From positions 369,210,001 to 369,274,000 of the forward strand of contig OZ024743.1 in assembly GCA_964016885.1 (NCBI GenBank): a stretch of 64,000 bases of DNA. The letters are read 5' to 3'. This document shows positions 1 to 64,000 of this stretch, in pieces. The notes under the pieces are model-generated. The model made no database searches. It worked only from the letters and a program-made list of their open reading frames with translations, and had not been told where the DNA came from. This DNA is from Eledone cirrhosa (Eukaryota). Numbering within the stretch: position 1 is the first letter of the stretch; the number at the start of each line of letters is the position of its first letter. The position numbers were made by a program, and so were the translations under genes.

Positions 1-11210: not shown

Positions 11211-12218
11211 CAAGTGTCCACAGGATACTAGCTCCTTCAACTGCCCAGATAGTTCTATAGAAATAGTAGACACTTTCCGTTACCTGGGTGACAAAATCAG
11301 CAGTGGAGGAGGTTGTTCTGAAAGTACAGTAGCCAGAATAAGAACGGGATGGAAAAAGTTCAGAGAGCTAATACGGCTGTTGTCCACAAAAGGTTTCTCT
11401 CTAAAAATGAAAGGCAGATTGTATGATGCTTGTATATAAACAGCAATGTTACATGGCAGTGAGACATGGACATGGTGTGCAGAGAATCTGCGCAGATTGG
11501 AAAGAAATGAACCATGCATGCTCCAATGGATGTGTAATAGTAATATATATGAATGGCAAAGTGTAAACGAACTGAGAAATTAGGCATAAGACGGATCAGA
11601 TGCTGTTTACTTGAGAGAAGACTACGTTGGTATGGTCACATGATGCGCATGAAAGATGACAGTTGTATAAAAAAGTGCAGGGTGATCAAAATTGATGGAA
11701 GCTATGGAGTAGAAAGACCCAGAAAGTCCTGGGACGAGGTGATAAAAGCTGACCTTGCACACTTGCACCTCTCAAAGACAATGACACAGACTTCCATTGC
11801 GTACAGACTTAAACTTACACTCAGTAGAACTTACACCTCTTAATCCAATATACACCCCACACACCATACACCTCCCTCCCACTCTGCCCACACCACCCTT
11901 ACTCTGTAAAGTTACTACAAAGCATCCAGCCCACACTGTAAAATGGTTGTGTAGGTGTCATGAGAAAAAGCACCCAGCCCGCACTTAAATTGGTCATGTA
12001 GGAGACACAGCAAAAAGCACCCAGCACACACTGTAAATTGGTTAAGCTGGAGACATGGCAAAAAGCACCTAGCACACACTGCAAATGTGGTTGGCGTTAG
12101 GAAGGGTATCCAGCCAGAAACAGACCTATGCAAGCAAAACACGGTCACCCGACCCAACTTGCATCAAATGGGACAAACCCGTCTAACACATGCTAGTGTG
12201 GAAGGTCGATGATAATGA
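11211..12218 (+). mobile_element. 5'-truncated RTE family 2 LINE
   Basis: EIVDTFRYLGDKISSGGGCSES...MKGRLYDAC, RRLRWYGHMMR, 3' UTR repeats, gat tail. Confidence 0.88.
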
Positions 12219-12691
12219 TATATATAGCGTTTAATTGTTCTTTATTATGGCTAAGTGATGAGTTTTGTTACTCTGGAGTTTCACTTGTATATTCACAGAA
12301 TCATCATCATCTTGCCTGCTGAGTAACAAGGCTAACCACTCAGCCATCATTTGTGTGTATATACATGTAAAGTAAATGTATCTTTGTTGGTTTTGATATA
12401 ATCAATATTCCAATTGTTTGATCAACTGAACTATAGACACTGAATTTGTGCCCATAACATAATTTTTCTGGGGCAGAATAAGCACAAGGTTGGTCCCATG
12501 GTGCCATAATTATAAAATAAACTTCTTTACTCAACCATGTCAGCATCTACTACATGTATTATATCAGCCTGTTTCTCTCTAATATGCATGTATGTGAAAT
12601 ATCTGGTCTGAGAATGTGACAACCCAGTATGGAAAGCAGAGGTAAAATGATGATGATATATATCTATATATATCTATATATATATATTGTT

Positions 12692-13740
12692 GGGTCTCCT
12701 CGGGAACTGCTGTGGAAGGTTCTGCAGGAGTATAGGATCGATGGTTAGCTTCTTGCTGCCCTGATGCCTCTATACGGATGCCCAAGTATTTGTGTTTGGA
12801 TAAATGGTGCTAAATGAAACCATTCTATGTGGGAGTGGGTGCGTACTGTCACCTCCTGTTCATTATTTAAATGAACAGGATTGACATGTGCAGCCGGGCT
12901 GGAAGTGATATCGTGACTGGTGGGTGTAAAATCAATCAGCTGGAATTTGCAGACGACATGGTGTTAGTTAACTTGACAGAAGGTGATTGCCTACTTACAC
13001 TCGATAGGATTGATGCTGAGTGCTGCATGGCTGGAATGAAATTCAGTACTTCGAAAACTGAGACTCTTGTTCTCTCAAGGAAGCCTGCACAGTACACTCT
13101 ACATGTAAATGAAGTTCCACTGAAGCTGGTAGAGGAGTTCAAGTATCTCTGGGTCGTGTTCACAAGTGAAGGAAGGCAGGAGGCTGAATTAAGTGCAAGA
13201 TTTAGAGGAGCTGGTGCAGTAATGTGCCAGCTTCAGCATTCAGTAATCAGAAGAAGAGAGGAAGACATAAAAGCCAAACTCGCTATCTTCAATTCAGTAT
13301 TTTGCCAACACTTACCTATGGTCATGAATCTTGGGTAATGACAGAAAGAATACGATTGGGAATACAAGTGGCCGAAATAGGAGTACCCCGAAGAGTTTTT
13401 GAAGTAACGTTACTCAATAGAGTGCGGAGCTCAGAGTCACTCCATGTAGAGACGCTACATCTCAGAATTGAGAGATCACAGCTCGAAAACTATAGGCATG
13501 TAGTTAGAATGTCTCAGGAAAGAATCGCTGGACAGATTTTATGGGCAAAACCAACCAGCAGGAGACCCAGAGGTAGACCATGAGCAAGATGGTTGGATAA
13601 CATCCATGAACTTGGCTGGTCTCACTTGGGGGGCCAGCTGGATCAGTTAGAGATGATTGCTTCTGACATGACCTGCTGGAAGGAGTGTTTCAGGACTTTG
13701 CACCCACGACCTTCTCAGGAATAAGCGGGCGAAGAAGAAG
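12692..13740 (+). mobile_element. RTE family 3 (Rex3/Expander-like) LINE 3' fragment
   Basis: LEFADDMV, FKYLWV, PTLTYGHESWVMTER, RRPRGRP, (GAA)n tail. Confidence 0.85.
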
Positions 13741-14415
13741 GGTCACCATCTGTTCCAATGGCGAGCGTTTGAGTTGTACGAACAATGTAACACCCTGCTT
13801 GAAAAATTAATATGCAAACGGTTGAGAATTCCACAAACATGTATATGCTTAACATAGTTCTTGGAGAAATTTAGCATGACTGTGTAACAAGGATAGCCCT
13901 TTGAATTACAGGTACATTTCATTTTTTGCCTGGTGAGTGAACTGGATTAATGTGAAATAAAGTGCCTTACTCAAAGTCACAATGCATTGCCAGTTATCGA
14001 AGCCATGACCTTAACGGTTGTGAGGCAAACACACTAACCAGTGAAGATCCATGCATCTTCACTGATATATATATTTATACATACACTTGTGTATATATTT
14101 GTGTCTGTCTCTCTGTATGTGTATATGTATATATAAATATATAAGAATAATTTTGATCAATATACAATAATATTGATCATATTGTCTGGAAATTGCTTGA
14201 TGACAAAACAGTTCTGAAAAGAGCCAGTCAGAGAGTACACATCAGTTAATATTACCTAGACAAACATATCCCAAACCATGCATAGATATATAGATATAAA
14301 AGGCATGAGAAAAGCAGGAAGGCAAGCAATGAACTTACATGAAGATGATCAATACTAATTCTTAAGGCCTATACATATGTTTCGAGCCGATGTGTGTGTG
14401 TGCCTGTATGTATAC

Positions 14416-14540
14416 ATGGCTGTCTGGTTAAGAATTTCACTTCACAATCATGAGGTTCTGGCTTTGAGTACACCATGACTTCAGGTTGACCAATGCCATG
14501 TGAATGAATTTGGTAGACAGATTGTGCAGAAGTTCATTAT
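14416..14540 (+). mobile_element. Decayed tRNA-derived SINE (family B, octopus-type)
   Basis: catggctgtctggttaaga...gaatttggtagacag; similar to 14683-14850. Confidence 0.55.
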
Positions 14541-14682
14541 ATACATCAATCTGTAAAGAAATACATGTCTCTTTGTATTTCTGGTATTCACTGATATCAC
14601 ATTAAAAACCTCTTGTGAAACTAAAAATAACATACATATTTATATTAACAACTATACATATATATATACATGCATAAATATA

Positions 14683-14850
14683 AGCAGAGGCATGAATGTG
14701 TGGTTAAGAAATTCACTTTGTTACCACATGGTTCTGGATTCAGTCTAGCTATGTGGTATCTTCAGCAAGTGTCTTCTGCTATAGGCACAGGCTGGTCAAT
14801 ACCTTGTGAATAGAATTTGGTTGTTAGAAATTGCAGACGCCCATCATATG
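14683..14850 (+). mobile_element. tRNA-derived SINE (family B, octopus-type)
   Basis: gcagaggcatg..gtgtggttaagaa...accacatggttctggattcagtc...gcaagtgtcttctgctatag...ccttgtgaatagaatttgg, then (TG)n. Resembles the abundant octopus SINE from memory. Confidence 0.65.
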
Positions 14851-15385
14851 TGTTTGTGTGTGTGTATGTTTTCATTTTACATTTGTTTTTTTCCAAAATG
14901 TTATGGGTTGGAAAGGTTGTCATGATCCATGACCATATATAGTTTCCCAGAATAATCCATGAACAAAAAAATCTTGATTTCAAGATTAAGCAGAGAGAAT
15001 TTCAAAAAGATGCAAACAGATTAAAAGTCTAATAGAATGGGAGTGGAACATTTAGGATGAGCATTCTCATTTTGTGTTCTAAATTGGAACATTATCTTCC
15101 TTCAATTTCCCTTTAATCTCTGTCTCAACTCTGGGTGTTTGTATTAGTGTATAAATTAATAAATTCATTAGGTGTTTGCATGTGCTTATATGTGGTTGTG
15201 TGTGTAATTGCATTCCATCCTGTCACCCCTTACAATGTATATAGTGTGTATATGTGTAGATATATGTATTTAGATATCTGTATTCATATAAACATGTCAA
15301 AAAACTATTAGTCGTTTAAGTTAAAAAAAAAAAAAAATTATACATATTTGGCATCCAAGCAATGCCTAGTACAGCTAGTCATTGC

Positions 15386-15568
15386 ATTGGCAGTAACGGT
15401 AGAGAATCTGATGCCATGCTTTGCAGCAAAGAGTTATGGCCCTTTATGGTCTGGGTTCAAATCCCGCTGAGGTTAACTTTGCTTTTCATCCTTACAGGGG
15501 CGATAAAATAAAAGTACCAGTAATGTACTGGGTAATTGCTGGCCTTGTGCCAAAAGTAGAAACAATTA
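15386..15568 (+). mobile_element. SINE family A
   Basis: Same consensus as 900-1087. Confidence 0.88.
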
Positions 15569-15584
15569 TATATATATATTTATG

Positions 15585-15976
15585 TTGTGCTAGTCACATG
15601 ACAGATGCAGCTAGTCCACTCTATATGGTCTTTGTGCTGGTGACATGTGACATGACAAAAAGCAGCTAGTCCACCTTTTATGATAGCCATGTTGGTGACA
15701 TGACAAAAAAAGCACCCAGTCCACTCTGTAAGGTGGTTGTGCTGGTGACACAACAAATAGTGCCTAGTCCACCATAACAGAGGGTTCTTTTAGTACCATA
15801 ATAAAAAGCAATCAGTCCACACTAACCTGCTTAGTGTTAGGAAGAGCATCCAACCATAGAAACCAAGCTAAAATACAAATCTGCATGAGAAGACATGGTA
15901 ACCTGACCTGACTTGTCTCATAACTTGATAACCTGACTAACCTATGCAAGCATGGAAAAATAGCCATTAAATGACG
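15585..15976 (+). mobile_element. RTE family 2 3' UTR fragment
   Basis: cccagtccac tandem units, gttaggaagagcatcc, ...attaaatgacgat end. Confidence 0.7.
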
Positions 15977-15999
15977 ATATATGTATATATATATACAGG

Positions 16000-18235
16000 C
16001 AAAGCAGTCGGGCCATCAGGAATAGTTGTTGAGATGCTGAAAGCATCTGGGATGGTAGGTCACACCATAACCACCCAAACTGTAAACCAAATAATTCAAT
16101 GTACTCAATAACTGGCAAAGCAGCATCATCATCAATTGCTACAAGCACAAAGGTGATGCACTAGACAGAGGAAACTACCAAGGTATCAAATTGATGGACC
16201 AGGTCATGAAAGTTACAAAAAGAGTCATTGTACAACTGATTAGGGATCAAATTAAACTAGATGAGATGCAGTTTGGATTTGTGCCAGGTAGAAGTATCAC
16301 TGATGCCCTCTTCCTTATGAGGCAACTGCAGGGGAAGTATCTAGCTAAAAGTAAACCCTTTTACTTGGCATTTGTTGAGAAAACTAGAGAAAGCTTTTGA
16401 CAGATTCCTCTATTCTGTAATTAGGTGAGCACAGGAAACTAGGAGTGGAAGGGTGGCTTGTGACGGCAGTACAAGCCTTGTACAGAGGTGTTGTCAGCAA
16501 GGTTAAAATTAATAATGACTATAGTAAGTTTAGTGTGCAAGCTGGGGTGTACCAATCTCTGTTCTTAGCCCTCTACTATTCATTATCATCTTCCAGGCTA
16601 TATCAGAATAGTTTAAAACCGGATGACCTTGGGTACTTCTCTATGCTGATGATCTAACTTTCAGGTGAATCTATGACAGAACTAGAGAAAAATTTCTTGA
16701 CCTGGTAGCATAACCTGGACTCGAAAGGTCTTAAAGTCAACTTGGCAAAGACCGAAGTTCTAGTAAGTAGTAATGAAAACAAGGCCCTGATCGTTGATAG
16801 TTTCTGTTACCTGGAGGACCAAATCAGCAATGGTGGGTGTTCCAAAAGAACAATAGCCAGAGTGAGAATGGGATGAAGAAAGTTCAGGGAGCTATTACTG
16901 TTGCTAGCCACAAAAGTTTTTTCCTCAAAATAGACAGACTGTATGATGCATGTATACAAACAGCAATGCTGCATTGTAGTGAGACTGGAGCGCTGTGTGC
17001 AGAGGATCTGCGAAGATTGGAAAGAAGTGAAGCCTGCTTGCTCATGTAATATACATGAACAGCAAAGTGCAAATGAACTGAGAGAGAAATTGGGCATAAG
17101 AGGGATCTGATGCAGTGTGAACGAGAGGAGATTGTGTTGGTATTGGCATGTGATGTGTATGAAGGATGGCAGCTGTATAAAAAGGTGCAGGGCGCTCAAA
17201 GTTGATGAAAGCTATGGAAAGTTTGGGATGAGGTGATAAAAGCTGATCTTGCACAATTTCACCTCTCAAAGGTGATGACACTGGATTGAAATCTCTGGCA
17301 TTATGCAGTAATAAAGAAGTCCCACATTCCCATGTGAATGGGATGTGGTAACATTAGTGGCCTCTAGCTTTTACCACTTCTCCGCCATCTCTATACAATA
17401 CTGCAGAAAACCCACCTTCTTATGTGCACGGGATGAAGTAAAATCTATCAGTCTCTAGTACACACCATTTCTCCCCTTCCCCTTTCCATATATCTACCAT
17501 GTCTTAACATTCCACTGTTCACCAGCTAAGTACTCCACTACCTCTCATTCCCACTTTCCACATCTGATGCAGCTCTTTTGACCAACATGCTTAGAAAGAT
17601 AAACACGCAGTCCCACAATGCTGCTGAAATGGCTAATGGCTTTCTGTCCACCCTGTAAGGTGGTCATACTGATGTCACAACAAAAGCTACTATGTAAGGT
17701 GTCCATGCTGGTACCATGACAAACAAGCATCCAGTCAAACCTGTAAAGTGGTCATATTGGTGACAACAGGTGGCACAATGCCCACCCTGTAAAGTGGGAG
17801 TGTTGGTGTCAAGAAAGAAGGTGCCTGGCTTGCCCTGGGGTATAGGTGGGTTGGTGACACTTCAACCCTGCAGTGTGGTCGTGTTAGTGACATGACTATA
17901 AATGCTTAGTCCACTTTGTAAAATGGTCATGATGGAGTTACAACAAAAGTACCCAGTCCACACTATAAGTGGCTGTTTTGGTGCTATGACAAAAAGTGCC
18001 CAGTCCACACTGTAAAATGGTATGTTGGTGACACAGCAAAAAGTATCCAGTCCACACTGTAAATTGGTTGTGTAGGTGTCATGACCAAAAGTGGCCAGTC
18101 ACACTATAAAGTGATCATTTTCATGCCACGATAAAAGACACCCAGTTAATGGTGTATTTGTGGTTGGCGTTAGGAAGGGCATCCAGTTGTAGAAATCAAG
18201 CCAGAAACAGTTCTGTATGAGCAAGACACGGTCAT
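16000..18235 (+). mobile_element. Decayed RTE family 2 LINE (RT to 3' UTR) with expanded ~50-bp UTR tandem array
   Basis: DQVMKVTKRVI, LDEMQFGFVPG, LYDACIQTAMLH. About 10 or more cccagtccacactgtaaagtgg units at 17640-18150. Confidence 0.85.
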
Positions 18236-18489
18236 GTTTATAAGCATAAAAACTATAAAATAAATTAGCAAAGACTAAAGTCTTAATCAGTAGGAAAGAA
18301 GATTAAAGTAAAAAAATAATGCTAGGATCAGCGGGAGAAGGGTTTACAGAAAATAAAATCTTTGGTAAAAATGCTTAAATATTGAATATACAAACTAGTT
18401 CTTTTATTTTTTTAAATACCAGTTTCTGTTTAGTGGTGAACAGTATATAAACATAGGGTAATCTGAAGTCCAGAAATCTATTTCAATTC

Positions 18490-18848
18490 ACTCTAAGTAC
18501 CCCACCTTAGACCTACCTCTCCAATCCCCATCCAACATACATGCATCCCCACTGCCCACTCCACCCTGTAAAGTGGTTGGGCTGAAGACACGACAAAAAA
18601 CACCCAGTTCAACCTGTAAACTGGTCATGTTGGTATCATGACAAAAATCACCCAGTCTATGCTATAAAGTGGTCGTTTTGGTGCCATGATAAAAAGCACT
18701 CAGTCCACACTGTAAATGTGGTTGGCATTAGGAAGGGCATCTGGCTGTAGAAAGATACGGTCATCTGATCTGACTTGTCTCACAACATGGCAATTTGTCT
18801 AACCCAAGCTAGTGTGGAAAATAGATGTTAAACGGTGATGATGGTGAT
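18490..18848 (+). mobile_element. RTE family 2 3' UTR fragment
   Basis: Tandem UTR units, gttggcattaggaagggcatc, gatgatggtgat tail. Confidence 0.75.
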
Positions 18849-19043
18849 TTCAAGCTAAATTATTTCTCTTATATTGCTAATAATGTTCTTGAAAAAAAAA
18901 AAAAATGGAACACCACACAATCTCATGAAACTTCTTTATGAATTTGTGATCATAGGCCTAAATATAGAGTCAATTCATTTTTGTATAAAAATATTTCATA
19001 TAAACTGTATAAACGTATGTTGATATTGGAGTTTTATTTGTGA

Positions 19044-21181
19044 CTAGCAGATTTACCCGGCGTTGCTCGAGGTTTGAAATTATGCTAAGAATATACAGCT
19101 AGGAAGTAAAAGAACATTATTTGTCCCCAACCTGTCAAAATAAGCAGAAGTCTTCAATAATTAGTGCAAACATATATTAATTGCAATCTTTGTACACATA
19201 AAATTATGCTGATAATGAAGGAAAACACTGAACAGGATGTAGTTATACAAATGATTAATGACAATACACGTTGCAAATCTGTAAAAAAAACAGGCAGTTT
19301 TGCTAAAGTACAAAAAGTTGTAATGAAAGCAGAGTTGTATACAAACAAAAAAACAATGAGAGTAGAATAAGAGAAAATCTATTCTTTGAGAGCATCCTTT
19401 GCTGTGTATGGTTACATTTTTAACTTATAATCCAAAATATCCTGCATGACATATTCATTGGTATGTTTTGTAATGAGTAAGGTGAAGTCAAGGCAGAGCT
19501 GTAATAAGTTTTTTTGTTAACACTAAAGCACTTCAGGATAGACGATATTCTTTGTTTTTCTTTTTGGAACAAACGCAAAGAGATTATCTCGACTGCCAAC
19601 TTGTGAACAGGCAACGTAGAATTGTCTGTGCGAAAAGCAAGGTTCATCCAAGTGAATTCCAGCGACGGACAGAGTTTGACCTTGCGACTTGTTTATGGAC
19701 ATCACAAAGGCAATACAAAGGGGAAATTGGGTTTGGCGAAAGGAGAAGGGAGTATCCACGCCTGATGTAGTCGGGCTAATTTTTGTTATTATCACATCCT
19801 CGCCTTTTCCACATCCGGATAGAATGGTAGTGTCAATACTAAGTGGAGACAGTTTTTTAACCACAAGGCGTGTACCATTGCATAGTTTTGGAGGAGTGAT
19901 ATTTCTCAGCAAAATAACTGGTGTTCCCTCTTTCAGAACCAATGTATTAGGAAATAAACCAAGAGGATTTCAAGAATTTAGAAATTCAACTGGATAATTG
20001 ACTGCATCCTGTGGATCACATACAGTATCAATAGATTTATATATCCGTGGACATCCAGGAAGAAGCTGATCGTTAATACAGCTAACCGTGATATTTTTGG
20101 GTGCAAGAATGGCTCTTTCACATAGCCAATCAAGATTTGTATAGTTATCACGCAAGTTCGGGAATACACTCGCCTTGAGATCATCGACAGTTTCAACTAC
20201 ATTGCAGATGTGATCAATTGCTATGTGTCCATCTGTATCCGGAGGTAGGTTATCATCTATTGTAAGAATGTCTCCAGAAAATGTTGATGACAGAGGGTCC
20301 TCATCCAACCTTGCACGCATGTTGGCAGTTAGTCTTAATGATGTAACTTGTTGCCACAATGGTGAAGACTTAAGACATGCATTTACCGTATCTGCTCTTG
20401 TTCCTTTCGGTATTATAGGAAGAGTCTGTCTGAAGTCTCCTGATAGCAGAAGGGTGACACCCCCCATAACATCACTGCAATCCCGTATGTCTTGCAAAGA
20501 CCTGTCTAGTGTCTTCGCAGCAGATGAGCCCTTTCGGAGTCTTTGGTGATATGACAAGTAGGAGTTTCCAATTTTGTCAAATCAAGGGGCAATTTAAAAA
20601 CTGAATGTGCCGTCCTTCCACCAGGGAGCAAAGTTGCTGCCTTTCATATTTTTGTACTGTCTCTGCAGATCTTGCTGCATCAGTATCTGTAGCATCCATA
20701 GCAAGGCATTGCTCTGTAGTCTCTGCAGCTCGTGCTGCAGCAGTTGCTTTAGCATTATTGGTTCGCCGCACTAACCGATGCTCAGCGGCGGACAAAGATG
20801 TTGCAATAACTGTACTCACCGCATTTAGTGATTGTCTATTTTCGGTTATCGGCAGAGCGTCATTTACATGCATTGTTTTCTTCGACCGATAGCCAATATG
20901 TGCATACTTTCTTTCACGGGGCATATTTGGTGAAAAGGTTATCTCCCTTTTTTATAAGGATTGTCAATAAAGTTTGTTATCTCCCTTACATCAATTTTGA
21001 TATCGATTTTTTATTGCACAACGTGGGTCGATTTGAAAAATGTTTGTGATGTGACAATCTTAGCGACCTGTGCAACGTGCACAGAAAATTGGTCAAATTC
21101 AGTTGGTAATTGTGAAAGCCTTATGCATGCAAAGTTGTACACAGACACACACACACATTCTCGCTTTTATATATATAAAGA
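19044..21181 (-). mobile_element. Internally deleted Helitron with both termini
   Basis: Minus-strand 5' end A|TCTTTATATATATAAAAG at 21181; 3' end ctcgagcaacgccggg hairpin then CTAG|T at 19044. Contains PIF1-helicase remnants and an N-terminal RAAET repeat region. Confidence 0.88.
19523..20557 (-). pseudogene. Helitron PIF1-family helicase C-terminal domains (frameshifted)
   Basis: GGVTLLLSGDFRQTLP, LTANMR, ERAILAPKN, YPVEFLNS, LLRNITPPKLCNGTRL, MSINKSQGQT, FYVACSQV. Confidence 0.92.
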
Positions 21182-22146
21182 TATAATTTTTGCAGGTGGT
21201 CACTACTCAAACATTTGCACTTTGAGATAGTTCAGGCAGTTTGCCCATGATTGAGATAGCGCCATCCAATAGCAGTATTTTTTTTGCCATTACTGTTAGA
21301 AGTTGCAAGGAAACCACCAAATATTGGAACTGTGATGTCTTGGTTTTGGAAGAAGATTGAGACTTGCTGTAAGTTATTTGTAGACACAGAAGTCCACACA
21401 ACCAGTAACTGTTGGATCCCACAATAATGGCTTCTAGTCAAGCAATTTGAACATTATATTGTTGTATTTTCACTCTTTCACACCTGATTCTGTTTAGTGG
21501 TGTTAGAATTGCAACAAGGACCTTTGGCACAGGGGATCAACTGACACGTGCCTTTTAAAGCAAATATTTTTGGCCAGTGGGAGATTAACTCCAGCTCCAG
21601 CAATACTGAACTTAGAGGCACTGTGACAATCTATATGCTGGATATATGTTCACCTTCTGTTATGGATTCACTGATTGGAATTGACTAAATCCATCATGGA
21701 TGAAGGCTGTTACAAGTATATATAAACTGCTGTTTTTCTTAAGTATTGAAATTCCCCACCACCTTTCTTTAGTATCATTTTTGCATAGATAGTGGACCTT
21801 TACATATCTTTCAACTTACTACAATGTGCAGCCATATCTTCCTCAAATTACACTCTGTTATAAAAAAAAACAACTAATAACACATTGAAGAATGTATACC
21901 TAGAGTCATTAAGTCAGAATAAGATGAAATAGGATGGTCATGACTAAAATATCGTTTATCTTAGGTCTTCATAATCAGGGCTGACTCGGAGACAAACTAC
22001 AGCAATAACCACTACATTTTTAGGTTATTTTTTTGTTGTCAAAATATGTCTCGTGCTGGTAAATTACAATAATGTTTTATTGTCTCTTATAGTGAATCTA
22101 TTTTGGGTTAAATCTCTGAAAATATCTTCATTTTCATTTATTCCAG

Positions 22147-22261
22147 TTCATTACCTTGGATCTCTCTATATATCTTCATGGAACCAGAATGTTGGAAAGT
22201 TTTCTATTTACGGACTACCATACAATTTACACATTATAAAGCATAGAACTCAAGTGTCAAG
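22147..22261 (+). CDS. Candidate internal host exon, product unknown
   Basis: Acceptor ttttcatttattccag and donor AAG|gtaggt. One of three frames is open: xHYLGSLYISSWNQNVGKFSIYGLPYNLHIIKHRTQVS(R). Sequence is non-repetitive. Confidence 0.3.
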
Positions 22262-22325
22262 GTAGGTAACCAAACTGATTGCACAGGAGTTTTTTTTTAA
22301 TCATTTAATTAAAATTTACCATTGA

Positions 22326-22590
22326 AGGTGTGTGGCTTAGTGGGAAGGGTGTCGGGCATATAATAATAATGCTATGGGTTTAATCCCTGAACTGGCTTGT
22401 GTGTTGTGTTCTTGAGCAAAACACTTTATTTCATGTTGCTCCAGTACATTCAGGTGAAAATGAGTACCAGAGTAGCTGGGGTTTAACCCTGCGATAGACT
22501 GGCAACCTATCCAGAAGGAAGTCTTAGTCGCTTAACACTGAGGAAAATACGATAATCACCGGCTTGATGAAACTGAACTTGGGAGGAACA
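22326..22590 (+). mobile_element. tRNA-derived SINE family C (CORE-like and V-domain-like segments)
   Basis: gtggcttagtgg A-box, gggtttaatccc B-box, ttcttgagcaaaacacttta, ccctgcgatagactggcaacctatccag. Confidence 0.65.
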
Positions 22591-23422
22591 AATTACCAAT
22601 TTGTCTCATTTGGCAGAATTATTGGAGCATTGGACAACATTCCTTGTCGTATTTAGTTGTTGATTTTTTATGTTTTGAGGGAAAATCCTGATGAAGTTAA
22701 TTTTGCCTGCCACTTTTCTGCAGTTGATATAGAGTACCAATGAAGTACAGGAGTTGATTTAATTGTCTATACCCTTTTCGTAAAACATTTCGGTTTTGTG
22801 CCAAATTTCAGGTCAATATTTTAGAAAATTTCAAACTATGTTTTTCAAAACTTTACAATTTATAAATAAATTTTAAAGTAAATTATATTTGTTGATTTTA
22901 AAATAAAAAAGGATCTAAAAAGATGTATGATGTTTTGAATGACACTAACGGAAATTATTCTATATTAGTACATGACTTATTATTTTAAGGCGGGAATAAG
23001 TAATATTTGGTTTCTTTATCACACTGTAACAAAGCTATGTTTGTGGATTATATATATGTGATATGTGTGTGTGTGTGTGTCTTACACTTACAGTGCATAT
23101 TTAACAACCAATTCTGTTTATGTCCTGTAACTGTCATCAACCTTATATGCACACACGCTGATAAAGAGAGTAAAAGACTGCTGTTGGCAGAGAATAGATG
23201 GACAGAAAATAGTATATAAACATAATATAGATATAAATGTTTCTACTTAGAAGAAATATCTTGTCTGAAGTGAATGTTTCTTGTTTCTAAATATTTAAAT
23301 AATGAAATCTTAAGCATATGACTTATGACCCTTAAGTCATTGATATAGCTTTGAAGCTATAATAAAATATACATCGCTCTACCTGAATATTGAGTTATCT
23401 TTCTTCTGTTTGCACAGCCACT

Positions 23423-25120
23423 ACTCCTCCTCCTTCTTCACCCATTTATTCCTGAAAGGGTCGTGGGGTAAGAGTCCTCAAACATTCCTTTCAGTGGGTC
23501 CTGTCAGAAGCAATCGTCTCTAACTGATCCATTGGTGTTATCCAACCATCTTGCTCGTGATCAACTCCTGGGTCTCCTGCCAGTTGGTTTTGCCCATAAA
23601 ATCTGCCCAGCGAGACATTCTAACCACATATCAATAGTATCGGAGCTGTGATCTCTCAACTCTGAGAAGTAGCAGCTCTACCCGGAATGACTCTCTGATC
23701 TCTGGCCTACGCACTCTATAGGGTAACTTTACTCCAAAGGCCCTTTGAAGGAACCCCATTTCGGCCACTTGTATTTGCGATTGTATTCTTTCAGTCATTA
23801 CCCAAGATTCATGACCAGAGGTAAGAGTTGGCACGAATACTGAATTGAAGATAACAAGTTTGGCTTTTATGCCTACCCCCCTTCTTCTGATTACTGAATG
23901 TTGAAGCTGGCGCAGTAATGCACCAGATCTGCAATTCTTGCACTTAATTCAGCCTCCTCCCTTTGTGAACATGGCCCTGAGATACTTGAACTTCTCTACC
24001 TGCTTCAGTAGAACTTCATTCACATGTAGAGTCACTGTGCAGGCTTCCTTGAGAAGATGAGTCTCAGTTTTCACAGTACTGATTTTCACTGTAGCTGTGC
24101 AACACTTGACATCAAACCCATCAAGTTCAAGTTGAAGATCACCTTCTGTTGAGTTAAGTAACACCATGTCATCTGCAAATTTCAGCCAATTGATTTTACA
24201 CCCACTAGTTATGATACTACTTCCAACCGGACTGTGCATGTTAATCCTGTTCATGTAAAAAATGAACAGGAGAGGGGACAGTACGCACCCTTGGTGGAGT
24301 CCAACTCCCACAGTGAATAGTTTCAATTTAGCACTATTTATTCAAACACAAATTGTAGGGCATTTGTATAGAGACATCAGGGAAGCAAGAAACTGACCAT
24401 CAATCCCATACTCCTGCACAGCCTTCTATGGCAGGTCTCGAGGAACATGGTCATATGCCTTTTCAAGGTCGACAAAACAAGAATTTACATCTTGGCAATA
24501 TTCCCATGATTCCTCGAAGACCTGTTGCAGTGTGAATATTTGGTCGGCAGTGCTACACCTGGGGCCCAAACCGCATTGTTTCTCAGCTAGCTTGGACTCG
24601 ACAATATCCTTGCATCTCTTTGTCAGATACTTAGCATAGTCTTTATCGGGGAGACTTAACTAGAAGATCCCTCTGTAATTGGAACAATCTCTCTTGTTTA
24701 CCTTTTTGAAAATTGGGATTATCACTCCTGATTGCCATTGCTCAGGTGCCTTTCCAGAGATCCAGACCACCCGGCACATATGAGTCAGCCAGAGAATACC
24801 TCTATTTAAGGCTTTTCATATCTCAGGTCGGATTTCATCCTCATCAGCGGCTTGCCAGATTTAAGCTCTTTAACTACTCTTGTGACCTCAGCCTCTGAGA
24901 GATTAGTCACTGCTCCCAGATGCATCTCGTGTACATCAGAAAATGCTGTTGTAATCGGGTTTAGGAGATCAGCAAAGTATTCTCTCCGAAAAGAGGAGAA
25001 CCCCAGACGCAGGTGTGGAGGAGGGATTCTTATTATGAAGTTGGCGGATGGTCTGCCAGAACATTTTATTTGCTGATCCGAAGTTGGATTCCAGCTTAAA
25101 CCCCAAAGTTCTCCCATGTT
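23423..25120 (-). mobile_element. RTE family 3 (Rex3/Expander-like) LINE fragment
   Basis: ELKSGK, VGVGLHQGCVLSPLLF, KFADDMV, PTLTSGHESWVMTER, gaa/gga tail. Confidence 0.88.
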
Positions 25121-25214
25121 AAGACATGGGAAGACAAGCTAGAATCTGACAGTCAAACGTAAATATTGAAATAAATAATTGTAAATAAATATTGGAGCAT
25201 CGTGCGAGTTGAAA

Positions 25215-25422
25215 TGCTTAGAAAATGTAGAAAATTTTGACTAGAGGAAGCTAGCTGTGAACACAGCTCAGAAAACCAGGTAATTAAACGGTGTACCTTT
25301 CAAATTCGATTCTCTGTAGCAGCTGTTTGCCACTTTTTCCATCTATAGTCTTTTTTTACCCGATTTTAAGCTGTTTTCACAGCTATCATCCTGCGTTTGA
25401 GATTTTCTACATTCTCTAAGCA
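25215..25422. repeat. Imperfect inverted repeat abutting (AAT)n
   Basis: tgcttagaaaatgtagaaaat...agctgtgaacacagct versus agctgttttcacagct...attttctacattctctaagca. Confidence 0.65.
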
Positions 25423-25430
25423 ATAATAAT

Positions 25431-25703
25431 TTTTTTTTTGTAAGGTTTCTCTAGCAATTGGTTGCTAGTTGAAGCGTTAATTATCCTCACATCAGTCCCT
25501 CATCTCAGAGGCTCAATATATTGTGCAGGATTCTTGCAGTACTTGTGATGGTAGAAATTTGGGCACTGCCTATGAAGTCAGGTATCCCAAGACTTTTGAT
25601 GAAAGGTGTAAGGTGTTTAGGGACAATGCCTAGTACCCCAATGACAATTGATACAACTTCTGTCTCCACATGATGGTCAGTTCTAATGGCGCTTGCAAGG
25701 TCA
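25431..25703 (-). mobile_element. R4/Dong-like RLE non-LTR retrotransposon 3' fragment in (TAA)n
   Basis: DLASAIRTDHHVETEVVSIVIGVLGIVPKHL...SLGIP...AQISTITSTARILHNILSL*; aataataat on both sides. Confidence 0.7.
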
Positions 25704-26176
25704 AATAATAATAATTATAATAATAATATCTATCTATCTCTATTTAAATATATATATTATGCATCCTAACAGTCCAATTCTTTACTGCCAGTCTGCAATT
25801 TTATAACATACAAAATTTCTATTCATCTCTGTTATAGTCCTATAATACTGTTATAGTACTATTATATTATGTAAAGCACACTGATCTTTGTGAATATATT
25901 GGCAATCTTACAAGTTAGGTGATCATACAGAACATGCTGTACAGTGGAAACACAAATAAGAGGATAAGGTATGTAGCTGAATGAACATTCAATAGATAAA
26001 GAGAAAGAACTGTGAGAGTTAAATGTGATCAATATACATTATTCTGTCAATGTGCATAACCTGAGAAATATCTAAAGTTCTGTATAAAGAACATATGCAC
26101 ACACAATTTTGTGCTGAACATACACATTCTTATATTTAATCTGTATTAGGGTATCATGAAATATATAATTCCATAT

Positions 26177-26520
26177 TACTGTATATACTCGTATATAAGC
26201 TGAGAAATATGTGACAAAAAAATCAATGGTAAAATGAAGAGGAGAGGGTCGGCTTAAATATGAGGTCAATATTTTGCTGATTTTCACAACTTCAAAATTC
26301 TATGTAAACGAGGTGCTAAAATATTTTCGTTTTCAAGATGAATATTACACTGTTTTCACTTTGGAGGTGAATATTATATCAACATGAAATTTGTATTTCT
26401 TATATGAATGTGATTTTATGAATGAATATGGCCTTCAAAACAGTCAGAAATTGGTAAAAAAAATCATTACATAATGGAGTTGTGAAACAAAAAACATTTT
26501 GAATATCAAAATATTAAAAC
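26177..26520 (+). mobile_element. pogo/Tigger-like (Tc1/mariner) DNA transposon remnant
   Basis: TIR-like tactgtatatactcgtatataagctga and ggtcggcttaaatatgag. Reverse-complement homologues at ~33165-33370 and ~56840-57265. Confidence 0.55.
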
Positions 26521-27224
26521 TTCTCCATTCATGACAATTTCAAAACTGCACTATGTAAACATAATGTGTTTATAAACCAAGGCTTGTAAATGGGGTTAAG
26601 GTTTTTGCCTATTTCTGAGACATGAAATGGGGTGGTGGTGGTGGTGACTTATATTCAAGTATATACGGTATATATTTTTTTCAAGTTCTTGATAGTTTTC
26701 ATTTGCCCCCAATTCGCAACACCTGCCCATTTAGTTTTTCAGTTGCAATTTTCATCACATCTACACAACTGTTTAATCCTCATTGAAATAACAAGGATCC
26801 ATAGAACCTGTGCTAATCTCTGGCTTCCCATGGCCTTAAGCAGGTGTGAGATAAATCTCTTAGATAAGGATATTAGTTTATTCCAGGTATCTTTTCAAGC
26901 TGAAGATATTGAACTGAACACTCATTTATTTCACAGAGCTATCACTGATCTATAAGCAATGAAGTATACCAACCATAGAACTTACTGAGAGCTAAGGTGA
27001 CTCAGAGAAGGAAACTCTATATGGTTGCTTGACTAGCTATAAATAGCATCCAAAACTCCTTTGAACATCTCGCTACCATCCTTTGATTATGGAATCCTAG
27101 ATACACTATGTTTGAATAAAAGATGGTAGCATGCTCACATTTGAAACACATTTTTATTCACCGGATCAAGGTTGGACTGTAGCTAAAGAGCAACATAGAA
27201 CTAAGATTAGCCCCTAGTTCCCTT

Positions 27225-27385
27225 CTGAAGACATTGACCAGCTGAGAGGTACAGGCCTAGTATCAATTACATCGTGAGGTGGGGTGGCTGTTGTAGTGGG
27301 TGTTGCTGGCCATTCTCTGTGTCAATGCCTTTGCCATTCTGTCTGCAGAACATAGCCAAATCACCACTCAGACTGGGGCATAAAG
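27225..27385 (+). mobile_element. CRE-like RLE retroelement 3' end fragment
   Basis: gtggctgttgtagtgggtgttgctggccattctctgtgtcaatgcctttgccattctg (WL...LAIL..NAFAIL). Confidence 0.6.
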
Positions 27386-27896
27386 TCTGCCCCCCACCCT
27401 CTGTATTTCTTTCACTGCTTAATTCTCTTTTTTTTGGGTTTCATTAATTTTTTTTTAATTGTAAATATAATTAAATATACTTGCTGCTTCTCACACTATG
27501 AATGGAGGAAGCCAGGCTAAGTAACGTAGGGCATCAGTCTATAAGGGAACTGAGAAGAGACATTAAACTTTGTTATATTACATCAATTTCACCAGTCAGA
27601 AAGTGTGGTGATTGTACCTTGCCCCTCCTTTTCCTCTTAGTAACTGACTAAAAACACGAAAAAATCTTGTTGGCTGTAAATCTCAATGCAGTGCCAGTGA
27701 CAGGGTATGAATCACTACTTATCCAGGACCCTATAGACACAACCCTCTGTTTTTACTGGTAGCATTGTGAGCCAACAAAGTATTTCTATGTGGTCACTAA
27801 ACCTGCTATAAATATCAGCTAAATATCTTTCAAATCATACTGTACTGTCTTAAAAAAAGGTGCATTGGATAATTTAGTTTTATATGTATATATAAC

Positions 27897-28062
27897 CCCA
27901 CACTGTAAATGTGGTTGGTGTTAGGAAGGGCATCCAACTGTAGAAAACCTGCCAGACAGTCCTATGCGAGCAAGACAATCACTCTTGCCTCAAGTGGGAA
28001 AACCCCCGTCCAAACCCATGCAAGCGTGGAACACGGACGTTAAACGTTGATGATGATGATGA
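27897..28062 (+). mobile_element. RTE family 2 terminal fragment
   Basis: Near-identical to 61368-61533; (GAT)n tail. Confidence 0.85.
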
Positions 28063-30653
28063 TATAACAAAGGGTTGGGAGGACCCTACAGTTGTGCTAA
28101 GGACATGACAACCTCTCTAGTGTTGGTGATCTTCATGATAAATGCTCTGAAGAACACGTGTAGCTGAGAAAGACAGAGACAACAGATGGACAATGTTATG
28201 TACAGTATGGAGACTAAAAAACACATGTAACTGAGAAAGTCAGAATAAAGTGGAGAAATGAGATTGATAAGTTTATGGGCATTATATTTATGAGAGTGGT
28301 ACAGGGTAGGAATAGTTGGTGCTGGCTTGCAGTGGACAGATAATGGCTAAGAGTGATGATGATTATATGTGTAGTCAGAGAACATTGGATTAAAACAATT
28401 TTATTGGTGACCCAGTGTTATCAATAATGATGGCAATAGCATCGAATGAATTTAATTTTTGGAGTCCAGGATTGGTATGTCATATATCCCAGGGTTACCA
28501 GATATATGAAAAATCTTACAAACTGGGAAATTTGCATTTTGATAAGTTAATAGTTTGCATAAGAGAAACCCTATGGTTTATGTTGCTTATTGACATGTTG
28601 ATGTGATTAAAGATAAGAACGATAGTTTTATAATTTATTTCTAAGATAACTGTTCAGCATGTATGTACAGGTAACATACAGGATTAAATGTATGAATAAC
28701 TTAGCAGAAATAACTATTCAAGGGCCAAATCTAGGGTTATGACCCAACACCTTTTGATTGGAAAGCAAACTTCTTATTGTAGCAACATGACTGAGATAGG
28801 ACATTCTCTCTCTCTCTCTCTGTGAATTTTAAAGAGTTACAGACACATTTATATATAGATGTACAAATATACATTGCGTATTATTATGGTTGATGATGAT
28901 GATGATGATGATAAAATTAGCAAATTCAATTTTTTTCTAAACTTAATAACACAAGAACATGGTTGAAGGTGTAAATTTTCTTCTTAATAACATCTAAAGT
29001 TTTGTTTTCATTAATTCTTAACATATCTTGAAAAGTATAAGAGAAAAAAACACTATGATTGCAATGCATTAAAAATTCAAGTCTTGACTAAGAAACTGCA
29101 AATTCTCACAGCAATCTGTTCAGGAGTAAAAATACTATAAACATTTGAATTAACAAACTTATTTTTAAATATTTTCAACTAAATCATTACAGGATATTAA
29201 ATTAAAAGGTCTTCATTAAAAGCAATTATATTTCATTTTAGTTGCTGATTCTCTTGACTCTCTTATTTAATAACTTGATAAAGTTGATAAAATAAAACAT
29301 TTCTAGAAATGAGTGTTTAGTCAATGTTGTTTAGACCCCAAGTCAGCTCTGTTTGAGCAGAACTATGATCAAAGGCATTCTTGTTATGAATATCTTGTCA
29401 TTATCCAATGTCTCCTCTCCTTTTTTCAATATAGTAGGGTGAGATTTGCCTGCTGTTTCTAGCAGACTTCTCATTGGCTTGTTGGAGTTTAGTTAGCACT
29501 GATGTCAGATAATGTATGCGATATGTCTATGTATATACCCTTTATTTGGTTTGTTTTTCCATGCTTGTATAGGGAAGAGGGAGTAGTTTATTAAAATGAC
29601 CTGTACAAGTAGGGCAAAGGTCTTTTAATGCTTATTAATCTATAATAATTATATTTGAAAACACCTTTATTCAGCACATTTTATTGATTTCAATCTCTAA
29701 CAAATATGTATCATGGTATCTCTGTCTATGGAATTAATTATGAAATTGAATAACTTGTTTGATGAATCCTGCATCCTTTTCAAAATCGTTGCTTGGCATT
29801 GCTTCTGGCTTATTAACATAGTTATCTTATTCATTCACCCTTCAGTTTTATGATTTTTATTTATTCATTTTGTGCACCCATTCACCCACAATGGCTGATA
29901 TTCTGCACTCGTTTACACTAGCAAAAAATGGGATTAAAGCAATGACCTATTTTCCGATTCCAGTATTGAAATAACAATATAGATTTTTAATATTGGGTTT
30001 CTTCAGTGTATGTTACATGAGGGAATACATTATAAATAAAGCTTACTGAAAGAATGTTATATTCACACAATCACTCAGTACTTTTGCTGAAGTAGAACTA
30101 ACTATACATATACTTTTGTGTATCTCATACATCTACACGTGAATATGCAAACGTAAACGTGTATATCATCTGCATATTTTCAAGAGGAGGATCTTATTAC
30201 ATGACTCTGAAGATTCTATATTTTTTATGAAAGATGGGAGTTATCTTTCCTTCAAAAGATTGCTAGTAAATGATACCAATTTTGGTAATGTATTTTTTTA
30301 AAATTTTATTTGCAAAGAATTCCAATTTCATTTATTTAAGAGGAAGTAGCTTTAGTTTAGAGTGTAAACATTTTCAGCAAGGAACTTTTGATGAGTGTTG
30401 TTGTATATAAAAAATAAAAAAAAAGTAAAGGCGCTGATCATCAGATTAGACCAAAGAAAAGTGTTTCCATTGGTCTGTCCAATGATGATACTATCTGATG
30501 GTTGGAAAAAGAAGTGTGAACACAATGTGCCACCCGATCTAGGGATGATGCCCACAACCTTATGATCACAAGGGCAACACTCTAACCACTAGGCCACATG
30601 CCTTGAAGTGCTTTGTGTATAAAGATTTAGTTTAAACTGTTCATGTTGATATG

Positions 30654-30810
30654 GGCGCAGAATGGTTAAGTTCCCTTCACAATCCTTAGGCCCTGGTTTC
30701 AATCTCTCAGCATGGTATATTAGGCAAGTGCCATTAACCATAGTCTCAGGTCAAACCATGTCTTGTTAGTGAAATTGGGCAGACGGAAATTGTTTGGAAG
30801 TTTGTCAAAT
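30654..30810 (+). mobile_element. Decayed SINE family B
   Basis: ggcgcag..tggttaag...ggcaagtg...gaaattgggcagacggaaattg. Confidence 0.5.
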
Positions 30811-31042
30811 GGAATGTACCTGTAGTACTCTGTCATGCTGAATCTCCCTGAAAATAATTATGTTAAGGGTACATGTGTCTGTAGGATACTCAGTCATGTT
30901 AATGTCATAACTAGGCTGTACTGTTTATCAAACAACTGCAACACTCATCAAGAAAAAGAAAAAAAGAATCAATTCTTTTGCTAAAATATACAAATGTGAT
31001 GTTTATCCCTAATGTAACAGGAGCAAGACGATGGAATATACA

Positions 31043-31197
31043 CCATGCTTTGAAGCATAGAGTTACGGCCCTTTATGATCTGAGTTCAAATCCCGCCGAG
31101 GTTAACTTTGCCTTTCATCCTTACGGGGTCGATAAAATAAAGTACCAGTAATGCACTGGGATAATTGCTGGCCTGGTGCCAAAAGTAGAAACAATTA
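31043..31197 (+). mobile_element. 5'-truncated SINE family A
   Basis: Consensus match. A paralogous empty site is present at 59031-59141. Confidence 0.88.
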
Positions 31198-31231
31198 TAT
31201 ATCATGCTTCTCAGTTATCACCAATTATTAC

Positions 31232-31840
31232 ACCATCAACACTGCCTCCTCCTCACCACCACCACCATCAACACTGCCTCCTCCTCACCACCACCACCAT
31301 CAACACTGCCTCCTCCTCACCACCACCACCATCAACACTGCCTCCTCCTCACCACCACCACCATCAACACTGCCTCCTCCTCACCACCACCACCATCAAC
31401 ACTGCCTCCTCCTCACCACCACCACCATCAACACTGCCTCCTCCTCACCACCACCACCATCAACACTGCCTCCTCCTCACCACCACCACCATCAACACTG
31501 CCTCCTCCTCACCACCACCACCATCAACACTGCCTCCTCCTCACCACCACCACCATCAACACTGCCTCCTCCTCACCACCACCACCATCAACACTGCCTC
31601 CTCCTCACCACCACCACCATCAACACTGCCTCCTCCTCACCACCACCACCATCAACACTGCCTCCTCCTCACCACCACCACCATCAACACTGCCTCCTCC
31701 TCACCACCACCACCATCAACACTGCCTCCTCCTCACCACCACCACCATCAACACTGCCTCCTCCTCACCACCACCACCATCAACACTGCCTCCTCCTCAC
31801 CACCACCACCATCAACACTGCCTCCTCCTCACCACCATCA
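31232..31840. repeat. Near-perfect 32-bp minisatellite, ~19 copies
   Basis: Unit caacactgcctcctcctcaccaccaccaccat. Confidence 0.97.
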
Positions 31841-32221
31841 TCATCATAGAAGGCAAACTAAACTTACATAGATGTGAGCTGTAAATTTCATGTTTATTTT
31901 TTAATAAACACACACTTTAATAGTAGTATTTACCACTTAATATATGAAATATATATTAAACACTGTTTTGCTGACTCAACTAATTCTCATGGCTTGCAAA
32001 TTGCAGATGAAATAAACTAGTTAGTTCTTTAATTAATTAATTGATTATAATTTTATCTATTTCTGGCATTTTTTCCTACCTTGAAAAAGTTATTTAAGTT
32101 TTTCTCATATAATATTACTAAGTATGTATAAAAATAAAAGAATTATTAACTAAAAGTGCATCGTAAAAAATATATAGGTTACTTTATCAATGATCCTCCC
32201 TTTACTCTTGTCATCACACAT

Positions 32222-32260
<39 letters not shown>

Positions 32261-32336
32261 GTCCCCCCCTCTCTCTCTCTCTGTCCCCCCTCTCTCTCTC
32301 TGCCCCCCCCCTCTCTCTCTGCCCCCCCCTCTCTCT
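32222..32336. repeat. (CT)n / poly-C compound repeat
   Basis: Direct reading. Confidence 0.9.
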
Positions 32337-34699
32337 ACGTCAACTCTGATTTAGTAAAACATGATCAAAAGCAGTCCAGCTGTTACATTTGTCTTTTTTT
32401 TTAAAGGGTGAGGACAACATTATCTGATGTATTCTTTCTCTACCTTTTAGATTGGCAGGTTGTGATTTGGTGGATATTTGGCTGCTATTTCTTACACATC
32501 GAGCATCCATGTAGAGGCTTACACATCACATCCCCCATAATTATATTTTTCTCTCCAAACTACCAAAACACATATCTATTTGTATTTGCACTACAATTTC
32601 TGTACATGTTATGTTTATCGCATATCAAAGTTTTTTTTTTATATCTTGGTTGATATTTGATAATAACAACTAAACTAACCACTAAAACTAAATTGACCAG
32701 CCCTGTTTCTATTATATTAAACTATCCATTTCAAAGCATTCATGCTTATATTAAAACTTTTCATAATTTATGCTCTAGGCACCAGCTTAATAATGAGAAA
32801 ATTAGTTATATTACTAAATCTCTTCAAATTCTTGGATTATTTTCAAAATAATTTGAAAATCCCAGAAATATTGTAACATTGATTTGTTATTTCCTAATTT
32901 TTGTTTTTGAAAACAGCCAAGTATTTTTTTGATTCTGTCAATAAAGCAATTAGTTCATAAAACTAATTTTTTAACAACTTTTCATAAGTTTAGATTTTAG
33001 TACTAGATTTACTGTTATATACTCAAATATAATATTTTATGTCTAAGAAATGGTCAAAAATTCAAACTCTGTTTATAAGGTGAGGCAGGTAATGAAGGCA
33101 TTGTGTTTAGATGGTATAGTTTTGAAATACTCACCAGCGGAGAATATATTTATGTGATTTAAGTGTCATTTAAAGTATAGTTTTTGTTTCACAACTCCAT
33201 TACATAATGATTCTTTACCAATTTCCAACCATTTTGAAGGCCATATTATTCAAAAAGCAATTGGGAAAAACTAATTTTTATCTCCTTTATCTCCTTTATG
33301 TAGAATTTGAAGTTGGTGATAATTGGCAAAATATTGACTTCAAATATAAGCCAAGTCACCATTTTACAATTTACTTTGTTTTTTCATGTCATATTTTATT
33401 GAGATGCCCTTCCTGACATCTGGAAGGGATCTGGATGTAGAATTCTATCTCAATAAGTCTTATCCTACCCATCTAGATGGGGATGATGATATGTGGGGAT
33501 ATAAGCATGTGTGTTAATAAAACATTTTATTTATATATAAAGACATGGTGTTGACTTCCATGGCTCTCACACAAGCACTCCAAGATGCCTTAATGAGGGA
33601 AAAGGTTAAAGGAAAAAAGTGATTTATGTGTGCCATTAAAAGGAGATAAAAGAAACCAATTCCTACAACTGACTCTACTGTCATTATGTATGAAGAAGAA
33701 AAGCACATGTTAACAGTGAAGTCAGCCTGTAAACACAAGAGAAAGGGTGGCTGATAAAGAATGGTTGATACCCCATAAAGAAAGATATTATCTGCAGTTG
33801 GCTACCATATATTTCTAAAAACAAAAAACAAAAAGAAATTCTTCAAAAGGATCGTTGAAGTTTGAATACTTAAAAGGATTTATTTTACAACTTATTCTAG
33901 ATTAAATATGTGATCTAAATTGTTACTTTTTAAGAATCTTTGCAGTGTGTGTGTGTGTTAGGGTAGGATTTCACAGATTGGTAAATAAAAGAATTGATAA
34001 AAGAAAGAAAACCTGTCACAAAGGGAAATATAAGTAGCACATGATGCAAGTGTATATGAATTTCCCTGAGGTTAACTTTGCTTTTCATCCTTTTGGGGAC
34101 ACCCACTCCCTCCTCCATATAATAAAATACCACTCAAGGGCAATTGATTGGTAGAATTGTTAGTGTCAGACAAGATGTCTTGTGGTATTTCACATTTTAA
34201 GTTGAAATTCTGCTATGGGCCTCCTTGGATGGTAGACTTAATCCCTCACTTAGCGCTTTGGTGCCTTTAGCAGAGTCCACTCTGTTGAAATCATTTGGGA
34301 CAAGAATTCCTCTTTCTCTCATTCCCACCAGTCTTGGAAGCCCTGAAAAGAGGCATAAGCATTACCCTTCTCTCCCTGATTAAACAACAAAAATCAATAA
34401 AATTGAATAAAATATAAACACCATCCATTTTGATTCCTGCTCAAATCTCTTGCCATAGAAACATATGTGGTTTCTTGGTTCTTTACTGTAATATTTATAT
34501 GAATTTTGAACTATTTATATATGGTTTAATATAACTTCCAGTTGATTGTGTTATAACATCTTGTTCAGAGAATTGCACGCAATCAATGAAACAGTGCAAA
34601 ACAGATTTTAGTAATTAAAATTTCTAAATCATAAATAATTCTATTCCAAATAACAACAACACTACAGATATTGTTGTCTTCCTGTTTCTTCTACAACTA

Positions 34700-35255
34700 C
34701 AACGGTACACGATGGGGCCCACCCACAGCCCCGGCGGAGAGAATGGAGAAGGCGTTTCCCCAGAGGATGGCAATGTAGACGCACTAGAAAAGCCACTCCA
34801 ACTTGCGGGGCTCACACCTGCGGCTGGCCAGCTCATCGTCTATGGTGGTGAGTAAGGAGGTAGCCCTGGGGCCAAGGACACCAGAAGTCTCCACTGCCAG
34901 GGGTACAACCGCAAACCTGTCGGAAAACGACCGGTATTTTAGGAGTTTGGCCCACTCAGCCCGACCTGGATCAGTCGCAGACTGCACCAGGTTGCGGCTG
35001 CAGAAACTGTCGGTGCAAGTGGCATCCCAGACGAGGGGGTTTGCCACTGCGGAACGGGAAGATGGTCATGCCATCTGGCCTTTTGCCGTCCCCTTGATCC
35101 AGCCCCACCGGCTTGAGCTGGGAAGGGAAGCCTGCAGCGTCCAAGCCATGGTTAATGACCTCGTTGAGGGCAGCATGGCGTGGAATGCGGCCGGCACTGT
35201 GGCAACAGGAAAATGGATGGAGGGCGAAAGAGTCCACGGTGGAACCGCAGCGAAC
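34700..35255 (-). mobile_element. CRE-like RLE non-LTR retrotransposon 3' fragment
   Basis: Zn-knuckle H-C end ([16 protein letters not shown]), [14 protein letters not shown] (PD-D/ExK nuclease), KY..F.VVPLAVETSGVLG, GNAFSIL. Confidence 0.85.
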
Positions 35256-35344
35256 AAATTTTTTAATCCTTTCTTTACCGTATTTCTAATGGAATAACAC
35301 TATTTCAGTTAATTCTAAAATTCTAAATTATGTTATTACTAATA

Positions 35345-35467
35345 TAATTGTTTCTACTTTTGGGTCAAGGCCAGCAATTACCCAGTACATTACTGGTACT
35401 TTATTTTACAGACCCCGTAAGGATGAAAGGCAAAGTTAACCTCGGCGGGATTTGAACTCAGATCGTA
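35345..35467 (-). mobile_element. 5'-truncated SINE family A
   Basis: Reverse complement of the consensus. Confidence 0.85.
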
Positions 35468-35513
35468 ATGGTTCTTATATAAAATTATGTTGGAAGATTT
35501 TAATTTAGATAAA

Positions 35514-35670
35514 AACCCTTTAAAATGGTTGGTTTTGTTTCATAGAACCAGAGCTGGTTTTGGGTGGGTTGGTATCAAAAGGGTTATTAGGAACCCTTTA
35601 AAATGGGTGGTTTTGTATCATAGAACCAGAGCTGGTTTTGGGTGGGTTGGTATCAAAAGGGTTATTAGGA
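35514..35670. repeat. 78-bp tandem duplication of a piggyBac-like MITE end
   Basis: aaccctttaaaatgg...ggtatcaaaagggttattagg occurs twice; the reverse complement resembles the 62328 terminus. Confidence 0.6.
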
Positions 35671-35864
35671 ATATAGTAAAACGTAAACTACTTTGTAGAA
35701 TTGAATTAGCTATCACTGACTTGTCCACAATCATGTTTAGCTTGTCCCTGGGTGGGATATAGGTGTTTAATTTAATCTTTCATTTGATTGGAGTTAATAA
35801 AATCAATATGTCAGTTGATTAAACCTCACTCTTCCGTGATTCTAATTGAAAATAATTATAAAGT

Positions 35865-36080
35865 TCTCCTGGAAGGGTCATGGGGGCAGAGTATTCAGAG
35901 GGTCCTATTAAAATCAATGGTCTCTAATTGATTTGGTTGGATCCCCAAATGGAATCAACCAAACTGATGGGTGTTATCTAGCCATCTTGCTCAGGGTCTA
36001 CCATTGAGTCTCCCATCAGTTGGTTTTGTCCGTAACATCTATCCAGGATTTTTTTTCCTTAAACATTCTAACCACATATC
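35865..36080 (-). mobile_element. RTE family 3 3' fragment
   Basis: Homologous to 13500-13720 in reverse orientation. Confidence 0.6.
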
Positions 36081-36374
36081 CATTACAGGTGAATTTGTAA
36101 CTACATCAAATATGAAATTCTATATTAAGAAAAAAAATAACAACAAAAAATGAAACTATTTTGTTTGTTTTATCTTGGAAAAAGGTATGAATTCCTTACC
36201 ATTCCATTCCTCTTATATTGTAAATCTGACATTTGATATTTTGCATGACAAATTAGTATTCCATGTGTCACAATGCTGCTCTTTTTTCTTCAAAGGGAAG
36301 GGCCCCTGTCTGAAAGGGTAGAACTCTACCTCACCTCACTTGAAATATTATTTTGATTCTAAGTTCTTCTCAGG

Positions 36375-36545
36375 CCCTGCAATGCTGATTTCCCCTGAAA
36401 AATCAGAAAGACAGCAGCCTGCCTGATGAGGAGCCCCGTGAAGTGGGGTGGCTGTTGCAGCAGATGTTGCTGGCCATTCCCCGTGGTAATGCCTTTGCCA
36501 TTTTGTCTGTGAGGCATGGCTGAATCACTGTTCAGCCTGGGATAT
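36375..36545 (+). mobile_element. CRE-like 3' end fragment
   Basis: gagccccgtgaagtggggtggctgttgcagcagatgttgctggccattccccgtggtaatgcctttgccatt (EPRE..WLLQ..LAI.RGNAFAI). Confidence 0.65.
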
Positions 36546-36668
36546 ATTGTCTGTCTCTCCCTGTATCTCTTAATTTCTTTCTTGCTTCATTCTCTTTTTC
36601 TTCTTCCCCTTTCCTTTTTTTTTTTTTGTTTCATTAAACAGCTAATTTCAATGTGTTATTATTTTAAG

Positions 36669-36862
36669 GGTGGTGGATTGGCAGTATCGGTAGAGGGTTG
36701 GATGCCATGCTTTGCAGCATAGAGTAACGGCCCTTTACGGTCTGAGTTCAAATCCCGCTGAGGTTAACTTTGCCTTTCATCCTTACGGGGGTGATAAAAT
36801 AAAGTATCAGTAATGCACTGGAGTAATTGCTGGCCTTGTGCCAAAAGTAGAAACAATTATTA
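36669..36862 (+). mobile_element. Full-length SINE family A
   Basis: Consensus match; TSD-like ttattatt(t/c)taa flanks. Confidence 0.9.
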
Positions 36863-37077
36863 TTCTAAAAGTTAGTCAAGTGTTGAAGAGGGACAGTACT
36901 CATTTCAGGATTTCCCAGACATGTTTGGTTGAACTAGCTGATGCTCAGCTTTACCGTCTGCAGGAATAAAACATGAATGGATGGGGTATCCCAATAGAGA
37001 TGGGTGTTGTTTAGTCTGAATATTTGCAACTGTTTAACTTCTCTAAATGGATCTAAGAACCAAGAGATGGTGATCTC

Positions 37078-37270
37078 AGTGTTGTTGTTGTTTAACCCAA
37101 GTCAACCTTATTCAAGCAGACCTAATATCAAAGACTTGCCAGTTATCTTTTTAAGGGTTTCTAAGATTACATTATCTAATGTGCGTTTCTCTTTTTTAAA
37201 ATATAAGGTGTTATTTGAGAGAAATTAGGCTGGTAATTCGAGCAGTTGGAGAGACCCCTTCGTTGCCTCA
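37078..37270 (-). mobile_element. Dispersed repeat family ending in (CAA)n (SINE/LINE tail)
   Basis: gttgttgtttaaccc..caagcagacct..atcaaag...gatttggctgctatttctagcag. Decayed relatives near 21.8k, 27.0k, 27.8k, 29.3k, 41.5k, 44.4k, 55.8k and 56.2k. Confidence 0.55.
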
Positions 37271-38089
37271 CTTTAAGCAAGACTCTGTGTTGAGCCTCCT
37301 TGCCAGACTCTGTGTTGAGCCTCATTACCAGACTCTGTATTGAACATATTGGCCTTGTTGCCTGACTCTGTTGGACATGTAATGTAACTACCAGTGCTTC
37401 TTTGATTTCATCATGTCTCCTTGTTAGGATGAAACTTCAAGTTCCATACAATTTCCTCTGATGTTACTCTTTAATTATTTCATTTCCTCTTTTGTTGTTG
37501 TTTTTGTTTGTTTTGCTATTTTTGTTGTATTAATTTCATCTTTTTCCTTCCTTTTTTACTCAAACATTTGATGTTAAAAACCAATCCTTTTATACCATGT
37601 GAATATCGACATATATACGTACATACATTGAGTGTGTGTGGGGGCAGTGACAGTGGTGGGAGCAAGAAAAGAAGCAGGTCATTCAGTTAACTTAATACAT
37701 AACACACACACACACGTATATATATGAATACTCCCATGATTATAATACAATACATTCAGTGTTTAGTGAATGACGTTTGAAGTATCTTTGCCATGAGTTT
37801 TGTTTTGCATTCACATGATATTCAATACCTTTCTTATATCGTTTTGCTTTTCACAAACATTTTCTCCCTTTATTTAAAATTTTCACTCATTCAACACCTC
37901 TCATTTACGAACACAAACAAACATACAAACACATAAACACACATACAAGCACCTCCCCCCCACTATACCCCCCCCCCAGTACACACACACACATATATGA
38001 ATAGAATGGATATATCTTTGGACGTTTCCTCACTCATTCAATAATCAATGAAGTTGGTATTATTAAAATTCAAACCCAACTGGTTAAGA

Positions 38090-38690
38090 GAAGAGCGACT
38101 GGTATTTGAGGAGTTTGGCCCCCTCAGCCCAACGTGCAGCAGAACCTGGGTCATGCCATCTGGCCTTTTGCCGTCCCCTCGATCCAGCCCCACCGGCTTG
38201 AGCTGGGAAGGGAAGCCTGCAGCGTCCAAGCCATGCTTAATGACCTCATTGAGGGCAGCATGGCGTGGAATTCGGCTGGCACTGTGGCGACAAGTAAGTG
38301 GGTGGAGGTCGAAAGCGTCCACGGTGGAACTGCAACGACATTGGTGTAGCTGGCAGATCCGGAGGCCGAGCCTCAGGGAAACGCTGATGCGCAGGCTATG
38401 GTTGTCTAGCTGCGTGCCAGTGGAGGAAGGCGGCAGGGCATGGAGCCAGGCACCACTGTGGGGTTTGGAGGCCGCACGAAAACAAGAAAAGCGGTGGTGG
38501 TCGGTGTCCTCGGCCCTAGGGCTACCTCCTTACTCACCACCATAGGCGCTGAGCTGGCCAGCCACAGGTGTGAGCCCCGCGAGTTGGAGTGGCTTTTCCA
38601 GCGCGTCTACCTTGCCGTCCTCCGAGGAAACGCCTTCTCCATTCTGTCCGCCGGAGCTGTGGGTGGGGCCCATCACGTACCGTTATAGAT
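38090..38690. mobile_element. CRE-like RLE element with internal inversion
   Basis: 38090-38502 minus strand (GAWL.ALP, LRLGL, C..C..D..HPLTC, RPDGMT); 38503-38690 plus strand (GVLGPRATSLL...RGNAFSIL, 3' end). Confidence 0.82.
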
Positions 38691-39146
38691 GTGTATACAG
38701 ATATTAACTCATAAATCTGCATTGACTTTTATGTAGAAAACTAATAGAAGAGCAATAAAATTGCTATCAACAGTTCCAGTTTATCACGGGCTTCTATTAC
38801 TGCTCTTATCATCATAGCTTCATAACAAAGAAACCACAGCCATGAGAAACACCAACACCTCAACAAGACACACAGCGCCAAACACCACTAACATACATTT
38901 ACTGGTTAGAGTGCACATATACGTTAATCGGCGAGAAAGACGACTTTGTGTAGGTGAGGTAATTGGGATACCCGGACTTATGCATCAGTTTCTACGGTTC
39001 CGATCTGCTGGCAGTGTTCCGAGTGGAACAACTATGTGCAGAGTATTAGGTAATACAATATGTGATTTGGTGTGGGACCGTGTCATGAGCAGGAGTTTTC
39101 CTCCCTTGGAAAGATCAATATAGCGTGTCACTATCTTCAGTTGCTG

Positions 39147-39830
39147 TAATGTATATGTATATATGTGTATATGGGTATAAGTGTATATGTATATATGTGT
39201 ATATGGGTATAAGTGTATATGTATATATGTGTATATGGATATAAGTGTATATGTATATATGTGTATATGGATATAAGTGTATATGTATATATGTGTATAT
39301 GGGTATAAGTGTATATGTATATATGTGTATATGGATATAAGTGTATATGTATATATGTGTATATGGATATAAGTGTATATGTATATATGTGTACATGGAT
39401 ATAAGTGTATATGTATATATGTGTATATGGATATAAGTGTATATGTATATATGTGTATATGGATATAAGTGTATATGTATATATGTGTATATGGGTATAA
39501 GTGTATATGTATATATGTGTACATGGATATAAGTGTATATGTATATATGTGTATATGGGTATAAGTGTATATGTATATATGTGTATATGTATATATATGT
39601 ATAAGTGTATATGTATATATGTGTATATGGGTATAAGTGTATATGTATATATGTGTATATGGGTATAAGTGTATATATGTGTATATGGGTATAAGTGTAT
39701 ATGTATATATATGTATAAGTGTATATGTATATATGTGTATATGGGTATAAGTGTATATGTATATATGTGTATATGGGTATAAGTGTATATGTATATATGT
39801 GTACATGGATATAAGTGTAAATGTATATGT
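39147..39830. repeat. 32-bp AT/GT-derived minisatellite, ~21 copies
   Basis: Unit gtatatgtatatatgtgtatatgg(g/a)tataagt. Confidence 0.95.
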
Positions 39831-39893
39831 GTATATATGTATTTATTTATTTATGTCTGTGTGTGTTTATATATATATTTATTAAAATAACAG

Positions 39894-39896
<3 letters not shown>

Positions 39897-39961
<65 letters not shown>
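39897..39961. repeat. Pure (AT)n microsatellite
   Basis: Direct reading. Confidence 0.97.
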
Positions 39962-39965
<4 letters not shown>

Positions 39966-40006
39966 AATAAGATAAGGACGGTTGGTTACTCCTTCATTAC
40001 GTTTAT

Positions 40007-40099
40007 TGGTTGGTGACGCGCGTTTCGCCACTGATCAGCTCAAGGTTCGATCTGCATCGATCTGACCTGACTCTGTAATCCGCGGCTCGTCAGACCCCA
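40007..40099 (-). ncRNA. Type I hammerhead ribozyme, intact, extended stem II
   Basis: tggggt CTGACGA gccgc...gtggc GAAA cgcgcg TC accaacca on the minus strand. Confidence 0.82.
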
Positions 40100-40133
40100 T
40101 GTAATGTTAATGGAAAAATGCATTAACATTACA

Positions 40134-40226
40134 TGGGGTCTGACGAGCCGCGGATTACAGAGTCAGGCTAGATAGATAGAGATCGAACCTTGAGCTGATC
40201 AGTGGCGAAACGCGCGTCACCAACCA
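40134..40226 (+). ncRNA. Type I hammerhead ribozyme, intact, extended stem II
   Basis: tggggt CTGACGA(40140-46) gccgc...gtggc GAAA(40207-10) cgcgcg TC accaacca. GUC cleavage triplet, palindromic stem III acgcgcgt, aataaa immediately downstream. Confidence 0.85.
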
Positions 40227-40325
40227 ATAAACGTAATGAAGGAGTAACCAACCGTCCTTATCTTATTTCACTATAATACACTCTGCCTAGCTCGACACTG
40301 AAGTGAACCTAAACATATATATATA

Positions 40326-40538
40326 TAGTGAAAGAGTGAAGAATAACATGGTCGCCCATGTTATTCTTCACTCTTTTACTATTATTACTCCAAGAATCAC
40401 CTGCATGGGAATTCTAGTACACTCGCCACCTAAGGAAACTTCTTGTTGAGCCAAACAACGCCGTACGTTAAAACTATCCATAGTACAGAGTACTCACAAC
40501 CTCTAACTGGATTACCTTTAACGATAACTTATTATCCA

Positions 40539-40540
<2 letters not shown>
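40326..40540. mobile_element. Short foldback with tail in (AT)n, no hammerhead retained
   Basis: tagtgaaagagtgaagaataacatgg-tcgc-ccatgttattcttcactcttttacta, then a ~160-nt tail, then (AT)n. Confidence 0.65.
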
Positions 40541-40574
<34 letters not shown>

Positions 40575-40639
40575 ATGAATGTGTGTATATATGTATAAAT
40601 GTATATATATATATCTGAAAACGTGTTGAAACAGGTTTT

Positions 40640-41080
40640 GTTATACTTTGCATCCATTCTTTGACATTGTCCAACCAGATTTTGCGTTGGCGTCCCCTAC
40701 TGCGTCCACCTTCAATGGTGCTTTGCATGATGGTCTTGCACAAGCTGTCATATAGTGTGACGTGGTCAAATTACGCAAGTTTTCCCCTCTTGACAGTGGC
40801 GACACTGTCTCACAAAATTGTTAACCTTTCTCCGCACTTATTCATTGGTTTTACGTACCCAATAGGAAATATGAAGGAGTTTTCTCATGAATTTGTCCTC
40901 AAAAGCCTGGATACTTCTCTCTGTTTCTACCAAAAGTGTCTAGATCTCCCACCCATATAAGAGGACGGAGGCTACCAGCGATTTGTACAATTTGTACTTA
41001 TTCTGAAAACTGATGTTGCTCTTGCATATTCTTGCCAAATTGGCCATCACTGCCATAGCTGCGGCAATCTGTGCTCTTCT
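40640..41080 (-). mobile_element. RTE-clade LINE C-terminal fragment (family 4)
   Basis: KTIMQSTIEGGRSRGRQRKIWLDNVKEW. Confidence 0.7.
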
Positions 41081-41379
41081 ATTTGTTCTTCTATGTATCT
41101 CCTCTTCTTTTTGGTTGTGTTCTATTTACTTCATCTTGCCAAACAATACTTAAAAAATAAATTCTGAGACCTATGGCTAAGTAAGAAAATATTATTATCT
41201 GCTATAGTTGTTGTTTTTCATCATCATTATCATTATTTTATGTTTTCTTTCCACACTGGGGTTAGTTGGATGGGGTTGTCACAGTCCAAGACCAGATGGA
41301 TTGGATTCGTCTATCTTGCTCTGCTAATAAAACACCTGTGAATGTCATACTAGATACTTTGTGTTGTTATTACATTCTT

Positions 41380-41520
41380 TTACGTTCTGAAGTTAGCTTT
41401 GCCTTTCATCCTTACATAGTCGATAAAATAAGCACCAGTAGTACATTTGGGTCGATTTGATCGACTTTTCCTTCCCCCAAAATTGTTGGCCTTGTGCCTT
41501 TTATCAGAAACTATTATTAT
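41380..41520 (+). mobile_element. Decayed SINE family A relative
   Basis: ctttgcctttcatccttacatagtcgataaaataag...ggccttgtgcc. Confidence 0.6.
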
Positions 41521-42015
41521 TCTTGTTGTTGCTGTTTAGCTCCAGGCCAACTTTTATCAAGCAGACCAATGATCCAAGTTTTTCTAACAATAACTATCCC
41601 ATTTTTAAGAGATATTCAAGACTGCATTCTCTGTGTTCTTTTTTTATTTGATGTGGTAGGATGGGATTTGAAGGAAATTTGACTGCTATATATAGCAGGT
41701 TGAGTGCCATACAGTAGTCTCCTTCATTGGTTTGTGATTTGAGGATGATTTGGTTGATGTTTCGAGCAAGTCAAGCAACCATGTAATAGTTATTGTGATG
41801 GCTCGATAAAAGATACTTTATATGTAGTATAATGTTAAAGAGTTGAAATATCTTGGAGATCATCATCGTTTTTACACTTATTTTTCCATGCTTGCATGTG
41901 TTGGATGATAGAGGTGGTATTAGATTACTGATTCATGGGCTGTGGGTTCAGATCTGCAATTGTTTTTACTATTGGAATAGGTACCTGAATCTCTGTGAGA
42001 AGTTGCCTGTGGCAG

Positions 42016-42257
42016 AATAGTGTCTGATAGATAAAATGTCCCACAATATTGTCTGTTAGATAACATTTGTCCTACAATAATGTCTGATAGATAACATTTG
42101 TCACACAATATATCTGATAGACAACATTTGTCCCACAATATGTCTGATAGATAACATTTGTCTCACAATAGTGTCTGATAGATAAAATTTGTCCCACAAT
42201 AGTGTCGGACTGATAAAATTTGTCCTACAATAGTGTTGGACTGATAAAATTTGTCCC
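42016..42257. repeat. 30-31-bp minisatellite, ~8 copies
   Basis: Unit tgtctgatagataacatttgtcccacaata(g). Confidence 0.9.
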
Positions 42258-43739
42258 TTATTCATTTAATACCATGGGGATTAGAGGTAATTACAATCTC
42301 CGTGAAACCTTTCTTAAAAGATCAACATGCAGAGCACTAACTATCTTTTCAAATTCTTGATTACCCCAAGAGATGGATGTGGATTATATGTAATAACACT
42401 CCTCTTTACACCAGAAATATAATGATGCCTCCTGAAAGTAGGTTATTGTGTGAACGTATTCTGTCTAGTGTACATAATTTAGAGTGTAGACAAAATGTTG
42501 ACTAATTTTGGAAGTTATCTCGAAAATTTGTAGCAAGGGGTTTGACAACGTTTATGACTAATTAGAGACAGTATTATACTTATAATGAGTTAACATTGTA
42601 GTAGTTAATTATGTCAGTTGCAGGGAAGCCTCTTGGGTTATGGTGGATCACAGAGAATTTTATTTGTTTCTTTATTTACTTATTTAAAAAACAAAACAAA
42701 ACAAAAAAACAAAAAAAAACAAACAACACAAAAAACAACAGATATTATATATTTGGCTCTTTCTGTCATCCTTTTCCTTCTCTTAAGTGCTGTTTTGGAA
42801 GACTCCACCCATATCCTGCAGAGGCCATTTCTAGTAGAAGTAGAAGTATTGCATGATTTCAGTGGGATTCAGTGCAATTGATATTTTACTTTGAAATGTT
42901 GAAGGTTATAATTGATGGGAACAAACATGGGTGTAGAGGTGGGAGCAGTCCCAGCTAGACTTTGCCATGAAAAATTGTAAATGATTATTTAGTGCATGCT
43001 GTTTGAGATAAAGTTAGTAAATGAACTTTGTATACACCAAAGGGCTTAGTATTTAGACAGCTTACTTTAAAATCTAATCAGAGAAATTATTGATTCCTTA
43101 TATAGAAACAAGGCCATGTATTTATTATTATTTTTTTTTTGAGGAAACAATCAACTATACCACCTGATTCCAGTACTGGATTGGTATTTATTTTATATTA
43201 CAGCAGCATATAGTTACAGTCCTTTATGTTCTGAGGTTAGCTTTGTCTTTCATCCTTATAGGGTTGATAAAATAAACCACCAGTAACACACTGGGGTTGA
43301 ACTCACAATTTTACAATCATGAGCTGAACACCCTAACTATTAAGCTACACCTTCAACCTCTTTCTTTTTAGGTAACTATGTGAAAAACAAACATTTAGAA
43401 TACCATTAAAAGTACTAATACTAACACCATGACTGTCATGGTTGAGCTAACAAGGGAGCCTCTGTCAGTATCACCTTTTGTGCACAATGCACCACCTCAA
43501 CATCTCAAAAATTGTTATGCCCCCCCCCCCCCCCTCCTTACCTTGATATGAAAATGCCCTCCTTTCACATGAAACTGATGATTAACTGCAAAAGAACATA
43601 TATTTATTTATCTTAATTATAAATTGGTCAAACATACAAAAAAAGAAAGCAGTATTAGAAAGGACTATAAATGCCATAAATGAGAAGAAAAGGAGGGGAA
43701 GAGCAAGGACTATTAGACAAAGGAAGAAAAAAGGGGGAA

Positions 43740-44078
43740 GGGCAGAACGGTGTCAGATTATACCTAGGGCAGAACGGTGTTTTGGCTGCACCCTGCGAAC
43801 AAAATGGCAAAGGCATTTCCACAAACTATGGCCAGCAACACCCGCTGCATCTCGCAGGGCACCTTCCTCTGGTGGGCTGTTATCAATCTGATTTTATGGA
43901 GAAGGTCCGCTGTCCAGGGTCTGAAGATGCCTGAGGTCTTGACAGCGACCGGGGCAAAGATGAAGCGGCCAGACAAGCTCCGACATTTGCTTGTCTTCCT
44001 GTCTTCTGCATTGCAAGCCATGGTACCGTGCTTTATGGCTGAGGTGACTAAATTGGAGGCAGAGAATGTGTCACAGAT
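43740..44078 (-). mobile_element. CRE-like 3' fragment
   Basis: CDTFSASNL...AEDRKTSK...FIFAPVAVKTSG...LAIVCGNAFAIL. Confidence 0.75.
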
Positions 44079-44931
44079 GAGGGATTTACTGCAAAGTGTA
44101 AACAAATTGGAGTATAGGGGGTCCCAGATGCACAATAATTTGTGGAGGATGTGACACAAGAGTTTCTGACAGTAATGTGTATCAAAGTTGCCTTGTTATA
44201 AAATAAGAAAAAACCTGAACTTGCACCCTTTTCCCGCCAAATATATATGTATATATATCATCATATGTATATATGTATATATATATATGTATTCAAATTG
44301 TTCCACTGTTGACTGTGCACCCCACGTTTGGAATTACTGTTTTATGTAGTTTCTTGTACTGCTAGAAATAACAGCGAGATACCCATCAAATCTCAACATA
44401 CTGTTTGTTGCATAATATTGCTTTAAATAGATCATGGCTGTCACAAATATGGGATGGTTATAGTTTGAATGTCTTCTGTGATATGTCAGCTCAATAAAGG
44501 AGGACCTGAGGCTATACTGTAACATCAACATCCGCTACTAACAACAATAGTGAACCTCTATGGCAGGAGTGGGTAGCCATTTGTTTTGTTTTTAGTACCA
44601 GGGGAACATTTTAAGTATATAAGAACTTATGGGGCCCCTATCTGTGCTGATATAAATAATCGATTTTTAATTTTATAAAATCATAGAAATTCAACTAAGT
44701 ATTATAAATGATTTTATATAAGAATGGGTGTTTAAAACACCATAGTACATAAAACATTTAAACATTAACTGAATTAGTATTGAATCTGGTGTAAGTAGAG
44801 TGTACATTTTTCAAAAGGCATGGATCTTCTTGTGAATGCAAGGGTTCTCTTTGTGGTCTCTAGAAATAGCAGATACATCTACCTCAAATTGGACCTTATT
44901 ATTATAAAACTGGATAATAATAAGGTCCAAT

Positions 44932-45110
44932 TTGGCAGTATCGGTAGAGGGTTGGACGCCATGCTTTCTAGCATAGTTACGTCCCTTTACAGTCTGAGTT
45001 CAAATCCCGCCGAGGTTAACTTTGCCTTTCATCCTTACGGGGTCGATAAAATAAAGTACCAGTAATGTACTGGGTAATTGCTGGCCTTGTGCCTAAAGTA
45101 GAAACAATTA
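44932..45110 (+). mobile_element. SINE family A with TSD
   Basis: Consensus match; ttattataaaactggata duplicated on both sides. Confidence 0.9.
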
Positions 45111-45479
45111 TTATAAAACTGGATAGGGTAGTGTTAGATGGATTGCGTGGAAGACAGAATAACCACAAATAAACTATGATTATAGGTCTGTTTGAGTAGG
45201 GCTAATATGTAGTTAAATAGCAAAATGGGAATCTATATGGGATCATTGAATCTGCAAGAAATTGTATCTAAATCTCCCTCAAATCACATCCTACCATTTT
45301 GTAAAAAATATTTAAAAACGAGTTTCTTAATTCAAAAGTTTATAGTATCTCTTTAATAGTGGACAGATTGTTGTGAAAAATTATATTGTTGTGAAGAATT
45401 ATATAAAGATTTTAATTTTGAAGGTGATGCAGTCATAGTGATGTTTTATGTTTTAAGAATGGCTTGTTAATGGAAGATC

Positions 45480-45800
45480 ATCAACATCACTACTGTTTAA
45501 AGTCTTTTTTCCATGCTAGCATGGATTAGACGAGTTGTCTTATTGTGATACAAGTCATATCAGGTGACCATGTCTTGTTCATACAGAACTGTTTCTGGTT
45601 TGCTTTCTACACAGTGTGGGCAGGGTGCTTTTTAGCGTGTTACCCACATGACCACCTTACAGGGTGGACTGGAAACTTTTGTGTCACTAGCACGACCACT
45701 AGGGTGAACTGGGTGCTTTTCTTCTCGTGTCACCAACATGACCACCTTATAGGATGGATTGGGTGCCTTTTGTTGTTGTGGCACCAGATCAGTATACGGG
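45480..45800 (-). mobile_element. RTE family 2 3' UTR fragment
   Basis: Reverse complement of the UTR tandem units and tail. Confidence 0.65.
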
Positions 45801-46103
45801 GTTGATTCTGTGTTTTGTTTTCGTTTGTTTTCGTAAAGATTTCAATTTTTAATTTGATGCAGTCAGTGATGTTTTGTATATTTAAAGAATGTCTTGTTAA
45901 TGGAAGATCTTATTGGATAATAATAGTCTCATATAAATGCTACAGTAAACCAAAAAATAGGATGTTCATAGCTGAAATGTCTTTTGATCATGGATAGGTC
46001 TGTTGTTTAATGAAGAGTGAGTGACCAGGAGCTGAAGAACAATTACAACTTTACTTCTATGGTAACTACTGTATTTGCTGCTGCCGCAATTACTGTTATT
46101 ATC

Positions 46104-46246
46104 CCCACCACCACCAATACTACTACTACCGCCTCCACCACCACTACTACTACTACCACCACTACTACTACCACCACCACCACCACTACTACTACTACTA
46201 CTACCGCCACCACCATTACTACTACTACTACTGCTACTACTACTAC
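46104..46246. repeat. (CAC)/(TAC) compound trinucleotide microsatellite
   Basis: Direct reading. Confidence 0.9.
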
Positions 46247-46852
46247 TTAGTAGTGGTAGTAGTCTCATTGGAAGGCTCATATCTATAACCACCAATACAA
46301 ATCTGATTGGCTGTTCAAACTGACTTCGTCCTGCAGAAACTGTTTTAACTACTTAGTGTCAATAGTTAACAATCTTTGCAATTATAATTAATTTACTTTT
46401 AAATGACTTTGCTAAGCTTCCTATTAAATGTTGTTGTTGCTGTTGAGTAATAAGACTTGTTTTTCTTTGTTTATTTCCTGTCTTGGCCATGTAATTGTTG
46501 TCTAAAATAGACTTGGCATACTTACAATACTGGAGCTTCCATCTCTATTGCTAATATTACCAATAATGCAAATCTAAGTGACTCAGTAATTAATAATATA
46601 TATTGTATGTGTGTATATATACATACACACACATACATACACACACATAGAAGCAATAATGCACACCTATAAAATACCCTCCATCTGCACACACATAACA
46701 CCCATGATACACCTGAACTCTCCACCTTGCCCCCCCCCCACACACACACTCCCGAATACTACACTACTCACCTTCCACCCACAGCCTTCTTAAAACCTGT
46801 TTTTTTTTCCATACTTGGATGTTCCAACCTTTTCTCTCTCTCCAAACTCTCC

Positions 46853-46890
46853 ATTCCCCGAAGAAGGACTTATGTCCAAAATGTCAAAAT
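46853..46890 (+). ncRNA. Degenerate minimal hammerhead
   Basis: cCGAAGA a ggac-ttat-gtcc AAAA tg TC: core substitutions, stem II intact. Confidence 0.4.
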
Positions 46891-47086
46891 CTTTTCTACT
46901 ATCACCTAAGTGAAATACTAATATGGCTTTGTTTTTGCATCTCAGTGTACTCTTGTAATTTTTTTAACTAGATGGCTGACTAAATACACACGTGCGCTTT
47001 TTTCTCCCCAAATTTTTTTCTCATTTTCCCCTGTTCATTCCTCTCATCACTCGTTACTTTCCATTTATCTTCTAGTTCTAACTCTA

Positions 47087-47122
47087 TCTTCTGATGAAGG
47101 ACTAGTGTCCAAAACGTTAAGA
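47087..47122 (+). ncRNA. Minimal type I hammerhead (G12 lost by CpG-type decay)
   Basis: tctt CTGATGA a ggac-tagt-gtcc AAAA cg TT aaga: 4-bp stems I and II, palindromic aacgtt stem III. Confidence 0.65.
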
Positions 47123-47419
47123 CTCTCTTCCTGCTATTTCAAGCGTTAAACTAATATATTTTTTCCATGTAATGTGTCGTTTGTTTTGTTATTTCTGTTT
47201 AGCTTTTACATATATATATATATACACACACAAACTACACACACACATATATACACATATATATATATATATTGTTCCTCCTCAACGGTACCATCCAGTT
47301 CCACACTGTAAATGTGGTTGTGGCTCCAAAACTATGGTTCTGCTGTGAGCAGGGTATGGCGTGACCATAATATATATATATAATATACATATATATATAT
47401 ACTTATATATATAATATAT

Positions 47420-47865
47420 CTTCATCCTCGTTTAATGTCCACTTTCCTCCCTATATGAAGCAGTCGGATCAGTTGATCGTGTCTTGCTCATATAGAACTG
47501 TTTCTGGCTAAATGTCTACAGCTGGATGCAGTGTGGGCTAGACACTTTTTGTCATGACACCTACAAGACCACTTTACAGTGTAGGCTGGGGACTTGGGGT
47601 GATTGGAGAGGTAGATCTAGGGGTGTTTGTGAAGGGGCAGGGTGTTCATGCATGGGTGGAGTTTTAGGACATGGAAGGTGTGGAGGTGGGAGGGACATGG
47701 ATGGGGGAGGGTTGATAGGGCGTGGGGGGAGTATAGAAGGGTGAAGGGGAAGGTAGTATGTACAAGATGTATGCTTCAGGCCATGCGCATGGAAGGTAAG
47801 TCTTCCGTATTACTTCATAACGCCAGAGATCTTGATCCTGTATCAACATCTTTGAGAGGTGCAAT
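47420..47865 (-). mobile_element. RTE family 2 3' fragment
   Basis: HLSKMLIQDQDLWRYEVIRKT and the UTR. Confidence 0.7.
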
Positions 47866-47912
47866 TATATCAAATTAAGAGTAGTTAAGAAGGGGTTACT
47901 TCACCATAATTA

Positions 47913-47968
47913 CTTTATCGTATATGTATTTCTGTTACATGGTTATGCATGTGACTTCATCAGATGCT
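47913..47968 (-). ncRNA. Degenerate hammerhead motif
   Basis: CTGATGA a gtcacatg-cataac-catgtaac a GAAA tacata TA cgataaa; stem I poor. Confidence 0.4.
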
Positions 47969-48000
47969 CATACAATCATAGGTGTAGTTATGCAATCATG

Positions 48001-48101
48001 GGGATATGTTGCTGGTCATGTACTACCGTCCAGTTGTGATGCCAGCAATATGTCTGCTGGCATCACAACTAGATGGTAGTACATGACCAACGATATATCC
48101 C
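48001..48101. repeat. 47-bp-arm hairpin (palindrome)
   Basis: gggatatgttgctggtcatgtactaccgtccagttgtgatgccagca-atatgtc-tgctggcatcacaactagatggtagtacatgaccaacgatatatccc. Confidence 0.9.
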
Positions 48102-48269
48102 TATTTACAGAGTGTACTTGGTGTTTTGCAGCAACAGTAGAGGTGGTTGTGTGAAACTCTAGATCAACTATATAGGCCCTGTTAGATAGGTTCTTTTAAA
48201 GAATTTGAAACTGAAAAGTCTTCAATAACACATGTATAAAAGAAGGGCTGTCCCCATATATACAAATAC

Positions 48270-48604
48270 ATGGCTTAGTGGTTAGAGCATTGGCCTTGCA
48301 ATCGAAAGGTTGTGAGTTCAATTCTCAGACAGGGTGATGTGTTGTTTCCTTGAGCAAGACACTTTATTTCACATTGCTCCAGTTTACTCAGCTGGAGAAA
48401 TGAGATGATAGGGACTGGGGTCCATATCATTCCACTGCAAAGTGGTCGTGGAGGTGCCACGGCAAAAAAGCACCCACCACTCACTGTAAATGAGGTTGGT
48501 GTTAGGAAGGGCATCCAGCTGTAGAAATCAAGCCAGAATCAGTTCCCGTCCCACCCTTGCAAGCAGGGAAAAGCGGACGTAAAATGAAATGATGATGATG
48601 ATGA
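48270..48604 (+). mobile_element. SINE family C head followed by an RTE family 2 tail
   Basis: tggcttagtggttagagc...gagttcaattct tRNA head, ttgagcaagacacttta core, then gttaggaagggcatccagctgtagaaa and (GAT)n. Confidence 0.7.
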
Positions 48605-49249
48605 TCTGCATGTATGTATATATGTGTGTATATGTCTCTATTTATAATCATCATGATCATTGTTTTTATTTCCACTTTGCTGGTATAGGTTTGAATAGTG
48701 TTTTACAGCTGGATTCTGTTCTTGCTACCTATTGAGTCACCTCTTGTGACATGCAAAGGATATGGTACACCTATTCTAAAATCCAAGTTGCATGTATAAT
48801 TATGTACATATATATTGGTTATTTGTTTGACATAAACTTGCAGTGGAATATTACTAAATATTTCATGTGTGTGTTTGTATATGTGTGTAATTGGTGTATA
48901 AATTGTAAATGCAACTTGTTATTGATACTGCATAATGTTGATTAGTTTCTTTCTTTGTGTGTGTGTGTTTGGCATACGCATCTACTGAAACTCTATACCT
49001 CCATGTTATGGAGAAGTAGAACTTTTGTCTGAACTGACTGATGGTTCCAACAAGTTAGAGAAGATCTCCAGGAGACAACCATATCTAAGAATGATTATAC
49101 TGAAAATGATAATTTACCCATCACTGGTATAACTAGATACTTTTACAACATCAGTAGGCAAACAGGTGTACTGACTAACATGCTTCTTTGACTGTTGATT
49201 AAACAGACCAGTAACTGAGGATCTTAGCCCCCACCCCTCTGTAATTCAT

Positions 49250-49620
49250 TATCATCGTTTTTATGTCCATTGTTGCATGTTTGCATGGGTTGGATGGGTC
49301 CTTTTCAGTACAGCATCTCTCCACTTATCATGTTTCTTTGTCATCTCTGTGAGCTTCAGCAATTTGAGATCAGCTCTCACCACTTCCTTCCAGGTCTTCC
49401 CTGGTTTTCTTCTACTGCAGTTTCCTTTCACTGGGATTACTTGGCACTTCTTCACCAACTGATCCTCACCCATGCAAATCACATGTCAACACCATCGCAG
49501 TCTCCTCTCCTGCACACTACATTATACTCAGTTTCTCTCTCAGCTTTGTGGTTTTCTCACTTTAACATTGTACATCCACCGAAGCATGTTTGCCTCATTT
49601 CTCTTCAGCCTGTTATTTTT
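49250..49620 (-). mobile_element. RTE-clade C-terminal fragment
   Basis: VKKCQVIPVKGNCSRRKPGKTWKEVVRADL...KWRDAV. Confidence 0.7.
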
Positions 49621-50299
49621 TCCTAGTTATACAGTATATGGATATATGAGTTCCTTAATTCTTAGAGTCCTGCACCACATGGAACCTCATTAGCAATACA
49701 TTCTTGAAAAGTACAAAACAGTACTATGACTGCATCACATGAAAAATGAAAGATTTTAACACTTCAATATTTTACAACAACCTGTCAACTAAGCATTCAA
49801 ATTAATAAACCTGTTTTTAGATGTTTTCTTGCTAAATCTTTACAGGATGTTAAGCGTTAACACTGCAAATTTTTACAATAATCTGTCCACAAGTAACGAT
49901 GCTATAAATATTTGAATTAATAAACCTAGACAGTAAATAGTGATGATAATAATCATCATCATCAAATCATTAGCACTGCACTGTATCTATGGCAAACTTT
50001 CTTAACTCTCAATTGACTGAGACCACCTAACCATAAGTATTTGGGGATGTATATCTCACTGTTACAAGCAGCAGAAGCACTACAGAAGTGATGGATAATT
50101 TATTAGTTTCAAATGTTGAGTGAAAATTCTACTATTAGCTTCCCTTAGAAAGGAAAGAACTTTAACTGTGTCTTGCTGACTTTCAGTACAGTCTTATGGA
50201 TTAAAGAACTCATACACACACATTGTATAACTAAAAATAATATTGATAATTAGTGGATTAAGACACTCAACTTTGGAGAACCCCATTTCAGCTAGTTAC

Positions 50300-50800
50300 A
50301 GAGTAGGTAGACCCACACACATTTACACCTCTCTAAGACAATGTCACTGGACTGAGAGCTTTGGCGCTATGCAGTAATACAGAAGACCCGCCTTGCCTAT
50401 GTACAAAGCGAAATCTACAGTCAGTAGGCACCTCCTAACCAAATATATACCCCATCCCACTGCCCCTACTCCCCCCCCCCACGCCCATCAACACCACCCT
50501 TTCTCTGTAAAGTTATGTTGGTACCACAACATCAGACCAAAATAAATGAGGTCGTGTAGGTGTCACGACAAAAAAAACACAGTCCACGCTGTAATGTGGC
50601 TGTGTAGGTAACACGGTAGATACCTCCCAGTTCCACACGTAGTTGTTGTTAGGAAGGGCATCCAGCCGTAGAAAACCTGCCAGACAGCCCTATACGAGCG
50701 AGACATGGTCACCCAACCAATGTTGCCTCAAGTAGGACAAATTCCCGTCTAAACCCATGCTAGCATGGAAGATAGACGTTAAACGTTGATGATGATGATG
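50300..50800 (+). mobile_element. RTE family 2 3' fragment
   Basis: HLHLSKTMSLD, UTR, (GAT)n. Confidence 0.85.
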
Positions 50801-50834
50801 AATTCTCCAAATTGAGGGATCACAATTCCGATAT

Positions 50835-51080
50835 TACGGATATATGGTTAGAATGTTTCAGGAAAAAATTGCTGGTCAGATTTTACAGGCAAAACCGACT
50901 GGCGCGAGATCCAGTGGGTAGACCCTGAGCAAGATGGTTAGATAACATCCATGAGCTCGGCAGGTCTCACTTGGGGATCTAGCCAGATCAATTGGAGACA
51001 GTTGCTCCTGATAGGAACTGCTGGATGGCATGCTTAATGACTCTTTCCCCATGACCCTCCCAACAATAAGTGAGCAAAAA
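50835..51080 (+). mobile_element. RTE family 3 3' fragment
   Basis: Homologous to 13490-13735. Confidence 0.7.
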
Positions 51081-51986
51081 AGAAAATGAAAAGGATATTA
51101 AATACAAAGTAATTCGTAGGAATTGCTTTAGAATTTTATATAATGCTTTAGAATTTTATATAATGGCAAAAAAGGTTCTCAAATTTGCAATGAAACACAT
51201 TCATACAAGACTCAAATATGTGAAATCATTTTGTTTGAATGCTCTTCCTGTGCTTTTGGGCTTGCAATGATTAATATACTATTGACTAAAAGAAATAGTA
51301 TATGATTCTACTGAAAACACTACTACTGTCCTCCCTATTTTACTCTGTGTTCTTGTTGCTATTTTTTGACCTATAACGAATTAAAAGGCCACAGTGTTAT
51401 TGTCAAATTGCTTGTATTTCATCTTCTTTCCTGAGGAAGGAAATCTGCTCAATATAGACTGCACAATGAGGAAATAACAAAAGGCTGACTGCAAAATGCT
51501 TTAATTATGTGAAACAACATTATCAGATTGCTATTTCTAAATAAATTCATAATTGTACAGTGTATGACTTTATGATTGTGAATGAGTGGGTGGTGTGTAA
51601 AGCAGTCTGAAAAACCCATTCTCTTATTTCTATTTTTCCTATAGTTATGTGTATATGTGTTTATATGTGTGGATGTGTATATATGTATGTATGTGTGTGT
51701 GTGTGTGTGCTTACATATATATCATAATCGTCATCACCATTTAACATCTATTTTTCCATGCTTGCATGGATTATTAGGGTTGTCATATTATGAGACAAGC
51801 CAGTTCAGGTGACCCACTGTCTTGCCCAGATGGATCTGTATTTTCGCTTTGATTCTACAGCTGGATTCCCTTCCTAATGCCAACGACTATGTGTGTGTGT
51901 GTATATATGTAGTAGTAATAGTGTGGTAAAGATAACCAAGGTGTAGAGCGCTGAGTTCATGTGACGAGTTTTAATATATTATTAAA

Positions 51987-52077
51987 TTCAAAACTACAAC
52001 AAAGATATAACATGGAGAAATATTTGTCCTTGCATTTTTCTGTTATGTTTTCGTTGTAGTATTGAATTTAATAATAA
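51987..52077. repeat. Imperfect hairpin with upstream tail, near simple repeats
   Basis: attattaaattcaaaactacaacaaagatataaca versus tgttatgttttcgttgtagtattgaatttaataat. Confidence 0.6.
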
Positions 52078-52889
52078 TAATATCAATAACTATATATATG
52101 CATATACATATATTTAAATGGATATTAGATGATGATGATGATTTACATACATGTATATATATATATAGCGTGGAAGAACGGACGTAAAACGGTGATGATG
52201 ATGTGTGTGTGTGTGTATTGAATTTTGGCATCTGTTAATCTTGCAGGACCATGGATCTTCAACTTGTAAGTTTTGCTGGGTACTAGATTATGTGCTCAAA
52301 TCTTTGCTTGCCATTTCATTCTGTTTCAATCCATGGTGAAGGCAGAGCAAGCCCCTAACACTTAGCCTATTTCTGAAAATCAGTTAAATATTTTTATATT
52401 TGAGGATGATCATTTTGTTAATTTTGCCAATAAAAACACATGCACCATCGAATTTTACTTCACCTTTATTATTGGTTATTATAGAATGCTTTAGTTTGCT
52501 TGAAGCATTGTGTAAATGGCATAATGTAGGAAATGATGTTTTTAATAAAGTTAAGACAATACGAAATGGACTGTAAAATTTATTTTAAATGAACGCAATG
52601 AAGGTGTTTTTTTATTATCTGGTATTTATTTATTTTTTTCCATCCTAATATTTCAGGACTTAAAAATCCTTTCTCAGAATGTGGGGGACCCTCAGTGTAA
52701 AATATTTCAGTCTTGTTGCTTTGATATTTGTTTTAAATTCAAAATTTACTTTCAAGCATTGTTTTTTGATGTTTGCTGTAGTAGCTGTGGGAAGCAGGAA
52801 GATGACATCAATTGTATTATATATAATCAAATTGAAGTAAATTTCTTCTGTTAATTGTTGTGTGTGTATGTGTGTGTGTGTGTATGTAA

Positions 52890-54280
52890 CCTTTTATGTC
52901 AAGTATTGTGTGCTGAGCTCTAACCTGTTGTTGATTTGTGGATTGAGCTTGCATACAAGCAGTGCTTCCTTTATTCTCAAGCTGCCTGCATTTCTCTCTG
53001 GTTTCAATACTGACTTGTTGGTGTTTTTGTATTTGTCAGTGTGGTTTTTGAATGAGGATGCATGTGTATTGAGGTGTTCTTTAATTCGGGCATGGAGTGG
53101 TCCAGTCATACTACCAATGTAGAACTCCTTACATTTGTCGCACTCAATGTGGTATACCACATGTATCTGCTGGAATATTCCTGTGTCATGCATAGGGCAG
53201 TTAGTTAGTGTGCATTGGTTGTTGTTGTCATTGGATAGGTTTTTAGATAGGCATGCTCTCAGTGAAGGGCAAGAGTGAGCTAATTTTATGTCCAGTCCTT
53301 ATTTGCAGATGGCTCTGCAGATTGCTGTGGTTATATTTTCGCTGAAGTGTGGTAATTTCATGAAGCAGGTCTTGGAGGAAGTCATATAGCTATGGCACCT
53401 TCAGTTCCTAAGATGATTCACGGTGGATGTTGGGTATCGGTTCATCTTCAGTACATCCGTGAAGTGTGCAGTATGAATGATCTGGTCCTCCTTCCTGCTG
53501 CATTTATTCCGGATACATGTATGTTCATTTTTTATGTATCCAGTTTTAGTGCCAAGAAGGAGGGCTGACCTATAATGCACAAACAGGTCTTTGCTGGCAG
53601 CTTTCCTATAGAAGTTGGTGTATATAGCACCTTCTGTTATTCTAAGCTGGAAGTCCGGCAGGAACAGGGAACCATTGTTATCGGGATGTTCTACGGTGAG
53701 TTGTACGTTGTTATGTATGTTTGAGAACATCATGGCTATTATGTTGGCCTCTTCATAGGATGATGTGAGGATGAGTATATCATCTATGTATTGAGTGAAG
53801 AAGACACAAGAGCGGCAGGTGTTGTGTGCTCGACGTTCCGGCTGATTCATGGAGATGATGGTTGTTAGGCCTGAAAGATTGTATCTCATACGTAGGCTTG
53901 TTTGTTTGTATATGGGCTATTGGAAGGTGAATGTATTTTCTATGATGACAGATAGAAGTTGATGTATCTGGTGGGGTGATGCCGAAGTAGTATATGTTCG
54001 ATGAAATGATGCAGTCGGTCACTAGGTTGACCGCTAGGTGAGCTGGTATTGTCCTGTAAAGAGACAGTGTCATGGCTGACGGCATATCTATTGAGTTAAA
54101 GTTGGTTAAGTTGTAGGTGATGTAGTCTTTATATTTCATTGGAGCTGCTAACATGCCCGGGAAAGGTAGAAAGTATAGGTTTGAGGATCTGGAAGTGGAG
54201 CCAGGAGATTTTATAGAGGAATTCGTCTATGCTAGAGATAATGGGTCTAATCTAGATATTAATACTGGTTTTGTGGGGTT
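52890..54280 (-). mobile_element. Penelope-like element (RT + Cys linker + C-terminal GIY-YIG), decayed
   Basis: RT: SLYRTIP, QYIDDILI, QLTVEHPDNNGSLFLPD, FYRKAASKDLFVHYRSA. Linker CTLTNCP. Endonuclease: VVYHIECDKCKEFYIGSM..L.ARIKEH...LRIKEA...PQINNR. Confidence 0.9.
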
Positions 54281-54282
54281 TG

Positions 54283-54465
54283 ATAATAATTGTTTCTACT
54301 TTTGGCACAAGGCCAGCAATTACCCAGTGCATTACTGGTACTTTATTTTATCGACCCCGTAAGGATGAAAGGCAAAGTCAACCTCGGCGGGATTTGAACT
54401 CAGATCGTAAAGGGACGTAACTATGCTGGAAAGCATGGCATCCGACCCTCTACCGATACTGCCAA
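54283..54465 (-). mobile_element. SINE family A with TSD tgataataat
   Basis: Reverse complement of the consensus. Confidence 0.9.
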
Positions 54466-56462
54466 TGATAATAATATATACCAGATAACACACAAAAATT
54501 TTAGTTGCCTTCATTTAAACTAAATTTCACAGTCCATTTTGCATTATTTTAAATTCTTAAAACCATTTTCTACATTAATTATTAGTTAGTTTGTCAAAGA
54601 TCTTTCATCACACATTCTGTGATCTCCTCAATAACTATTTGTTCTTTTCTGTGTCTCCTCTTCTTTCTGAAGAGTGTACTGGGTGCATTTTACTACCATT
54701 TTACAGGGTGTAGTTAGTATATTTTGTATCATGGTACCAGTGCAACCAGTTTACTGAGTGTATTGGGTGCATTTTATCATGGTGCTAACACTACCACTTT
54801 ACAGAGTGGATATGTGTTACATATACACCTTTGTTATTTATTAAATTCAGAATGTAATGTTCTGTTAAAAAAACAATTAAGAAAATGTTTTTTAAAATGT
54901 ATGAATATGGTTATTTATATATTATCTTCATAATGAGAACTCTTGAAAAAATCAGCTGTTTTCTTATCAATTGACCTCAAACTATTCTTTTTTATTAACA
55001 TTTGATAAATCTGATATAATCTTCGACTTTGTATGAATAGTGCTAAATTATTAAGTTTAAATCTGCCAGTTCACTAAAGAACATCTTATCTTAATGATTT
55101 TTTATAGATTGGAAGTTAATCATTTTAACATATCTGTATTAATATGAATTACACACTAAGTATAACAAAATATATATAAATAAAACATAAATTTAACTAA
55201 AAATTGGTGTTGAAGGTGGTATCTCCTTTGAAATTACCTAAGATGGTATTGAGTGACTAAGTTTGGGAGAGTTCCTTCTAGATTAACTAGATTAACTTTT
55301 ATCATCCTATAATGATTTAGTACAAACTAGGTTTGTTAATTGAAATGTTTATAGTATCTTTATTAGTAGACAGATTTTTAATGAAAATTTGTAGTATCAG
55401 AGTAAAGACTTCAATTTTTAATGTGACGCAGTCATATTGTTGTTTTGTACCTTTCAAGAATGTCTTCCAAGCACAGTTTCATGCAGTATGGAGTTTGATA
55501 TGAAGAATTATACCCCAGGTAAAATGACATTCATTTTCAGATGTGTTTCATCAGCCATCCACCTCTGAGCATCAACAACTTGGCTAGACCATCACTAATT
55601 TATTTGGATTGCAATTTCCCTATCCTCCACATAGCTTAGTATAGTTTGATATAGAATTGTAATTTGGCAATAATGAAATTCTACAATAATGGTTAATGAC
55701 CCTTCTCCAGTCTTGTCCAAATATGCATAATAATGGATATATATTGTGTGTCATTATTGTTTAGGCCCAGGTATGGCCTCGTCAAGCAGACATATAATCA
55801 AATACTTCCCAAATAGAACCACTTTGTCTTTATTCAGATATAGTGTATTTAAAACTTAGGATCCTGATAGGGTCATTGGAGTGACATCCTGACACACAGC
55901 ATGTCTTGAACTTTCAAAATCTGGTTGAGCCTATTCCTCTCCAGGTTGGAACACAGCTGATTTCTTTTAGTGAAAGATAAAGTGATAAAGAGAAGAATTG
56001 ACCCTAGTGCATAACTGGTACTTTATTGACATTAAAAGGATGAAAGGCAAAGTTGATCTCAGCAGAATTTGAACTCAGAAATCAATGAGCTGAAACAAAC
56101 ACCAAGGCATTTTTAATGTGATAGTTTAACGACTTAGCAAATTCGTTGCCTTAGACTTAGTGTATTTATTGTTTTGAGAGAGATTTTTGCTGTTATTTAT
56201 AGTAGGTAATCAAGTGACCATCTAGAGTTTTTCATATTAGCTTGAACATGTAACAAGTTGTTGCTGTTTAGTCTATGATTAAAGGTGCCCCAACTGTGAT
56301 TATCTCATCTTTTCATCAAACATATTTCCATTTTTATGACAGTCGAGTGTTAGCTGAAAGGAGGTGGAGTAGGTATTTGGCTGCTTTTTCTAGCAGATTA
56401 AATGACTATATAGAGGCTGTCTCATTAGGTCAAGCAGGTATTATCTAAAAATATTATTTACT

Positions 56463-56638
56463 GTATCGGTAGAGGGTCGGACGCCATGCTTTGCAGCACA
56501 GTTACGTCCCTTTACGGACTGAGTTCAAATCCCGCCGAGGTTAACTTTGCCTTTCATCCTTACGGGGTCGATAAAATAAAGTACCAGTAATACACTGGGA
56601 TAATTGCTGGCCTTGTGCCAAAAGTAGAAACAATTATT
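56463..56638 (+). mobile_element. SINE family A with TSD attatttactgtatc
   Basis: Consensus match; the duplication flanks the element. Confidence 0.9.
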
Positions 56639-57284
56639 TACTGTATCATCATCATATGTCTGCTTTTCCCTGCTTGGATACTTGAATATAAGCACACCCC
56701 CCCTCTGTTTTATGTCTGAGAAATGGGCACAAATCTAAACCCTGCTTATAAGCCAAGGCACATTATCTTTAGATGGCACAGATTTAAAATTTGACTGAGT
56801 AAAGAAACTATTTACGATGTTTTAATATTTTGATATTTAAAATGTTTTAAGAGTATAGTTTTTGTTTCACAAACCCACTACGTAATACATTTTGTACCAT
56901 TTCATCCAAGAGAAGGGAGAGAGAGAAAACAAGTGAAATAAAACAAAACAAATTTGAAAGAAAAAGTATAATTAAGTTTCAAAGGAAAACAGTCAGCGCA
57001 CGTGTGCATGTGTGTTGTGTGTGTGCATGTGCATGCATATTTGTGTAGGAGATATTTATGTATTAAAAAGTTCAGATAATAAAAATTTGTTAGGAAAGTT
57101 CTCAAGGCAATGCATAAATAAAACACATGGCAATATAGTAAATGTAGAGAAACAGTGTCTAATTATAAAATAATCACTCCAGATATTTTAACACCTTATT
57201 TACTTAGGATTTGAAGTTGGTGAAAATCGTCAAAATATTGACCCCCAAATATAAGCCAAGTCCTCCCCCCCCCTCCATATCATA

Positions 57285-58610
57285 TTACACATCCATCAAA
57301 GCATAGAAGCTTCATTTTTTCCAATCTTCACAGGTCCTCTGCTCACAGCGCCCAGGTCTTACTACAATGCAACAGCTCTTGTGTATCCATGATTTACATT
57401 TGGGACATAGGATGGAATTTCTACCTACTCTTTTTCTGCACACTGAGGGAATCTGTGTCTTGTTTCCTTTCTACATACTAGGTCTTTGGTCTTTGACATG
57501 TTAACTTTAAAACCCCTTGATTCTAGGCCATGCTTCCAAGTTTAGAATTTCTTATCTAATTCTGCCATAGATTCAGCTATAGGGGCTAGGTCATCTCCAA
57601 ATGGGAAGCCAGTCTTAAACTCCTCTGTTATAGCCTGCAGTGCGATAATAAGCGGGAGAAGGCTAAGAACTGGGCCCTGATAAACACCAACCTGCATGCT
57701 AAATTCTTTACTATAGTCATTGTTAATTCTGACTTGTACTGTCCTCACAAGCAAATCTAAGAGCCCACCAGATAATGGAATGGGAACTCTGTCAAAAGCT
57801 TTCTCCAGGTCAACAAAAGCCAAATAGAGGGGTTTACTTTTAGCTAAGTACTTCTGCAGTTGCCTCACAAAGAAGAGGGCATCTGTAGTACTTTTACCTG
57901 GCTCAAATCCAAACTGCATCTCATCTAGGTTAACTTTGTCTCTGATCAGCTGTGCTATAACTCTTTCTGTGACCTTCATAATCTGGTCAACCAACTTAAT
58001 GCCTCTCTATAGTTTTCTCTGTCTAGAGCATCTCTTTTGTCCTTGTAGCAGTTGACAATGATGCTGCTATGCAACGGGTGACTATGGTGTGACCCACCAT
58101 TCCAGATGCTGTCAGCATCTCAGCAACTATACCCAAAGGTTCAGCTGCCTTGCCTGTCTTCATATCCTTACTTACTATACTAATGATGACTTGTGCAGCC
58201 AGTCCCTCTGTTCGATCAATTTTGAGCAAACTGCCTTCTTCCCATGCATTCTCCTCTTTTATAGTGGTGCTTCCATGCTAGTTTCTTTTTCAGTGTCAGT
58301 GAGGGCAAGTATGCCATTATGATTTTGGACTCATTAATATCACAATTTTCCCTGACACGCTGCCATGCAATCCTGAACACTGCACACCTTTGGTCCTCAT
58401 GCTGTAAACATGATTCATTTTTTTTTATTTTCTGCTTTTCTTCTTGCAATGTGTACTCGTCGCCTAACTTTTCTTCTAGCATTCTGGTAGAGTTCTCTAC
58501 TTCCTCCATTCTGCCATTCTTTCCATGCCTGTGTTTTGGCCTTGTCTCATCCACCCTACTATGCCATCACTAAGTCACTCCCCTTCTCCCTGCTCTAACC
58601 ATAGATTTAG
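57285..58610 (-). mobile_element. Decayed RTE family 2 LINE fragment (linker + RT)
   Basis: MKTGKAAEPLGIVAEML, LDEMQFGFEPGKSTTDA, AFVDLEKAFDRVP, GVYQGPVLS. Confidence 0.85.
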
Positions 58611-59264
58611 TTAGTCTTTCAGAACTTCCACTGCTCCGTTATATTGTATGTCTCTATTTGCTCTTCCTTACTGTTGAAAGCGTCGAGCAACATACCTCTA
58701 AATTTGTTACTGATTGATGGTCCATAATCTCTCTCTCCCCCTCCCCTCTCTGTATATTCATCTATTTTCCACTAAACAATACCAACTACTGTGCTGTGTG
58801 GGTCACTCAGATATAAAGATGTAAAGAAAACCATTTAAGCCGACAGTTTATGATAAAGAGGAGATTAACCTTACTATTAATAAGAAGAGGATTTACTGTG
58901 AAAAATTACAGCAGCTTTATATATTTATTATATTGATTCCTACTCTCTCTACCATCACTACTATTACAACTGCTGCCACCACCACCACTGCTGGTCAAAC
59001 AACTGAAACACCCAGGAAAAAGAGAAAAATAATCAATTCTTTTGCAAAAGTATACAAATGTGATGTTTATCCCTAATGTAACGGTAGCAAGACAATGGAA
59101 TATTATATATCACGCTTCTCAGTTATCACCAATTATTACACCACCACCACCACTATCATCACCTCTGCCATTGTCATAATAATAGTATATTTCCACAAGC
59201 AAATTTCTAGAAGTCTGTTATTATTTATCATTTAAGTAGTTCTTTATTCCCTCATGTTACATGC

Positions 59265-60260
59265 CGGTTGGCAACAAGTGAAACTCTGAACGAGGTTCTG
59301 TGGCCTCGGCCTCCAATCCACTTTGGATCTGGCACTGCTTGGCTATCTCTCCTCAATCTCCTCCAGTTGCACTCTCATCAGCAATGTTATCAGCATAACT
59401 GCCAAACCTGAGATAGCCACAGAACTTAAGCAGGCTCTGGCCGACTGGACAGGCGAAGGCCTCTCTGTCCCTCCAGTAAACAAATATCCAATGTAACTGG
59501 GATGACATCAAGTGTAGGTCTTCCTTCAGGCGGATTGTGCCTGGCTTGGACCAACACAACCTCACTTGCCACCGATCCACTTCGCAGTCAATTTACTGCG
59601 TAGCTCAATTTGGTGCCCTCCTCATCAACTGGTACCTTTCTTGACGATGACTGCACTCACATCGGAGTGGCTCAATGCCTCGGCCTCCATGTGTGTAAGC
59701 CACTCAAATGCTGCTGTAGGGCTGTCATTGACGAGTTTTGACCTGCACCCACTGTCTTGTCGTCAGAGCGCAGGCCAGTTCCCCCAACATGCTGCTCTCA
59801 ACGACAGATTGAGAAGGAACCTGGATGCAGCTGACTTCCCATCACAACTGGAGCCAGCAGGCCTTGATTGCAGAGACAGAATTGCCCTCTTCCCATTTGA
59901 AAGTGGTAAATCCCTCATCTTTGATGCCACATGTTGTGTGTGACATGTTCTCCGCCACCAATTTAGTCACTTCGGCCACAAACTTCAGTACTGCAGCTCG
60001 CAATGCAGAGGACAAGAAGACAAGCAAACACTGAGGCCTGTCTGGCTGCTTCCTCTTCGCACCAGTTGTCATCAAGACCTCAGGCTTCCTCTGACCATGT
60101 TCTGCCAAGCTCCTCCATAAAATCAGGTCGTCAGCAGCCCATCTGAGGAAGGAACTCAGTGAGGTTGGATGGCTGGTGCAACAGGTGTCGCTAGCCATTA
60201 TCTGTGGAAATGCCTTTGTATTGTCCGCAGGGTGCAGCCCAAACACTGCCCTGCCCCAGG
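59265..60260 (+). mobile_element. CRE-like RLE retroelement fragment
   Basis: DLHPLSCRQSAGQFPQHAALND, SQLEPAGL, FPFESGKSLIFDATC, AEDKKTSK, GNAF. Confidence 0.78.
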
Positions 60261-60485
60261 CATAAATCCTTCACCCTCTCCCCTTCTCTCTGTTTTTTCT
60301 GTGGCCTCACAGTCCTTGCTTTTCCACCCCCTTTTCCTCTCATTTTATAGCATTTTTAACCCTCTATCCTATATTCCTATACACTCAGATTTGCCCTTCT
60401 TTACCCCTTCCTCTTCTGTTTGCTGCTTGATTTTGTTTTTATCCCTCTTTTTTTCTTTTTCTTTCATATTTCCATCAATATTTCC

Positions 60486-61533
60486 ATCAGCAGTGGGGGA
60501 GGGTGCTCTGAAAGTACAGTAGCTAGAGTCAGAACTGGATGGAAAAAGTTCAGAGAGCTTATACCACTATTAGCCGCTAAAGGGTTCTCCCTAAAAATGA
60601 AAGGCAGATTGTATGATGCCTGCATACGAACAGCAATGTTGCATGGCAGTGAGACCTGGGCATTGTGTGCAGAGGATATACGCAGACTAGAGAGGAACGA
60701 AGCTTGCATGCTCCGCTGGATGTGTAACAGTAATATACGTGAACGGAAAAGCATAAACGAACTGAGGAAAAAATTAGAAATAAGAGGGATCAGATGTTGT
60801 TTACTCGAGAGAAGGCTACGTTGGTATGGTCACGTGATGCGCATGAAAGACGATAGCTGTATAACAAAGTGCAGGGCAATAAAGATAGACGGTAGCCACG
60901 GAATAGGCAGACCCAGAAAAACCTGGGACGAGCTGATAAATTCCGACCTCACACACTTACACCTCTCCAAGACAATGTCACTGGACCGAGACCTTTGGCG
61001 GTACTCAGTAATAGAGAAGACCCGCCTTACCTAAATACAAAGTAAAACCTACTACAGTCAGTAGGCATCTCTAACAAAATACACCCCCGTCCCACCACCC
61101 CCACCCCATCCACACCGCCCCTTTCAATGTAAAGTTATGTTGGTGCCACAACATCCAGGCCGAAACAAATGAGATCGTGTAGGTTTCACGACAAAAAAAC
61201 ACACAGTCCACGCTGTAATGTGGCCGTGTAGGCAACACGGTAAAAACCTCCCAGCCCCACACTGTAAATGTGGTTGGTGTTAGGAAGGGCATCCAGCTGT
61301 AGAAAACCCGCCAGACAGTCCACGCTGTAATGTGGCCGTGTAGGCAACACGGTAAAAACCTCCCAGCCCCACACTGTAAATGTGGTTGGTGTTAGGAAGG
61401 GCATCCAGCTGTAGAAAACCCACCAGACAGTCCTATGAAAGCAAGACAATCACTCTTGCCTCAAGTGGGAAAACCCCCGTCCAAACCGATGCAAGCGTGG
61501 AACATGGACGTTAAACGTTGATGATGATGATGA
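60486..61533 (+). mobile_element. Young 5'-truncated RTE family 2 LINE
   Basis: Uninterrupted ~180-aa ORF2 C-terminus (SSGGGCSES...RLRWYGHVMR...GRPRKTW), 3' UTR with a 112-bp duplication, (GAT)n tail. Confidence 0.93.
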
Positions 61534-61712
61534 TTTGTAATGTTATTTATACAACTGTGAATTGATTTATTTTATTTTATAACATGGAATAAAAAAGTTT
61601 TGTTCTTTTTTTTTATTTTCTCTCTCTCGTTGACTTAGTTATAAATTATTAAGTTATAAATTAGTTATAAATAATCAAGTTATAAATTAAAAATTTACTG
61701 AGAAAAAATGGT

Positions 61713-62190
61713 GAAAATAGTATTTTTGATCAAAGAAAATAGTATTTTTGATCAAAGAAAATAGTATTTTTGATCAAAGAAAATAGTATTTTTGGTCAGG
61801 GAAATAGTAATTTTGATCAAAGAAATAGTATTTTTTGGTCCAAGAAAATAGTATTTTTGATCAAAGAAAATAGTATTTTTGATCAAAGAAAATAGTATTT
61901 TTGATCAAAGAAAATAGTATTTTTGATCAAAGAAAATAGTATTTTTGATCAAAGAAAATAGTATTTTTGGTCAAAGGAAATAGTAATTTTGGTCCAAGAA
62001 AATAGTATTTTTTGGTCCAAGAAAATAGTATTTTTTGGTCCAAGAAAATAGTATTTTTTGGTCCAAGAAAATAGTATTTTTTGGTCCAAGAAAATAGTAT
62101 TTTTTGGTCCAAGAAAATAGTATTTTTGGTTAAGGAAATAGTATTTTTGATCAAAGAAAATAGTATTTTTTGGTCCAAGAAAATAGTTTC
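61713..62190. repeat. 22-23-bp minisatellite, ~21 copies
   Basis: Unit gaaaatagtattttt(t)g(a/g)tc(a/c)aa. Confidence 0.95.
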
Positions 62191-62327
62191 AATAAAAAAG
62201 CAGGATTTGTTTGCAGCTGTGACAGCATTGGGAGGAAATTGTGCTGGAGTTTTAGACTTATTTATTCTAGCATATCGTTTTGTGAAAATAATGAATGCTG
62301 TCTAAACACAAATTCACAGATCTGAAG

Positions 62328-62752
62328 TTTAACTCTTTTTAGTTCAAACCACCTGAAACTGCCCCTGGTTCTATTCCATCAAACTTTATTTTAATGTGTT
62401 TACATTTATCTAAAAATTACTTCCACTATACTATTATGTAAGAACCTTTGTTAAGTTATGTTCCAAACACCACCTAAATAATATTATTTTCAAAATGATT
62501 TGAAAATTATATGCATTTTTTTTTTATTAGAAATATGGTAACAAAAGTTTTAAAATGTTTATATTTATCTAAAAGTCTTCTGTTATTGTTTTATGTAAGA
62601 ATGTTTTTTAAATTATGCTCCAAAACACCAACTTAATAATAAGAGTTAATTAATTATATTACTAATTCTTTCCAAATAGTTGATTATTTTCAAAATGATT
62701 TGAAAATCACAGACATTGTCTTTCATTAGGAATATGGCAGCAAAAGGGCTAA
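62328..62752. mobile_element. piggyBac-like MITE remnant with internal duplication
   Basis: Starts ttaactctttt and ends aaaagggctaa; 62395-62553 is repeated at 62555-62750. Confidence 0.45.
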
Positions 62753-62989
62753 GAATTTTAATTTTCAAGCAACAAGTAGCAGTATACATTCCTGAAAAGT
62801 AGTTTAATCTGTTACTGGCAAGAAGCTACAGGTTTATAGAGAGTAAATATCGTGTCATAATATTTATAATAAAAAAATTATATTTACCCCCCCCCCCCCC
62901 CTCCACACACACCACCAAAAATAAAGGTAAAGGTGGAAAGAGAAATGAGAATTAAGCAATGAAAGAGAGAGGGAAGGGAAGGACAGATT

Positions 62990-63085
62990 CTACACCTTAG
63001 TCTGACAGAATTGCAAAAGCATTGTCACAGAAAATGGCCAGCAATATTTGTTGCAATGGGGCTCCTTCCTCAGGAGGCTGCTTTC
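62990..63085 (-). mobile_element. CRE-like 3' end fragment
   Basis: LQQILLAIFCDNAFAILSD. Confidence 0.55.
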
Positions 63086-63777
63086 TGATTTTCTGGCAAT
63101 TTTGATGTGTGTGTGTGTCTGTGTTATCTTTGTTGATAACACCCACACACATATATGCATATATATATATATATATATATACAAATATAAATTTAGCGAG
63201 AATCGCATTTCGGCGGGTAGAAATTGGCGAAACGCAACATCTGTATTGTGCAGACAAGCGCTCCATGGATATGAAGATACCAGAGCTATAAACATAAGTT
63301 AAAATGGTCATACAAACTGAGACAATGGTTAAGAAGCCATTAACCACCTTAGCCAAAAAAGCGAACAAGCTAAACGGGTCAAACAAAGTAACATATGATT
63401 GAAATAGTTACCCGGACCCTCGGGGAAGATGGAATACTCCGATATTTGGGTTTCTGCAACACCTAAATCAATAATACTGTCTGCTTATAAAAAATAAGCT
63501 TTTGGTATAATGATCAAACAAGGCATCGCTTTCTCAACAGGCATTTTGCTCTTCGTGCGCCAGAATCTCACAGGTTATGAAACCACTATTTTGGCCATTG
63601 AATTCAGCATGTGTAGCTATTGCAAAAATTTGCAAAAACAGCACAAAACGAATTTAGCTCTCGACCGAGTTGTTTTTAAAATAAACTTAAGCGATTAATC
63701 AGTCAATAGAGTTAACTAAAAAGCCAAAGAAAATTAACTGGTTAATATATATTGACGTACATTGGAGTAAAACCCAC

Positions 63778-64000
63778 ATCTTTGGTTATCCAGACCACAC
63801 TGCTACCATTACATCAACACATCACCCATCTCTTTCCATTCAAATTAGAAGTTATATTCATAGCAAGTATAATGACAAGCAAGTGAAGTGAAGTGAAGTT
63901 TGAAGTTTAGTAGAAATAGAAGCTTTCTCTGTATTTTTGACTAAAGGGATGGGTGATGTGTTGGTGTAATGGTAGCATAATGGCCTAGGTAACCAAAGAT
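63778..64000. repeat. Inverted repeat (MITE-like or foldback), possibly cut by the window edge
   Basis: atctttggttatccagacca...acacatcacccatctcttt versus aaagggatgggtgatgtgt...tggcctaggtaaccaaagat. Confidence 0.75.

What the first reader, a model, noticed from the sequence alone, without database searches (positions are those of the whole stretch)
39958..40314. Young ~155-bp-arm palindrome with intact hammerheads on both strands
Seen: the arms are nearly perfect reverse complements, differing only by a few bases near the tip of stem II, around an 8-nt loop. CpGs are intact (cgcgcg, ccgcgg). Both strands encode tggggt-CUGACGA-stem II-GAAA-cgcgcg-UC-accaacca. Inference: a transcript in either direction makes the antisense arm first and the ribozyme second, so the RNA could either self-cleave after GUC or collapse into a long dsRNA rod that silences the ribozyme and feeds Dicer or ADAR. 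Hammerheads in both polarities within a rod-like RNA recall viroid-like RNAs, although here simple inversion explains the symmetry.
Basis: partly seen in the sequence, partly recalled or inferred. Interest (0 to 1): 0.8.

Follow-up and report, generated by a model that had tools for sequence, protein, structure and literature searches.

The report
Head-to-head Penelope retrotransposon end pair
This palindrome is two head-to-head copies of the hammerhead-bearing end of a common Penelope-like jumping gene, a known by-product of how these elements insert; across the family one arm nearly always carries an extra tail, which likely records two separate priming events.

Summary
The palindrome is real: 155-bp arms, 5 mismatches in one 12-nt patch, and a complete type I hammerhead motif on each strand. 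It is not viroid-like and not unique. Each arm is the pseudo-LTR end of a Penelope-like retrotransposon (Hydra-clade motifs in the 861-aa RT-endonuclease ORF), with about 1,950 first-look candidates in this genome. About half of sampled copies (14 of 30, 17 of 30) have an adjacent inverted arm. Inverted pLTRs, a tail on one arm, and opposite-strand hammerhead pairs are all published. The counts are what this work adds: 41 of 44 classifiable pairs join a tail-less arm to a tailed arm, both outer ends sit in (TA)n, and 5' ends pile up just upstream of the ribozyme, not at its cut site. This best fits two reverse-transcription events on uncleaved RNA, one from each end of the cut target. 'Young' is only partly supported. 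The monomer hammerhead fold is predicted to be unstable. No RNA data could test cleavage, editing or small RNAs. The scan noted similar palindromes before in shark and fish genomes.

The parts
39896..39961 (.). (TA)n microsatellite target at the outer end of the left arm; the last TATA is shared with the element
   Evidence: 57 of 70 tail-less ends and 68 of 77 tailed ends in fetched loci are directly followed by TA repeats
39958..40120 (-). Left arm: tail-less pLTR copy of the Penelope-like element, including the 8-nt spacer, which is the family's 5' leader
39995..40106 (-). Type I hammerhead motif, minus strand; core starts 40093, predicted cut after 40015
40121..40275 (+). Right arm: pLTR copy of the same family
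40127..40238 (+). Type I hammerhead motif, plus strand: distal stem I 40127-40132/40233-40238, proximal stem I 40137-40139/40219-40221, core 40140-40146, stem II 40147-40151/40202-40206, GAAA 40207-40210, palindromic stem III 40210-40217, predicted cut after 40218
   Evidence: structure predicted, activity untested
40168..40179 (+). 12-nt patch holding all five arm-to-arm differences (mirror 40054-40065); two of them are common family alleles
40276..40314 (+). Tail: element sequence between pLTR and ORF start, on the right arm only; here it has an 8-nt internal deletion and stops about halfway along the usual ~100 nt
   Evidence: a 79-nt contig of run X1 matches 40264-40342 with no difference
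40326..40541 (+). Adjacent insertion of a second repeat family with the same plan: short inverted tail-less arm (40326-40354, minus strand) plus a tailed arm; truncated short of its own hammerhead motif here
   Evidence: 2,310 first-look candidates in G000

Best explanation
The palindrome is a head-to-head pair of pseudo-LTR ends of a Penelope-like retrotransposon with Hydra-clade motifs, sitting in a (TA)n repeat, and it likely formed when both ends of the cut target primed reverse transcription at two fixed sites on the element's uncleaved RNA. Shown: family identity, linkage to the RT-endonuclease ORF, two sharp 3' ends about 100 nt apart, one of each per pair, and 5' ends clustered just upstream of the hammerhead. 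Inferred: the endonuclease cuts (TA)n on both strands; one end primes at the pLTR end and the other at the tail end; each cDNA runs towards the RNA 5' end (likely the transcription start); the two cDNA ends are joined bluntly at the centre. The hammerheads are passengers copied twice. A read-through transcript would form a long dsRNA rod with the ribozyme off. If the pLTR promoter still works, transcripts would start at the centre and run outward, each with one ribozyme and no complementary arm.
For: Family of about 1,953 first-look candidates, 47 matches among 40 scored, best other copy 94%. Endonuclease-coding sequence lies upstream of same-subfamily arms in L015 and L022. An 861-aa ORF (L051, related subfamily, arms 83-86% identical) has DKT, YRDD, CxCx5C, YIG, CxxC and CxH; pLTR and tail run into its start. 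Its nearest Atlas clusters carry GIY-YIG, RVT_1 and HTH_animal families, and by eye it follows the published Hydra alignment motif by motif. 14 of 30 arm-anchored and 17 of 30 tail-anchored loci have an adjacent inverted arm. Of 55 distinct pairs, 44 are classifiable: 41 tail-less plus tailed, 2 both tail-less, 1 both tailed (P 8e-10 against 50%); in the arm-anchored set alone 12 of 13. In 17 of 41 the tail-less arm reaches more than 15 nt further 5' than the tailed arm, in 8 the reverse. Two tailed arms start exactly where the tail-less arm ends (L125, L138). The second family repeats the pattern: 10 of 20 paired, 9 of 10 mixed. Partner arms differ at 17% of subfamily-diagnostic columns against 37% for shuffled pairs. 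In vitro, an Anolis PLE protein cuts both strands of AT-rich DNA, starts reverse transcription at two internal sites that bound the tail, and does not need hammerhead cleavage (PMC11167929).
Against: No intermediate or RNA was seen; the mechanism rests on genomic end patterns. Palindromes lose their centres by later deletion (own knowledge), which could mimic unequal 5' ends under a fold-back model. PMC11167929 found no difference in start site between top and bottom strands in vitro, so it does not itself predict one of each per insertion. Pfam and PDB gave no significant hit for the ORF. The intact ORF belongs to a related subfamily with a variant core, not to this exact subfamily. The tail in this copy is shorter than usual, so the script left this pair unclassified. 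The 55 pairs include loci fetched by a junction-targeted search, so they are not a random sample.
Confidence: 0.62

Rival explanations
1. Same element, but the second arm is made by fold-back (self-priming): one strand is copied from RNA, snaps back at its end and is copied again, and the second strand is resolved at the TATA at the pLTR end. This is close to the self-priming proposal in PMC3846280.
For: Junctions are tight hairpins and 16 of 41 mixed pairs have 5' ends within 15 nt of each other. Partner arms share subfamily alleles. This window's arms share three rare variants.
Against: A tail-less arm cannot template a tail, and in 17 of 41 pairs the tailed arm is too short to template its partner. 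In this locus each arm has sequence the other lacks (8 nt left, 39 nt right). No complementarity at this centre that would prime a snap-back.
Confidence: 0.25
2. The locus is a selected RNA switch or silencing trigger: read-through RNA either self-cleaves or forms a dsRNA rod used by Dicer or ADAR.
For: The rod is very stable. Both cores are intact. Arm divergence is low (3.2%, third lowest of 28 pairs, median 7.4%), which could reflect conversion between arms.
Against: 15 of the 21 pairs spanning the motif on both arms also have two intact cores, so this is ordinary for the family. Non-CpG core columns mutate at 2.0% against 2.8% elsewhere (23 of 1174, 422 of 15204), no clear sign of selection on copies. 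The 81 of 165 candidate frames scanned gave only transposon-type Pfam hits plus one weak sub-threshold PHD hit inside an RT frame. The monomer fold is predicted below 1e-5.
Confidence: 0.07
3. The palindrome is an assembly or amplification artefact.
For: Long palindromes are a known artefact class (own knowledge).
Against: The arms differ at 5 sites, the mirror stops at the element end and does not extend into the flanks, only one arm has a tail, and 54 other pairs show the same biological asymmetry. A contig of run X1 matches the right-arm, tail and neighbour junction exactly; X1 may be the source sample.
Confidence: 0.03
4. It is a viroid-like or retrozyme circular RNA element with hammerheads in both polarities.
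For: Hammerheads on both strands within a rod-like fold. Animal retrozymes are proposed to derive from PLE pLTRs (10.64898/2026.07.22.740005).
Against: The two motifs are the same sequence inverted, not distinct plus and minus ribozymes. There are no head-to-tail tandem units. Cut sites face outward on opposite strands, so one transcript cannot release a unit-length RNA. Copies are continuous with PLE coding sequence.
Confidence: 0.03

Closest known systems
Inverted pLTR plus tail structures of endonuclease-positive Penelope-like elements (Arkhipova et al. 2013, PMC3846280; Craig et al. 2021, PMC8557442)
   Same: Head-to-head inverted pLTRs with a palindromic junction, a tail on one arm only, microsatellite targets.
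   Different: Here the unit is only the two ends with no ORF, the tail is about 100 nt rather than 30-40, and the one-of-each rule is counted (41 of 44).
Hydra clade of Penelope-like elements (PMC8557442, section 11 and supplement, including Hydra-1_Obim)
   Same: C-terminal GIY-YIG-type endonuclease, DKT, CxCx5C linker, CxxC and CxH near the C-terminus, (TA)n targets, hammerhead at the end.
   Different: RWK reads LWR in L051; the ORF has a long insert after the RT; two 12-nt motifs of these families were not found in that supplement, so this family is probably not among the published ones.
Dimeric type I hammerheads of metazoan PLEs (Cervera and De la Pena 2014, PMC4209133)
   Same: Full core, short helix I, palindromic helix III; that paper already reports dual motifs 100-700 bp apart on opposite strands.
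   Different: Stem II carries a 50-nt extension; activity of this motif is untested.
Poseidon element of Anolis in vitro (Frangieh et al. 2024, PMC11167929)
   Same: Two internal reverse-transcription start sites bounding the tail; AT-rich target; uncleaved RNA as template.
   Different: Different clade; no strand asymmetry of start sites was seen in vitro, whereas genomic pairs here nearly always use one of each.
Avsunviroidae-type viroids and non-LTR retrozymes
   Same: Hammerhead motifs; rod-like fold of a read-through RNA.
   Different: No tandem units, no distinct ribozymes for two polarities, no evidence of a circle.

Membership tests
Penelope-like element (EN+) | Single ORF with RT and C-terminal GIY-YIG endonuclease linked to the terminal repeat | tested here: met
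   861-aa ORF in L051 with pLTR upstream; endonuclease sequence upstream of arms in L015, L022, L054, L059. Identified by motifs and Atlas neighbours; Pfam gave no hit.
Penelope-like element (EN+) | pLTR present both upstream of the ORF start and downstream of the ORF | tested here: met
   Upstream in L051, downstream in L054 and L059.
Penelope-like element (EN+) | Inverted 5'-truncated copy and optional tail | tested here: met
Penelope-like element (EN+) | Hammerhead motif in the pLTR | tested here: met
   86 of 115 arms spanning the core have it intact.
Hydra clade | DKT in place of DKG | tested here: met
   DKT at residue 128.
Hydra clade | CxCx5C linker; CxxC and CxH near the endonuclease C-terminus | tested here: met
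   Residues 712, 810 and 837.
Hydra clade | N-terminal RWK motif | tested here: inconclusive
   L051 reads RILWRA at residue 38 where Hydra-1_Obim reads RMRWKA; one copy only.
Hydra clade | Insertion into (TA)n | tested here: met
   125 of 147 classified ends.
Hydra clade | RT phylogeny groups with Hydra families | not tested
   Published sequences were compared by eye only; no tree was built.
Type I hammerhead ribozyme | Conserved core CUGANGA, GAAA, UH with three helices | tested here: met
   the second family has the same layout with a different palindrome, ACAAUUGU. Below Rfam gathering score.
Type I hammerhead ribozyme | Self-cleavage | not testable with these tools
   Monomer fold predicted unstable; stem III duplex between two copies -13.3 kcal/mol.
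Non-LTR retrozyme | Head-to-tail tandem units each with a hammerhead | tested here: not met
   Head-to-head pair only.
Viroid-like RNA | Circular RNA with distinct ribozymes in each polarity | tested here: not met
   The two motifs are one sequence inverted in chromosomal DNA; circularity not testable.

The most novel reading that the evidence does not exclude
Penelope-like elements insert by an obligately two-ended, asymmetric reaction: an RT-endonuclease dimer primes the two ends of the cut target at two different fixed sites on the same uncleaved leader RNA, one site per end, and the tail is the footprint of that asymmetry. The by-product would be hundreds of short hairpin loci per family, each able to act as a divergent promoter pair or a self-made dsRNA trigger against the element.
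Probability: 0.35. Interest if true: 0.55.

Novelty: new member of a known kind. Interest (0 to 1): 0.3.

Why it matters
The locus itself is ordinary repeat debris. The family-wide counts bear on an open question that Craig et al. name: how Penelope-like elements form their inverted structures and one-sided tails. A 41-of-44 rule, repeated in a second family, with two arms meeting exactly at the internal start site, is a sharp prediction for the existing in vitro system. The 5' ends falling upstream of the hammerhead rather than at its cut site agree with the finding that uncleaved RNA is the template.

Tried and rejected
Rfam at gathering threshold: nothing; the miRNA-family hits at relaxed threshold only reflect the perfect hairpin. 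Pfam and PDB sequence searches with the 861-aa ORF: no significant hit. Sequencing runs: no RNA holder listed. No contig or read at 98% likeness covered the centre 40106-40129 in the four runs laid, and none spanned the locus at 90%; a hole proves nothing, so the centre is unverified by reads. Pile-up of 5' ends at the predicted cut site: one arm (L140) starts there among the segments listed; no enrichment. Search for siblings of this copy: the 3-nt deletion occurs at 5 places, but together with the adjacent C variant only in these two arms; the other three look unrelated. Rest of the tail elsewhere nearby: four short motifs gave no match near the locus. Linking the second family to an ORF: two loci extended, only an opposite-strand endonuclease fragment found, not linked. 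Host gene: 81 of 165 candidate frames scanned, none clearly a host exon; an intron location is not excluded. Target-site duplication: not discernible in (TA)n. Literature searches for a counted one-tail-per-pair rule or twin priming in PLEs found the qualitative statement only; the library lacks most subscription papers, and supplements other than that of PMC8557442 were not read.

Full report
Observation. The inverted repeat is as described: arms 39958-40112 and 40121-40275, 150 of 155 complementary, 8-nt spacer. All five differences fall in one 12-nt patch (P about 7e-5 for random placement). Each strand has a full type I hammerhead core with a 5-bp stem II, a 50-nt stem II extension, a palindromic stem III (ACGCGCGU) and a predicted cut after 40218 or 40015. 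Rfam scores the motif below threshold. The mirror ends at 40275; 40276-40314 has no partner.

What it is. A search of the own genome (3.0 Gb, 1,796 contigs) with one arm gave 1,953 first-look candidates, and 47 matches from the 40 scored, most at 91-94%. Longer copies continue upstream into a shared body and, in L015 and L022, into endonuclease-coding sequence. That protein piece had 50,269 first-look candidates, 150 scored. One, L051, holds an 861-aa frame with DKT, YRDD, CNCKKRAEC, YIG, CRLC and CRH, preceded by a related pLTR and tail that run into its start. These are the traits that PMC8557442 lists for the Hydra clade of Penelope-like elements, and the frame follows that paper's supplementary alignment by eye, including an octopus family. 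The Atlas neighbours carry GIY-YIG, RVT_1 and HTH_animal families. Pfam and PDB were blank, and no tree was built. A cephalopod host is my inference from genome size and that likeness; no call names it. The rest of the window is transposon debris by Pfam (81 of 165 frames scanned).

How common the palindrome is. In two sets chosen without regard to inversion, 14 of 30 arm-anchored and 17 of 30 tail-anchored loci have an adjacent head-to-head arm by the strict script (a looser reading gave 16 and 19). Over all fetched loci there are 170 distinct segments and 55 pairs; this total includes a junction-targeted search. 21 pairs span the hammerhead on both arms and 15 have both cores intact. So intact hammerheads on both strands are routine here. 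PMC4209133 already reports dual motifs 100-700 bp apart on opposite strands. PMC3846280 describes head-to-head pLTRs with a tail on one.

Anatomy of the pairs. 3' ends fall at two sharp sites, arm position 158 (70 segments) and about 260 (77), with 23 elsewhere; 57 of 70 and 68 of 77 are followed directly by TA repeats. Of 44 pairs with both ends classifiable, 41 combine one of each; 11 pairs, including this window's, had one unclassifiable end and were left out. 5' ends cluster: 14 of 30 arm-anchored copies end between -19 and +7, in a pyrimidine tract just upstream of the hammerhead. Only one segment starts at the predicted cut site. In 17 of 41 mixed pairs the tail-less arm reaches more than 15 nt further 5', in 8 the tailed arm does, in 16 they are within 15 nt. 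Two tailed arms begin exactly where the tail-less arm ends. The neighbouring family at 40326-40541 repeats this: 10 of 20 loci paired, 9 of 10 mixed (two of these are near-duplicates), 5' ends clustered at its own hammerhead edge, and a different stem III palindrome.

Mechanism. PMC11167929 shows in vitro that a PLE protein cuts both strands of AT-rich DNA, starts reverse transcription at two internal sites bounding the tail, is predicted to be a dimer, and uses uncleaved RNA; its hammerhead cleaved only with protein present. The simplest reading of the pairs is that each target end primes at one of the two sites, each cDNA runs towards the RNA start, and the ends are joined. The steps are inferred. 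Fold-back with later central deletions remains possible (0.25), and the in vitro work saw no strand bias in start sites. The 5' cluster as a transcription start is also inferred; the TCATT there resembles an initiator motif (recalled, no call).

Age. The two arms differ by 3.2%, third lowest of 28 pairs with 100 nt or more of overlap (median 7.4%). They differ from the column majority by 4 and 7 substitutions plus a shared 3-nt deletion, against a family median of 4.0%, so the copy is not unusually close to the family. The shared deletion with its adjacent variant occurs only in these two arms. With all differences in one patch, this fits either a recent insertion from a rare source or conversion between the arms; I cannot separate them.

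RNA behaviour. The rod folds at about -291 kcal/mol and captures the right arm in every prefix folded; the isolated arm holds the monomer hammerhead with predicted probability 7e-6 and 2e-6, and two stem III palindromes pair at -13.3 kcal/mol. These are equilibrium predictions without tertiary contacts. Related motifs showed no monomer and low dimer activity (PMC4209133). Core columns show no clear protection among copies. Whether the locus is transcribed, edited or diced is open.

Artefact check. The biological asymmetry argues against an artefact, and a 79-nt contig matches the right-arm, tail and neighbour junction exactly, though that run may be the source sample. The centre is unverified by reads.

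Papers seen. PMC8557442: outline, passages, sections 11 and 15, two supplement searches. PMC11167929: parts 1-2 of 4. PMC4209133: parts 1-2 of 4. PMC3846280: passages only. 10.64898/2026.07.22.740005: part 1 of 5. Earlier scan notes describe similar palindromes and 5' clustering in shark and fish genomes; I saw them after reaching this reading and did not check them. A look-up by sequence found nothing.

Verdict. Real, explained, and a new member of a known kind. Interest 0.3, carried by the family-wide asymmetry rather than by this locus.

Noticed in passing
window 40326-40541: Second repeat family (2,310 first-look candidates) with its own hammerhead motif in longer copies, core often CCGAUGA, and the same tail-less plus tailed pairing; not linked to an ORF here.
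   Followed up: partly
L052, L054, L058, L059 pLTRs: The ORF-linked subfamily has a variant core, CCGUCGA in place of CUGACGA (CAGUCGA in the inverted arm of L051), which may weaken or abolish cleavage.
   Followed up: no
window 52897-54226 (-): Broken fragments of another Penelope-like element (weak RVT_1 and GIY-YIG hits).
   Followed up: no
window 19526-20581 (-): Pif1 helicase fragments, probably a decayed Helitron.
   Followed up: no
window 39150-39830, 31231-31850, 61700-62200: Tandem arrays with 32-, 32- and 22-nt units.
   Followed up: no
L006, L078, L131, L156 junctions: Runs of A or T at the pair centre longer than in the family leader, possibly slippage at the RNA 5' end.
   Followed up: no
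L051:5883-7499 and L053:5289-6518 (-): Further Penelope-like ORFs of other families beside the fetched copies; the one in L053 is Hydra-like.
   Followed up: no
window 932-1087 and five more copies (D8): Dispersed ~156-nt SINE-like repeat, 72-93% identical.
   Followed up: no
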